DNA of 63,237 nucleotides, filler included, from Rozella allomycis CSF55 (Eukaryota): assembly GCA_000442015.1 (NCBI GenBank). It is 5 parts of 5 records of this genome, joined end to end, with 100 filler letters (N's around TTAATTAATTAA, not from the genome) between each part and the next. Parts side by side here need not be neighbours in the genome. Positions count along the whole stretch, not along the records: positions 1 to 28,810 come from KE560898.1; 4 more parts are not named here. One strand, written 5' to 3'. Below are positions 1-63,237 of this stretch, piece after piece. The position numbers and the translations under genes were made by a program. The notes beneath the pieces were generated by a model, which was not told the origin of the DNA, made no database searches, and saw only the letters and a program-made list of their open reading frames with translations. Position 1 is the stretch's first letter. The number at the start of each line of letters is the position of its first letter.

Positions 1-1337
1 ACTACAACATCCACATGACCATTCTCTGACGCTTTGATAACAGCACAATTATCAACTGCGCTTGGATCTACTCTAGTATCTGCTAAAAGTATCTGAACTA
101 TTGCTGCGTAACCGTTTTGAGAAGCAAATATAATAGCAGCATTATCATAACTTTTCTGAAAATTATAATCATAATATGAATCGCTTGGGTTTACTCTTAA
201 ATCTGCCAGCAGCATTTTCACTATTTCCACGTGACCGTTTTTGGAAGCGATCCAAATAGGATAGTTATTACGTACACTTGGATCTACTCTGGGATCTGCT
301 AACAACATTTTCACTACTTCTGTGTGACCATATTCGGAAGCGTTTTCAATAGCCTCGTTGTAACCTGATGATGGGTCTATTCTAGAATCTGCTAGTAGTA
401 CTTTAACTACTGCTGTTTGACCATATCTACAAGCAAGTCTGAAAGCCCTATCGCGATTCCACCTGGAAACTTTCTGATAACAATGTTCATCTCTTGGATC
501 TCTATCGCTTGGATTCACCCTTGGATCTGATAGAAGCATTTTAACTATCTCTGTGTGACCGTTTTTGGAAGCATATTGAATGGCATAATTACTATTTGTA
601 CTTGGATCTACTCTAGGATCTGCTAGCAGCATTTTAACTATCTCTATGTGCCCATACTCAGATGCGAACCTAATGGCATTATTACTTGGATCTACTCTAG
701 GATCTGCTAGTAGCATTTTAACTATCTCTGTGTGACCGTTTTTGGAAGCATATTGAATGGCAGAATTATTATGTCTACTTGGATTTACTCTAGAATCTTC
801 TAGCAGCATTCTAACTATCTCTGTGTGGCCATATTCAGAAGCGGACCTAATGGCATAATCATTTTGTGCACTTGGATCTACTCTAGAATCTGCAAGCAGC
901 ATTCTAACTATGTCAGTGTGGCCATTTTTTGAAGCGACCTGAATAGCAGTATTTCTATCTGCACTTGCATTAACTCTGGAATCTGCTAGTAACATTTTAA
1001 CGATAGTGGTGTGACCATATTCGGAAGCGGTCCGAACAGCATAATTGTCATTTGCACTTGGATCTACTCTTAAATTCTCTAACGATATTTTAACCATTGT
1101 TCGCCTGTTGATTTCACAAAGTCTCTCACTGAGATCAACTGTTGATTCAGCCAAAAGGTGTTTAATTGACTCATTATGTGCTTCATCTGACGCATTTATA
1201 AACGCATATTTATCCTTTGAGAAATATTTTGATTCAACACTGGGGATGGACTTTACGAAGCTAGTGCTACCATAGCAAATCATACTTTCAACAATTTCAG
1301 TAAAGCCAAATTGACATGCGAACTGAAAAGAAAAGTC
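1..1337 (-). CDS. Ankyrin-repeat array (second copy/continuation of the F-box-ankyrin gene; runs off window start)
   Basis: Manual translation gives an open frame with about ten repeats of RV(D/N)PSxxxNxAIxxASxxGHxxIVKMLLxD; first ~500 nt duplicate 1339-1857 with substitutions. Confidence 0.8.
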
Positions 1338-1338
1338 N

Positions 1339-2160
1339 GGCGTGGCCATACTCAGAAGCGTATTGAATGGCATAATCGTTTTGTACACTTGGATCTACTC
1401 TAGAATCTGCTAGCAGCATTCTAACTATGTCAGTGTGGCCATTCTCAGAAGCCAACTGAATAGCAGTATTACTATCTGCACTTGCATTAACTCTGGAATC
1501 TGCTAGTAACATTTTAACGATAGCGGTGTGACCATACTCGGCTGCGGTCCGAACAGCATAATTGTCATTTGCACTTGGATCTACTCGTAAATTCTCCAAC
1601 AATATTTTAACCATTGTTCGCCTGTTTATTTCACAAAGTCTTTCACTGAAATCAACTGTTGATTCAGTCAAAAGATGTTTAATTGACTCATTATGTGCTT
1701 CATCTGACGCATTTATAAACGCATACTTATCCTTTGAGAAATGCTTTGGCTCAACACTAGGGATGGACTTCACGAAGCTAGTGTTACCATAGTAAATCAT
1801 AATTTCAACAATTTCAGTAAAGCCAAATTGACATGCGAACTGAAAAGAAAAGTCAATATTTTCTTGGCAAATGTTCTTTTGTTCCAGCAAGTTTAGGAAA
1901 GAGATAAACCTATTACGCATTTCACGTTTGTTAAGAATATCCGTGCACATATCTATTGTTAAAAGTTTGTCGCATCTCTTTTTGATTATGTACTGAGTAA
2001 TATATGGGCATCCCCATGAACAAATTAATTTTGGAGCTTGATGAAGGATGAAGTTTAAGAAAAGGGAACGATGCCAACGAGAAATCCTAGAAAGTTGCTT
2101 CAAAACATTCAAACTTGATTGTGACAAAATAATAAGCCAAACTTCATGCGGGAAATCCAT
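1339..2160 (-). CDS. F-box + ankyrin-repeat protein, N-terminal part (broken at single-n join 1338)
   Basis: N-terminus MDFPHEVWLIILSQ..LKQLSRISRWHRSL is F-box-like; followed by ankyrin repeats of the type RVDPSANDNYAVRTAAEYGHTAIVKMLLADS; intronless. Confidence 0.8.
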
Positions 2161-2645
2161 TTTCTAAAGTGGCTTTTGCGGTATGTCAGGTATAATACCT
2201 AGAAACCTCCTTTCTCTCTACATTTTCTATATTTTAAATATGTTTTTTAAAGTAGAAGAAGGGGAAACCATTCGTCAAAATCTTAACTAACCAAACCGCC
2301 CTGAAAAATTCAAAGAATTCAAGCTTTAAAAACTGCATCCATTGGAAATGAACAGGGGATTTCAAGATAAAGCCAGCTTCCTTTCCCGGGCAATTACTCC
2401 ACCCGATACGTATTTTTTTTAATTTGTTTCTTCATTTTCGCTTAAATCCCTTTTTATTCTACCATTTTCGCTAACGATATTTACTCCACATTTACGAAGC
2501 AAAAGATAAACCACAAAAATGCCACCGTGTCTTAATTGTCCACATTTATTATAATATTAAGTCAAAACCGTTGTACCTAAGCAATAACCCCGGTTTCTCC
2601 CTATATAGAAAATTCATCAATTAACTATACCCTGGCTATTGAGTG

Positions 2646-3095
2646 ATGGGGCATTTCAGGCGAGCTTCTTCGTTTGTACGACCTACTCGAAACTTTTTCA
2701 AAAACTTTAAGCCAACATCAAGAAACTTTGTATGCCTAGGGGAGCAGATACCTAATTCAATTGTGTTCAAATCAATGCAAAAAACAGGTATTTTGCCAAC
2801 AAGAGTTGGTTCATCCGCTCTGACAGAAGCAAAGGTAAATATATACATTTCCGTTTAGCAGGAAGCGTTAAAATCAGCCAGTAATTAAATTATTAGCTGA
2901 ATTTATAGCATCGTGTGGAATGGACTTGCCACCTTCTTTATTGGCCAGGATATTGTCCCTACACCGTACCAACAGGATAAATTTAACACTAAAGTAGATA
3001 TGCCAATATTTTCAATATTATCCAGTATTTTAAGAGGAGTATTTATGATAACACAAGAATGGAAACCTCATTTTAGAAACAAAGTCCTGCAGTAA
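2646..3095 (+). CDS. Hypothetical spliced protein (~120 aa)
   Basis: Three short phase-consistent GT-AG introns join the 2643 and 2913 ORFs into one frame ending ..HFRNKVLQ*; no domain recognised. Confidence 0.4.
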
Positions 3096-3142
3096 GTTTA
3101 CCATGAATTGAATTTATTCAATTGTGTATAAGCTTAATAAAA

Positions 3143-3492
3143 CTAAAAACTTTCTCGGAGCTTTCTTATTATTTCTTCCTCTCTTTCTTCTTCTTCTAGA
3201 TCTGCAAATCCAAGTCGAGCCATATCTTCCTTATCCATTAAATCGCTATAAGGTTTAACTCATACAATTACTTGTCCATTCGACATTTTAAATAATCTCG
3301 CATGCCTCTTCTACAAAGAATAGAATGATCAAAGTTCTTGGACAAGCAAGCCATATAGTTCTCAAAGTAGTCTTTGCATAATCCTTAATTATTCATCAAA
3401 TTACGTGAAGTACCTTGAGTATCTAAAGGAAAGCTACCTCTTATAGGAGCTTTCACGAGAGTGGAAATGTTATAGGCTCCTGGCGATGGCAT
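3143..3492 (-). CDS. COX19: Cytochrome c oxidase assembly protein COX19 (twin CX9C)
   Basis: Spliced translation (2 short introns): MPSPGAYNISTLVKAPIRGSFPLDTQGLCKDYFENYMACL...CRRGMRDYLKCRMDNDLMDKEDMARLGF; GSFPLD motif and twin CX9C; absent from ORF track. Confidence 0.9.
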
Positions 3493-3534
3493 TTACAAAG
3501 AAATTTCCAAAAATATTTAAAGTAAAATGATAAT

Positions 3535-4586
3535 TTATTCAAGAGCAGCTAAACGGGCTTTGAATGATTCTTTCTTTTGACGGACACGATCTCTACGTTG
3601 AGCAAGGTTCATCTTTGGTTGACGGCGGTACATATCTTTCTTAGCGACAACCTTCTTTTCAGTTGGTTGGTATGATGGATCAGCACGAATCGCTTCATGA
3701 GCATTTTGATACATTTCTTCAACGGCATCAGCTTCAATTCCAAGTTCAATGTATTTAGAAAATTGGATCTTATAACGCTCTTCGTCTTCTTCTTGAAGAT
3801 ATTCCATATATTCAGAAACATGTCCACCATAGATGTAGTTTCTGAGAGTTTCAGCATCCAAAGTCTTGCTAGATGAGTCATATCCTGGAAATCTCTTTTC
3901 GCTGTGTGGAATAAAGATACCACCATCAGCAGCTCCCTTCATAGCACCAAAGACACGAGCACCAGTTGAAGTTCTTCTAAGACCAACATCGAGATATGCT
4001 TTGAATGGTCTTGGACCATCTTCAATAGCTTCAACATTGAAAATTTCACCATCAGCTTCGGTTTGACCTTCATATTTAGAAGCCAAGTTAAACTTGGTCA
4101 AAACACGGCGAGCAAGTAAAAGACCGACACAGTAAGCAGCAGCGTAATTGGTCAAACCAACTTGAACTCCATATCTTGGAAGTTCGTGGGCATAAGCAGA
4201 TGCAATGACAACATCTCCTTGGATTCTTGCATAGACCATTTGACAGATGATGTCTTTGTTAGTAAAACGGACAACCATTCTGTATTTTGGTGAGTTATAC
4301 TTGTTCTTGTCTTGGATGATAAGACGTTTTCTTGCATAGTAGTCGGTCTTTCCCTCTAATATTAGAAACGAACTTTTAAAGTAAATAATAATGGTATTTG
4401 TGTCAGATAGGAGCGAAAGACTAAATTAGCAATGGTCATCACATGTATCAGATGAACTATGCCAAATGAATCATCACTACACAAAAGAAAGGAGGATTGT
4501 TAAATATACTTACCTCTACGACGACGATATTTGGTTTGGAAACGCTTGAAATAAGCTTTGTTTTTGATTTCTTTGACGAAAGGCAT
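3535..4586 (-). CDS. RPL5: 60S ribosomal protein L5 (uL18)
   Basis: Exon1 [23 protein letters not shown], intron 4356-4513, exon2 [12 protein letters not shown]...[18 protein letters not shown]. Confidence 0.98.
4397..4485 (-). ncRNA. Intronic box C/D snoRNA, snR60/U80(SNORD80)/Z15-like
   Basis: Minus strand: box C GTGATGA (4471-4477), guide GGCATAGTTCA + D' CTGA, C' GTGATGA (4436-4442), guide AGTCTTTCGCTCCTAT + box D CTGA (4403-4406), terminal stem TTTGTG/CACAAA; guides complement conserved LSU rRNA TGAACTATGCC and ATAGGGGCGAAAGACT. Confidence 0.88.
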
Positions 4587-4771
4587 TATAGACCAGGGTA
4601 AGTGAAGAAAAATTCTCTTTTGAATTTGTGTTCCAGAAATTTCCTATTTTGAACAAAACGATCCATGAAGATAGAAAGTTGTCATTTTAAAAGACTACAT
4701 CGCAATTTGATAATGTTAAAAGTACTGTGTTGAAAAATAAATGTAAATACATATTTGGAATTTTCAATTTA

Positions 4772-6436
4772 ATGAATAGATGGACATCTCTTGAATTCAT
4801 TGTGTATTACATTATCGTTTCGTTCGCCATTGTATCTTCCGCATTTATTTCATGGAACATGTCCGATTCAAACACCTCGTATTATTACAAGTATAAGGGA
4901 CGGCTATCTACTGGCTGGCTATTTAATAGACCTGTTGACAATTCAGACAAGCAATATGCAGGATTCAGAAACAATTTAATGGCATTGACGCTTCTCTTTA
5001 CGCTTTTTTCCCTTTCTTCTGTAATGTTCAAAAATACCAAAAGGAACACCTTTTACTTGTTCGTATCTGGAATCTTTTTATTCATTTTGCATGAATTTGG
5101 AGCGGCCATGATCTTGTTACTTGTTTCCATCAATTACATTATTGCAAAAAAGTTTAATCGTACAAAGTTTAATCCCGCTCTTACGTGGATTTTAAATATA
5201 CTTTACCTATGTTTAATGGAATATGCTGAAAACATTCTAGTGCCAAGATTTTCAGTAATTTAATGCTGAAATAGATTATAGGTTGGACTTCCACTTGTAG
5301 GTTCAGTGAGACGTTGGCCAGTCTACTTTAAAGTGACATTGCTACGAATGATTAGTTTTAATATTGATTACTACAAATCATTCAGTATAATGAAAGATGA
5401 ATCAAAAGAATGTAATTTTGCTGAATTGACATTACAAGTGAATTTGTCCAGTGAGCGAGGTCGATCTGAAAAATGGCATTCAAATGAAGAATACAGCTTT
5501 AAAAACTATTTAATATATTTATTCTATCCTCCGCTATACTTGGCAGGCCCAATTGTTACTTTTAACAATTTTCAATACCAAGTATTGATTATAAATGAAA
5601 TAAATTAGATAAACCTTCCCAAGCCAATTACAAATGCAAAGGATACGATGATATACGGAGTGCGTTGGATCATATCTTGGTTCTGTATGGAGTGCCTCAT
5701 GCACTCATTCCATGTAGTAGCCATCAAAGATGCAAAGGCCTGGACAACACTGAACGCATACGAATTAGCAAGTGTCGGTTTCTGGAATCTTATTTCGATC
5801 TGGCTAAAGTTGCTGATAATATGGCGATTCCATCGTTTCTGGGCCCTAGTTGACGGAATCGAGGCGCCAGAGAATATGATGCGGTGCATGTGCAACAATT
5901 ACTCGGCGCAGGGATTCTGGAGATCATGGCATAGATCATTTAATCAGTGGATAATCAGATATCTGTATATTCCGCTGGGTGGAAGTCGGACGGCGTTGTA
6001 TAATATTTGGATAGTGTTCACATTTGTGGCCCTGTGGCATGACTTTTCTGTTAGGATGATTGCGTGGGGATGGTTGATTAGTTTGTTTATTTTGCCGGAA
6101 ATTGTTGCTGGATGGGTTGATAAAAGGTTTAGAGTAATTGTTGTTGAGACTTGTGTTGTAGTTGGAACGGTTAAAGTATTATAGAAATCTTTGTGCGGTT
6201 GGCGGGGCAGTCAATGTTTTTACGATGATGTCTGGAAATCTAGTTGGCTTTGCGTTGGGATTAGATGGAATGAAGTACTTGATAGAGCAAATATCCAAAA
6301 CTAATGGTATTTAGATTTATGTTATTTGAAAGGTCTTGTCTTTTTAATTTTATTTGTGGTATTCTACAGTGCAGTCCAAATAATGATTGAAATTAGAGAG
6401 TATGAAAAAAGTATAGGCATAAACAACAAATTCTAA
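4772..6436 (+). CDS. GUP1: GUP1/HHATL-type MBOAT O-acyltransferase (multi-exon)
   Basis: D.QYAGFRNN, LRMISFNIDY, YLFYPPLYLAGPIVTFNNF, APENMMRCMCNNYS..GFWRSWHRSFNQWIIRYLYIPLGG, FVALWHD. Confidence 0.92.
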
Positions 6437-6519
6437 ATAAAATGTTATAAAGTAGTAAATTTTTTTAAAATAGCAAATTCTAAATAAAAATAAATTCGAA
6501 AGTATAAAATTGTTGTTTA

Positions 6520-9031
<2,512 letters not shown>

Positions 9032-9095
9032 TTTTTAATAAACTTTTTTCAAACCAAGAAATTTCTCCTTGACCCCAAACCCTGACAACCCGATC

Positions 9096-9871
9096 ATGCT
9101 CAAAAGATATGAACTTTTGATCCGCCAACAGCCACAAAGAGCGAGAATCCAAGGACTAGGAAACAAGGACCGTCGTCAATTAGATCCACCTCCTATCCTG
9201 CAACTTTTTATTGCCGCAGAAAATGGTACCTTTTTACCAGAGTAAACTAAATTTATTCAATAATTTTAGCGGCGAAATCTCTACTCATCTCGCCTGTCAC
9301 GCTACTCTCGTCGACCAACTCTCACTGCAACCGATAAGCACCGTCGAAAATAACGCCTCGATGCAGCACATGCTGATCGGATCATTGTCTGTATCGCCCA
9401 TTCATGCAATAGACCCCCTGCCGTCTTCTTACTCTATTAAACATCCAAATACTGTCGTAAACGTTAATCAGCACAACCAATACTCACCCTCGACTTCTCC
9501 TTGTATCACTCTGAATGCGGATGCTCAGGAGACCCAGAACGCACCAGTGCCGGGAATATTTTTCATTTTTTCAGATCTGTCAGTCAGAGTAGAAGGCTTA
9601 TATCGCTTAAAATTCACTCTCTATGATCTAAACAAGTAAGGGCCCCTGATTGACATAACGCAGTCCAAACGTTCATGAACCAAGCACGGCTCTTTGTACT
9701 ATATTTTCAGACGTTTTTACTGTCTACCCTGCGAAAAAGTTCCCTGGAATGTCAGAGTCAACCCTGCTTTCCAAAGCCTTGTCGAAACAGGGTCACAAAA
9801 TTCCAATTAGGCACGAGGCTAGAAATAAGAAAACAAGCGTGAATACGGAAGAAACCACTGAAGAAGAATAA
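9096..9871 (+). CDS. Velvet-domain transcription factor (VelB/VosA-like)
   Basis: Spliced: YELLIRQQPQRARIQGLGNKDRRQLDPPPILQL ... FFIFSDLSVRVEGLYRLKFTLYD ... SDVFTVYPAKKFPGMSESTLLSKALSKQGHKIPIR. Confidence 0.92.
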
Positions 9872-10212
9872 ACTTGTGTTATATATTGTTATATTTATTT
9901 TTTGGTTACTAAGAGAATCTATGGTATCACCCGTTTCCCGGTTTGTGGTAAACTGGCACCAAATATCCATATTAAATATATAAATAAAATGCAATCTTTA
10001 AAATAAACATGTATTGGAAAACCTATACCCATAGTTCAGTGATCGATACATCCTAGCATCTCAATGCTGATGACAATGGTCCTTACTGGATTCTATAACA
10101 AACAAATTATGCCTTATAAAGTAAAATACAGTATTATACTATTAAAAGTAAAGTAATAATAACCAAATTCTTAGCAATAAAATAGGCATTGAAAAAATTC
10201 AAAAGCAAAAAG

Positions 10213-10297
10213 TCCGTCCACCCGGAATTGAACCAGGGACATCATGATAACAGCTGATCTCTACAGTCACGCGCTCTACCAACTGAGCTATGGACGG
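10213..10297 (-). tRNA. tRNA-Tyr(GTA) with 12-nt intron (10249-10260)
   Basis: CCGTCCA/TGGACGG acceptor stem, D arm TAGCTCAGTTGGTAGAGC, anticodon GTA, intron after position 37, GGTTCAATTCC T arm, downstream T-run. Confidence 0.93.
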
Positions 10298-10344
10298 ATA
10301 TATCTTCAACTCTGAAAAACAATAATAAATATTTTTCCAAAATG

Positions 10345-11960
10345 CTATTTATTTAACAAATCAAATAATTTTTTTAATATTTCAAATCCATTATCACGAA
10401 TTCCAGAATGCAAATATTCATTTGTAATCCATGGTTTGATTGATCGAATACACTTCACAGTTTGCATACAAAGGTTGAAATCTACGTACATGTCGTCGTA
10501 GTATATTGCGGCAGAACAATTCGTCTGGGTAGAGGCTAAAACATCAGGCAAATATAGAATCTTCCAGTCCTTCTTCTCTGCCAATATTTGTGCAGTTTCT
10601 CCTAATGAACGAAGTTGTGCATAGTCTTCAAACATCCAAGGAAATATCATTTCACCTATGTGAAAATATGAAAATAGTTACCAAAGAATAGGAGCTTTTT
10701 TGTCTCGTCCAATTTAAATTCAAATGTATCTTTAAAGTACCTTTCATACACTCTTTGGGCCGACCACGATGATGATCTATTCTGACAGTATATCGATTCA
10801 TGCAGTAATGCATACAACGGGTTTGTTTCATATGGTAGCATATTTTGTATACTATTAAGAAATTTATATGATAATTTTCTTATAGGATTCAACTTTTCCG
10901 AAGGAAGACTATCACTAACTATTGGACAGTCTACAAATGCTCCTTGGATCAAATAGTGTAGCTGCTCGAACCCGGACTCTGCTCCTAGAAATAGGCCCAA
11001 TTGTTGGAACCTCCTCACAGTCAGATGACCGCCGTTGGGTAAATTGACGTAGTGGTTGTGTGATAGATATCTAGCAATCTCAAGAACTTTTTCAACATCA
11101 TCGGGATATCTCGAATAGTATCGGTTATTCATTTCAATGACTCTTGGAAAAAGAACCTGATATACAGGATCAGGCTCCAAAGCTAGAGGAGGAATACCGC
11201 CTGTAAAATATGCTTCTTCAATTGAATCAGGGCTAATTAAAAATGAAATTTAAGATTACTAATAACTTAAATAATGGGTCAAACAAAAGCCCCCAAAAGA
11301 CTGTCCCAAAGCCTTCCACTTTTTATCCTCTGTATCTTTCAATTAATCTTATTACTTAGGAGCAAGCGTCTAATTCCCTCCGAGTCTGCCACGATACTTT
11401 CGGTTCTGAATTTTGATACATAGTCCGCCTTTAGTGCAGACGTGTCAAAAAATGATAAAGTCTGTGCCGTAACCGGTGAGCTTAGTCCAGTTCCTCTGTT
11501 GTCATCATCTAACAAAGTTACCTTTGATCTAATAAAAGGACTTGATGTTCTAGTAACGCGGCTTTCATCCATCCAATATTTCTGATTACAGATGGGGACA
11601 CCTCAAATCCAGGGCCACCTTGAAAATATATCAAGAAGGGAAGTTCATCAAGCTTTCCGGCATTATGATTATGTACGATGTGTCTTGCAAAGATCTTAAT
11701 AAAACCCGGTGGTACAAAATTTAGTGCTGTATTTTTAAGGTCCGTTTCTATGCATTCTGTTTGTTTATAGAACTTTATCTCGGTGAGCTTGCATTAAGAA
11801 TATATAATTTGGATACATCTTTTTTGTCATAATCTAATGGGACTACAAAATATATATCTCGAACTATAAGGGACGGTAGCTTGTGAATGCCTGAAGATAT
11901 TCTGTCAAGAAATGATTCCATCGTTTCAGCCATGACAACGAAGTCTATTTTGGGATGCAT
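10345..11960 (-). CDS. Proline iminopeptidase (alpha/beta hydrolase), multi-exon; start may be the ATG near 11933
   Basis: VPLDY, FQGGPGFE, RGTGLSSPVT, GQSFGGF nucleophile elbow, NPLYALLHESIYC, AAIYYDDMYVD, WITNEYLHSGIR. Confidence 0.9.
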
Positions 11961-12040
11961 AAATTAGACTTCGTGGGTATCAAAAATTGACATTCTGATG
12001 ATTGATTATGTCATATCGCTATTAATTTGCATGTTGTTCC

Positions 12041-12857
12041 ATGAAACGTATGAAGAATTTTCTCATTGTTCTTTTAATTATCTCAACAGGTAAATTAACA
12101 TATATGATTACTAGATGAAATCCTCTGTTGGTGGAATCGCAAGGCTAAGAACGATTTCTCAGAAAGAAACACGCACATAACCTGGCTCGCTGATGGCACG
12201 AACTTGCCAAAAGAATCTATTCAAGTCACGGCCAATGATCTTCCTGTACGATGGAGTCCTTTGAGATGGATAAAACAAAAGTTTTTAAGAAGAGTGGACT
12301 CTGTAGTTCATGTAGATCCTAAATCAAGATTTACTGAAGGCATTAGTATAATCGAAAGGATTACCATTTTTGAGGATCCTCATACCGGTGATCCGATTGA
12401 ATTGGTAGAAAGATTTACAAATGAAGAAAATGATCCAGAAATCGACCAAGTATCTAATTTCTTCCAGGAAGTCAATATAATTGAACGTATAACAGTGTAT
12501 GAAGATCCGGTAACTGGTGAATCCGTCGGCGTCGTGGAGGTATTTGACGAAGGAATTGCGTTTGATGCTAGCGAATCCGAGTACAAGAAATCCATTCCTC
12601 ACATTTCACACGAATTGAAAGATGTCAGTAAAAGAAAATCTAAGAAAAGTCGAAAAAACAAAGAAAACGATAAATTGATTAGCAAAGGAAATGTGTACTT
12701 TGGATGTGAAAATGAACATTCACCAGTGTCGAAATCTGATAATGATAAGCATGATAATTTTTCAGACAGGAGCTATCATTATTGGAGTTACAATAGAGGA
12801 CCTGAAGCTAAGAAAGTTGAAGAACGCTTTCGTCATAATTGGCAAAGGGTATTATGA
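12041..12857 (+). CDS. Orphan, probably secreted protein with an internal two-copy repeat
   Basis: Exon1 MKRMKNFLIVLLIIST splices in frame via a ~25-nt intron to ORF 12204; repeat IIERIT(I/V)(F/Y)EDPxTGxxxxxVE. Confidence 0.6.
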
Positions 12858-13001
12858 GTAGCTTAATAGTTAACTTGCAGCTTAATAAATTAAATTATCA
12901 TGGCTTATTTATTTATATACATGAATTGGTTTTTTTATCGAATCGGCTAATCTTTCAAAAGGTGTTTCTGATAAGCCATTGAAAATTCGAATTCACGATT
13001 T

Positions 13002-14815
13002 ATGAAAAACAGGTTGATTTATCGAAAGCTGGATCCTTTTATCAGCACAAAGTCTAGTTGCATAATATGCGATGAAAAATCCTCAAACTGGGCAGTGGGT
13101 GAGTGTAATCATCCTGTTTGTTATATATGTTCGGTTAGACTAAGAGTCCTTTACGACAACAAGGCTTGCGCGATGTGTAAAGTAATAAATATGAATGTTT
13201 TGAATCAGACAAATTTAAGTACTGTCGTTGTCACCAAAAACCACGATAATCAGTTCACGGACCAGCCAATGAATGATTTAAAATGGAATTCAAAGGTGTG
13301 CATGCATTTTGAAGACTCTAAAATATCCAAACACGTTGATTATTTATTGAAGATTAATTGTCCGCATGACAGATGTTCGTATGTAGCGGAATCGAAGAAT
13401 GACTTGCATCGTCACGTGAGAAAAGACCATGATCTATTTATGTGGTAAGTTAAACAATAAAATATAAACAGTGAAATATGTTTAGAGCATAAAAAGGTGT
13501 TTAGTTTGGAGCATCCTTTAATGTTCAAGAGAGATTGGATAAAGCACAAAGTTTCTGGTGATGAAACATTTAAGGGACATCCTGAGTGTAAATTTTGCTC
13601 TATTAATTTTTACTCGAACGATGAATTGTACGATCATTGCAAAAAGAACCACGAAGAATGCCATTTATGTATTCGACAAGGAATACATCACAATTACTAT
13701 CGAAACTACCAAGAGTTAGAAAATCATTTTCATGCCGATCATTTTCCATGCACTGAAAGAAGTTGCCTTGAAAAGAAATTTGTGGTTTTTGCTAATGATA
13801 TTGATTTGAAGGCTCACATGGTTGAGGCGCATCCAGCTCAAAATAAAATGCAGAGGGCTCAAATGAAAGCATCTATGAGGGTAGATCTTGGTTTTGATTA
13901 TGGAAGGCCAAGATCTAGACCTACTTCAGCGAATGAAGGGCGGCGTTCTTCTCCAGTTGGTTCCGTACCGTTACCACTACCAACGACTTCCAGAGAAGCT
14001 AACAATGCAAATTCTAACAATTTGTCGACTTCGTTGCAAGAATTGACTGAGAATGTTGAGAGAGTTCGCGTTGAAGACGAAACGATAAAGAAGAACAAAT
14101 TGCTAATAGAGAAAATTAAAACTTCCTTAGGAAACAATGAAATCAAATATAAGAAATTTAAAACAATATCTTCTGGATACCTTAAAAGTGAAATTAACGC
14201 GTTAAATTATATTTCTGCTTATTTTTCAATTTTAGGACAAGAAAGGGGAATGGAAATTTTCCCACTTTTATTAGAAACTCGCAAAAGCGCGAAGCTTTAA
14301 AACGTGAATCTGAAAAATATTTAAAGAAAATGGATGAATTTCCAACGTTGCCCACTAATGTCAAAAAGGGGCCTCAAACCCCGACAGCTAAAGTTTTGGT
14401 AATAAAAGAAAAACCGGTAATTAATTTTTTAAAGCTTAAAAAGAATCTAAAAAGCACAAAACAGTTTCCGTCTCTTCCCGTACAAAATGAAAAGTCTAAG
14501 AATAAGAAGAAAGTTACTCAGTTTATTACCGATAGCGTTCAAAATCAGTCATTCACAGAAGCATTCACCAAAGATTATTCAAGTAGAATTGATGACTCTC
14601 TCCAAAATCTATCAAATAGACATTCTCAACCAATACAACAACCGCAAGCAAATTCCTCCTTAAATTCCATAGACTGGTTTTTTAAAAACAATGAAGATGG
14701 GAGCGGCGAAACTTTTACATTGGGAACCTCAAATGAAGAACAACAGGCCAATGAAGCTGGCCCATCTAATTCTCGCAAAAAGTCTAAAAAGAAATTATTA
14801 CTGAGATATGGATAA
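13002..14815 (+). CDS. HEL2: RING/C2H2 E3 ligase HEL2/ZNF598 (multi-exon; apparent frameshift near 14280)
   Basis: CIIC..AVGECNHPVCYICSVRLRVLY..CAMCK RING; FKGHPECKFC; CLEKKFVVFANDIDLKAH; DEFPTL motif. Confidence 0.88.
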
Positions 14816-14898
14816 TTAATTTAAAATAGTTCAATAAACAAAATCATTTTTACGCTTCCTTTTTTAATCATTTTCAAAGTTATACGACCCCGGTCTAA

Positions 14899-16374
14899 AT
14901 GGTAAAAATTCAAAATGATCTTTTATTAATAGAAAGTCAAAACGATATCGCATTTGCCGAGAAATAATATACAAGAACGAAAAGGAGATTTACCTATTAT
15001 CAAAAGAAACCCAGATCCATCACTTCATCCATTTCAAAGAGAGAGAGAATATGTTAGAGCTTTAAACGCTGTTAAACTTGATAGAATGTTTGCGAAACCA
15101 TTTATTGCAGCTTTAGATGGACACAGAGATGGTGTATACTGTATTGGAAAGCATCCAACAAGTATAAGACATTTTGTATCGGGATCTGCTGATGGTGGTA
15201 CGATATTCTATAATAGTTAAAAAGAAATAAGGGTTTGGAATTTATCAACATTGGAGTGTTCATGGAAAGCCCAAGCACATCAAGGATTTGTTAGAGGAGT
15301 CTGCTCTGTCCCAAGGTCATCAAGCTTTTTGTCCTGCTCTAGTGATAAGACTGTGAAACTTTGGTCGACTGAATCTTCAAGTGAACTCGTAATTTAATAT
15401 TCTTATTGTTTCTAGCCAATAATGGAGTATGCTTCTAAAGGCGCATTATTTTCAGTTGATCACCACAGAACAATGAAAACGTTTGTTACATCTGGTCCTG
15501 TTGTTGAAGTTTGGGATCATGACAGAGCTGAGCCAGTTCAATCGTTCTCTTGGGGAGTAGATACCGTTCATTGCGTGAAATTTAACCAGTCAGAATCAAA
15601 CATTATTGCCAGTTGTGCATCTGATAGAAGTATAACATTGTATGATATTCGTACCAATACTCCATTGACGAGAGTTATCCTCCAGTTGAAATCTAACTCT
15701 CTTTGCTGGAATCCAATGGAGCCATACAATTTTGCTGTTGCCAATGAAGATCACAATTGCTATACTTTTGATATGAGAAGATTAGATAAAGCAACAAATG
15801 TGCTTAAAGATCATGTTTCTGCTGTGATGGATTTAGATTACAGCCCAACTGGACAAGAAATTGTGAGTGGAAGTTACGATAAAACAATAAGAATATTTAA
15901 TGCAAGAAACGGTCATTCAAGAGATGTTTATCACACAAAGAGAATGCAAAGGTATTAATTTTATCATTGAATTCAACGCAGAGTGTTTTCAGTTAATTTC
16001 TCAATGGATCACAAACACATTATTTCAGGCAGCGATGATGGAAATGTTCGATTATGGAGAACTAATGCATCAGAGAGAATGGGAATTGTAACATTTTAGT
16101 TGATTCATAATAGAAAAATTCAAGAGAAAGGAATGCTATAAACTATGCAAATGCCTTGAAAGATAAATACAAAGAACTTCCAGAAATCAAGAAAATTGCC
16201 AATCATAGACTTGTTCCTACAGTTATTCGTAAAGCTTCAAAGACTAAACGAATTATGCTGAATTCAAGAGCTAGAAAAACAGAGAATGCTTTGTTGCATT
16301 CAAAGAATAAAAACAATGAGGCTTTAAAAAGAAAAGAGGATAGAAAATCTGCAGTTCTTTCATTAGAGAAATAA
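14899..16374 (+). CDS. SOF1: U3 snoRNP WD40 protein SOF1/DCAF13
   Basis: M|KVKTISH; LHPFQREREYVRALNAVKLDRMFAKPF; ANEDHNCYTFDMR; SRDVYHTKRMQR. Confidence 0.96.
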
Positions 16375-16395
16375 GATAGTACAAATAAATTTGGT

Positions 16396-16889
16396 TCATA
16401 ATTTATTTAAATATTTGTAATAGTAATCCACAAATTCGGTTGTAGAAACGGCATAGTCATCATTGTTGTTTGGCATTTGATATTCGTCTATTACGTCATC
16501 CTCATTAATCACTTCCTTTTTCTTTTTGTAATATTTTGTAATATCAAAATCGCCATTGCTTCCATAGTAAAACTGGTTGTAATAATCATAGTCCTGTCCA
16601 ATTTGGTCCTTTGTGAAACTCTTTCGAGATTTCCTATCAGAATGTGGATTCGCATGTGAATAGGTTTTAAGCTCCACGTTACTTTTATAATCATCTTTAT
16701 TGAATGAATCACCATAATCTTTCCAATGATAGTTTCTATAATGTTCAACGACATCAAAGTAATCCGCATCCTCATTATTTGTTCTTGTTGATCGCCTTTG
16801 TGAATGCAATAAAATGTTTACTGCGAGTGTAGTCTTTGGGTGGAAGCAATTACACTGAATGATAATACGAAAAGAATTATTGATTTCAT
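16396..16889 (-). CDS. Small secreted Tyr/Asp-rich orphan protein
   Basis: Exon1 MKSIILFVLSFSVIAS (signal peptide), short intron, then Y/D/N/K-rich ORF 16396-16809. Confidence 0.65.
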
Positions 16890-17014
16890 GTCAATTGAAT
16901 CATGAATTAGTCTGAGTCATTAATATATACTCAAGTGTCACGTTGTCAAATAGATTAAAAGTGACGTAACTGAATAGTAGAATTTAAAGAACATTATGAT
17001 AAAGCCATTAATTA

Positions 17015-17300
17015 ATTCTTGGGCAAAGTTCCTGGCACTGTATTTTCAGAAAAGTCGCAAATGCTTCGAAAACACATTGAATACGGATTGTAATCGTGCA
17101 TTTGAAACAACTGCTCTTTATTTCCTAAGTCTTGCTTAAGATTGTGACTTGATTCTGAAGAAAAAGTTGGAACACTATTCCACGGAAGAATTGAACTGTT
17201 GAATCCGGTTGTGGAACATTCGGTGAAGAAAAGCAAGGATGTACAAGAGGCGATACGGATTAGAAATTATGACATTCAAAAAAACAATAGGAGAATGTAC
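17015..17300 (+). pseudogene. Degenerate copy of the 21439-22026 gene
   Basis: TTGATTCTGAAGAAAAAGTTGGAACACTATTCCACGGAAGAATTGAA..TTGAATCCGGTTGTGGAACA matches ~21733-21805 (LILKKKLEQYSLEELKLLNPVVEQ); frameshifted, boundaries approximate. Confidence 0.7.
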
Positions 17301-17318
17301 CTTAAACTTGCCTATTTA

Positions 17319-18878
17319 TTAATTTGGACATACGCAAATAGAAGAATCAAGCAAACGTCATTTAGCGTGACTTTTTTGACTTCTTTCAAAGGGCGAAAGC
17401 TCATTCAATACCCTGTCGATTATACTCACTCATAAACTTTAAAGGAACGACCTTTGATTTTCTGTGATGGATAATATTTCTGTCCGTTCATTAAATTCTC
17501 TCAAGCTGGTAGCGTAATCAAAATATTCCATTATTGTTGGACACAAACTCAGGGCCGGCAAACTAATTTTGTCTTGATTGATTTTGGATTCTTCAATTAA
17601 CTTTTCGCAGAAATATTTTACAGCATCATCAAATAATGGCTGTAATTTGCTTAAACCATATTTAATTTGTCTATCCGATCTCCATCCGATTGTATCTACT
17701 GAGAATGGGGAGCTTTAATTTTAAATCGTTTGCTCTAGTCAAATTAATTTGATCAAGACATTTATTCTTTGCCTCATTATAGGTTTCGACAGATTCATCA
17801 GCTTCGTTCTTCAGCAAAGTTATATTTTTCAAATAATCGGCTTTCTCTTTTTCCAAGAAAAAATAATGCTGTATAGCACTGGCCAAATTCTCATTATCAT
17901 TTTTAAATTTCCTTTCAACCCACAATAGTTCATTTTGTGTCATAGAGTTTGTAATTTCGATTTCTTTGATGCCGATTCTTTATTTCTGTTTTCTTCATCT
18001 GGAAATCTGAGGCCATTTGTCCCCTAAAGGAAATGAGACTATAAAAATTAATCTCAATTGATCTTTCTCCTTTTGAAGTGCATCAAGCTCTTTCTTGTTT
18101 TCCTCGTATTTTCTTTTAGCTTCAATCATTGCCTGAGTGCTAAATGTGTTGCCATTATTGTTGACGCAGTTTTTATAGACGTTAGAGTAAGCTTTAGTGA
18201 GAAAATGTTTCCATGTTTCAGGAAAAAAGATTGTATTTCCATCTTTATCTTGAGCGGTGGTATGCCTATAGAATATATATTTCACAGAATTAAGTAAGTC
18301 TTCTGCTTGAGGAGCAACTTTAAGCATTTTGTTTTTCAATTCGTCAATTTTGAGTTTCTCTTCGTCTTCAGTCATTTCAACAGTATCGGCAAATGTAAAG
18401 ACGATGACACCTTGTTTATAGCCTTTTTTGGTTATCAAAGAAGTGATGAAATTAAATTGATTAGCTAAACGGGCATCAGGAGTCCTATTTACAGGAAACA
18501 AGAAAAAGAAAGCATCAAATCCATCTTTTAAGATACCTAAAACTTTTTCTGAGATTAAAGATGCTATTTGATTGTTCTTGGCTTCGTTATCTTCAAATCC
18601 AGGTGTGTCATAACCCTTTTTCCGTCATGAGAACAATCATAGCCAGTTCAATCCAGTGTTAGAGAGACCATCTGATTCCCTTTCTTTGCTATTTCTCTCT
18701 TGTCTTTGAGCTTTAGATCACACAAGCCGTGAAGAACATTTACGATGGTTGATTTTCCGGACCCTGTGTGGCCAAGTAATAGAACATTTAGGCGCCTATT
18801 ACAAACTTCAGAAATAGGAGATGCAACAAATAAGCAAAAAAGGCAGCTTAATATTGTGAAAGCAGAAAATAATTTCAT
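17319..18878 (-). pseudogene. Pseudogenised paralog of the signal-peptide AIG1-type GTPase
   Basis: Colinear with 19643-21265 from MKLFSAF..GHTGSGKST to ..CVCPN*; TGA at 18648-18650 where the paralog has Cys, frameshift just before DTPG, further frameshifts near 18050-17960. Confidence 0.85.
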
Positions 18879-18929
18879 CTGAATTCAGGGGTTTTCATTT
18901 ACGAAATTATCAGATGATTCTACAATTTG

Positions 18930-19470
18930 CTAAATTCGCACTGTGTAAAGGAAAGCGGTAATCGGTTTAATGTGGTGCCTGTTAGTGGTCTCGGTTTGGC
19001 AATGGTTACCGAGTGGCGAGTGCATTTATGGCGTAGACTTGGGCTAAAATTCTTTAAATCATCATGGCCCATGTCTTGAATGTGCAAAAGGTCAATCAGA
19101 ATTCAGACTGTTATGGTGATCATGCCCATTTCTTAAGGAAAAAATGATTTGGCTAACAGACATAACGCAATTGATGAAATTTTCCATGTAGGCATCTCAA
19201 GGAGGGTTAGCACCGCAAAAAGAAGTTCAAGGGCTCTTGGACTATGAAAGCAGATATTTAATTCCAGTCCTAGAAAAAAGCCATTATGTCTGTATAGACT
19301 TGACCATTGTGGTTCTATGTTGAACAAGTCTTCAATAAAAAGGAGGGCAGCGCTCATGAGATCTCGGGATCAAAAAATTAAGAGATATTTTGACAAGTTT
19401 GAGGCTAAAGGTTTGATATTTTTTCTTTTTGTATGGAATGAACTGGAGGGGCTTTAGTGTCCAATGTGCA
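18930..19470 (+). mobile_element. Degenerate 3' relic of a CRE-like non-LTR retrotransposon (Zn finger + restriction-like endonuclease)
   Basis: Across frames: GNRFNVVPVSGLGLAMVTEWRVHLWRRLG / PCLEC / DCYGDHAH / RHNAI / ADI / DLT / DQKIKRY..FEAKGLIF, the order of motifs seen at the C-terminus of RLE-clade elements. Confidence 0.6.
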
Positions 19471-19642
19471 AAATATCGGAACTAATGTGGTGGTATACCA
19501 CACGCTCAGATTAAAGATAGGTTTCACATTAGCAAAAAGGAATGCATCAATGATTCTGAAAAGAGTCAAGACTGGCATAAACATTTAAATAAAATAGCTT
19601 GATAGCTTGAGTATAATAAAATACGATAAAGCCAATATTTAT

Positions 19643-21265
19643 TTAATTTGGGCAAAAACAAATCGAGGTGTTGGACAAACGTTCTTCAACGTTCTTTCTT
19701 TTAGGCGAATAGGTCCTAATACTACTTTCCATGAAGAAATTGATTATTTTCTGTATTTCTGGATACTCACATAATTTGAAAGCTCGCCCTCTGTTTTTGT
19801 CTGTTGCCGATTGAATTTCCTGCGTTCTTTGTTTCACCATATTATTGAATGTTGTCAATTTCTCAGCATATTTACTATAATTTTCAAATGTTGCATTATC
19901 TGATTGCAATGTTGGTTTCACAATTTTGTCATTGTTGATCTTTGAATCTTCAGTTAACTTGTCGCGAAAGTATTGTACAGCCTCTGCAAATAATGGTTTA
20001 GCAACACGCAGTGCATTTGACCAGGACACACTAATTCCGCCTAAAAACGCGCTCGAAACTCTGAGGTCGCCATTGGGTGGTGGTATTTCACGATTGTTTA
20101 TGTCTACACTCCGTATCCAGTTAATTTGATCAAGGCAAGCTTTTTTTGCTTCATTGTACTTTTGGACTAATTCATCGGCTTGATTTTGAAGCGTTGTAGT
20201 GTTTTTCATGATTTGAGCTCTTTCCTTTTCTAAAAAGAAATAATCTTGAACAGTTTTAACCAATTTCTCATTGTCTGTTTTGGATTTTCTTTCAATCGTC
20301 AACACCTCTTCTTGAGTCATAGAACTTGCAATATTAATATTTCTAAAGCCCATTTTTTCAATGTCATTTTTTAATTTTTGTAAATCTGAAGATAAACTAC
20401 CACCGAATAAAGTAATTCTTTGAAAATTCATTCTCAATTGTTCTCTGTCCTTTTGAAGTGCATCGAGCTCTTTCTTGTTTTCCTCGTATTTTCTTTTAGC
20501 TTCAATCATTGCCTGAGTGCTAAATGTTTTGCCATTATTGTTGACGCAGTTCTTATAGACTTCCGAATATGCTTGAAAATGAAACATCTTCCTTGTTTCA
20601 GGAAAAAAGATTGTATTTTCATCTCCATCTTCAGCGGACCTATGCCTATAGAATAAATATTTCACGGTATAAAGAAGTTCTTCAGCTTGAGGGGCAATTC
20701 TAAGCATTTCGTTTCTCAATTCTTCAATTTTTAATTTCTCTTCTTTTTCAGTCATTTTAACATCATCCGCAGATGTGAACACTATAATTCCATGTTTATA
20801 GCCTTCTTTTGTAATCAAAGAAGTGATAAAATTAAAGACATTTGCCAATTGATCATCGGGTACCCTGGTCACAGGAAATGTGAATAAGAAAGCATCAAGC
20901 CCATCTTTTAGTAACATTGGAACCTTCTCCGATATCAGGGATGCTACTTTATTGTTCGTGGCTTCGTTATTCTCAAATCCAGGTGTGTCGACAACATGCA
21001 ATTTTATATCTCCGTTTGAGCAATCATAGCCTGTACAATTCTGGGTAACAGATCGCATATGATTTCCGGTCTTTGCTATTTCCCTCTTGTCGTTAATTTT
21101 TAGGTCAAACAAGCCGTGAAGAACATTCACGATGGTAGATTTTCCTGATCCATAGTACCCTAGTAAAAGAACATTAAGACGCCTATTGCACTGTTCAATG
21201 GGAGAAGCGTGAACAAAGAGGCAACAAAGGGAGCTTATTATTGCGAATGCTGAAAAAATTTTCAT
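19643..21265 (-). CDS. AIG1/GIMAP-like P-loop GTPase with N-terminal signal peptide and C-terminal coiled coil
   Basis: MKIFSAFAIISSLCCLFVHASP (signal peptide); G1 LLLGYYGSGKST, G2 RSVT, G3 VVDTPGF, AIG1-type G4 IIVFTSAD; coiled coil EAKRKYEENKKELDALQKDREQL; intronless 540 aa. Confidence 0.82.
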   Translation of the reverse strand: MKIFSAFAIISSLCCLFVHASPIEQCNRRLNVLLLGYYGSGKSTIVNVLHGLFDLKINDKREIAKTGNHMRSVTQNCTGYDCSNGDIKLHVVDTPGFENNEATNNKVASLISEKVPMLLKDGLDAFLFTFPVTRVPDDQLANVFNFITSLITKEGYKHGIIVFTSADDVKMTEKEEKLKIEELRNEMLRIAPQAEELLYTVKYLFYRHRSAEDGDENTIFFPETRKMFHFQAYSEVYKNCVNNNGKTFSTQAMIEAKRKYEENKKELDALQKDREQLRMNFQRITLFGGSLSSDLQKLKNDIEKMGFRNINIASSMTQEEVLTIERKSKTDNEKLVKTVQDYFFLEKERAQIMKNTTTLQNQADELVQKYNEAKKACLDQINWIRSVDINNREIPPPNGDLRVSSAFLGGISVSWSNALRVAKPLFAEAVQYFRDKLTEDSKINNDKIVKPTLQSDNATFENYSKYAEKLTTFNNMVKQRTQEIQSATDKNRGRAFKLCEYPEIQKIINFFMESSIRTYSPKRKNVEERLSNTSICFCPN

Positions 21266-21438
21266 CCGATTGCAAGGGTTTCCATTTGGGAAAATTTTAG
21301 ATCTCTTCGATTCATTTCAGTTAAAAAAGAAAAAAGAAAAAATATCAAAATACTCAATCTATATTTGTCATAATCTATAAATAGGATTTCATGAATCATG
21401 CTGTGTTCAACTTCATTCTTGGTCACAGACTCTAAATT

Positions 21439-22026
21439 ATGTGCGTAATGAGTTTTAGATTTATGACCATAATGATTCTTGCATCTATTTCACAACTACT
21501 TCCTATTCCCCCTTTACTCTCCGTGCACACCCAAAGAGAAGTGTTTTTAGGTAACAAGCCAGCGACGCCAATACCGAATGCAAGTGAAGCAGTTGATAGA
21601 AATACCCATCAGCACTTGAGATTTAGAATGGAAATGCCAATGAAAATGATAGCCGTGACCGCTGAATATACGAATAAACCTCAAGGCTTTGCGAAACAGG
21701 AAAATGATGTTAAGAATGCGATAGCGGATGATTTGATTCTAAAGAAAAAGTTGGAACAGTATTCCTTGGAGGAATTGAAGTTGTTGAATCCAGTCGTCGA
21801 ACAGTTGGTGAAGAATAGTAAGGACGGTCGAGAGGCCATGAAGTGGCTAGAAAAGTATGATGATATTCAAAAACAAAGATTACGCTTGGAAAATGAAATG
21901 ATGCATAAATCAAAACCAAATTTACTTCCTAGATCTTTGATGTATGGTAGTGGTGGGGCTGTTGTTGGTGCAGCTGCCGCCACATCTATAGATCAATTAC
22001 TGGATGATAAGAATTTTTACATATGA
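21439..22026 (+). CDS. Orphan putative secreted protein
   Basis: Hydrophobic N-terminus MTIMILASISQLLPIP; helical middle; C-terminal GSGGAVVGAAAAT; has a decayed paralog at ~17015-17300. Confidence 0.65.
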   Translation: MCVMSFRFMTIMILASISQLLPIPPLLSVHTQREVFLGNKPATPIPNASEAVDRNTHQHLRFRMEMPMKMIAVTAEYTNKPQGFAKQENDVKNAIADDLILKKKLEQYSLEELKLLNPVVEQLVKNSKDGREAMKWLEKYDDIQKQRLRLENEMMHKSKPNLLPRSLMYGSGGAVVGAAAATSIDQLLDDKNFYI

Positions 22027-22266
22027 TGAGATAATATCATAATAGAACAATAAATTCAATTAAAGGGGTAGTTGCCGATTTTATTGAACAAGACGGATGA
22101 TAGGCCTAAATATTCTAGATTAGTGATAAATTTTAACTTTTTCCGTGAAATTCATCCTATAATTAAAGTCTTCTTGTATAAATGAAACAAATTAGACCGT
22201 TTAAATGCATAAGGCTCTCAAGCGTTGGTTGTAAATACACAAATATGTTTTCATCATCCTGTTCAG

Positions 22267-22339
22267 GCGATCATAGCGCAGTCGGCAGCGCGTAAGTCTC
22301 ATAATCTTAAGGTCGTGAGTTCGAGTCTCACTGATCGCA
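22267..22339 (+). tRNA. tRNA-Met(CAT), elongator type
   Basis: GCGATCA/TGATCGC acceptor stem, anticodon loop CTCATAA, GTTCGA T loop, followed by TTTTT. Confidence 0.93.
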
Positions 22340-22481
22340 TTTTTCTTCCCTCTGTGCATTTTTTGTTTTGTTTGTGAACGTTTATAATCATCTAAATACT
22401 TTAAAATGAGCGTATTCTTACCTCCTATCATTAACCATCTGCCTTTTGTCTTTTGTGTTCGAAACATTTGAAATTTCTGAA

Positions 22482-23249
22482 ATGAAAGCTAGCACTGTCA
22501 TATTTTCTCTATTCTTGGCTAGTTTAAATGCGCTTCATTTTTATTTGGATGGAAATGAACAGAAATGCTTTTTAGAAGAATTACCGAAAGATATGATGGT
22601 AGTTGGTAATTTTACAAGTGCTTTTTGCAATAATAGGGAATTACAAGACTTGGGTTTTTGATCCTAAGAGTAACGGATATACTGAGGGACACGACAACTC
22701 TCTATTAATTAAAGTCATTGTTGAGGCGACAGGACATCGACTATTGGACCAAACAGGATCAAACAAGGGAAGGTTTGTGTTTACTGCATCTGATACTGCT
22801 ACCCATCTTGTTTGTTTGAAGATGAGTAATGGTGGAAGTTATTTTTCTGCTGTTAAAAGCGTAATGAACTATTGTCACGTTGACTTAGAAAGTAGAATTG
22901 GAGTTTTTTCTTGGAGAACATGGAGCTGAGCTAAGTTTAAATGACAATGATGATGTTAATAAGAAACTTACTGGTAATATTGTGATGTTTAAAAGATAGG
23001 TCTTCCTTCTTTGGTTAGAGAATTGAATGAAAAGATTACCGAGATTAGGCGAGAGCAAATGTTCCAAAAGGTATCAAGTAATAATAGAAATAAGATTAGG
23101 AACGTGAAATTGAATTTAGAGACCGATCTGAAGTTGTGAATAGCCACACTGTAACATACACGATAATTCAAATAATTGTTCTTGGAGCAACGTGCCTGTA
23201 CCAAATGAGATATCTAAAGAGATTTTTTCAAGCAAAGAAATTAGTTTAA
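22482..23249 (+). CDS. p24 alpha-subfamily GOLD cargo receptor (Erp1/TMED9-like)
   Basis: Signal peptide, LHFYLDGNEQKCFLEELPKD, GRFVFTA..HLVC, IRREQ..Q..REIEFRDRSE, C-terminal FFQAKKLV*. Confidence 0.9.
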
Positions 23250-23271
23250 TAAAAATGCGTTTATTTGAAAT

Positions 23272-25023
23272 TTATTCTTCATCTGAAGATATGCTGACAC
23301 CGACAATAGCCTCTTCTTGAGCATCTGAAAATTCATTTTCATCTAAATTGAAAATAGTTTAAGAAATTACCCATAGCCACAATTTCTGAAGGAACAAAAT
23401 CAGTAGAAAAGTCAAACAAGTCATCCCTGGCCATTTTCTGTTCTTTCTTTTTCAATTTCTTTAATTGACGTTTAATCTTTTTATTAATCTGTGGATTTAT
23501 GCTTGCTTCAAAGTCATCCATAACTTCTTCCTTTTCAACAACTTCATTCTTCTTTCTTTTCATCTTCAAAGTATTGATAGCAAAAGAAGACTGTTGGTCT
23601 TCTTCAACTTCAACAGCCATCATTTCTTCATCATCTTGGTCCATCGCTTCTACTTGAGCTTCCATATCAACATCGTCAAACGCATCAGGTGCCATTTTGA
23701 CAAAGCGTGAAGTGAATCGAGAAGAATCTTTGACTTGAGAAAGAAGTAAATTTTGTTCTTCTGAAATGGCATTCAAATCAAATTCTTTGCTCAAGGAAGT
23801 CAAAATAACATTTTCGTTTTGTATCTTAGCTGGTGGGATGGTAAAGAATGGAATTCTTCCACTGTTCCAATCATGAAGAATTGAACGAGCAGCCTTGTCT
23901 AAATCAGCTATGCCACCTTTGCGCAACTTGCCGCGCTTTTTGGCAATCAAAAGTAAAAACTCTGAAACATCGCGATATTCTGGAATGCCATACATCGTCG
24001 TCCATTGTTGCTTAGAACACCTTGAGAGAATCAATTCAACTGGTGGGACTGGATCTTCAATGTCATCAACCTTAATACAGTTTCTCAACAACAAATCCTT
24101 ATCAGCTCGTTTACCAGCAGAAAACACAATTCCAGGGCAATCCAAAAGTTTGATATTTTTATCCAAATGAATTTCTTGTGATGTTTTTGTAACGCCAGGG
24201 GTTGAACCAACTTGACATACCCTGGATCTTTTTAAAGAGTTAATAACGCTACTCTTCCCAACATTTGGATAACCAATGATTCCAACAGAAATAGTTTTTT
24301 TCATATCAATGTTTCTACAATAGTTCTTAAGAATCTTTATCAATGAATCAGCACCTAAACATTCACTCTTTTGCAAAAGGTCTTCGTGAGCAACATCAGA
24401 GTTACTCTTTGCTTGCCCTAAATGGTTTCTTTGCGATTGAGTAGACGCTTTAAAGGCCACAGTGGGAAGCTCTTGTCTCAAATAGCTTAACCAGGTCTCA
24501 ACATTCTCTCTGGGAACCAAATCTATTTTATTCAAGATAAGCACAAGCTTTTTATTCTTTTGCAAAATGTAATCTTCTACAGACTTTGTTCTACATCCTA
24601 ATGGATCTCTCGCATCTACCACCTGCAAAATAACATCAGCATCTTCAACAACCTTTTTAAATTCCTTATAATACGCTTTTTTTGAAGTATCAATAATTTC
24701 CATGTGCGTCGTTTCTTGTTCATTCTGGTTTTCGAATTCTTCTTGCTTTTTCATAGCCATCATTGCCAAACGTCTCAACTCATTTTGCTTTTCTGCTTGC
24801 TGTTGCTCAGCATATACTTGTTCCATAACTTTATCCTTAAATGGCAGAAAATTTGGAATCCCGGGATCCTTCTTTAAAGCATTTGCTATCTTTTAAAAAA
24901 TGGCCTCTTACGTTTTGGATTCTTTCTCGCCTCTTTTCTCACTTTACGATGATGCTCTTTGATTTTTCTGTCAATCTTGTAGCGCTGAGCGCATGTTATA
25001 CGTTTACTCTTTTTCTTTCCCAT
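23272..25023 (-). CDS. NUG1: Nucleolar circularly permuted GTPase NUG1/GNL3
   Basis: MGKKKSKRITCAQRYKIDRKIKEHHRK; DARDPLG, LNKIDL, GYPNVGKSSVINSL, LLDCPG. Confidence 0.95.
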
Positions 25024-25264
25024 TTTGCAGGGGTCTAAAAATACAGTCGAGTTTAACGTTGCAAGTGTAACGTTAAAGTATTCAAAATAAAGTAAATTTG
25101 AGATTTTAAAAGGATTTATTAACTGGACCTTGCGGATTTTCATACATGCCAAATTTGGCACCTCAACTATTAATTTAATGTCATGTTTACACACAATGTC
25201 ATATTCCTATGAATTATGATTGAACATTTTAATAAATTTAGTTTTTCCAGACTCTTAGAGTTGA

Positions 25265-25738
25265 ATGATATCCTCAAAAACGTTCATTTACTTTCTCTTG
25301 TTCATTAGTTGCTCCAAGGTACTCTGCCAAGTAATTTTTGAATAATGAAATTGTTAGATGCGACCAATATATTTTAAAAAACGTTCTGACTCTGATTCCA
25401 TAAAGACATTTGACTACTACGGCGGGAATTATGGTGGTCGTGAATATCAATCAAGTGTGGCCGATTTTTATGGAAACGGCGTTTACTTGAATAAAAAATA
25501 CGAAACAAACTATGACAAGGTGTATGGAAATGACATTCCCCGTGAAATCAAAGATTTTGCCGAAGACATTAAATTTGGAAGGGATTCAGATGAAGTGAAC
25601 AGCAAAGATGTGTACAAGTTTTGGCCCGAGCTATATGACATGTACTTTGGAGATACGGAGACGGATTGTGAACAACACTACAGGGGCAATTATTGGAGAA
25701 ACAATCAACAATACTATCAATACGGGTATGATTATTAG
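25265..25738 (+). CDS. Small secreted Tyr/Asp/Gly-rich orphan protein
   Basis: Exon1 MISSKTFIYFLLFISCSKVLCQ, 27-nt intron, exon2 MRPIYFKKRSDS...YYQYGYDY*. Confidence 0.65.
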
Positions 25739-25836
25739 CAATACCACTAAATAAATATTATTAATCTATCTATTTTCTTGCACTTTATAGTTCATAACGT
25801 TATCAATACTCCAAAATTAGTTGCATAATATTCCGA

Positions 25837-26894
25837 ATGCAATACTCTCCAGTTATAATATCCAAATCTGAATTAGAAAGTATTAAAAAGCGCTTAATAC
25901 AACCAAAGCCAATAGAAAGGACAAAGAAAGTAAGATATTATTCTTATCAATTCGAGAAATCGTCCATCTCTGATGTGTCACGAAGGGCGGAAATCAGAAA
26001 ACAAATGATAGAAAAAGAAAAAATGGATAGAGAGGTATTACTTTTTAAATGGTGTGTTTAGAAACAGCAACAACAAATTGATGCGGACTGGGCGGCAATT
26101 GTGGAGTCAGAAAAGTTGGCTGCAAGGGAAAGGGCTAAAATGCTTCAATATTTAAATTCAAATGATGGTTTCCAAGAATCCTCCAAGTTGCATATGGTTA
26201 ATGTACTAAAAGTAATCGAATGGTGTGACTATTATAGGAATTGGATCTCCAAAAGAAAGATAAAGCGAGAAGAAACTACATGTTAGAAGAATCAAAGCTA
26301 AAGGACAGAGTAATGTGTGAAAGAATGACAGATGATTACCTATGTAGTGTCAAGGTTCAACAAAACAATCGAGAGGAGACCAATGCAAAGCACTATAATT
26401 TCTTAAAAAGACAAGAAGAAGAAAAGAATTTAAAGAAGCATGAAAATGACGTAAGAAAAATGGTAAGAAAAATGAATTATAAATATAGATGGACGAGCAG
26501 TCGCTACTCGAAATGGATTCAAAATGTTTTGGTGAGACCAGGCAAAAAGAGTTTGATTTAGAAAGTAAGAAGCGTCAGGCTTTAAATGAATCTTTGCGTC
26601 AAACAATATTAGAAAAGCAGGTGTGAAAGTTTATCATACTTTATTTAGCGTCTAAACGATAGTAGTGAAAGGCGCATAACCGATGACGATCAAAAAAATA
26701 CAAAATTTTTAACCTTGAAGGAAGACTTGCTTCAAAAAATCAATTTAATGAATCGTTCAAAAGTACAGACACACCAGGTTTTAACAGATCATGTTCTCAC
26801 AGACTGGATGATAGCGAAAGAGCTTGACGAAACGCATAAAACTTCATTTATTGACAAGATTTCGTCTCAAGAATATCCATTTAGACGAGGATAG
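25837..26894 (+). CDS. Coiled-coil flagellar protein, CFAP210/CCDC173-like (multi-exon; 3' end approximate)
   Basis: VIISKSELESIKKRL and QIDADWAAIVESEKLAARERAKMLQY..SKLHMVNVLKELDLQ resemble the trichoplein-type N-terminal region; several short GT-AG introns. Confidence 0.5.
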
Positions 26895-27192
26895 AAAAAT
26901 GGAGAAGCTTTATGGAATCGATTACTGATTACCTTCATAAAATACCCAATGTTTTTCTATAATATTGATTTTTAATTGTCTGCTTTGGAGAATTCAATAA
27001 TAACCCAACAATTATCCTTCTTAGTTTCCTATTTTAAGTTACTGCATCTTCTGTATTGATAAAATGATGATTCAAAAACATAATTTTTGTCCTGAGCTTA
27101 CTAAATACTAAAGGTATCGCCACTCTCTTTTTAGATATGCGGCAACTGATTATCAAATTTGATTATCGAAAATTCAGAATTCAGATATCTGA

Positions 27193-28810
27193 ATGTCCAA
27201 TAATAACCCTACAATTTTCTCTCCAACCTACCAATTTAATTCCATATTTACAATTAGTGCACCTTCATTAAAGACAAAAATTATGGCCACTGTTGGGCCA
27301 GCAAGCAGTGATCGTGAAACACTGAAAAGTTTGATAGAGCATGGAGTAAATATATTTCGATTAAATATGTCTCATTGCAGTTATGATGTATGATTTATGA
27401 GTATAATATAATTAGTTTGCCAGGACCATCATTCAATCAATTAGGGAATTAAGTCGAAATGAGAACCCGGTAGGAATTTTGATTGATACCAATGGTTCAA
27501 AGGTCAGGTAATATATATTATAAGTTTATATTGAACTGGAAAGTTAAAACAAGGGTCAGTGTTCTTACGTTCTGGAGATGAATTCACATTTATTAATGAT
27601 GCAAAAGATGAAACAATTGGTGATGAAACAAAGGTATGATTGATTCTATTTCAATTTAAGGTGAAATTATGTTTTGAAAGAAGGAATATAAAACCAGGGG
27701 ACAAAATATACGTGGATGATGGGTTGTTGGCATTCACTATTGAATCAATTTCTGATGATTTTAAGATAATTAAGTGCCGCGTATGCAATAATGGGTATCT
27801 AGGTGAAAACAAGGGAGTAAATTTACCTGGGTTGATTCCAACGGAATATTCATCCTTGAGAAATAAAGATGTGCAAGATATTAAATTTGCGATTGAAAAT
27901 CAAGTTGAATTTATTACAGTATCGTGCATAAGATCATCTGACGACGTCATGGAAGTGAGGAAATTAGTAGGCAATAGTCGCATTAAATTGTTATCGAAGA
28001 TTGAGAATAAAGAAGGTTTAGTGAATTTTGAAAGTATTTTGAGAATATCCGATGGTAAAAAAAATATTGCAAAGTTCTAGGAATNAGTGGATGTGCAAAT
28101 TGTTTCATTAAAACAAAAAGAAATAATTAGTCGATGCAATCTGGTTGGAAAACCTATTTTTATTGCTAATCATGTTCTTGAAACATTGTGTGATCAAAAA
28201 ATGCCGTTGAGATCAGAATCATCAGATATTACATCTGCAGTAATGGATGGCGTTGATGGATTTGTTCTATCTGGTGAGACTGCAAGCGGCCTTTATCCTA
28301 TTGACGCTGTCGATTGGTTAGTGAAGATTTGCACTGAAGTGGAATCATACATCGATTATAACGAAGTAATTTAAACATCATACATCTTCAAAGGTTTTCT
28401 TAGATACACTTAGATGTGTTGAAAAGCCTATAGGTGTATCAGAGTCAATAGCATCATCAGCCGTCAAGTGTGCAAGAGAGGTGAATGCATCTTGTATTAT
28501 TGTTATTACGGAAGCTGGTGGTACTGCCAGGCTTGTTTCAAAATATCGATCTGCTTTGAATGTAATAGCAATCACAATGGATAGAAAAACGGCGCATCAG
28601 TTAAATAGCTCATTTGGAATCCGTCCGTATCATTATGATTCCTTGGTCGATGAAAACAAATCTATTTTAAAAGCGGCGATGCATTTTGCAATATCGTAAT
28701 GTCATCTCTTCTTTTAGAAAGGATCGGTGTTGCTCGCGAAGGTGATTTGGTGGTAATTACACAAGGGCAAGTTCAAGGTTTTGCTGAAGGAACAACAACT
28801 ACAATGCAAG
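27193..28810 (+). CDS. Pyruvate kinase family protein, divergent (3' end truncated at contig end; internal n gap at 28085)
   Basis: [64 protein letters not shown]. Confidence 0.88.
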
Positions 28811-28910
28811 NNNNNNNNNNNNNNNNNNNNNNNNNNNNNNNNNNNNNNNNNNNNTTAATTAATTAANNNNNNNNNNNNNNNNNNNNNNNNNNNNNNNNNN
28901 NNNNNNNNNN
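28811..28910. other. Artificial contig linker
   Basis: 44 N + TTAATTAATTAA (stops in all six frames) + 44 N. Confidence 0.97.
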
Positions 28911-29753
28911 AAAAGTCTTTTCAATAATAAAATAAACCATTCAAAGCCTAACGGAACCAAATTAGTTCAACCAACTGAATTAAAATTTGAATTAAACGAT
29001 TCAATAAAAAGATCAATTCAAAAAGCTCAACTTCAATTTAGAGAGCTTGTTGACAAACATGAAACTTCTGTTTTGTATTTTTCTCAATATGGAAAAGATT
29101 TCATCAAAAGCTGCAAATTGAGTCCAGACGCTTATGTTCAAATGGTAATAAAATATAAACATAAAACAAAGGCTATTCAATTAGCTTATTATAAAATGCA
29201 TGGGGTTTCTCGTCCCACTTATGAAAGTTCTCAGACTAGAAAATTTGCTTATGGAAGAACTGAAACCACAAGATCAGTTTCTGTGGATTCTATCGAATGG
29301 GTTAAATCAATGCAAAACCCTTCAATTGATTCTTCAAAGAAATCTGAATTATTAAAGAAAGCAATTTCTTCTCATTCAAAATACATGGCCGATGCAGTTG
29401 AAGGGAAAGGTGTAGATCGTCATTTGTTAGGTTTGAAATTGTTGGCATCTGAATTGAAGATAGAAACACCAAAGATATTCACAAACCCTGCCTATTCAAT
29501 GAGCTGTCATTGGAACGTTTCCACTTCTCAAATCACAAGTGAATACTACGATAACTGGGGTTGGGGTGAAGTTTGTCCTGATGGCTATGGAATCCCTTAC
29601 ATGATTAAAGAAAAAAGTATTCACTTCTGTGTTGCCAGTCAACATTTACACTCTAATAGACTCACTCACTTTCTGCAAGAATCTTTGGAAGAAATGAAGT
29701 CTATTCTCATTCAAAGTAATCAAGTTGATGTCAATCTTAAACCAAAGCTCTAA
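28911..29753 (+). CDS. Carnitine O-acyltransferase, 3' part
   Basis: YGKDFIK..SPDAYVQM|AIQLAYYKMHG..TYESSQTRKFAYGRTET, GKGVDRHLLGL, STSQ, DGYGIPY. Confidence 0.93.
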   Translation, partial: KSLFNNKINHSKPNGTKLVQPTELKFELNDSIKRSIQKAQLQFRELVDKHETSVLYFSQYGKDFIKSCKLSPDAYVQMVIKYKHKTKAIQLAYYKMHGVSRPTYESSQTRKFAYGRTETTRSVSVDSIEWVKSMQNPSIDSSKKSELLKKAISSHSKYMADAVEGKGVDRHLLGLKLLASELKIETPKIFTNPAYSMSCHWNVSTSQITSEYYDNWGWGEVCPDGYGIPYMIKEKSIHFCVASQHLHSNRLTHFLQESLEEMKSILIQSNQVDVNLKPKL

Positions 29754-29859
29754 ATAAAGATCTTTACTAACTAGTAACTTTCTCTGTGTTATGCAAAGCA
29801 GCAAACTATTAGACTTTCTTAAAGTTACTCAATACCTACTGTGGCTTGTCCCGTACTAT

Positions 29860-31536
29860 ATGTCTTTGAATCTTTGGTTGCCTATTGTAGTTGTTTGCGC
29901 CATTGTCACAGTAATAATTTAATGTTGACGATATAAGTTATCTCTCTTTTTTTCCATTGTCTTTGCCAAGGTTTTTCAAGATAAACATGATTCAGAAGGG
30001 TCCGTGACTCTTGTTGCTGTTACCATGTTGTCCATTATTCTAATAACCACAACTTTTATACCCATTGACGTTTACCTTGTCTCCTCATCTGTAAATGCAT
30101 CTTCAGGCCACAAGTACGAATGGGCCACCAAAGAATTCATATCCAACTTTCAAAATATTCTAGAATACGTGTACTACTCTGCATATGGTTTATTAACCTT
30201 CTTTGCGTTTGTTCTCGCTCCGTTCTTCTATTTCTATTTTGAAGAATGGGACTCTGAAGACCAAGACAATAGCACCGTAAGTTAGAATAATGTGTATATT
30301 AGAGGAGACTAAATGCCTTTCGCTATACATTAATAACTATATTCATTCTTGCAATTTTAATTCTTGCAGGGTATTTTATTTCAGTGGGTGAAAAGCCGCA
30401 GCTGGAATTTGATTGGTTCAAGAATATCGTGATTGAAAACGGCGGCCAAAAGATCATGTCATTTCTAATCGCTGTAATGGCCTCTGCCGGTGTGTTGGTT
30501 TATGTGTTTTACACCTCGATTGGATTAGCCAGTTTGCCAATGGCGATNCTAAATATATGGGGCGCGCAGTGCCAAGGCGAGAAAGGATGCGTTTGGAAGA
30601 GTTGGAAGAACAGGAAAGGTTTCAATTTTTGATTTTATTAATTAGAATGCTTGCAATGCGCTCTGAAAGAATTGAACAAAACAGGGTATCAATTTGGACA
30701 AAATTTAAGAATGTTACAAGACCTTTTCAAATAATTTTTGGTTTAATATTTTTAATCTTTTCCATCCTGTTTATTATCTCGATTGCATTAACTACGTAAA
30801 TTCTCTAATGATGATTTCACAAGAATTGATAGAGCCGCCAATTCGGTTTGCGGATCTTTGTGCGGCTTTGTTGTAAATTTTCCAGAAATTTTTAATCCAT
30901 TCAATTCAGTGTTTGTTGCCTTATCGCGGGTAAATGAATTATTAAGTTTGTAAAGGTATTTCCGTTGGATTTCATCTTCTTTTGCTTTCTGGTCGCATAT
31001 TTTGTGTTTGCCACTCTTTCTGGTATCATTCGAATTGGCGTTCGCTTTCTGTGGATCAAAGTAAATTGTATTTAGGAGCATAATAGCTATATGAATTCAA
31101 GACACGGAAAACGCCTCCTCAAGCTCTTTTGATTACAAGTAACTAGACGCCTAAATTTATGTTAGGCATACTTTTGGTATGTACGCTGTTTTCGTTTAAC
31201 TTTACTCTATTTTATTTAACACCTCAATACACCACATTCGGTTCACAGAGATTCGTAACTAATTTTACTCGATTTTAAAAGTGTAACAGCACTTTATCTT
31301 GCGTTGAGCATCCTGAAAATTTAATTCCTTGCTCACTGACGTCGCCATCGGAAGTGTGCACCCCTACGACAATCTCGACAATCATTAACAGAGTTCAAGT
31401 TAATCGGCCTATTTTTGGTATCATTATGATCTTTTCTCAATGCTGCACTGTCCTCTTGTTTATCATTTCTTTGATTTTTCTCTCCTGTAAAAAGCAGCGA
31501 TCTGTTCTTGATGATGATATTGATGAACTGGAATAA
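29860..31536 (+). CDS. LMBR1-family membrane protein, LMBD1-like lysosomal cobalamin transporter (multi-exon)
   Basis: IPIDVYLVSS, PFFYFYFEE, YTSIGLASLP, IDRAANSVCGSLCGF, YFPLDF, PQALL, PQYTTFGSQRF, CTPTTISTIINR. Confidence 0.82.
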
Positions 31537-31681
31537 ATTCTTTTCTATCAATACACGAAATTTGATCAGGTAAAGATTAGAATATTTTTTGTGTGATGAT
31601 AAATTAAAAATACTACTGGCTAGCCCGACCTACTTTGACACAATGTAACAAAACAACAAAAATCAAAACCCTGTAATTTAT

Positions 31682-32908
31682 TTAATTTTCCATTTTTTGT
31701 ATTAATTGGTCACATATTTTCATTAATTCTTGATTTTCTTTTGTTTTTGTGGCAATAGTTTCCTCCAAGGATTTTATTGTAATTTCAGAATTTGACCACT
31801 TTGAACGAATCAACGCAAGCTCCATTTCATATGACGCTCTTACTTTAGCGATTTCCTTATTAGCCCTATTTTTATTACATAGAATTAATTTACTCCTCAA
31901 TTTTAGTCTCTGCATGTCTTTTAAGTGTTTCGTATCTTTCTTCCGATGCAATGACATCATTCTGTAGTACTTTTATGTTTTCCTTGAGAGTTTCTTCATT
32001 CTTTCTATATGTTTCTGTAATAATTTTGACATCTTCATATCTATTATGTAAATCCCTAAATGAATTCTTAATCGTGGAAATTTCAGTTTCTAGTCTAGTT
32101 TTATCATTTTTTAAAATCTCCATTCGTTTATTCATTTCTTCTTCCTTTCTTTTAGACTTTTCTTTATTTTATTGTAGCATATATATTACCTGCAAGATCC
32201 GCAAAAGCTCTTTCAAAGCCTTGAACGGCGGCTGCCATTTCAGTCCTCTCAGCAACGCTTTTTTCGAATTTTTCCTGCAATTCACTAATTTCAAGTTGCA
32301 TCAATTCGTTCTCCTTTTCCATCTTTTAATGAGACCGAAACGCTCTTACTTTAGTCCTCTCCTCTGAAACCGCCCGTTGTAGATCTTTTTCCGTATATCT
32401 AAATACTGCATTAGGTTGAGTATAATCGTTAGAAGTATCAAGTAAAGAGAATGACTTCTTAAAGTTATCAGCAAATTGGTCTCGTTTTATATCGCCTGTT
32501 GTGGCAAATACTGAAGTTGGTAGTAAGCATGCCTCGCTTGCGTTATTTGACATAGTAAGGGGATCAAATTCTTTGACAGCTTCCCTTATTGGTGATATTG
32601 GTATCAACATGGGCTCTATTGCATTGTTGTTCAAAGGCCCTTCCTTGTCATCCAGTGGGGATGAGGGTGTGGAGTAATATTCTTCTTTTGCTGCTTCAGA
32701 ACTGTCAGATTTATTTAAATTGTCATTTTCTACATCTTTCGGCCCCTTTTTGATAACAGGATCTTATGTTTACTGTACTTAGTGAAAGCGAAGAAACAAA
32801 ATTGGAAAATGTTGAAGCAATATTATCTATACTATATTTTGGGGAAGAAAAAGACTTTGCATCTGATTTAACAGGGGAAACAGCGTCAACTTGGTCTTCA
32901 CCAATCAT
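31682..32908 (-). CDS. TACC-domain coiled-coil protein (multi-exon)
   Basis: SFRDLHNRYE..YRKNEETLK, ERYETLKRHAETKIE, ANKEIAKVR, C-terminus TKENQELMKICDQLIQKMEN*. Confidence 0.85.
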
Positions 32909-33010
32909 TTACAAAATTTACAATGTCAGCCGCTTTTGCTTTAAAATACTCGCCCATTCCAAATTTAAATTTGCTTATTTTAAATTAGATTATTTATTTA
33001 AATTTTAAAT

Positions 33011-34177
33011 TTAAATTCTGACAGTACATCCTGCTGTGCGATCTGTACCGCATTTTGTGCCTGGTGCGCAAGGAATCGGAATATACTTTCCATGATTACA
33101 AATAAAATATGTATTTCCTTCACACTTGTTGTTTTGGCAGCTTCCATTAGCATAGGACGTATTAGGAGGCTGCATGTTTGTGTTATCATTTTTTGGCACT
33201 AGATCTGGTTGTGTATTATTATCCTCAGAATAATCTTTACTTCCGTTTTCACCTTTATCGTCGCAGATTTCTACTTCCTCATATTCTTCACAGTCATCGT
33301 CCGATTTACTGGCTTCTTCGCCGCCATTTGGCTCTTGTAGATCCGATCCATCCCCTTCTTCAGGATTAACAGCATCTGATCCGCCTATATGTTGGTAATC
33401 AGAGCTATCATCAACTGCTTTCTGATCTTTTGGCGGTTCTTCCTCAATAATTTGTTGAGAGATGCTAATTGGTTGTGACGATGGATTGTCATATGAGCCA
33501 CCAGCCAAATCACTATCCACCACCTTCTTGCCGTTTCCACCTGCTTTCGTTTGTTCCACAGCAATAGGCGCTTCTGATGTCTTCTCTTGAGCAGGCTTTT
33601 CTGCCTTTGAATTATCAGCACTTGAGTAACCGCCTTTCTCCAAAAGTTCAAGCACACCAACATGATCTGCAGCACCGTCACCGTGATGACTTTCATATCC
33701 CGGCATATTTGCAAATGGCATTGGAGGCCCACTTAGTATACCACCTGCTTTACCGGATATTTTCACTTTAGCACATTGCATGTAATATTCTGCTCCTCCT
33801 GACGAAACCGGAATCCAACCCCAAGCGAAAAGACAGTCTTGGCAACTGGGAGCATCACTTGGAATTGTTAAAGGAAATTTGTTTCCTATTGGACACGATT
33901 TGTCTGTTTTCCCAATTAGGGTGAAAGATTGCCCTTTGTCATAGGACAAACCGAAAACACATCCTCCGCCATTATGTGTTGCAGTTCCGCCAATATCAAC
34001 TTCAATGGACTCTCCAGCTTTCCAGTTAGTCACTGGACCATTAGATGTTGGGTCAACTTGGCACAGCCTTTGTGCTGGGCTGTTAGTACTTCCTTCTAAA
34101 GGGGGCGGATATTTCAAAAGCATGTGACTACTTGCAAAGTAAATAGAACATATAGAAGTGAAAAACAGAGTTCTCAT
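33011..34177 (-). CDS. Secreted lytic polysaccharide monooxygenase, AA11-like, with C-terminal CBM19-like chitin-binding module
   Basis: Signal peptide then His1 (HMLLKYPPP); ATHNGGGC..LSYD; FAWGW; EYYMQCA; acidic linker; C-terminal C..YFICNHG..IPCAPGTKC. Confidence 0.8.
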   Translation of the reverse strand: MRTLFFTSICSIYFASSHMLLKYPPPLEGSTNSPAQRLCQVDPTSNGPVTNWKAGESIEVDIGGTATHNGGGCVFGLSYDKGQSFTLIGKTDKSCPIGNKFPLTIPSDAPSCQDCLFAWGWIPVSSGGAEYYMQCAKVKISGKAGGILSGPPMPFANMPGYESHHGDGAADHVGVLELLEKGGYSSADNSKAEKPAQEKTSEAPIAVEQTKAGGNGKKVVDSDLAGGSYDNPSSQPISISQQIIEEEPPKDQKAVDDSSDYQHIGGSDAVNPEEGDGSDLQEPNGGEEASKSDDDCEEYEEVEICDDKGENGSKDYSEDNNTQPDLVPKNDNTNMQPPNTSYANGSCQNNKCEGNTYFICNHGKYIPIPCAPGTKCGTDRTAGCTVRI

Positions 34178-34518
34178 TTTCTCCTTGTTTCATTTTTGAT
34201 TCTATTTTGTGAGGGGTAATATTCTAAAAATAGATTATGTTAAATCTAGATTGTACCACTACTCATAAATTGTGTAGTAGCATGAAAACTGAAAGTACTT
34301 TGAATAAACGATACAATTGATGCATTCTTTTGTCATTTTCACTCTTGAAATAAAACTATACTCAACAACACTTGCGAGTTGCAGTTAATACGATTTACGG
34401 CGGCTGCTTTTTTCTTTAAACCCAACTTTAGATGGAAATTAGACATTGGCGAAAAATTCCATATCTAAAAATAGTGCGCGCTCCTATAAATTCTCAAACC
34501 TTAGGGGCATCGTTTCAA

Positions 34519-35188
34519 ATGCAACTTATCCTTGTACTTGGTTTACTACCGTTGTTCCAGTTATCAAATGTACTAGCCATGCCTGTCCCATCAGTAGCTG
34601 GCTCNAGGCGGAAAAGCCGCCAATGATATTTCAGCCGAAGGAAACATAGCCGGTGGAAGTTTACCACCCCCTCTTCCAGGCGCGCCGAACATTCCATCCA
34701 TGGCAGGNNNNNNNNNNNNNNNNNNNNNNNNNNNNNNNNNNNNNNNNNNNNNNNNNNNNNNNNNNNNNNNNNNNNNNNNNNNNNNNNNNNNNNNNNNNNN
34801 NNNNNNNNNNNNNNNNNNNNNNNNNNNNNNNNNNNNNNNNNNNNNNNNNNNNNNNNNNNNNNNNNNNNNNNNNNNNNNNNNNNNNNNNNNNNNNNNNNNN
34901 NNNNNNNNNNNNNNNNNNNNNNNNNNNNNNNNNNNNNNNNNNNNNNNNNNNNNNNNNNNNNNNNNNNNNNNNNNNNNNNNNNNNNNNNNNNNNNNNNNNN
35001 NNNNNNNNNNNNNNNNNNNNNNCTCCTACGATGCCAGCCAGTGCAGGTGCCCCAGCAATGCCACCGATGCCAGATGGTGCTGACGCCTATCCCGCTGAAG
35101 CCGCTCAGGGAGGTCCAGGAGATCAAATGCCAATGGATGATCCAGCATCCATGATGCAAGCAGCTGGTGGCAATGTCCAGTATCAATC
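34519..35188 (+). CDS. Secreted Pro/Ala/Met/Gly-rich low-complexity protein (partial, gapped)
   Basis: MQLILVLGLLPLFQLSNVLAMPVP; after N gap 34708-35022 PTMPASAGAPAMPPMPDG..QMPMDDPASMMQ. Confidence 0.5.
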
Positions 35189-35288
35189 NNNNNNNNNNNN
35201 NNNNNNNNNNNNNNNNNNNNNNNNNNNNNNNNTTAATTAATTAANNNNNNNNNNNNNNNNNNNNNNNNNNNNNNNNNNNNNNNNNNNN
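35189..35288. other. Artificial contig linker
   Basis: 44 N + TTAATTAATTAA + 44 N. Confidence 0.97.
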
Positions 35289-35362
35289 CTGAAAAGCTGT
35301 TTGAACCCATACCAATTAACATTTTTAAAGGAAAATAAAAAGTACCTCAAGAATCTACTTTA

Positions 35363-37059
35363 ATGTCTAAGCCTTGCCCATATGTCTTTGTAAGTTTCAG
35401 ACTTCCCTTTAACAAAGACTCTTTCTGAATAACTTGGATGAAGCTAATTTAAGTAAACTTGACGAGATAAAAAGTTCTCAGAAAATAGTGTTTATCTCAA
35501 CAACATCCTCAAAAGTTTTGTCTCGGGTTTCCAAAAAATATTCAGAAGCACAAGTCATATCTCTTGATATTGAGTGCTCGGAATGTAAAAACGTTATTTA
35601 TTTAAGTAGCTACCTTTATATACGTTTTAGATAGAAAAAGGATGCCATCTCTTGACTATTCAAGACCTAAATGTTGCTGTTATCAATGCAAAATATGATG
35701 AGTGGGAGTATTTGAAAGACTCTAATTTGGATTATGTTACAAAATCGTCCCTAATATCATTCAAGGAGGTCTTGGCAAATCATGACAAGCCGATAGATTT
35801 ATTTTTAGCTGAACCATTATCAACTATTTTCCCTAGAGATTTTCTTGGGCGAATAGCAGATCCGTACCTTCAGTCTATAATTAACTTTGAGCCTTTTTAC
35901 GAGATTTATAAAAATTGCAAAAGAAGAACAAGAATGTTTGCTTGCATGGATGAGAATTGGGAAGGAACAGTTTCATGGAGCAATGGTTCAAATTTATACT
36001 GTAATTTTGGGAAATTGGGGCTTTATAATAATATTTCTGTATGTTGTTTTATTCATATTGAAATTAGGAATGCAGTGTGGAGATCTGCAACATACTTCAG
36101 ATAGATGTTAGCATCAATGACCCAACTATACCTAGTAAAAGAGACAGAGTGTATAATCAACCACCAGAAGGATATGTATGCAGAATATGCCAGAGTTCAG
36201 ATCACTACATCAAAGAATGTCCAAAGAAAGTAAAAGAACCATTGGGGAAGCGAAATAATCACAAAGTAGTCAAATCTGAATGTTGGTTTTGTCTTGGAAA
36301 TCCCAATGCATCCACTCACCTTGTGGCATCAGTTGAACAAGAAGTGTACCTTGCATTAGTAAAAGGCCCTTTAGTTAAGTTTCATTGTGTTATTGTACCC
36401 ATTGAACATGTTTTGTCAAACGAAATTTATACTCCTAATTTACACCAACAAATAATGCAACTTAAAATCAGATTTGAAGAGGCTTTGAATTGCAAATCTG
36501 TTCTAATTGAAGTTTTTCATCAAAATAAGGCATCTCATTCTTATGCCACAGTAAGTCATTTTCGATGCTTTTNCAATTTACACCAGCAAATAATGCGACT
36601 TAAAACCAGATTTGACGAGGCTTTGAATTGCAAATCTGTTTTAATTGAAGTCTTTCATCAAAATAAGGCATCTCATTCTTATGCCACAGTAAGTCGTTTT
36701 TGATGCTTTTTTAGATTGTTCCATTGTATGAAGAAACACAGTTAGAAATTGTGTACCAAAATTTTATTAATCAAGCTATATATGAAGGATATTCAAAGTC
36801 AAACAACATATTGAACTCAGAAAAGCCCTGTTTCTTTAGGGTAACGATTACGAGTCTGGAACCTTTGATATTTCTCGTTCCGTCATCTAAAAGGATAGAT
36901 TTACAGTTTCCAAGGTAAATAATGATACATTTTTTAACTAGAAAAGTACTGGCTTTAGCATTAGGTGTTCCCGAGAAAATTGAATGGAGAAATTGTCAGC
37001 AAACTCAGGACGAGGAACAAGCTTGGGCCGACGAATTGAAAGAGAAATTAAATAAATAA
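35363..37059 (+). CDS. CWF19-like 1 / Drn1 debranching-associated protein (multi-exon; duplicated segment at n 36573)
   Basis: Zn knuckle PPEGYVCRICQSSDHYIKECP; CwfJ domain CWFCLGNP..HLVASV..YLALVKGPL..VIVPIEH; DLQFPRKVLA..IEWRNC. Confidence 0.82.
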
Positions 37060-37152
37060 ATCAATTGTTTTGTATCACAAAGTTAATTTCGTGCTGATCA
37101 ATTTTAAATAGAATTTCCATAACAACTCCCAAACGGAGATTTTTTGAAGACA

Positions 37153-38580
37153 ATGAAACTTTTATCAATTCTTATTTGCGCGCCATTGATTCTTTCTCAA
37201 ATTATTCCAGTGGCTGTTGGAACGGCAGCGACAGGAATGGTGGGTGCAGGCGTCGGTATGAATAAGGAGGAACAGCTTCATGAAAAGTACGACGACGTCC
37301 TTAAGAAAGCGGCATCAATGCTTGAGGTTTTAAGAAGGCAAGGGAAAGATATCCAGCAAAACATCGAGGCGGTCGAAAACGTCATAGCAAATTTGAAGGC
37401 TTTACAAGAAAATCCTGAATTAATCCATTCAATGTCTCCAGGAATAGTTGACCCAGGCCAGAAATTTCAGAATGAGCCAAATGCGCAAATGTTACAGACT
37501 GATGAAGGATGGGCTGATGACCAAGAACCATATCCAGAACAACATATGTATATGCAGCATATGAACGACCCTCATTCTAACGAATATCAAGGAGAGAATG
37601 TTGGAAATTGGGACTCAATTAAGGCACCAGACTATTCAAAGGTACATTTAGGGGCAGTCGATAAAAAATCGCAAGCGTTACATGAAGATTCAAGGTTTCA
37701 AGAAAAGTATAATATGTATGGAAATCCTTATGCAAAGTATTATGGAGACTCCAATTACGATAAATATGAAAAATATAACTCTGCACAAAAAGAACAATCT
37801 TATGATGAATATAATAGTCCTTCGGCTATGCATGATGTTCCTAGTCAGTATGATAGCCCTCAGAAGACTGATTACCATTATAACTCTCCATATTTCGGAT
37901 ATGAAAATGAATCAGATGATTTTGGTTCTTCCGATGGTTATGTTCAACAGGTTCCCGTAAGCAAAAATCGTAGCGATACAAAAACTGCCCAAAAGCTTGA
38001 GTCTGGGAGCAAACAAGAGGAAGGGAATCCAGATCCTAAGCAAGTTGTCGATGAGTATTTAGAATCAAAACAGGCTTTTTCGGATCCGGTGGAGACTAAG
38101 CAAGAATCAAAACAAGTCAACGAACCCGTGGAATCAAAGCAGGCAACAGTGGAGAGTAAACAGTATACAGGAAAACAGAACAACGGTGATGCTAATCCCG
38201 AAAAGGTTGCCGCCAAGTTACAACCAGAAGATCCAGAAGTCAATAATTTGTTAAAGTTAGACTTTTTCGGCGGTGTATCTGACAAGTGTCTTACAAATCC
38301 TATTTCCGATATTGCGACGACTAAGTCGACTGAAAAGAAATTCAATACTCAGATCACCAAAGATAGGAAGATCCAGTCTATGAGACTACGTAAAGTTCCA
38401 AAGGACACAACCATTGAATTTCAAGCAGATGAAAAATATGTGGTTAAACTTTTAGTGAAACATGAAATCATTGATGCCAAGATCTGCTCCTTTGATGAAG
38501 CTGATGGTGAAACCATTAAGATTGAAAAATCTGTAGATTCAAAACTTCAAGGTGTTAAAATCCAAATGAATAAAAAGTAA
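37153..38580 (+). CDS. Orphan secreted protein (signal peptide, Gly-rich segment, coiled coil, Tyr-rich and ESKQ-repeat regions)
   Basis: MKLLSILICAPLILSQ; intronless ~475 aa; short repeats (V/Q)E(S/T)KQ. Confidence 0.7.
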   Translation: MKLLSILICAPLILSQIIPVAVGTAATGMVGAGVGMNKEEQLHEKYDDVLKKAASMLEVLRRQGKDIQQNIEAVENVIANLKALQENPELIHSMSPGIVDPGQKFQNEPNAQMLQTDEGWADDQEPYPEQHMYMQHMNDPHSNEYQGENVGNWDSIKAPDYSKVHLGAVDKKSQALHEDSRFQEKYNMYGNPYAKYYGDSNYDKYEKYNSAQKEQSYDEYNSPSAMHDVPSQYDSPQKTDYHYNSPYFGYENESDDFGSSDGYVQQVPVSKNRSDTKTAQKLESGSKQEEGNPDPKQVVDEYLESKQAFSDPVETKQESKQVNEPVESKQATVESKQYTGKQNNGDANPEKVAAKLQPEDPEVNNLLKLDFFGGVSDKCLTNPISDIATTKSTEKKFNTQITKDRKIQSMRLRKVPKDTTIEFQADEKYVVKLLVKHEIIDAKICSFDEADGETIKIEKSVDSKLQGVKIQMNKK

Positions 38581-38696
38581 GCGTTATCTCTAAACTAATT
38601 TTCTTTTTTCTTTACGTTTTTGTTCCAATTGTATCTTAAATTAAATTTTAGAGAATATATCGCATTGTCTGAGCCACAAATTGTAACGTTACCTAA

Positions 38697-40657
38697 ATGA
38701 TAAATGATTTGAGAAAAGCCATATTTCGCCTGGCATTAGCGAAAAGATATTATTCAAACGGAATATTAGATTCAAAAGTTCTTGATAGCAATATGAACAT
38801 GATACAACAAAAATTATTAGATAGCAACATGCGATTTGAACATGGAATTGAATTAATAAGCAAGTCCAAAAATATTGACAGTGAAGTGTTAGTTGAATTT
38901 GTGAAAAGACATAAAACACACCCCAAGTTGCTAGCAGACTTTTTACCTATGCTTGATGGGTTTAAACATAAATATAATGCGAATTTTCTAAATCTTCTGA
39001 TTGGACAAGCTGCTGTGAGGAATCTTAAAGAAGATGTCTTGAGGGTGTACATGAAGTATGATGAATTGAACATCGCGCGGGATCATTATACATACACAAA
39101 ATTAGTTTCATATGCATCTAGAACTAATGACTTGGAATTATGTAAGTTGTTGAACAACGAATTAAAGAATTTGAGCAACCCAAAACTTGAACCAATTTTG
39201 TATTTATTGCTCATGGAAGTTTTCGCTTCGAGAGACAAATGGGACGAAGTGGAAGAGCTGCATAAATTTATCAAAGATTGTGATCGAAACTTAGACTATG
39301 CGAATATTTTAATGAATGCAGTATTTGCAAGTGATAACATCATGACAAAGTATTATAATCTCTACTGGCAGAATGTGAAAAAGGAAAACTTTAATCTTAT
39401 GATTATACTACTAAAGCGCTTCAGAGCAACAAACAATCGACCATTGTTTTTCAAAACGTTTGAAAAGGCAAAAGAACATAAATTTGCCATTCCGTGTAAT
39501 GTCTATGCGCATTGTCTTCATTTATTTGGGGAAACTGATAAACTTTTCAATTATTATCTTGAGATAAGAGAAGATCCCAAAATACAGCCTTTATTCTTTT
39601 CCACAGTTATCAAATGTGTTGCAGAAACAAAGAGATATGAAATAATTGATTATTTGTGTAAAGATTTCAGAAGAAGAAATGATCTTCTTACTGATTCTCA
39701 TGTCATAAAAGCTTTGGAGATTCTATCGTCAGATAAAGATGTAAATTTGCCCGTCGATATCGCTCAGAATACAGATGCAGATTTGGACACTGAAATTTTT
39801 AACTTGTTAAATGAAACAGAAGAAGATAAAGTAAATAACATCACAAAGGATATTGACTCGGCGTTGAGCAAATTTTATCACATGCTTAAGAACGGGAAGA
39901 TACCAAATAAGACTAGCTGTGTTTTACTATTGAGTCATTTATCACGTGATCCTGAAAAGCATTCAGAATTTAAGAAAGTATTTAAAGTATTTGAAGATCA
40001 AAAATATGATTATTCACCACCTGTCTATGTAATTCTGTTCTCAGTTTTTGGCCGGTCAAAGGATCTAGCTTCGACAAAAAATACTTTTGAAAATTTTATC
40101 AAAGCATTTAAGACTGGCCATTACAGCGTTCTCTTCGCAGCCATNTTCTCTGCGCAGCCATGCACAGTTTTCTATTATGTCAAGATCACGAATCTGTCCT
40201 GAAAGTCTTTGAAGAAATAAAAAATAGGCAATTAAACATAGATAAAGTCGTTGTAAACTATATCTTCACTTCTATATTCAAATCCAATCCTGATGAGGTA
40301 GTGGAACAAGTTGAATATTACCATGAACAATTCCTGAAGCTTAATCTGAACAAGCAGGATTTGTTTTATGAAACAATTAAGTTTTATTTCGCAAGTGGTC
40401 ATTTTGAAGAAGCATGGGCATTGTACGAAGATAATTTTATTCATNCATGGGCACTGTACGGAGATAATTTTATTCATGACTCACAATACTTAGAGTTTGG
40501 TGTCCTCATGCTCAGGAAGAAACGCAAATTTGAATTCTTTGAAAGGTTTTTAGCAATTACAAATGGTGACTTTAAAGGAATTTCATTGAAGTCATTCTTA
40601 GATTTGAAAAAGATGGGGCGATCTTTAGGCATTGACACAAATTACTTTAAAAGATAA
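38697..40657 (+). CDS. PPR-like helical-repeat protein, probably mitochondrial (frame broken at n 40145)
   Basis: Presequence-like RKAIFRLALAKRYYS; PPR-like units DHYTYTKLVSYASR, PNKTSCVLLLSHLSR, PPVYVILFSVFGRSKD. Confidence 0.65.
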
Positions 40658-40755
40658 ACTATATTTTATATTACAAATTTTTTCTCTTTATTTTCTCTTA
40701 TTACGGTTTGCATGTCTATGAGTTCCTTTTAAACTTTCTAAAATTAGAGGTTCTC

Positions 40756-41673
40756 ATGGCAAATGCATCTAGCAACTCAGATTTGAATCAATCGAATTCT
40801 GGTCTAGACGATAAAATTTGTCGAATATGTTTATCGACTTTTATTCAATCCCCGGGTTCCAAGCCAAAGCATAAACGCCGCTCATTTTTACATGCTATGA
40901 ACATGGAGAACGGTCAAGAGCTGATATCACCTTGTAAATGTAAAGGTACGATGAAATATGTTCACAGGGCCTGCCTTCAACATTGGCGGGTATCAAGTTT
41001 TAGAAAAGAAAGCTTCTATAAGTGCGAACAATGTCAAACGAGATATATATTCAAAGAATCAAAACTAGCAAAATATTTAGACTCGAATTCTTCAGTTTAT
41101 GGGATCGCTTTTGTGTTAGTAATTTTGGTGTACATAGTGTTTGTGGTTTCGTTTGTTTTATTGCAAACATACGTCATCGATGTAATAGAATCAGATGATG
41201 CAAAGATTATTTGTAATAACAGCGTATTATCAAATTCCGATTACGACGGACGAAATAATAATGACTCAAAGCATACATCTTTATTGACGAGTTGGATGAC
41301 TGAAAAACTGTACTTGCACCTTCAAATATCAAAAATATGGTGTACAATGATGAAATACTCTCCAAGTTTTGCCTCCAGATTAATGGAATACATATTATTA
41401 TACTCTCATGCGCTATTCTTTGGCTTATGTCTGCTGTCGTCATTTGTATTTGTTTTCCTGCTGCCCTCATTCAATATGGTTTTTAATGTACTCTTCACAG
41501 TTTGGAGAATATGGAGATATCAATATGTTATAGATATGATTGCCATGTTTTTGTTTTCTCTAATCGCTATTGTCCAATTGGTTTGGTTTTTTCACATGAA
41601 TGTTACCAGCTGGATGCATATTCTTGTTCAAAAGTTAATTGGAGATGTCCAAGAGTACAAAGGTGATGAATAA
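40756..41673 (+). CDS. MARCH-type RING-CH E3 ubiquitin ligase with TM segments
   Basis: CRICL...LISPCKCKGTMKYVHRACLQHW...CEQC followed by hydrophobic helices. Confidence 0.88.
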   Translation: MANASSNSDLNQSNSGLDDKICRICLSTFIQSPGSKPKHKRRSFLHAMNMENGQELISPCKCKGTMKYVHRACLQHWRVSSFRKESFYKCEQCQTRYIFKESKLAKYLDSNSSVYGIAFVLVILVYIVFVVSFVLLQTYVIDVIESDDAKIICNNSVLSNSDYDGRNNNDSKHTSLLTSWMTEKLYLHLQISKIWCTMMKYSPSFASRLMEYILLYSHALFFGLCLLSSFVFVFLLPSFNMVFNVLFTVWRIWRYQYVIDMIAMFLFSLIAIVQLVWFFHMNVTSWMHILVQKLIGDVQEYKGDE

Positions 41674-41694
41674 ATATTTTTGTGGCAATGCCCT

Positions 41695-42394
41695 TTAGTT
41701 TATTTTGCTTTGAATGAATTGTACCAGGTCTTCCAATTCCCTATCATCACAAGAATGAGGAAGACCAGGATAATCTTTGAAAGTGCTATATTTGAGACCC
41801 TTTGATGCCAAAATTGAGTGACTTTCTCTTCCCCATTGGAAGGGCACTACTGGATCGTGCGTCCCATGGCCCATGAACAGCGGTGTATCTGAATTTGCAA
41901 CAGCAGTTAACTTTTTTCGCATAGGAAGGAAACCGGATAACGCAATTACCCCATCAACTTTTAAATCAGTTTGATGAGCTAATGCATATAATGAAACGGC
42001 TGCACCCTGCGAGAACCCTTAACAAAAGACAAAAGTAACACTTACCACCAATAAATAAGCGTCCCGAAAATTGTTCCTTTTCTTTCTTTATCAATTCCAT
42101 GAGATCAGTAACGGATCTTTTCAAACCTACTTCATCTTCACGTTCTTCATTGGGATCAAGACTAACAATATCAAACCAAGATTCAACTTTTGAGCCACCT
42201 GCTATAGTTACTTTCATAATCGGTCTATTAAACTAAAGCTATTCCATTTACGACAAAGGCATCACAAATTTTACGTGTGGTAGGCGCTGCGAAAGCATTT
42301 TAAAAGTCATAAACCAGCCATTTCCATGATCACCCAAACCGTGAAGGAATATTACAGTAGCATTATGAGTTGCCTGGGGAGAAATTACGAACAT
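41695..42394 (-). CDS. Acyl-protein thioesterase 1 / lysophospholipase (multi-exon)
   Basis: MFVISPQATHNATVIFLHGLGDHGNGW; SWFDI; G|GFSQGA; PLFMGHGTHDPVVP; YPGLPHS. Confidence 0.92.
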
Positions 42395-42422
42395 GTGGCT
42401 TGCCGCTGGTAGATGTTGTCCA

Positions 42423-43883
42423 ATGAACTGCAGATTAGTTCACCAAATAGTTAGGCACTTACATAAAAAGAAGCATAAAGTACAACAGAATTTAGAAAAC
42501 ATGGTTATTGTTCCAAAGACGAGGACAAAAGATATCTATGCGAATACAATTGTTAATTTTGAGCAACTAGATATATCTGAGAATGTCAGGAATGAATTGT
42601 CGAAAAATATATTAAAGGATGGTCTGTACTTGTCAACATGTGAGTTGTTGAACAAGGTTAATGATATCTTTCCATCGATTTGTTTTAAGGGGATCAAAAG
42701 TGAGAAAGATCCGAATTGGCTATATTCAACAATTGCATCATTCCTTTTTGTAAGATTAAACCGGAGTCCACATGAAAAATGGATTGTTATTCTTAAAAGA
42801 GAATCCGAAATAGAAAAACTGAAAACTGAATTGATTGGAGTATTGTATCCATTTAGAATAGAAACCTATCCAATATTGTTTGAGGAATACTCTAATCAAC
42901 ATAGCGTATTCATCACAAATTCTATAGAAGCAATATACTATCAAAACTATTTTGGGACTATTCATGTTGATGTGGAAGAAAAGAATTTACCGTCGATTGC
43001 TACGAATATAAGATTTGAGGAAGATTTGAATCTAATCAACTTTTCGTTCCGCGACTTATTTGAACTAAAGAAACGGCAACTCGATTTGACTGTCCACAAT
43101 TACTTTATGATTCATCACGCCAATGTGCCTGAATTTATAAAAGAAATTATATCTGATCACATTTTGGATCATGAGAAGGTTGTATTATTTTCAAAACTAC
43201 ATAATGAATCAAACTTCAATTATGATCATTATTTTATCGATGAATCTGACAAGGATTGGGAAATGAAAATAAAGAGATTTTATGATGAAAAGAAGAAATG
43301 TATTTTAGTTTTAAACAGTGAAAATCATTTGCATCTATTGAAGGATAATTCCATTTTGATTGATTTTAATCATTTTTGCTATAAACATGAAAATAGAACC
43401 ATTCGTCGGATATCTTTGATTAGTTACGTTAAAAATGTCTATAAAGTTAATTATTCGAGCGTTCCTGGCTTTTCAGTTCTGAATTGTCACAAAGGGTTCG
43501 TTTCTTGTAAGATTATATGTCACCATGAATCTTACATTCCAATTGTTAAAAAGGTTATTCATAAAAGATACAAGGTTACTTTCTACAACTATCAAAGACC
43601 TTTGGATTTCTTTGTAAATCTTCCAGAGAGTTGGCAGGAAACCAAATTCTATGAAGAATTATCGCCATTTGCATCAATTGAAGAAATTAGGTCAATTCAT
43701 TCGTCAGAGATAAATCCAAAGATTATTAAACAAGATTATAAAGGGCATTTTATCAATGATAGAGCTCACGTAGGATTTAGTTTTGATAGACGAGATATTC
43801 GAGGTCGACATCTGCATGACCCTGAGTATGGCCTGAATGTTTCAGAAATGGCAGCCCCAGGGTTGAAAAGAATCTATAAATGA
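42423..43883 (+). CDS. Hypothetical protein, possibly degenerate DEAD-box-helicase-like fold, putatively mitochondrial
   Basis: Long intronless ORF; presequence-like MNCRLVHQIVRHLHKKK; FEQLDISENVRNEL resembles the pre-Q segment; no Walker A or DEAD motif. Confidence 0.5.
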   Translation: MNCRLVHQIVRHLHKKKHKVQQNLENMVIVPKTRTKDIYANTIVNFEQLDISENVRNELSKNILKDGLYLSTCELLNKVNDIFPSICFKGIKSEKDPNWLYSTIASFLFVRLNRSPHEKWIVILKRESEIEKLKTELIGVLYPFRIETYPILFEEYSNQHSVFITNSIEAIYYQNYFGTIHVDVEEKNLPSIATNIRFEEDLNLINFSFRDLFELKKRQLDLTVHNYFMIHHANVPEFIKEIISDHILDHEKVVLFSKLHNESNFNYDHYFIDESDKDWEMKIKRFYDEKKKCILVLNSENHLHLLKDNSILIDFNHFCYKHENRTIRRISLISYVKNVYKVNYSSVPGFSVLNCHKGFVSCKIICHHESYIPIVKKVIHKRYKVTFYNYQRPLDFFVNLPESWQETKFYEELSPFASIEEIRSIHSSEINPKIIKQDYKGHFINDRAHVGFSFDRRDIRGRHLHDPEYGLNVSEMAAPGLKRIYK

Positions 43884-43898
43884 TTTTAAATAAAATAT

Positions 43899-45218
43899 TT
43901 ATTTAAAATATATAAAATTATTCTGGAACAAATGAGCCCTAAGATATAGTTTGTGTGCCAGATTGTAATCATCAGACTCTGGACTCAATTTATCAATAAC
44001 CGATTGTTTCATAATCATTGCAGTTCTTTTTTGATTTTCTATTGTCTTATAATTCTTTAAAAAATCTTCATACGCTAAAATCGCTTCTTTATATTTTTCA
44101 AACTCTGCCAAGAATTCAAGGCGTTGCTCAAACACATCTTGGTCTTTTCTAAGATTTTCATCCAGAGAATTATAAAATGATTCAAACGATTTCTCATCTT
44201 TATGCGTTCTGCTCAATTTCAGGTAAATTAAGACAAATTCCTTGTCGCGTGCCATATTTTCATTTTCACAAGTACTTTGGCAAATCCCCCATGCCTCTTC
44301 ATTCTTCTCTGCTTCCATCAAATAATTCAAAACAATTTTAGTCAATTCCACTGTCTTCTCTTGGCATTCTTTAAAAACACTCATCATCAAACTATAATCA
44401 TAAATTCTATTCGCATAATGAATATATGCAGTGTAAACATAATTATTAAATTTATAACCCTTATTTTTATATTCTTCCAGGCAATCTTCAAATTTTGATT
44501 TGTTGCCCGCCATCGCATATACCTTTAACAAAGTTGCATGACCATCGGCTGTCTGTTGGATCCCAGCTCTCATCATATCTCTAATACCTTCTTCAGTAAG
44601 CAAAACATTCCCTTTGGATGCAAATTTGTCTAGATAAAATGTAAAATCCTGTTCAGTCTTTAAACGTGTAGCCTCCCTCTCAGCTTGGTACATTTCAATG
44701 ACATCAAACATGGCATCAGCTGCATAAAATGCATTGGCGACTTTATGCTTCAGCTCTTTGCTTATTTCAACACCTTGCCTTTTCTGAGAATCTTCGTAAA
44801 CAACTCCTAGCAAGTTCACGTCGCCCTTTAAAGTCAATACATGCAACAACCGATGGTACAATTGATTCCATTCATTATTTCCAAAAGTGTTGCCGCCAGA
44901 AGATAAATCTAACTTTATCATATTTACATACGCGTCCCTGATTTCTGATACTGGAGCTGTTTGCCAATGTTGACAGTGGAACTTTGTTAATAGATGATAC
45001 ACTTCCAGCTCATGTTTATTATTTCTAAAATTAGCTTCCTTTGTAACTCTAAGGAATGCAGCCTTGTCTTCCAATGGTATTGCTGAAAGCCTTTGAAAAT
45101 AGTTCACTTTCTCAGCTACTGGTAGCTCATGAAGAATGGTAGCAGAATTTCTTTTTAATACCAATGGTAATGTCCTCTTAGAGGCATTTACAAGACTAAA
45201 ATATAACCTATTTGACAT
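43899..45218 (-). CDS. PPR-like protein, probably mitochondrial
   Basis: Presequence-like N-terminus; FTFYLDKFASKGNV..MMRAGI, HATLLKVYAMAGN, YVYTAYIHYA units. Confidence 0.7.
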   Translation of the reverse strand: MSNRLYFSLVNASKRTLPLVLKRNSATILHELPVAEKVNYFQRLSAIPLEDKAAFLRVTKEANFRNNKHELEVYHLLTKFHCQHWQTAPVSEIRDAYVNMIKLDLSSGGNTFGNNEWNQLYHRLLHVLTLKGDVNLLGVVYEDSQKRQGVEISKELKHKVANAFYAADAMFDVIEMYQAEREATRLKTEQDFTFYLDKFASKGNVLLTEEGIRDMMRAGIQQTADGHATLLKVYAMAGNKSKFEDCLEEYKNKGYKFNNYVYTAYIHYANRIYDYSLMMSVFKECQEKTVELTKIVLNYLMEAEKNEEAWGICQSTCENENMARDKEFVLIYLKLSRTHKDEKSFESFYNSLDENLRKDQDVFEQRLEFLAEFEKYKEAILAYEDFLKNYKTIENQKRTAMIMKQSVIDKLSPESDDYNLAHKLYLRAHLFQNNFIYFK

Positions 45219-45283
45219 CTTATAGAAATTGAAAAGTCTTAATTTGGTAATTGAAATTAGTTTTTATGAAAACACAAATTTAT

Positions 45284-47272
45284 TTAATTAAGAGAATTAT
45301 TTGAAACATCAAAATGGTTATCGCCTTGATTAATTTGGAGAGAGTGACTACCTGCAAGTTCCAAGACTTCAATTTCCAAATCCATGTCATTCAATTCTCT
45401 AGCCTTATCCAATAATTTAAGGGCCATTGATTGAACAGAATCAGTGCTACCTTGTGTTTTTAAGAAAGAAGACAGTAATTCAATACACTTGGACAAATTT
45501 TGCTTTAAAAAGTAGAAATTGAAGAAGGCTTCGTAGACTGAAAGATTTTGACTAGGTACAACCTTTAATAAAGCAAATGTCTCGTCAATCCAAGAAATGT
45601 TTTCAGATTTCTCAGCAGCTGCTATTAAACCCATCACAGGATTGATATTATTTAATAGCTTTCCATCATTGTTGTGGTCAACCCATATTTTCCATACTCT
45701 TTCATATTTTCCCATTAATGCATACGACTCCATAGCTGTTGAGATAATAAGAGGCTTCACTTCATTATTCTTTGCAAAAGAATGAAAAATGTCGTTCAAT
45801 TTCGTTTCCTTCATTAATTTACTGCAAGCTATCATGTAAATGCAAACTGATTTGATTGTAATGTCCACTTTGTCTTTATTCTCATCATAAAATTCCATTA
45901 TTTCTTTAAATTTTTCTGCTTGAGCGCATGCTTTAAAGTATGCTTCAATCGCATTTCTGTCCAAATATGATTTGCCCTGAATTAGAAATGAGTTAATTAT
46001 ATCAAGAGCTTCTTCTGATCTCCCAGCATCTTTGAGAGAATTGAATAGACTTAAAAGACATTTGGAATCGAATAGCCTTAATTCTTCCTTTGAGAAATTC
46101 ACCAATTCACCAAACTTTGAATTCTTATGAAAACATTCAATCATTGAATTGATCGTCTTTGCATTCAATTCGTACATTGACTTTTTAGAAAAGTGTGCAC
46201 TTGACTTCAATTGTTGCAGTTCTTTATATATTTCAATCATTTCTTCAAAATAGTTCATAGAAGCCAATCCTTGTATGTAAACGTTAAAGGTAGTCCCAAC
46301 CTCATCTTTGTCGGTTCTTTTCGATACACATGAATCAAAATGAGATTTCATTGAGGAGTAATCTTTCAATTCTGCAAATAGTTTCATCATGATAGCGTGC
46401 GTGTAAAAGTTTGTCTCGAATTCATTGTCTTTCGCCTCTTCATAAAGAATTCTAGCTTTTTCATAATTTTTATTTAAAACATTATAGTTTATTAAAATGT
46501 TGAAAGTAGAAATGTCGGGGTTAAATTTCAAATTTCTCATTTCATCAATCAACACCTCAATTTCTGCATCCTTATTTCTTTCGGAATAAGCACTCAACAT
46601 CATATTAAATATTTTTATAGTTGGATGGATATCTTCTGACTTCATCTTTTCAAATAGATCTCGCATTTCTTCAAATTTTCCCAATTTGCCATAAGAATTG
46701 ATCAATATCGCAAATGTTTCCTTGTCATACTTCAGTTTTGTTCTTTCAAACAATTCCAAACATTTATCAAAATGAGTCCTTTGCTTCCTTGCAAACGAAA
46801 CCACAAGAATGTAATTTAGTACATTAGTCGTCAAAAATGACTCTTCGTTTAATATAGAATCTACTAAAGAAAAGAATTTAGCATTATTAACATGTGCAGA
46901 TAAAAACCGGGTTGCCATCTCTTGCCTGATTGGTTGCACCTCAATTTCCTTTAAAATTTCTAAACCAAGGCTCACAAATTTCGAGCTTCGGAGAGTAACT
47001 ATCTTTTTCAATTCTTGTCTACTTAAAGATTTCACTCTCTCTTTAAATAGTCTTATACTGGTCGCGTGAAGGCCGTTCAATTCACTCACGATTTCAGTAA
47101 TGTGATCGGGAGTTTGTAATTCCAATTTTGGACCTGGTCTGGATATTCCCACACGCGGAAGATGTACTGAGAATTGTCGCGTTGATTGAAATCCAATTGG
47201 GTTTCTTAAACTAAGTGCCAATTTGGAAAGAAACATTCGTGGCTTGTTCTTTATCGAATGATGAAGATGCAA
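45284..47272 (-). CDS. Pentatricopeptide repeat protein, mitochondrial (likely start at MFLSKL)
   Basis: Canonical ~35-aa PPRs: TFAILINSYGKLGKFEEMRDLFEKMKSEDIHP, IFNMMLSAYSERNK..EMRNLKFNP, TFNILIN. Confidence 0.9.
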   Translation of the reverse strand: MHLHHSIKNKPRMFLSKLALSLRNPIGFQSTRQFSVHLPRVGISRPGPKLELQTPDHITEIVSELNGLHATSIRLFKERVKSLSRQELKKIVTLRSSKFVSLGLEILKEIEVQPIRQEMATRFLSAHVNNAKFFSLVDSILNEESFLTTNVLNYILVVSFARKQRTHFDKCLELFERTKLKYDKETFAILINSYGKLGKFEEMRDLFEKMKSEDIHPTIKIFNMMLSAYSERNKDAEIEVLIDEMRNLKFNPDISTFNILINYNVLNKNYEKARILYEEAKDNEFETNFYTHAIMMKLFAELKDYSSMKSHFDSCVSKRTDKDEVGTTFNVYIQGLASMNYFEEMIEIYKELQQLKSSAHFSKKSMYELNAKTINSMIECFHKNSKFGELVNFSKEELRLFDSKCLLSLFNSLKDAGRSEEALDIINSFLIQGKSYLDRNAIEAYFKACAQAEKFKEIMEFYDENKDKVDITIKSVCIYMIACSKLMKETKLNDIFHSFAKNNEVKPLIISTAMESYALMGKYERVWKIWVDHNNDGKLLNNINPVMGLIAAAEKSENISWIDETFALLKVVPSQNLSVYEAFFNFYFLKQNLSKCIELLSSFLKTQGSTDSVQSMALKLLDKARELNDMDLEIEVLELAGSHSLQINQGDNHFDVSNNSLN

Positions 47273-47476
47273 AGTAAATAAATTCTTTTTTAATAATAGA
47301 ATTCTTTGGGGGCAATTTCATAAAAGTATCAATTTTAATGGAAAGGGAACAAAAATCATGGGATGGCAAATGCAAAAATCATATCATGATATATGTATTA
47401 ATTATATTGCTACTTGGCGAAAATGAAACTTTAATATGTAAATACTGTGACTTGTAAGAAATTGCACAAGCCACTG

Positions 47477-48573
47477 ATGACAGTACCACTAAAGGGCGAT
47501 GTGTCTTCTTCGTCTGAATTGACACCAATGACTATTCAAGTTGAAGTTAAAGACACAGTTTATTCCATTAAAGTTAAAGTACTCATATGAAATTTTAGTT
47601 TTGCAGGAATGTGGCAATTGTAGAGAAATTTCAAGAAATGGCCAGCAATTTACCTCCTTATTGTATCAAATTAAAAAGGAAAATAAATGGGTCACACTTC
47701 CATCAATAAATTTCAAAAAGACACAAGATGGTGAAGTTGTTCGCCTAATATTGCGGTGGATTTCAACACACCCAATACTCAAAGAAAAAGGCTATTTAGA
47801 TACTTTTTTGAGTTCAGATTATGTATTGCTAACTATTTGTATTAATTAGACAGCAGAAACAAGGTTGTCGAAGCCAATAACAGCAAAGGAAACAAAAAAC
47901 GAGGGGGCCTTTTTGTCCATGTACATGGAAGCCGAAAATTACTTGTACTATCTTGCATTCTTGGTGGAAGCGACAAATAAATTTCAAAATGCATACATAG
48001 GTAATATCTAATACTAATTAAGACAGACTATTTTCAAAAAATGGAGTTTTTGATTGATTCATCAAAATCAGTTTGCAACAATTTTGATTGCCTGATGTGG
48101 AAAGATCAATGGATCGTTTATAGCGAATATTTAAACAATGGTCCATATGGATTAAGAAATGAGGTAACAATATCTTTAACATACAAAAGTTACAAACAAA
48201 TTTTAGCAAGTTGTTTTCATCTTGGAAAATGGCTGATATGATAACTAACGGATTTCAAGAAATTATAAAAGAGAGGGGGGCTTTGAAAGAACAGCTTGAA
48301 CTTCATAAGCAACGACGAATGAAAAAGGATGAAGCTGTTTCAAAGATGAAAATGAAAGGCGGGTCATCTAGATNGCAAGCAGTGGAGTTGGAAGAAGAAT
48401 TAAGTTGTTCGTTTAATTGTGCCAATAACTCGATTATGCGTGAATGTGACCGATATAAAATGCACAGGGGCGATCTAATTCAAATTCAACTAGGAGACTA
48501 CATTTCACAGGTACTAGAGATAGAAGAGACATACTTAAAATCTCTAGAGAGAGCCATTTCTTTAATAAACTAA
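47477..48573 (+). CDS. Divergent PX(-BAR) sorting-nexin-like protein (multi-exon)
   Basis: ISRNGQQFTSLLYQI..VTLPSI..LRWISTHPILK..LDTFL resembles a PX domain; helical C-terminal half. Confidence 0.45.
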
Positions 48574-48607
48574 TTTATTTCTACGTTTGCAATGGTATAT
48601 GCATTTC

Positions 48608-49120
48608 TTAGAGGAACACCTTTGACAATGCATATCTTTGCCCGTCCCTACCGACAAGATATCCATCTTCAATGAAAGATTCATTATGGATCCATCTTCT
48701 ATTTGCAGTGCTTGAATTAGGTTCAACAGGTCGATAAATGGACACTCTATTACCTTGTTCCTCTCCATCAGATAACATATTATTATCACTGTTCGAAAAG
48801 TCGCTGCTTTGAAAGGTGCCATAGGATGATGTAGATGTATCAGAATCGCTTCCAGAATCATTTTGCGAGTTTCGTCTCATCCTTCTTCGGATTCTTCTCG
48901 ACGCGATTTGGGAATTCGCAAAGTTGAGAACTCTACGCTGAAAATCAAGATTTTGTGCAAGGTAATGTTCAGATTGAGCGGTATTAACATATGATTCATC
49001 TATTGGCGTTGGATTGAGTGCTGTGGTATAGTGATGTGGTACATATTCTGGGCGTATAAGATTCGTTGTTTCTTTGGCTGCAATAAGTGAAAAAAAGATC
49101 AAGAAGATTTGAATTTTCAT
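48608..49120 (-). CDS. Small secreted orphan protein
   Basis: Signal peptide MKIQIFLIFFSLIAA; basic cluster SRRIRRRMRR; Ser/Asp-rich stretch. Confidence 0.65.
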   Translation of the reverse strand: MKIQIFLIFFSLIAAKETTNLIRPEYVPHHYTTALNPTPIDESYVNTAQSEHYLAQNLDFQRRVLNFANSQIASRRIRRRMRRNSQNDSGSDSDTSTSSYGTFQSSDFSNSDNNMLSDGEEQGNRVSIYRPVEPNSSTANRRWIHNESFIEDGYLVGRDGQRYALSKVFL

Positions 49121-50145
49121 GAACGAATGGTGGCGTCAGCAATTTACTAATCCGAATGGCATATGCAGTTTGACATATTATCTGATGGATTAGCACTTAA
49201 AATTATTATATTAAAAAGAAATTAAAATTGATAATAACTGGTAATTATTTCCCAGAGCCAATTTTCAATATTGTTGATTAACATCTTCGGAGCTACTGCG
49301 AAGCAGAATTTTTTTTTGCGAAGATAANAATCATTAGGAAGTCCAGGGCATTCCTTGACGGCCTGCAGCAGACTCAAGATGGTCGGAAATTCACTCACCG
49401 GTTTGTTGTTTAGCACTCTTTTTACAGAATCCGGAAGCTTTGAGAAACGGAGTTCGTTTAAGAGATTATGTTGCGGTTCCGGAACAGTGAAGGCGATATT
49501 GTTCTCCGTCAAGAGGTCTTGAATCGTCCGATGAATTCCGGCACTCTTTCTCCATGGTAGTACTGTATTTTGAATATCTTNTTAAAAAAATTCTTGAAAC
49601 TGAAAGATCAATTCAATTATTCAGTATATTTGGTACTTCGGTCTAGTGAGGTGCATGGTTCTCTTTCAAGTTTCACCCAGATAACCGGTGTATCAAATTA
49701 CTTGTTACAACGTAAATATTTAAAAAAATAGATTCAAAATGTACATTTAATATTTAAGCACTTTAAACAAATGACTTTCACTATTTATATGGTCGGATAT
49801 TTTTGTTTATACTTGCCAACAACTCAACCGCTCTTTCATCTATTTACATGAGTCTTAATCAAAGGGAGCAAATATATTACACCATTGAATCATCCGAGGA
49901 CAATGAAACGTCAAGCGAAGTCTCCTCAATAATGTCTATATAGCATTGACGTAGACATGAATGCACCACCTTTTACAGCACTGGCAACCAGTGATGGCAT
50001 CTAAGATGATGTGCTCATCCACCGAACGCTCTCTGAACTACTTGGGTTTACGCAAAAATGCTGTGTGTCCATCCGCACGGATCATGCATCCAAAGCCAGT
50101 ATTGGCAAACAATTGGCGACATCCATTGCCAACGGACGTGATGTG

Positions 50146-51109
50146 TGTTAGAATCCAAATTCTAACATGATATTTCAGATTCTACAGTCCGATATTTCAT
50201 ATATAAATAAAGAACAGAGACACGACACTAGTCGTGTTAACTCACCATACACTTTTACGGTTTTTTCTTAACTAGTGCGTAACATTTTTACACGACTACT
50301 ATAACATGACTAGTGCACCGAACTACGACGAACTACACGNCTTTAACACGACTAGTATAACATAACTAGTGCTTAACACTTTAACACGACTACTATAACA
50401 TGACTAGTGCACCGAACTACGACGAACTACACGCTGCTTATCGCGCTTTGCAGCAAGAACTGAACGAACTAAGACTCCAACAACCGATCCCAGCAAACGT
50501 TGCACCGGCAGTTTCCAGCAAGGAACCTAAGACGGCAGACCCACGCTTCTACTCTGAGGGACCACAAGAACTCAGGGAATTGTTACTCCAGCTCGAGCTT
50601 TCCACGCAACGCAACCGTCACGCTTTGACACTGAAGCCAAGAAAGTCGGACATGCCGCCAGTTTCTTACGAGGCGCCGCTGCGAAATGGTTGACAACCTT
50701 TTGGGCCCAGCCAAATAAGTCCTTCCAGGGGTTTCAGGAAAAGTTGCAAGAACAATTTGGAATTTATGACGAGCAAGAAGACGCTACTGAAAGAATGCTG
50801 AACTTGAAGCAAGGGAAGTTGACTGCTGCCGCATTCGTAGCGGAGTACCAACGACTCTACCCATTGACTGGATGGAACGAAACCGCTGTGAAACATACCT
50901 TTCTGAAATCGTTGAATCATGAATCAAGGATTTGCTTGTTGGGAAACTTGAGAAGGACGACTCTCTTGAAAAGTACTTTAAGATGGCTGTTCGCATGGAT
51001 GAACATCTNTACAGTCCGATATTTCATATATAAAAGAAAAACGACACGACCCTTGTCGTGTTAACTCACCAAATCACTTTTACTGTTCTTTCTTAACTAG
51101 TGCTTAACA
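50146..51109 (+). mobile_element. Ty3/gypsy LTR retrotransposon remnant: 5' LTR ~50146-50284, frameshifted gag 50400-51008, partial 3' LTR 51010-51109 (pol missing or collapsed at n 51009)
   Basis: Direct repeats TACAGTCCGATATTTCATATATAAA...TTAACTAGTGC(G/T)TAACA at both ends; TGTTAG...TAACA termini; gag motifs EPKTADPRFY, ATERMLNLKQGKLTAAAFVAEYQRL..TGWNETA..FLKSLN. Confidence 0.85.
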
Positions 51110-51709
51110 TTGATCAATATCTGCTACCGATTGACATTGGCACATCATTGTGCATATCTTTTGTTGGATCAGCGCCACAGTTGTGTTTTGAAATGGGGGC
51201 TCCAAAATGTAGTACGTGATAACGGATATCATCACGAACTAATTTCTGTGGCAAACAATCTAAACAAAATTAAACATTCTATTTCCGTAAACTTCGCGGA
51301 CATTTCAATCCTCATCGAAAATCAATTTATAGATTCCCTAAAATTCCGCAGGGCAAGCATCCAACGTAACCGATTAATAATGGCACCGCTAATAGCAGTA
51401 GTTCCAGATCAGTTAAAATGTCAAATAGTTGGCGCATCATCAATGTGTGCTTGGATCAAGGCTAGATTCGGGCAGAAATACAATGCAACCAACTATACGA
51501 TTGAACTCGCGGGAAACATGATTCAAGATGGCACTGTGCAGTGTATCGGTGATGCGACATTGGTGTGGGACACGGCAGCGAAACGAGATGATTTGGCAGA
51601 TGCATTAGTACAGGCGGTAATGGTTATGAAAGGATTGGAACATCGAAGGATTCTTTTTAAACAAGTTAGTGGGAATATTATGACGCATACAAACTTGACA
51701 GATCCTTAA
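51110..51709 (+). pseudogene. RuvC-fold Holliday junction resolvase-like gene (poxvirus A22 / Ydc2-Cce1 type), frameshifted
   Basis: YLLPIDIGT (other frame, ~51118-51145) joining HCAYLLLD..VLKW; ILIENQ; KRDDLADALVQ, i.e. the acidic motifs of A22/Ydc2-type resolvases. Confidence 0.72.
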
Positions 51710-51898
51710 TCTAAATATAAAATGATTATTGTAAATTACATACCTCGTATCTTTGATCTTTGGCTTTTTTCTCCCTTCCCTAAATCGTATTAAAATAGAT
51801 GTTGAAAAGCCTAATTAATCAATTACTCGATTGATTAGAAACTATAAATAATTTAACTTTCCAAAAGTGTATTTAGTCTTTTACATCATACAGGGGTT

Positions 51899-53400
51899 AT
51901 GTCATAACAGTTACATCTGGAGGAAGATAATACGGACTATGAGGTTGCAGCCGACGATGAGCTCGAGGCGGTCGAGGAGTTGAACAATTTTGACGCTTTG
52001 ATGCAACTACTATCTGGGAACTCTGAAGATGCCATTAATCAATTAATGGAATTAGCAAACCTTGACATAACGACGCCTGAGATGGGGATTGCGGACCTAT
52101 ACTAAGATATTGGAATCTTTACGATTGGAGAATGTGAGCGCATTCGAAAAATGTCGACGAGAGGGCGGCCGCAAGGCACAGGCCGATGTGGAAAATGAAT
52201 TCGTTAATTACTGCAAACTTTATACAAAGGAACCATCGTGAGTAAAGTCAATTTATACGAGTTTATTCAATGGTTATCACAAGCGGGGGATGGCATATTG
52301 GCTTTTCGAACCATAAAGCAACATGTATTTGGGTTGGTTCGGTTATGGAATCAACAAAAGCTTACAAATTTGAAACTAAAAGCCGACGGCATTTCTTATG
52401 ATGCTGATATTAAAATATTACTAAAACGTCATGCGCGACAATGTGTGGCGGAGCAGGGTTACCATCGACGATTTATTGATGTGGTGCTTGCAACGTCTCT
52501 TGATAATAGATACACAATGCAAAATCGTATTGACATTATTTTGAGATCTTTCAGGTGCAGTGACTCAAGTAGAATTGTTCCAGGAATCGGTTTACGCGAC
52601 GCCTTTATGTTAGCACTTCTTGCTCGGACAGGGTTGAGAGGTGAGGAGGTGCGCAAGGTATCATGGCGGCAGTGTCAGCCTTACACGTTTAGGCACAGGC
52701 GTTCTGTTGAACATAAAGGAATGGTTGCGATGCTTGTTGAGAGACAGTAAATGAAGGACGACCAAACGAAATTGGTATTATACTTCACAGAGATCCCAAC
52801 GTGTGTGCATTATGGTGGTTTCCTCTCAAACGGCATTACGATTTTGTTGTTTTGTTGAAATCTCAGGGAACAAAATTGATTGGAACAACCCGGCAGCAGT
52901 GTTCCAATTAATGGTGTGGTCTTCAGGTAAAATTCTAACACATACTATAGGCGCATCATCCCATTACAAACCCTTAAACGAATGTTAGCAAGGCTTACGT
53001 CTGAACTTCAGTAAAAGCACCCATTTAGGTCGCTCCAATTGTGACCGAAATCTCCAGGCTTTAGGGGTGGCAACGGAAGACATTACAATATGGTTAGGGT
53101 GGACGACTGAATCTGCCACATTAGCTACATGCACCAACGACCCTATTATCAGGTTTGTGGAAGCGCAAGGTATCGTCCAAATGAAGTTATGATCCTTGTC
53201 ATTTAAAAATCAATGTAAGTAAATAAATATATTTTCATTAATAGGTTCCGGATAGGTTTGGAATAAGATGTCTTCAAATTTTCGGAGATAGCATTTCACG
53301 AAGGCGAGGAAAGGTATAATTGCATCTGAAACTTTTTGACCATGCTCATTGAATTTCGAAATAATTTTGTCAGTTATTAATTGTACGTTTACAACCTTGC
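51899..53400 (+). pseudogene. Crypton/Ndc10-type tyrosine recombinase, degenerate (end approximate)
   Basis: Across frames: RPQGT..NEFVNYC; GLRDAFMLALLARTGLRGEEVR; GIILHRDPNVCAL; SKSTHLGRS; GVATEDITIWLGW; SYMHQRP (catalytic Tyr region); several stops and frameshifts. Confidence 0.75.
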
Positions 53401-55629
53401 GTCTTGTAACGGCCCGTGTAATTCGGGGTCGTTGATTGCATATCGGCAATACATGTCAGGACGCTGTGACTTTGGGGGAAACGGGCAAATCAATTTATTG
53501 GTTAGATGGACGCGATAAACGCATGTGTTGTTAGCCCTTGTACCGTCGACATCATGTGCAGGGTACGAACCTAGGTAGTAGAGGACGCGTGGCTGGTTAT
53601 CGATGCATTACGTTTTTTTTGTGGTCATTTTATGATGTGTAAAACGGAGAGAATGTTCGCAAGCAAGCTCTTTGTGTGTTGTAATTCTGGTGCGCACCCC
53701 GCGAACGACGTTTTAGCAACGGTAAGTGTCTGTAGAAATCCGTCGGTACCTGAACACATTCTACCTAAAGTAGTTGATCATCAAACCCTGCAAAACGGTA
53801 AAATATGCAATTATACAATATGATGGTGTAAAAAATAGACAGGAATGTTACAAAGTCAATAGTACTTAAGCCAAACAGGGTAAGAATTCTATTTACCAAT
53901 AGTAAAGAAATTCGGGGTATATTCGTGTTACTCGTAACGTAAATATGGTAGTGCATGATAGCGCCGAGGAGACGACAGAAATGTTAGAGGTTTGTGCTAC
54001 AAGGGTTAACGCCGGAGTTACAGGTGGCCGCGATCACAAAATGTAGCGTCGAATAGTGTACAAACCTGAAATGGTCGACCTGACCAAAGCCGCATTGTTT
54101 CTAAGTTTAATTATTTTGGAAATATACTGAAATATATTTAGCTAACAACGGAAGCCATATATCGTTCCCGATAAATAACGAAACCGACCACAATAACGAT
54201 AATGATGCAGGAGTTTAGGTCCAAGCGTCAGAGTTAACAGGAAGTCTAACTATATCTAGCACGCAGCGTCACGGAATGCTGCCATTTTTCAAAACCAACC
54301 CCCAGGCAAAACGGACAAACGGCCATATGTTACTGAAACGACATACTAGTCGCACGGTGGGGGAGCTACGAATGGTTGTAAGATGTTGATATTGCTGCTC
54401 GCAAATATATTGCCAAACGAACAATGCGGGGCAAGCCGTACAGGCCACATTTAAGACTTAACGTAATACCAACGAAAACAGACGTTTCCATATCTCGAGC
54501 TTACTGAGTATTTATTGACAGTCAGACACCCTCGCGTTAGTACCAGCATCGATCTCCGATTTCACATAGTCTTTATCGTCTGCGACAACTCGCCACGATC
54601 CAGTTTGTGTACACCATAACCGACCGCAATAAATAGTGTCTTGCGACCTCGCGTGGCGGGCATGACTGCATTCGTTCCTGAAGACGGTTTTGACGCAATA
54701 ACACATACCTTTTACCAACGGACATTTACATCGCTTAGTACGCCAGAAATTAAGCATCGTCGTCCATATTTTCAGCGTCATATTTGGGTTTGCCACAATA
54801 ATATGCACTAAGATAATTAACTAAGACATGAAGAGACGGAATCTTGTCGCACGATTGCCCACGAACGTATTTCTGATGTCACACGTGCACTTGCGGGATG
54901 TTCGGTAGACATCACGAGTCAAACGTTGAGTTGCAATCTATAATGTTTTAAGTGCGCGCCTAACATATAGCTGTAGCAAAGGTGGACGCGTCACATAAAG
55001 TCGATTTGTGCCCAGGGGTTAGGGGATGGGAATGCACAAATGCACAATGCCTTGGGTGAGTACGTGCCCACGTTATGAGTGCCACACCATTCAACATAGA
55101 GTGTTGAAAATCTCATTATGACTCAAATTCAAATATGTCATACATAGTCCGTTGACGGTGACGTAGGGCGATTTTACAAACGCCCACCTTCGACCTTGAT
55201 AAGTGTCAATTTCAGTTCATAGTTGACCAGGAGCACCCATTATGTTAGTCCATACATAGCGAATGTTCATAAAGTTTCCGCCACTCCAAGGTGTACTTAA
55301 ATAGTTGTATTTGCCTCTCCAGGTCAAATACGTTTCCAATGTCGCTTGATTTTGTGTTAAAAGGTGTGCCTATATATATACATATTTAAATTGGATATGT
55401 TTAATATATCTAGGCCACGTGCAGACCGCTGGGCCCGTATATTCCTGCATGCCTCTTGTCGGAAAGATGCCACTGCGCCGCAGTGACTTACAGGGTACGA
55501 CAAACTACATCTTGCGGACTCGTTTGGTAGTTTAAAATGATTCCTTACATGATGATAGACATTAAGCAATATCGATTTTGCCACAACCTCACAACCTTGC
55601 AGTATCACAGGTACCTTCCGGAGGTATCC

Positions 55630-55975
55630 AATTTCTATGGATGGATTTGTTTCATTCAAGTTAAAATCAAACGAAAATAATTTGTTTTCAAATTCCACTT
55701 AAAGGAATTGTTTATGCTTCTGGTGGCTGGGCAACTGAAATGAAATGAAATGAAATGAAATGAAATGAAATGAAATGAAATTTATTTAANTACCATGACT
55801 GGGGTAATATGTTTGCCTTTCGTTTTTATGTTTTTGTTGCTTGAAAGGGGTGGAACAGAATACTTTAATAGAATGTTCTTCTCCCGGCTTATATTACCTG
55901 GTTTATATTTAATGACAAAAACCAGAATCGATAATGAGTGTAGCCAATTAATCTCGGTGCCCATTGTGTAGTCAA
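55630..55975 (-). pseudogene. Rearranged fragments paralogous to the large F-box gene
   Basis: EFENKLFSFDFNLNETNPSIEI matches ELEGKFSFDLNLNKTNPSTEI (~57830-57900); KNILLKYSVPPLSS matches KNILLEYSIPRLSS (~57300-57345). Confidence 0.6.
55737..55781 (+). repeat. (GAAAT)n microsatellite
   Basis: About nine perfect GAAAT units. Confidence 0.95.
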
Positions 55976-56819
55976 AAATGTAGATTAATAATTACAAGAG
56001 TTCTGAAACATCTACAAATAAGTCTAAACCAAAAGAAATCATTTAGAAGCCAGTTCCAACGTGGCCCCTGATGACCATGACTTCCGACATAAAAAGCTCA
56101 AATCTTTGAATTTTGACACAGAACTTGGTCCATTAGGATTAAAATCGTCTAGGCAGCCGGGAATACACTTTTGGTCTTTAGTCTCAAACTAGGGTATAAT
56201 CAAGTTTCAAGTTTTCAACTTTGACAATCAAATCAATATAGATGAACATAACTGTGCGGAAAAGAACTTAACTGAATTAAATTTATCTAAAATGAATGTT
56301 TTGAATAATAATTACTTAGAAGAAGATCAAAATTTGAAGTTGAAAGACAAAAATGCTGAAAATGAACAGTTTATTGACCACAGAGAAAGCAATCTTAGGA
56401 TGCAGAGCGCCTTTATAAATACACATTATATATGGGTCTTTAACGGAAAAATTCAACAAGACGGGTGATTTCCAAAAACTTAATGATTCTCCCAATTTCA
56501 CTTTAACCAACAACGTTGAACAAGATCGAGACTGTTCGCACATGGTAGCAATGCTTGTTCAACAAATTGTATTTTAAAGAAAACTTGTCTTGGCAAATAC
56601 ACCTTATGGGTTTTATTGGTAGTGCTGGCAAATGAATGTTTTCCAATTTTTATACCAAAGTGCTGCGGGCCTGGGGATATAATCTACTCAATGTACTCAT
56701 TAGATAAATAGTTATAAAGTCGAAATTGATAGAAGTCTGTTACACCTAACGCTATCAACAAGTTGAATAATCATCGGAAGGTTGTAATAAAGAAATACAA
56801 AGATGAAAGATGTTATTTA

Positions 56820-59800
56820 TTATTCAATCATGAATGAGAGACAATCATCTGGCAGCTCTTCAGTCGGAGCCAATAGTTTCAATAACACATTCCTTTCAGC
56901 TCCNCAAACGAAACATACAAGACATGATACTTTTCCAAATATTCGCAATCACCAAAAGAAAATCTGCGAGTGGAATACCAGAATCCTTTTAAAGAGAAAA
57001 TGGATGACTTCTTTTTCTGGAAATGGCCAACTAGTGAAACTTGCGCTGGATTTTGGCTGAATGTTTCTTTTAGTAATGAAAGGAAACTTGGTTGTAGTAG
57101 TTGAAATGGAATGTGTGGAGTAATAAAGTTTTCTGTGGACTGGATATTCTTTAAGAAATGGGCTACGTTTTCTGGCTGTATAGTTGACAGACTAGACAAA
57201 TAATTTGATAAAGAAGCAGGTAAATTGTTATTGTTGTTGGTAGGTTCCACATTGACCAATTTGTAATTGATTGGTTGATAATCAAAGTCTATGTAGTCGA
57301 TGCTTGACAGGCGTGGAATGGAATACTCTAAAAGAATGTTCTTGATCCATTCTCTGCTTTCAGAGGGTTTAAACGATTGATAAAATGACTTCCAATTCTT
57401 ATAGTCAAATGAAAATGAGAATATTCTCGTGAAGTGCAGATTGAAAAGAAAACAATAATCATCAAACATTCTATTGCCACAAATATTTGATATTTCACGA
57501 GCTTTTAATATCAATAGGTTTAAATTCAAAGGATTGAATTGCTTTATGTGATGAAAGTCGTAGAATAAAAGATGAATGAGAATGCCAGGAACAAAAAGAT
57601 CTGGTTCTGATAAAGTTAAATCTAAGAGTGCGTTTAATCTGCTTTCAATCAATATTCTAAAAATAGATTTAAAAATATTCTTACGGTATAAAATTTGTGA
57701 AATTTAGTAAATGACACGTGATGGTATTTTCAAGGGTTGCACTTTCAAGGGTTGGAGATTCACACAGGAAAATAATCCTTCCAGGCAGTTTTAAAGCTTT
57801 ATTAATATTTCGTTTTTCAGTGATAAAGTTTATTTCTGTTGATGGATTTGTTTTATTCAAGTTTAAATCAAAAGAAAATTTGCCTTCCAATTCCACTTGA
57901 AGGAATTGAAGAATATTTGAATCTGACATTAGATTTAGAAATGGGATGATTAATTGAATTATTTTGGAATCAAAAGTTTCAATTAAAGTTAAAATATTCA
58001 TTTGATTTGAATTGTTGATCATTTTCTTTAAAACTGAATGTCTATTGATTTCACCTTTATTGAATTCCACCAACAAGGAATTTCTTAGTCCATTTCTAAC
58101 ATTGTGAACAAATTCATTGCTTATTAATTGTTGCAACATAATTTTCTCATTAACTAAAAGAGAATCTTGAATAAATCTAAAAAATATTTTATAAACACAT
58201 TTCTTCTTTTCAAATAAACAACGATTCATTAAATATTCAAACACAATCTTTTCAATCACTGAAATTTCAGTTTCATTCACTTTAATAACAAAATCAACCA
58301 AATCAATTTCATTTCTAAATTCAAAAGCAACATTGGCAAGAAAGTTGAATTGTTTTTGAAGTTTATTACGCAATGAAACAATCTCATCTGAAATTTTATT
58401 CTTTTCTTTAATTTTTCTTTCATTTTCTTTATGAATTTTATTAAATCTTAGAAATTCTAATCTGCCAGTTTCTGTTTCAATTGAATCTGGAAACTGAATA
58501 GATTCTGTTTCAATTTCTTTTAATTTTTTGAAATAATCAAAATTCTTTTCAATGTAAAATCTCACAAACAAATCACAAAAATGTTGCGGTGAAACATTAA
58601 AACTAAAATTAGAATTACCGTCTGCGCCACGCATCTTGTGATACATTTTAGTGAAAATTGGATCTTTTGACTCTGAAACAACTTTATTTCTTTCATTTCC
58701 CAAATGTTCCAATATAATAATAGATTTCCATGAACAATTATCAAAAGCATTCCAATCAATTCGACAGCCAGTAATACCAGATTGTTTGTTTAGACAATCC
58801 ATCGAATCCCACTGAATTCTATTATTAAACAAATATTCTTTAATTTCATTTTCATTAAATTTATTCAAATAGAGAGCTATAAACAACGAATTCCCAATCA
58901 CATTCAATATTTCCCTTCTACAATCATCAATTTTATCTTCCAGAAATGATTTATATTCTTTAACCTGAAAATTTATACTTTGTTTAAACAAATACTGCTT
59001 TAGTGAATCTCTTGAAAACTTTAGACATGACAGCTGCTTCACAAACTCAATAATCCGCAATATTCCACTATCCCCATCAACATTCTTTATCACATTAACA
59101 TCCTTTTGTTTATTTTTATGGCTAAAAAGCTGTTCACTCTTTTGTATTTGGATTCCCTTCTTCTTTCCATGTTTCAGAAATTTCAGAATCTGATAATGAA
59201 GAGGAAGATTGTAAACAGAAGTGTTGAGAACTTCTATAATAAACTTGTGTAGATAAAACTTGTTATTTATTTGAATGACACAATTCCTATCATCGGTAGG
59301 AAACATCTTTTCCAATGAAATCAATGTCCAATTCAAAATCTCCAATGATTCCACAAACTTTAAACTTTTCGTTTGGCCACTTGAAATCATCTTTTTTAAT
59401 TCGTCATATTCAACCATCTTTTCAGCAAACTGTTTTACAAATCCATTCATTCCAAATTTTCTAATTCATTACAAACAAATTAACATACTTTATTAAAACA
59501 ATACAAGTTTCCAACTGAATAGATTCTAAAACAATCTTCTTTTCTTTCAACTTTACATAAACATTCTTAAAATAGACCTGCCACGGAAACTGCTCGATTG
59601 GTTTATGCAAATACCCGATCCCAAACTTGTAACACCGGTACATCCAAAAGTTTGAATTATTAACCATATGATGCCATCTTCTACTCACAACAACCAATTT
59701 AGAAATACAATCATCTTCTAAATGATAAAAGATGCAGTCTCTAATATCTCCAGGGAAGTTTCCCATCAAATCAAAAGAAAAATCTTTCATTAGTCCATCG

Positions 59801-60454
59801 AGACTCTTTTCTTTAACAAAATAAACAAAAAAGTTGTCAAGCGCCGATTGCTGCATTGAATCAATCCTTTTTAAATCAACATTCATCAATTTCAATGCCA
59901 ATTCTTTAATATTAACACTATTAACGTCTGTCTTGTATTCATTAACATCTTTNGTATTCATTAATATCTTTAGAATCCAAAAACGCTAAAATTCTTTTAA
60001 CCAACTTTTGCAATCTCTCAGGAAATTCCCAAAAATTGATCACTTGATCCTTCACCCCCTTCAACCGATTCAAAGCACAATTAAACTCTACCAACACTTC
60101 ATAATGATCCTTATAAACAATATCATCCTTCATCATTCTCTTCATATTCTCATTATACTTGTCTCTAGCCATCCTATACTCCTTTTCCAACGGCTCCATC
60201 TCCTCATCCAGTCGAAACTTTAAAATATAATGCTGATACGCATTTTCAAACAACCTTTCAATCACTAAATTCTCAAATTTCATTCCCTTTTTATTAATCT
60301 CGCGAATCGCAGCAATAAAACTCCTAGTTTCACTAAACTCGCTACTCTGTGCAACAAACTTTATTCTCTTTGTTACTCGATCGATATTGCAAATCACATT
60401 TTCATGCTCGCCAAACAACAGCAACATAAACGCCGAACTCGCCAACCTCTTTTC
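56820..60454 (-). CDS. Large multi-exon F-box-containing orphan protein (5' end cut by linker)
   Basis: Colinear same-strand ORFs 59942-60445, 59461-59961, 57681-59450, 56879-57652 separated by short GT-AG introns or single n; F-box FDLMGNFPGDIRDCIFYHLEDDCISKLVVVSRRWHHMVNNSNFW. Confidence 0.65.
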
Positions 60455-60554
60455 NNNNNNNNNNNNNNNNNNNNNNNNNNNNNNNNNNNNNNNNNNNNTT
60501 AATTAATTAANNNNNNNNNNNNNNNNNNNNNNNNNNNNNNNNNNNNNNNNNNNN
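60455..60554. other. Artificial contig linker
   Basis: 44 N + TTAATTAATTAA + 44 N. Confidence 0.97.
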
Positions 60555-60780
60555 ATTTGAGATTTGAAATTTGAGAAAATAGTTCATAGAGAGCCTCTGC
60601 TACAGCATCACCCCCGTAGTAATAGACTTCGACCATAAGGCCATCGGTTGCAGGTGCTTTACCTAATGCCACATTTTTAATGTTGACAAGGATTGAAACT
60701 TTGGTAATTAGATTTTCAAAGTTGAAAAATTGATCATTATTTATTCCCCCCTCATCTCTTTGGCTTTGATTATTTTCGAT
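60555..60780 (-). mobile_element. Fragment of a second non-LTR retrotransposon RT (N-terminal region)
   Basis: Minus-strand translation IKNVALGKAPATDGLMVEVYYYGGDAVAEALYELF (KAPGxDG motif). Confidence 0.7.
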
Positions 60781-60784
60781 TTGG

Positions 60785-62065
60785 ATCCCTCCCTGGTCCT
60801 AACTCTAAGGCTCCGGGCCCATCATCCATTCCAAACGAATTCTACTCTCCTTTGCCCAATAATCCTAAACACTACCTTCTTGCATTACTCAATGCGTGCC
60901 TAAAATTTAAGGATATACCTAACCAATGGAAGGACGCTAGTATATTTTGCATTCCCAAGAGCTCCACCTGGGATGGCAGCCCTAGTAAACTCAGGCCAAT
61001 TACGCTACTTGAATGTGGCAGAAAAGTCTTTACTCGCATTCTAACAAAGCGGCTGACAGAAGTTATAGACAATAATGAAATTCTAAACCCATATAACTTT
61101 GGCTTCTCTACCGGTCGAAGTACACATGATGTCTTGATAACAATCCGCAACTGTATTGATGTAACACGGGAGACTAAGCAGCCAATCTACATGGCGTGCC
61201 TGGATATCAAAAACGCTTATGACTCAGTCAGCGCAACCTCCATGCGGCTGGCCCTTGAAAGACTCAAAATACCGAGTCAAACAATTGATCTCATTATAAA
61301 TATGGATACGGGGCGGCGATTATCTGTAATTACTAACTATGGTAACACGGATAGCTTCACCCCTGAAAGAGGATTACCTCAAGGTGGAACCTTAGCGCCA
61401 CTACTGAGGAAAATTTTCTACGATCCTCTGATAACGTATCTCAATAGTAACAACGCAAAAGGACTTCACCTATCTTAAAGAGGGAGGACAAAAATATAAA
61501 GGTAAGCGCTCTTGCATACGCCGATGATCTACACCCCATCTCCGCTACACGAGAGGGGCTACAAAACCAACTTGACGTCATCTCTGAATTTCTGCATCTT
61601 CACGGTATTCAAATGGCGGCAAATAAAAGTCATATTCTCACAAACAAATCAGCTGACGAGGTGCTACTTGAACCCCCTTTTATGCTGAATAGAGACCAGA
61701 TCCAGGATATACGTCATAATGGGCATCTAACGCGCGTCCTTGGAGTAGATCTAACGTCCGATGGCCATAACAAACTAATGTTGGCTCATCTAAAGACACA
61801 ACTGCTACATCCTGTATCGGTTATAAAACGCAAACACTGTCCTGCGCCAATACTAATTTACCTGATAAATAGAGTGTTTATCCCTACGGCGCTCTACCGC
61901 CTACAGATAACACCAGTAAATGAAACACAGTTACAACAGGTAAATCCAATCTGGCTCACGCTTGTGAAAAACCGTCTATGCCCGGTTGCACTCCTAACGC
62001 CTGGGTACTTAACCATGAAATAACTAAGCTAGATAATTTTGTCGACATCTACCATCGGCAAATGC
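60785..62065 (+). mobile_element. Non-LTR (LINE-like) retrotransposon reverse transcriptase, frameshifted
   Basis: SKAPGPSSIPNE, WKDA..IPK, RPITLLE..RK, FGFSTGRS, LDIKNAYDSV, RGLPQGGTLAPLL, ALAYADDL (~61515). Confidence 0.92.
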
Positions 62066-62165
62066 NNNNNNNNNNNNNNNNNNNNNNNNNNNNNNNNNNN
62101 NNNNNNNNNTTAATTAATTAANNNNNNNNNNNNNNNNNNNNNNNNNNNNNNNNNNNNNNNNNNNN
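62066..62165. other. Artificial contig linker
   Basis: 44 N + TTAATTAATTAA + 44 N. Confidence 0.97.
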
Positions 62166-63237
62166 GTGCAGATCTACATCCCACATATCAAGTTCATCAA
62201 GCATGCCGTGGATACGTTGATTTTGGCCAATCCAAATACTATTCTGATTTATTCTAACTAATCTGATTTTTAAAATCCAGTTAGCAATACCGATATCTTT
62301 AGTATCGAATTTTGACTATGATTTCCTTTACACCTGAAATCATAAATTTATCATTTGATATCATTAATATATCATCAACATAAATCAAAACAATCAACAG
62401 TTTTCCAGATGAATCATATCGATACATCATAGATGGTTGACTTTTTCAGGCAATTAGTCCGGAATCAGACAAATATGGACTAAAAGTTTTGAACCATTCC
62501 GATGATGCTTGATGTAAACCATAAAGAGATTGAAGTAATTGAGCAACCATTTCAACTTTTGTTTCTTTATGATATTCTTCAAAACCAATTCGGAGCTTCA
62601 TGAAATTGGGTTCTGAAAGTTTTCCATATAGAAACGAAGTATTAATAACAATTTGTTCAATGATCCACCCTTGTAAAACAGAAAGAGAAAGAATATATCT
62701 AACAGATTGAATTTTGACAACATGGGAAAAAGTTGATTTATAATCTATATCTTCAACCTGTTGGTAATCACAGCAACCAAGCGAGCCCTAAATCTTTGTA
62801 TATACCCATACTGATCAACTTATAATCAAATACCCATTTTGATCGAATTACTTTTCTATTAGGAGGTGGAGTGACAACTTTCCATGTATTATGTTTCTTT
62901 AAAGATTCCATTTCCTCATACATGGCAGTTATAAAATACTCTCCAAATGGTCCTTCCATAGCTTGTTTTACTGATTTCGGTGGAGATTGACTTGATTAAA
63001 ACATTATTTTGCTTTGGATAATTTGATTTAGATTGAGAAGGCCATTTAATATTTTCTTTTATAGGTCTTGGTAGAGTGCTATTCAACTTTCTTGAGTTCA
63101 AATTTAAAGCTTCAGTNCTATTCAACTTTCTTGAGTTCAAATTTAAAGCTTCAGTCTCATATCGTTGTACAATTTGTCAATTTGAAATGCGTTTTCAAAT
63201 AATGATATGAATTCTCCCCCTTTTAACTTTGAATCGG
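62166..63237 (-). mobile_element. Ty1/copia pol (RT) pseudogene fragment
   Basis: AMYEEMESLKKHNTW..RKVIRSKWVF..K; ARLVA; FLYGKL; SLYGLHQAS..W; LIYVDDIL; frameshifted. Confidence 0.92.

Follow-up and report, generated by a model that had tools for sequence, protein, structure and literature searches.

What does a GTPase of a normally cytosolic family do behind an apparent export signal in a parasite that lives inside its host? AIG1/GIMAP GTPases are known from animals and plants as factors of immunity and survival, either cytosolic or tail-anchored, and the GIMAPs act as nucleotide-dependent scaffolds on intracellular membranes. Rozella is the earliest-branching fungal endoparasite, and its interaction with the host is, to our knowledge, almost unknown at the molecular level. 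A gene of this type lies in the window analysed here, a stretch of 63,237 nucleotides joined with filler from five parts of the genome of Rozella allomycis CSF55 (GCA_000442015.1). The strain lives as an obligate endoparasite in the water mould Allomyces, and a preliminary description of the locus had rightly pointed to an endoparasite. Taking together the sequence, a structural model and analogy with known proteins, the explanation favored here, at a probability of roughly 0.55, is that the product would be a secretory-pathway GTPase of the GIMAP type, extracytoplasmic, released or displayed, and placed on membranes at the host-parasite interface. If a whole clade does carry such an export signal, this GTPase scaffold would stand on the parasite side of a host-parasite conflict, and Rozella would gain a concrete and testable candidate effector family; if the signal is unused, the family is a mere lineage-specific GIMAP expansion of modest interest.

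The gene and its G domain

The gene is a single unbroken frame of 540 codons from ATG to TAA in the ORF reading of the window (Table 1). The frame stays open for 17 codons 5' of the ATG, up to a stop and with no further in-frame ATG, and M1 is the only start that retains G1, because the next methionine (M70) lies past the P-loop. From the base composition of the window, this open frame of 557 codons, the third longest present, would arise by chance with a probability of about 2e-18 at a given position and 2.6e-13 in the window as a whole. The public protein record (P0001) equals the 540-aa frame letter for letter, so the public gene model is also intronless. An intron-free gene in an intron-rich genome had been claimed, and both parts agree with the data: the adjacent WD40 gene (about 14933..16374, plus strand) is spread over several frames, which fits an intron-bearing genome.

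Table 1. Positions in the window of the GTPase gene, its parts and the neighboring features.
Feature	Position	Strand	Remarks
Complete single-exon CDS, P0001	19643..21265	-	540 aa + stop; signal-like N-terminus, AIG1/GIMAP G domain, helical tail
Signal-peptide-like segment, residues 1-20	21206..21265	-	n-region MK, 16-residue uncharged h-region, c-region V-H-A then S-P
GIMAP/Toc-type G domain, residues 29-245	20531..21181	-	Pfam AIG1; GIMAP2 2xtm_B match; Foldseek GIMAP7
G1 P-loop GYYGSGKS, residues 36-43	21137..21160	-	sequence motif
G3 DTPG, residues 93-96	20978..20989	-	D93, T94, P95 invariant in alignment A1
G4-equivalent T-S-A-D, residues 164-167	20765..20776	-	T164, A166, D167 invariant in A1
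All-helical tail (predicted), residues 250-531	19673..20518	-	disordered loop 390-413; no clear match to solved fold
Conserved N-x-S/T sequon N355-T-T	20195..20203	-	9/12 rows with a residue there; middle residue variable
Tandem degraded paralogue (public model P0013, 276 aa)	17322..18915	-	same signal-like start; frame changes, stops
195-aa ORF P0165 (deposited as such), divergent	21439..22026	+	173 nt from GTPase start; within duplicated unit
Partial remnant copy of the 195-aa ORF, next to the pseudogene	17145..17282	+	78% nucleotide identity to 21729..21873

By family and predicted fold the product is an AIG1/GIMAP-type GTPase, as first described, with enzyme activity predicted. The Pfam AIG1 profile (PF04548) matches residues 30-178 (E 8.9e-15, 55 bits against a cut-off of 27), and the sequence matches GIMAP4 (E 2.3e-6), identity with GIMAPs being only about 14-21%. 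In the AlphaFold model (pLDDT 83.3, pTM 0.68) the structural G-domain match begins at residue 28, and folds of the GIMAP/Toc (paraseptin) type are its top matches: GIMAP2 (2xtm_B) aligns with Z 18.6 and rmsd 2.9 over 191 residues, followed by GIMAP7 (Z 17.9), Toc34 (17.7), GIMAP5 (17.4) and GIMAP1 (17.3), with generic GTPases at about 14. Foldseek places GIMAP7 at E 1.3e-8. The G1-G4 motifs had been called intact, which holds for G1, G2 (T74, aligned to GIMAP4) and G3 and only in part for G4. G1 to G3 agree with the forms GxxxxGK[ST], Thr and DxxG. The base-specificity motif has the form [NT][KR]xD; here T-S-A-D stands opposite T-R-K-D of GIMAP4 (FTRKDD), with the aspartate retained and the lysine replaced by alanine.

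Vertebrate GIMAPs (GIMAP2, GIMAP7, GIMAP4) share with P0001 the AIG1 family, the fold, G1-G3 and a helical extension after the G domain, and GIMAP4 aligns to a "conserved box"-like stretch between G3 and G4. A helical or coiled-coil extension in that place is what defines a "GIMAP" in the cited section of Lu et al. (2020, PMC7053062), and the model of P0001 has one. However, P0001 differs from the GIMAPs in carrying a signal-like segment in place of a cytosolic start, in lacking a C-terminal TM segment and in the G4 alanine. Its tail is also much longer (about 290 residues), unmatched by GIMAP tails or by any solved fold. The Toc34/Toc33 chloroplast import receptors share the G-domain fold (Z 16.3-17.7) but are tail-anchored, cytosol-facing plant proteins with neither a signal peptide nor such a helical tail.

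The long coiled coil of the preliminary description survives as predicted helices after the G domain (residues 250-285, 293-305, 318-382, 415-441 and 460-491), with long ones at 250-285, 333-382 and 460-491. For the tail, Foldseek against the PDB returned nothing at E <= 1e-3, and E was 0.16-0.7 for its best rows (XaxB, SmhB, F-BAR and SMC coiled coils); the best Z of the VIA wide structure search was 8.9, below the value of about 13 expected by chance for helical models, and the ESM Atlas returned a single match at 0.78, under the lead threshold. No pore-former, BAR or stalk role is therefore claimed. LeoA, GBP2 and a bacterial dynamin pair, found by Foldseek over the whole length, likewise carry a long helical stalk after the G domain, but TM-scores of 0.21-0.26 with rmsd >33 Å make this an architectural resemblance only. 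The best scores of the helical half alone against any fold are E 0.16 (Foldseek) and Z 8.9 (VIA), within the noise range of helical models. N355 is the only conserved N-x-S/T column of the family, three control motifs giving zero qualifying columns; the sequon sits within a helix predicted with confidence and may have a structural role.

The signal-like start in Rozella and its kin

The protein starts with MK, continues with IFSAFAIISSLCCLFV (16 uncharged residues) and ends the segment with HA|SP. Sec-type signal peptides combine a positive n-region, an h-region of about 7-15 hydrophobic residues and small residues at -3/-1. The hydrophobic N-terminus ending FVHA-SP before the G motifs is present as first described, and it is signal-like by these n/h/c and -3/-1 rules of thumb, applied by eye and by script rather than with a trained predictor. 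Residues 1-20 are the sole segment with a Kyte-Doolittle 19-residue mean above 1.6 (up to 1.98). Because only this N-terminal segment passes, P0001 is taken to lack a C-terminal TM anchor, as had been claimed, and it departs from the cytosolic or tail-anchored arrangement usual in AIG1/GIMAP proteins. The signal-like segment has a pLDDT of 44-53, and the structural G-domain match begins only after it. Judged on sequence, such a start probably puts the enzyme on the outside-facing side of parasite membranes, towards the host.

Any N-terminal extension could in principle be an organellar presequence instead of an ER signal. Mitochondrial presequences are Arg-rich and amphipathic, though, and residues 1-27 hold one Lys, zero Arg and the uncharged hydrophobic run, which makes this the most improbable of the alternatives and hardly credible.

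Is the signal-like start peculiar to one protein? The deposited proteins of Rozella include at least 10 annotated loci of the family, or about 15-17 distinct sequences, some tandem and some decayed, and 16 of 19 family rows match Pfam AIG1. In a tree of 150 rows, the 15 Rozella G domains cluster together (support 88), and five unnamed metagenome proteins are their sister group (support 92; union 90). An export-signal-like start is found in every Rozella paralogue with a complete N-terminus (12/12), as MK or MW, 10-21 uncharged residues and, roughly 8-10 residues ahead of strand beta1, a motif of small residues and Pro. It recurs in the four complete N-termini of the sister group, where P0027, P0036 and P0061 (3/4) are signal-peptide-like and P0065, with MKTTKRK and a 23-residue TM, resembles a long type II anchor of the same outward orientation. 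The clade as a whole therefore gives 16/16 (P0001, P0013, P0003, P0005 from an internal Met, P0006, P0014, P0016 from its second Met, P0158, P0020, P0021, P0163, P0164, P0027, P0036, P0061 and P0065), on the assumption that the starts of P0005 and P0016, whose signal-like segments are preceded in the deposited models by 92 and 13 further residues, are mis-called.

Among 89 other AIG1/GIMAP matches that begin with Met and reach a P-loop within 60 residues, six were flagged; three of the six are strand beta1 itself, leaving a truly signal-like start in only 3/89. The cited part of a survey of 91 snail genes reports a signal peptide in none (Lu et al., 2020, PMC7053062). The export-signal-like start is a newly recognized feature of this clade, rare in other AIG1 proteins. 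The closest homologues do share the N-terminus of P0001, but all of them come from the same parasite, as paralogues, or from its metagenome kin, and ordinary cytosolic GTPases are not among them. No finding that the preliminary description had set as grounds for refutation came up.

Could the segment instead be an N-terminal anchor that holds the G domain in the parasite cytosol, as a reverse signal anchor does in SRP receptor beta? P0001 would then be an ordinary tethered GIMAP-like GTPase. GIMAPs and Toc34 sit on membranes as tethered cytosolic GTPases, and the top fold matches include Toc34 and GIMAP2; GTP is present in the cytosol, and the h-region of P0001 is borderline for a short anchor. 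However, when the N-flank charge is subtracted from that of the 15 residues following the h-region, 13 of 14 N-termini give a negative value and the other gives 0; a negative difference favors N-in/C-out, so that an extracytoplasmic G domain is predicted. P0065, the one clear TM of the clade, has a strongly positive N-flank (MKTTKRK) that points the same way. In four members the h-region has just 10-11 residues, too short for a TM helix, and P0003 has zero 19-residue windows above 1.6. As only about 8-10 residues separate the h-region from beta1, a membrane-seated G domain would also have almost no linker. A cytosol-facing anchor is, on this evidence, distinctly unlikely, and an export signal remains the preferred reading of the segment. 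In P0006, P0014, P0016 and P0158 the h-region ends in ...IVA-PPV, with Pro at +1 of the obvious cleavage site. Signal peptidase disfavors Pro at +1, and cleavage may therefore not be general in the family.

The cysteines of P0001 are at positions 14, 15, 26, 77, 82, 240, 377, 499, 536 and 538. C26, C77, C82 and C240 are found again in most paralogues, in line with the extra cysteines said to be shared with the neighboring one, and 13 of the 16 members of the clade, by a count made by eye, have a Cys about three residues before beta1. This clade cysteine is not seen in the aligned GIMAP4.

Decay, neighbors and novelty

The neighboring paralogue reported earlier proves to be a pseudogene. It is 75% identical in nucleotides to the P0001 gene over 1188 nt, its Cys77 codon is TGA, a 7-nt deletion precedes DTPG, and it carries further frame changes and in-frame stops. 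Other members have degenerate motifs (P0016 GPYGAEKS and DTPE; P0006 GYYGASKS and DTPV; P0020 AGTLG). Given these degenerate G1/G3 sequences and the pseudogene, some members of the family are, to judge from their motifs, not enzymes.

P0001 might by the same token be silent or decaying, one copy of a family that is being lost, not expressed or non-functional; the adjoining pseudogene and the degenerate paralogues speak for this. Yet a 540-codon frame in DNA of 35% G+C is not kept by chance, the G motifs of P0001 are intact apart from the G4 lysine, and fold confidence is high throughout the predicted model. The C-terminal 288 residues are encoded in a second public assembly as well, where 3 of them differ (98.96% identity). 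Silence or loss of function of this copy is thus very improbable. Of 15 listed sequencing runs, eight contain the stretch or part of it, and no RNA run is among the eight.

The divergent ORF (P0165) matches the Pfam profile RasGAP_C only below threshold (E 0.037, 14.6 bits against a cut-off of 26) and is not adopted as a GAP. Four metagenome loci found with family alignment A4 were false leads, reading as EF-G-like translation GTPases with 52-71% G+C.

How new is the family? The public paralogues are named merely hypothetical or AIG1-type G domain proteins. The literature search, by title or abstract, found no paper on this Rozella GTPase and none with Rozella and AIG1 together, although the Rozella genome paper (James et al., 2013), the study of interface ultrastructure (Powell et al., 2017) or their supplements may mention the family or the interface membranes. 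The text of a review with mentions of Rozella and of the secretome (PMC6690862) does not contain the word "GTPase". The claim of an undescribed effector family holds in that no paper was found; it is weakened in that the protein is already public and GIMAP-like effectors of intracellular bacteria are in print, in the section cited of PMC3417536.

A proposed place at the host-parasite interface

In the mechanism proposed here, residues 1-20 would serve as an ER signal sequence, cleaved most likely after Ala20 (V-H-A|S-P). Because of that signal, ER import would leave the G domain (29-245) and the helical tail of about 290 residues extracytoplasmic. After export, the mature protein would either leave the wall-less parasite or stay displayed on its surface, within the host. 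There it would most likely bind host GTP and, by analogy with the GIMAPs, assemble as a membrane scaffold on interface membranes or host organelles. The Rozella family offers credible candidates for host-exposed GTPases.

A GTPase needs GTP, and we know of none in the secretory lumen. Rozella carries NTT nucleotide-transporter genes, and in the part cited of PMC4256464 the plasma-membrane NTTs of microsporidia import ATP and GTP, so that host purine nucleotides would reach the parasite surface in this lineage. Where an exported GTPase finds its GTP would reveal what the host-parasite interface lets through. In the section cited of PMC6317583, the parasite occupies a compartment whose lining is host membrane pushed inward; since this host-derived membrane may intervene, access to the host cytosol is not automatic and, in view of Letcher et al., release there would need a further step.

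The same signal-like N-terminus would suit a protein that acts in the parasite's own ER/Golgi or in the food vacuoles where Rozella digests the host cytoplasm it has taken up, or one stored in, for example, zoospore or cyst vesicles, with no direction towards the host. Rozella plasmodia phagocytise host cytoplasm (PMC6317583, as excerpted), which means that a luminal protein could meet host material, nucleotides among it, and the N355 sequon fits any luminal route. However, a second hydrophobic segment is absent, and the C-terminus (...SNTSICFCPN) has, by eye, neither a K/HDEL-type retention signal nor a GPI-type hydrophobic end. Lineage-specific, tandem and decaying signal-peptide families moreover form a pattern of host exposure in microsporidia, by correlation, in the portion cited of PMC5423893. 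An internal residence is accordingly unlikely, and export towards the host is the reading followed below.

Two groups of intracellular organisms offer parallels for such export. Aravind et al. (2012, PMC3417536) describe, in the section cited, viral GIMAP-like genes and GIMAP-like GTPase effectors of the intracellular bacterium Amoebophilus, which are proposed to remodel host membranes. Amoebophilus and Rozella would both be intracellular parasites or symbionts deploying a GIMAP-like GTPase, a likeness at the level of the idea. The Amoebophilus and viral proteins use other export routes, whereas Rozella is a eukaryote of the fungal lineage with a putative Sec-type N-terminal signal. The second parallel lies in the microsporidia, relatives of Rozella, with signal-peptide-bearing, clade-specific and locally duplicated host-exposed families and a secreted hexokinase (Reinke et al., 2017, PMC5423893, as excerpted). 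The hexokinase uses nucleotides and is normally cytosolic; in that account it bears a signal peptide and is secreted into the host, a pattern that P0001 would follow. The microsporidian families bear no sequence relation to P0001, and microsporidia such as Nematocida lie directly in the host cytoplasm, in contrast to the compartment described for Rozella in the sources excerpted.

A bolder version, tentative and on the doubtful side, extends the proposal to the whole clade: dedicated GIMAP-like GTPases, exported by Rozella and its uncultured kin across their plasma membrane, would be loaded with host GTP and polymerize on host-derived membranes or host organelles surrounding the naked parasite, as secreted effectors passing from one eukaryote to another. 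An immune-type GTPase scaffold would then have become a parasite weapon.

A further observation concerns the C-termini of two paralogues, which end in CaaX-like sequences (P0020 ...CCIL and P0004 ...CLKA). Prenylation of bacterial effectors by the host is a known trick. Because they are borne by signal-peptide proteins, the CaaX-like ends would be lipidated only in a foreign cytosol, and they fit a reading of exported GTPases on host membranes.

The GTPase gene, its start and its fold

The window protein, P0001, is contained letter for letter in the public collection, so that the gene is already deposited. For its deposited paralogues the only names given are 'hypothetical' and 'AIG1-type G domain-containing'; a literature search found no publication linking Rozella with AIG1. 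Its cluster representative, P0012 (RKP20012.1), comes from another assembly of this strain; it covers the last 288 residues and differs at 3 of them (98.96% identity). Upstream of the ATG the open frame continues for just 17 codons and holds no other in-frame ATG. Since the second Met is residue 70, beyond the P-loop, Met1 is the sole start retaining the complete G domain. Given the base composition of the window, an open frame of 557 codons, the third longest there, would arise with a probability of ~2e-18 at any one position and of 2.6e-13 in the window as a whole. A separate 17-codon upstream ORF (21262..21315, minus strand; ATG at 21315), whose TGA stop overlaps the start codon of the GTPase (ATGA), is relevant only if transcription begins upstream of it.

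By all sequence and fold criteria tested, P0001 is a member of the AIG1/GIMAP family, as described preliminarily, with a G4 motif and an export-type topology that are both atypical. The Pfam AIG1 match scores 55 bits (cut-off 27), and GIMAP4 is the best solved sequence relative (E 2.3e-6). The AlphaFold2 model, built from a 19-row family alignment, has a mean pLDDT of 83.3 and a pTM of 0.68. Its residues 28-255 superpose on GIMAP2 with Z 18.6 (rmsd 2.9 Å, 191 residues), followed by GIMAP7 (17.9), Toc34 (17.7), GIMAP5 (17.4) and GIMAP1 (17.3), with unrelated GTPases at ~14; Foldseek agrees (GIMAP7, E 1.3e-8). Residues 1-20 (pLDDT 44-53) lie outside the structural match. The four G motifs had been called intact. 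G1 (GYYGSGKS), G2 (T74) and G3 (DTPG) line up with GIMAP4, as does a G4 equivalent, T-S-A-D opposite T-R-K-D, the Asp being retained and the Lys replaced by Ala. P0001 also differs from GIMAP4 in a Cys about 3 residues ahead of strand beta1, not seen in the aligned GIMAP4.

The predicted helical tail, modelled alone, reaches pLDDT 83.5. Foldseek returned 0 matches for it at E <= 1e-3 and the best Z of an exhaustive VIA search was 8.9, within the noise range for helical models; the tail is thus taken as a helical domain that no known structure clearly matches. Pore-former and BAR readings of the tail came from weak rows and were given no weight.

A signal-like N-terminus across the clade

The five best database relatives of P0001 all come from Rozella allomycis CSF55. 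The preliminary description had pointed to an endoparasite, correctly, since R. allomycis lives as an obligate endoparasite in the water mould Allomyces. An exhaustive HMMER search found 223 hits with E <= 1e-3, 15 of which reach E <= 1e-30, and every strong hit bearing a name is a Rozella protein. Merging at >= 92% identity leaves about 15-17 distinct Rozella-family sequences, to which the reference annotation contributes 10 members (nine O9G_ tags and P0001). In a FastTree tree of 150 G-domain rows, all 15 Rozella rows group together (support 88), with five metagenome proteins as sister (support 92; union 90), a grouping that is indicative only because it rests on local supports and midpoint rooting. 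A 64-row subsample, keeping every third non-family hit, gave the same grouping. The nearest named relatives beyond these two groups are bird and fish GIMAPs. The deposited model of the paralogue P0002 (O9G_005908), on another contig, runs from the end of one family gene (its C-terminal part) into the start of the following one (its N-terminal part); because it fuses adjacent copies, tandem arrays of the family exist at another locus too. The P0001 family is a lineage-specific expansion with tandem duplication and decay. Metagenome scan loci for the family yielded only EF-G-like false leads.

The main new result is a predicted N-terminal signal throughout this clade. Twelve Rozella N-termini are complete (P0001, P0013, P0003, P0006, P0014, P0158, P0020, P0021, P0163, P0164, P0005 and P0016), the family-type start Met being taken 92 residues into the deposited model of P0005 and 13 residues into that of P0016. 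Nine further deposited models (P0002, P0004, P0012, P0015, P0018, P0019, P0022, P0023, P0026) begin inside or after the P-loop and are uninformative here. All 12 begin with MK, MKK or MW, followed by 10-21 uncharged residues and a small-residue/Pro motif, and 10 have a Cys shortly ahead of strand beta1. In P0001 the N-terminus reads MK-IFSAFAIISSLCCLFV-HA-SP. Four sister-group starts are complete (P0090 is truncated). P0027, P0036 and P0061 (MIFNKR-FLLGIGLVASFIPGTLA|AH) are signal-peptide-like, and P0065, with MKTTKRK, a 23-residue hydrophobic helix and a 45-residue linker, has the appearance of a type II signal anchor. Judged from sequence, an ER-targeting-type segment is therefore predicted on 16/16 complete N-termini. 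Among 89 other AIG1/GIMAP hits with a Met start and a P-loop within 60 residues, 6 exceed the hydrophobicity threshold, 3 of them through strand beta1 itself; the 3 that are truly signal-like (P0101, P0126, P0149) are placed elsewhere in the 150-row tree. These are unrelated-looking, metagenomic or assembly-derived AIG1 proteins with signal- or lipoprotein-like starts, and AIG1 GTPases of the export type may have had more than one origin.

Only in its N-terminal segment does the Kyte-Doolittle mean of P0001 over 19 residues exceed 1.6, so that the protein has no C-terminal anchor. Both the signal-like start and the missing C-terminal membrane segment noticed earlier are real, and the signal is shared more widely than could be seen from one gene. 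By eye, neither a K/HDEL-type signal nor a hydrophobic end was found at the C-terminus. Also by eye, residue 26 (21188..21190) is the Cys about 3 residues before beta1, in a C-[NDST]-[RK]-P-L-N motif present in 13/16 clade N-termini; C82 and C240 are candidate partners.

Cleavage, orientation and a proposed route

Cleavage and orientation were read by familiar rules: the n-, h- and c-regions of signal peptides with the -3/-1 rule (von Heijne), and the charge-difference rule (Hartmann et al.). The V-H-A|S-P of P0001 is a textbook fit to a putative cleavage site. In P0006, P0014, P0016 and P0158 the h-region ends ...IVA-PPV, and Pro at +1 of the obvious site argues against general cleavage. Could the segment instead anchor a GTPase that faces the parasite cytosol? 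Subtracting the N-flank charge (amino group included) from that of the 15 residues that follow the h-region gives a negative value in 13/14 N-termini and zero in one, which predicts the N-terminus in and the G domain out. Moreover, the uncharged run is just 10-11 residues in four members, and in P0003 no 19-residue window exceeds KD 1.6, which is too short for a membrane anchor. A cytosol-facing, N-anchored GTPase is thus argued against. Two options are left, release after cleavage or display by a type II anchor, and both predict a G domain away from the parasite cytosol. A modest hint of luminal passage is the N355 sequon, found in 9/12 rows, where its middle position varies (NTT, NIS, NVT, NNT, NLT, NIT). 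Its column is the only one with a sequon in >= 60% of rows (0 such columns for three control motifs), and it lies in a confidently predicted helix. A Cys occurs within the last six residues in 4/10 complete C-termini (P0020, P0004, P0001, P0003), CaaX-like in P0020 (...CCIL) and P0004 (...CLKA). Such apparent CaaX ends would be odd on signal-peptide starters, unless lipidated in another cell's cytosol.

P0001 would be imported co-translationally into the ER via its N-terminal segment, probably cleaved after Ala20 and exported to the plasmodium surface, which lacks a wall. This route is weakest on where an exported GTPase would obtain GTP. Heinz et al. (2014; PMC4256464) describe microsporidian plasma-membrane NTTs that import ATP and GTP, and NTT genes in Rozella. 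In this lineage host purine nucleotides thus arrive at the surface of the parasite, which for Rozella we infer. In Letcher et al. (PMC6317583) the parasite lies in a compartment whose lining is host membrane pushed inwards, so that unhindered access to the host cytosol should not be assumed. That paper also describes phagocytosis of host cytoplasm by the plasmodium, which allows a rival reading in which P0001 could meet host material in the parasite's own vacuoles. The secreted effector proposed earlier is a plausible candidate, although host cytoplasm is not automatically reached. The closest precedents for an exported P0001 are found in microsporidia, with their host-exposed families and a hexokinase that they secrete (PMC5423893), and in Amoebophilus, with its GIMAP-like effectors (PMC3417536).

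The duplicated unit and its surroundings

Features of the GTPase locus
Feature	Position	Strand	Remarks
P0001 GTPase gene	19643..21265	-	single 540-codon frame, ATG to TAA
Helical tail of P0001	residues 250-531	-	confidently helical in the model; disordered loop 390-413
Degraded GTPase copy (P0013)	17322..18915	-	directly downstream of the P0001 gene on the same strand, at lower window coordinates
Divergent 195-aa ORF (P0165)	21439..22026	+	deposited as such; 173 nt from the P0001 start
P0165 remnant, 138 nt	17145..17282	+	duplicated along with the GTPase

The paralogue noted alongside is indeed a tandem copy (75% nucleotide identity to the P0001 gene over 1188 nt), but a pseudogene. It retains a signal-like start (MKLFSAFTILSCLFCLFVA-SP); its Cys77 codon is changed from TGT to TGA, 7 nt are deleted ahead of DTPG, and additional frame changes and stops follow. 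The deposited P0013 model (276 aa) passes over the lesion by means of a very short 'intron' and terminates where a stop occurs in frame. Because the identical truncated model was deposited from both assemblies, an error in a single assembly does not account for the lesions. The divergent P0165 ORF was part of the duplicated unit, together with the GTPase gene. P0165 has its own hydrophobic N-terminal stretch and a lone, below cut-off Pfam hint, RasGAP_C (E 0.037).

The surrounding genes are ordinary (RPL5, a ZNF598-like gene, a WD40 gene, a nucleolar-type GTPase, carnitine acyltransferase and PPR proteins). At 37123..40202 (+), 42369..43883 (+) and 57681..59465 (-) several long open frames, of 485-594 aa, have no Pfam match at E <= 1e-5. 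An ORF at 60726..61478 (+), which has paired 44-N assembly gaps on its flanks and an RVT_1 reverse-transcriptase domain (E 1.6e-21), is probably a retroelement.

Follow-up and report, generated by a model that had tools for sequence, protein, structure and literature searches.

A decayed island in Rozella allomycis that probably derives from a mobile element with linked resolvase and tyrosine-recombinase-like genes

The window analysed here is a stretch of 63,237 nucleotides (filler included) from the fungal parasite Rozella allomycis CSF55, and the island that concerns us occupies positions 49944-55630 within it. The island has a GC content of 0.41-0.44 and a CpG observed/expected ratio of 1.13, against 0.77 for the remainder of the window, and a sliding comparison of all 5.7-kb windows in the 63 kb places the segment at 49.85-55.65 kb highest in both GC and CpG. 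A first-pass annotation of this DNA had noted less AT and more CpG than in host intergenic DNA for ~53400-55630. The composition is the same across both of the genes described below and unlike that of the host; the CpG ratio peaks (1.2-1.4) at 53.2-55.0 kb, and GC returns to the host level past ~55600. High-copy repeats flank the island at 49.3-49.6 and 56.0-56.5 kb.

The upstream gene, on the + strand, is a resolvase pseudogene whose catalytic core (51110-51709) was recognized from phmmer and tblastn matches to a Rozella protein, P0004, and from its motifs. The three motifs that the first-pass annotation had read here were all located on the + strand between 51130 and 51604: IDIG at 51130-51141 in frame 1 (Asp at 51133), ILIENQ at 51308-51325 in frame 2 (Glu of IENQ at 51317) and KRDDLADA at 51581-51604, also in frame 2 (Asp residues of KRDDLAD at 51587, 51590 and 51599). 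The frame-2 ORF spans 51101-51709, with its stop codon at 51707-51709. The acidic order D...E...D-x-x-D (Asp 51133, Glu 51317, Asp 51590 and Asp 51599) is present, with the residues taken to be catalytic following the family literature, and the D, E and DD motifs are collinear with P0004 in alignment. The presumed 5' part of the gene lies at 49848-50145 (+), beginning with an ATG at 49848 and interrupted by in-frame stops at 49941 and 50002. In related copies this part adjoins the IDIG region, as contigs join 50119-50143 to 51110-51142, and the 30 letters that precede 49944 in an X6 contig resemble, by eye, positions 49907-49930 of the window. The segment has no significant similarity to the N-terminus of P0004, and for that reason its reading frame is one that we infer. 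Besides the N-terminal in-frame stops, the resolvase gene is broken by an insertion of 964 bp and by a shift of frame between 51142 and 51185.

The insertion (50146-51109, +) is the relic of a Ty3-like LTR retrotransposon with TGTTAG...TAACA ends and no pol, in which direct repeats and Pfam matches distinguish, all on the + strand, a 5' LTR of ~141 bp (50146-50286), a duplicated leader (50269-50433), a gag gene (50400-51009) and a truncated 3' LTR (51010-51109). The gag matches Ty3_capsid (E = 7.5e-12; 45.5 bits with a cut-off of 29.1) and Retrotrans_gag (E = 7e-09), and the LTR direct repeats are 87.6% identical across 105 bp. In these Pfam matches, the two direct LTR remnants and the TG...CA ends the relic resembles Ty3/gypsy elements, but its LTR is very short, its pol is deleted, its 3' LTR is truncated and no target-site duplication is recognizable around it. 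It is a secondary insertion within the resolvase gene, because the related-contig joints that cross 50146-51109 omit it (4 of 4 in run X4, plus one in X6). The gag at 50.15-51.11 kb was absent from the first-pass annotation.

Assignment of the resolvase to a family depends on P0004, an intact, single-copy Rozella protein of 282 aa that is present in both assemblies and is the sole real homologue of the resolvase ORF. In a phmmer search of 1.84 billion proteins the ORF matched P0004 over query residues 29-176 with an E-value of 7.2e-06; among the four matches at E <=0.001 none was a fungal Cce1/Ydc2 and none a viral A22 protein, and a search with P0004 as the query likewise found no fungal Cce1/Ydc2. 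A tblastn search with P0004 aligned 164 aa at 28% identity (E = 5.7e-12), the IDIG piece is collinear with P0004 residues 73-83, and the identity between the two proteins is 28-32%. P0004 passes the Pfam profile Ydc2-catalyt (PF09159) with 32.7 bits (cut-off 23), the match covering only profile positions 1-42 of 258, and reaches 21.9 bits on Pox_A22 (PF04848), for which the cut-off is 22. The first-pass annotation had named these two profiles for the gene, and the expectation holds for P0004 on Ydc2-catalyt but not for the window's own resolvase ORFs, which match neither profile nor any other Pfam family.

The Atlas model of P0004 (pTM 0.78) is RuvC-like, and the nearest structural and feature clusters are the A22/Ydc2 proteins of Nucleocytoviricota, to one cluster of which 188 residues align with a TM score of 0.56 by query and 0.75 by row. 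In nine of the ten rows shown the model aligns to A22/Ydc2 and RuvC clusters with TM scores of 0.48-0.57 by query and 0.58-0.81 by row, while the tenth row, a fused protein of 801 aa, gives 0.21 by row. Both AlphaFold models failed, with pLDDT values of 32 (resolvase fold) and 42. The identification of the pseudogene as a RuvC-type resolvase of the A22/Ydc2 class is thus supported by way of its intact homologue. It shares with Pox A22 and Ydc2-Cce1 the D-E-D-D motif order and, through P0004, the PF09159 match and the predicted RuvC-like fold, but that match is partial and the Rozella gene lies in a repeated element beside a recombinase. The findings do not point to a mitochondrial Cce1/Ydc2 orthologue: no fungal Cce1/Ydc2 was retrieved, the Pfam match is partial and the N-terminus of P0004 is acidic, unlike a typical mitochondrial presequence when read by eye. 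P0004 itself may be an ordinary host gene.

An AT-rich spacer (51710-51898, no strand assigned), delimited by reading the sequence, separates the resolvase from a tyrosine-recombinase-like pseudogene of ~430 codons at 51899-53205 (+), which was delineated from its frames, a pair of motifs, Atlas features and P0001, a gene model of another, diverged copy. An acidic N-terminus and a helical N-terminal domain precede box I (GLRGEEVR at 52631-52654, Arg 52637), and ~130 codons further on box II begins with HLGR (53022-53033; His 53022, Arg 53031), followed after 26 residues by the W of LGW (53094-53102; Trp 53100) and after another ~9-10 by the Tyr/Cys position. The two boxes are thus spaced as is canonical for tyrosine recombinases. 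The RGEEVR, HLGR and LGW motifs of the first-pass annotation are all in place, but its SY occurs only at 53123-53128, off the LGW frame, in which the same spot reads A-T-C; the candidate Tyr is either at 53126-53128 in the shifted frame or replaced by Cys at 53130. The window contains this pair of boxes a single time, and none of 200 first-order Markov simulations produced it, a comparison for which the search patterns were written after the sequence had been seen, with the tyrosine-recombinase consensus as guide. At least five stops or frame changes break the gene between 51905 and 53130. An insert of 11 nt at 52844-52854 is specific to this copy; it is missing from four related contigs (three of X4, one of X7), whereby two frames become joined as they are in P0001, and the ancestral recombinase was probably one continuous ORF. 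P0001 is 71% identical to the pseudogene over 120 aa.

Placement of this protein in a known family is a different matter. Atlas features of the recombinase-like ORF score 0.94-0.97 against eukaryotic hypothetical, Phage_int_SAM_1 and QRICH1 clusters, which as a lead only suggests an integrase N-terminal SAM-like domain and the Crypton-derived QRICH1. Pfam searches with nine recombinase fragments and the read-through P0005 gave no recombinase family: Ndc10_II, Phage_integrase and DUF3504 were unmatched by any fragment at E-value limits of 0.1-10, and GCR1_C, DUF3504 and Ndc10_II were unmatched in the fragments and in P0001, with the E-value limit set at 1-10 when recombinase pieces were searched and at 0.1 when the 3' ORFs were. 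Ndc10_II (PF16787), the profile that the first-pass annotation had in mind for a Crypton-type enzyme, accordingly gained nothing from the Pfam search of these pieces. The best PDB matches (E 0.18-0.61) were not significant and included no recombinase, no family of relevance came from PHROGs or NCBIfam (the top match was to a PHROG of unknown function, E = 0.0011 over 21 residues), the phage genomes gave no match, and in a search of 5.8 billion proteins with the recombinase-like ORF none of the 24 candidates scored.

Beyond the recombinase, the 3' part of the island (53206-55650, no strand assigned and the right edge approximate) was delimited by contig collinearity: an X4 contig of 1367 bp is collinear with 53188-55674 and omits 467, 453 and 879 bp. 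This part, which takes in the 53.4-55.6 kb left unexplained at first, is the CpG-richest of the island and contains no gene that we can recognize, as none of the 59 ORFs (>=30 aa) in 53.15-55.76 kb matches a Pfam family at E <0.04 and the 3' part has no Rfam match. Searches at the island for terminal repeats, including terminal inverted repeats, found none, and no intact copy, termini or target-site signature of an element were found.

That the two pseudogenes are parts of one repeated unit is supported by comparisons with other Rozella sequences. The order from resolvase to recombinase recurs in P0001, which is 55% identical to the window in the resolvase C-terminus and 71% in the recombinase, so that the adjacent same-strand pair first proposed from the bare sequence withstands scrutiny, both members being real and on the + strand. 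Related contigs that are 80-90% alike cover 49944-50132 with 51142-51254, 52397-52965, 52762-53188 and 53188-55674, and several of them overlap both gene parts. All of the relatives found are R. allomycis CSF55 proteins; protein searches and viral contigs, including those of IMG/VR, yielded none outside Rozella.

Based on these results, we consider that the island is probably a decayed copy of a low-copy, two-gene DNA mobile element, so far found only in Rozella, which was later hit by a Ty3-like element. Without the nested insert its length would be about 4.9 kb. The intact ancestor would have carried, on the same strand, a gene for a RuvC-fold Holliday-junction resolvase of the poxvirus A22/mitochondrial Ydc2 type and, downstream of it, one for a tyrosine recombinase, trailed by ~2.4 kb of 3' sequence to which we assign no role. 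A small Ty3-like LTR retrotransposon later landed within the resolvase gene, in its 5' part, and itself shrank to LTR-gag-LTR.

It is conceivable, if improbable, that the resolvase was cargo derived from the host, a captured or retro-copied paralogue of P0004 that was carried passively by a recombinase element. The only homologue is, after all, an intact single-copy Rozella protein found in both assemblies, and Cryptons are described as having acquired an Ulp1 peptidase (CryptonF-2_PS, CryptonS) and a Mariner fusion (MarCry-1_FO) (PMC3212892). The low identity to P0004 means, however, that any capture must have been ancient, and the window copy has retained a long open C-terminal frame together with the catalytic motifs, while linkage is retained in the diverged P0001 copy and a junction-cutting nuclease would be functionally apt next to a recombinase.

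We regard it as quite improbable that the island is what remains of a large DNA virus, akin to Nucleocytoviricota or to polintons, that had become endogenous and carried an integrase and its own A22-type resolvase. Such an origin would accord with the composition foreign to the host, with the Nucleocytoviricota clusters nearest to P0004 and with the integrated phaeoviruses of Ectocarpus, which encode an A22-like resolvase as well as an integrase of the tyrosine-recombinase class (PMC13236599). Those elements are hundreds of kilobases long, with capsid and replication genes and a resolvase linked to genome replication, whereas the Rozella unit recurs at a mere ~5 kb with nothing else recognizable. 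No capsid, packaging ATPase, PolB or other virus family was matched by any of the 59 ORFs in 53150-55760 or the 18 of the first island scan, and the 47 long ORFs examined in the rest of the window matched no virus hallmark family; IMG/VR contigs held no relatives, and phmmer returned no viral A22 at E <=0.001. Of the initial reading, the pairing of the pseudogenes in one unit and the A22/Ydc2 type are supported, and the option of an endogenous DNA virus gained no support from these searches.

There is only a small chance that no element existed, and that a Ydc2-like pseudogene and a recombinase relic became neighbours by accident in a duplicated chromosomal segment or a graveyard of transposable elements. 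Debris in the right third of the window (RT relics, high-copy repeats and a nested LTR relic) and the missing termini would fit such a history, but the two genes keep their order and strand in a copy with only 55-71% protein identity, several distinct contigs cover different parts, and the composition is uniform over both genes and unlike the host. That the RuvC-like protein was instead an IS110-like DEDD transposase, with the recombinase in an accessory role or belonging to a second element fused to it, in the manner of MarCry, is scarcely credible. DEDD RuvC-like transposases (PMC5718144) and composite Crypton-transposase elements (PMC3212892) are known, but P0004 (~280 aa) matches the resolvase families Ydc2-catalyt and Pox_A22 and no transposase family, has no additional C-terminal domain of a DNA-binding or transposase kind, and the search for terminal inverted repeats found none.

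The closest comparison for the two-gene mobile element that we favour is with the Cryptons. Their recombinase has an R-H-R-Y catalytic tetrad, the lack of a reverse transcriptase and RNase H separates them from DIRS, Ngaro and VIPER, and they are repeated elements with short terminal direct repeats and neither terminal inverted repeats nor target-site duplications; CryptonF proteins also carry GCR1_C and CryptonA-derived proteins DUF3504. They are described as tyrosine-recombinase DNA transposons that lack terminal inverted repeats and sometimes have one accessory gene (PMC3212892; PMC13465315). The Rozella element is like them in encoding a tyrosine-recombinase-like protein and an accessory gene, in being multi-copy and in having no terminal inverted repeats and no reverse transcriptase, and none of the 18 plus 59 ORF translations of the island matched a reverse transcriptase or RNase H family. 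It differs in that its accessory gene is a RuvC-fold junction resolvase, which we did not find reported for Cryptons, and in that its recombinase has no GCR1_C or DUF3504 match and no measurable similarity to any family. We call it Crypton-like in an operational sense only, as a recombinase-encoding DNA element, because it had no reverse transcriptase.

In eukaryotic tyrosine-recombinase transposons such as Cryptons and Starships, the recombinase is generally regarded as sufficient, since it forms the Holliday junction and resolves it as well. A junction-cutting nuclease retained by an element next to its recombinase suggests that the junction is passed by another and possibly one-way route. 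The recombinase would excise and integrate the element through a Holliday-junction intermediate, and the element's own resolvase would cut that junction, finishing the exchange after a single strand-pair swap and making it irreversible. Such enzymatic coupling between the two proteins is speculation on our part, and we consider it less likely than not, the alternative being the cargo origin described above. A functional precedent for a junction handled by another factor might be seen in the Xer-mediated integration of the CTX phage, where one pair of strand exchanges is followed by non-recombinase processing of the junction (PMC3442271); that system is bacterial and leaves the junction to host replication or proteins, with no element-encoded RuvC nuclease. 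It is rather unlikely, though worth stating, that Rozella harbours, or once harboured, a new kind of eukaryotic DNA transposon in which the recombinase makes the junction and the element's RuvC resolvase cuts it, with P0004 as an active or domesticated member.

In the literature we did not find a junction resolvase paired with a tyrosine recombinase described for any eukaryotic transposon, in agreement with the first-pass remark that the combination was not recognized as a described fungal transposable element, and the pairing has so far been seen only in giant integrating viruses. All of the evidence comes from one species and from a handful of decayed copies. Rozella is a basal fungal lineage, and if our reading is true, elements of this sort might be a source or a sink for the A22/Ydc2 resolvase genes that are common to fungi and large DNA viruses.

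Two further observations concern the surroundings and the existing annotation of the locus. The right third of the window contains much debris of transposable elements, with RT relics at 60.7-62.8 kb. P0002, the chimeric gene model of the locus itself, maps to 50400-52102 with 90-100% identity, and the annotated protein of the locus, EPZ34980.1, needs correction, since three unrelated relics are merged in it.

The stretch is ~34% GC and eukaryotic in character, with ordinary nuclear genes (ribosomal L5e, MBOAT, UCH, velvet, ZNF598, WD40, GTPases, pyruvate kinase and PPR proteins). Within it, 49944-55630 ranks first of all 5.7-kb windows for both GC and CpG o/e, and the first-pass annotation was correct in describing this island as less AT-rich and more CpG-rich than its surroundings (GC 0.41-0.44; CpG o/e 1.13, versus 0.77 elsewhere). 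GC is back to the host level near 55600. The best reading of the island is a decayed two-gene mobile element without a reverse transcriptase, which encoded a resolvase and a tyrosine recombinase-like protein and into which an LTR relic became nested.

The resolvase motifs lie where they had been placed from the sequence, with IDIG (51130-51141) in one frame and ILIENQ (51308-51325) and KRDDLADA (51581-51604) in the next, inside the ORF 51101-51709. The resolvase and recombinase genes are each broken many times, in agreement with the earlier view that both are pseudogenes. The resolvase ORF matched no family in Pfam, PDB, PHROG or NCBIfam, and a phmmer search of 1.84 billion proteins returned four matches at E 0.001 or better (P0001, P0002, P0003 and P0004); the three that were looked up are all from R. 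allomycis CSF55. Among the four is P0004, an intact Rozella homologue of 282 aa (E 7.2e-06; gene O9G_006169, on a contig of 21.5 kb), which in the reverse direction aligns to the window by tblastn with 28% identity over 164 residues (E 5.7e-12), the IDIG piece being collinear, just upstream of the main match, with P0004 residues 73-83. The repetitive 1418-aa protein P0003 (E 3.3e-08) was rejected as a composition or repeat artefact, with six stretches involved and RuvC motifs absent.

P0004 exceeds the cut-off for Pfam Ydc2-catalyt (32.7 bits against 23, over the first 42 profile positions only) and falls just under that for Pox_A22 (21.9 bits against 22). Among the ESM Atlas matches listed for its model (pTM 0.78), the closest structural neighbours are Nucleocytoviricota A22/Ydc2 clusters (188 residues aligned in one such comparison, TM 0.56 by query and 0.75 by row), with RuvC clusters next, and a Mucoromycota Ydc2 cluster stands second among the matches listed by features. 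On the basis of the Pfam match and the Atlas neighbours, the window gene is predicted to be an A22/Ydc2-type RuvC-fold resolvase, which may be nearer either the viral or the fungal branch. An AlphaFold2 model of P0004 from a two-row alignment was unreliable (pLDDT 32.3); a word-index search with P0004 recovered itself alone among 272 candidates, and both P0004 and the resolvase ORF matched PDB sequences at chance level only.

The resolvase gene is interrupted by an ORF (50558-51064) that passes Pfam Ty3_capsid and Retrotrans_gag and lies between direct repeats (50183-50286 and 51010-51111) that are 87.6% identical. Contigs of four public sequencing runs (X1, X4, X6 and X7) were aligned to window 48.5-57.5 kb at a similarity of 80%, and related ones ran from 50119-50143 straight to 51110-51142. 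X4 has four distinct joints of this kind and X6 has one, all of them without the insert. The letters between the two sides of these joints are those of window 51110-51141, and the insert therefore begins with TGTTAG (50146) and ends with TAACA (51109). The gag piece is thus a later insertion, and 49944-50145 belongs to the resolvase gene. No target-site duplication of the LTR relic was found by eye. The leader of the relic (50269-50433) holds a 94-bp tandem duplication that repeats the gag start codon and the first 11 codons. The public gene model of the locus, P0002 (EPZ34980.1), maps to 50400-52102 in five blocks at 90-100% identity, which identifies it as a chimera: this 308-aa "hypothetical protein" is spliced together from the Ty3-like gag, a central part of the resolvase ORF and the acidic beginning of the recombinase ORF.

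Upstream of the insertion, the ORFs 49767-49943 and 50005-50151 have no significant similarity to P0004 by BLASTP, and it is by contig continuity only that they are assigned to the resolvase gene, whose start is probably close to the ATG at 49848. In one X6 contig the unaligned letters before 49944 resemble window 49907-49930. The N-terminus of P0004 (residues 3-14) and the translation of window 49875-49925 each have a hydrophobic stretch with Ser/Asp/Glu after it, with similarity between the two absent by BLASTP. We take this arrangement to look like a SUMO-interaction motif. The resemblance is curious in that a Ulp1 SUMO-protease gene is present in some Cryptons (PMC3212892).

For the second gene, GLRGEEVR (52631-52654), HLGR (53022-53033) and LGW (53094-53102) are present as the first-pass annotation had listed them, but the SY that it placed after them occurs at 53123-53128 alone, out of frame with LGW. 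The LGW frame has Ala-Thr-Cys there, and either a frameshift has moved the catalytic tyrosine or another residue has taken its place. Box I (T-G-L-R-G-E-E-V) stands ~130 codons before H-L-G-R, from which it is 26 residues to L-G-W and ~9-10 more to the Tyr/Cys position, the spacing of Cre, XerD and lambda integrase. The combined box I and box II patterns, drawn up after the sequence had been seen, match a single place in the window and none of 200 simulated sequences. By Atlas features, a 180-aa N-terminal fragment falls (scores 0.94-0.97) with clusters of eukaryotic hypothetical proteins, with Phage_int_SAM_1 clusters and with a mollusc cluster partly annotated as QRICH1, which is a gene of Crypton origin according to PMC3212892.

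No match indicating a recombinase was obtained with the recombinase fragments in Pfam, PDB, PHROG, NCBIfam or phage records. With six proteins, PHROGs and NCBIfam gave nothing relevant, the best match being a PHROG of unknown function (E 0.0011, 21 residues of the recombinase fragment), the sole match of that fragment below 0.01. PDB sequence matches of the fragment, of P0005 (a read-through translation of the catalytic part) and of P0001 (the gene model of a diverged second copy) were at chance level; P0005 also scored none of 24 word-index candidates and had two chance tblastn matches in phage records, neither an integrase. An AlphaFold2 model of the N-terminal fragment (two-row alignment) was all-helical and unreliable (pLDDT 42.0), and when the recombinase fragment was searched against proteins, the one match came from R. 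allomycis CSF55. Taken together, the ORF is likely to be a tyrosine recombinase. The earlier label "Crypton-type" lacks a family match to the recombinase fragments and can be kept in the operational sense alone, in which, in PMC13465315, a Crypton is a DNA transposon of eukaryotes that codes for a tyrosine recombinase, with no monophyly implied.

The pairing of the two genes that had been reported for the window recurs elsewhere. P0001 (508 aa), from a 6.7-kb contig in a second assembly of the same strain, runs from the resolvase C-terminus (51443-51691, 55%) into the recombinase (52162-52233; 52277-52636, 71%; 52756-52922), so that even a copy as diverged as this keeps the gene order and strand. 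Other related contigs, ~82-84% alike, span 52397-52965 and 52762-53188. A local tandem duplication of 11 nt (52844-52854) is missing from three contigs of X4 and one of X7; without it two window frames join to read HYDFEISGN, compare HYVFEISGN in P0001, which means that the ancestral ORF of the recombinase had no break at this point. The C-terminal 220 residues of P0001 (286-508) have no counterpart in the window and no Pfam family; possibly they are the C-terminal portion that the recombinase lacks, or a flanking gene that the gene model has joined to it. Outside Rozella, two scans of viral contigs and two of metagenomes gave 31, 95, 123 and 595 pattern matches, and tblastn confirmed none as a relative.

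The 3' 2.4 kb belongs to the repeated unit as well, since one X4 contig of 1367 bp is collinear with 53188-55674, skipping 467, 453 and 879 bp. This part has stops in every frame, 59 ORFs without a notable Pfam match, no Rfam match and no structured repeats. Behind 55430, contigs of X1 and X6 hold 10 letters more than the window, an assembly or strain difference within the 3' region.

In the proposed element the recombinase would form a Holliday junction that the element's own resolvase would cut, a coupling that we infer. Bacteria offer precedents for junctions completed by a factor other than the recombinase (PMC3442271). Both enzymes are also carried, as in the island, by integrating giant viruses (PMC13236599), and with the Nucleocytoviricota neighbours of P0004 this speaks for a first rival, that the island is a fragment of a virus, against which none of the 59 ORFs of the 3' part matched a capsid, packaging ATPase or PolB family. 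Captured host cargo is a second, to be set beside the accessory genes known from Cryptons, namely Ulp1 peptidase and Mariner transposase (PMC3212892). That the two genes are chance neighbours, or that their copies reflect segmental duplication, has to be weighed against the order and strand kept in P0001. The weakest rival makes the first gene a DEDD transposase, where P0004 matches Ydc2-catalyt. For the preferred reading, a two-gene mobile element, we found no published case of a junction resolvase paired with a Crypton-like element in the literature searched, part of it by title and abstract, and the claim of the pairing to be new rests on a small number of decayed copies from a single species.

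Across the island and its flanks no Rfam match reached E 1, tandem repeats were trivial and no convincing inverted or terminal repeats were found. Two very high-copy short repeats flank the island (49330-49580 and 56030-56500); they match no Pfam family, lack mutual similarity and could represent small unrelated repeats or else non-autonomous elements. At 49368, X4 has a variant base in 26 contigs at a depth of about 72000 of 72270. Beyond the right edge are a (TGAAA)9 microsatellite at 55736 and short direct repeats (55631-55710 versus 57832-57908, 85%; 55827-55880 versus 57290-57343, 81%) that tie this DNA, in a different order, to the region of a neighbouring 274-codon ORF and suggest that the island edge was locally rearranged or partly duplicated. 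Transposon debris is clustered at the right end of the window, where reverse-transcriptase relics occur at 60726-62020 (plus strand) and 62449-62787 (minus strand), with matches to RVT_1 (1.6e-21) and RVT_2 (6.4e-20).
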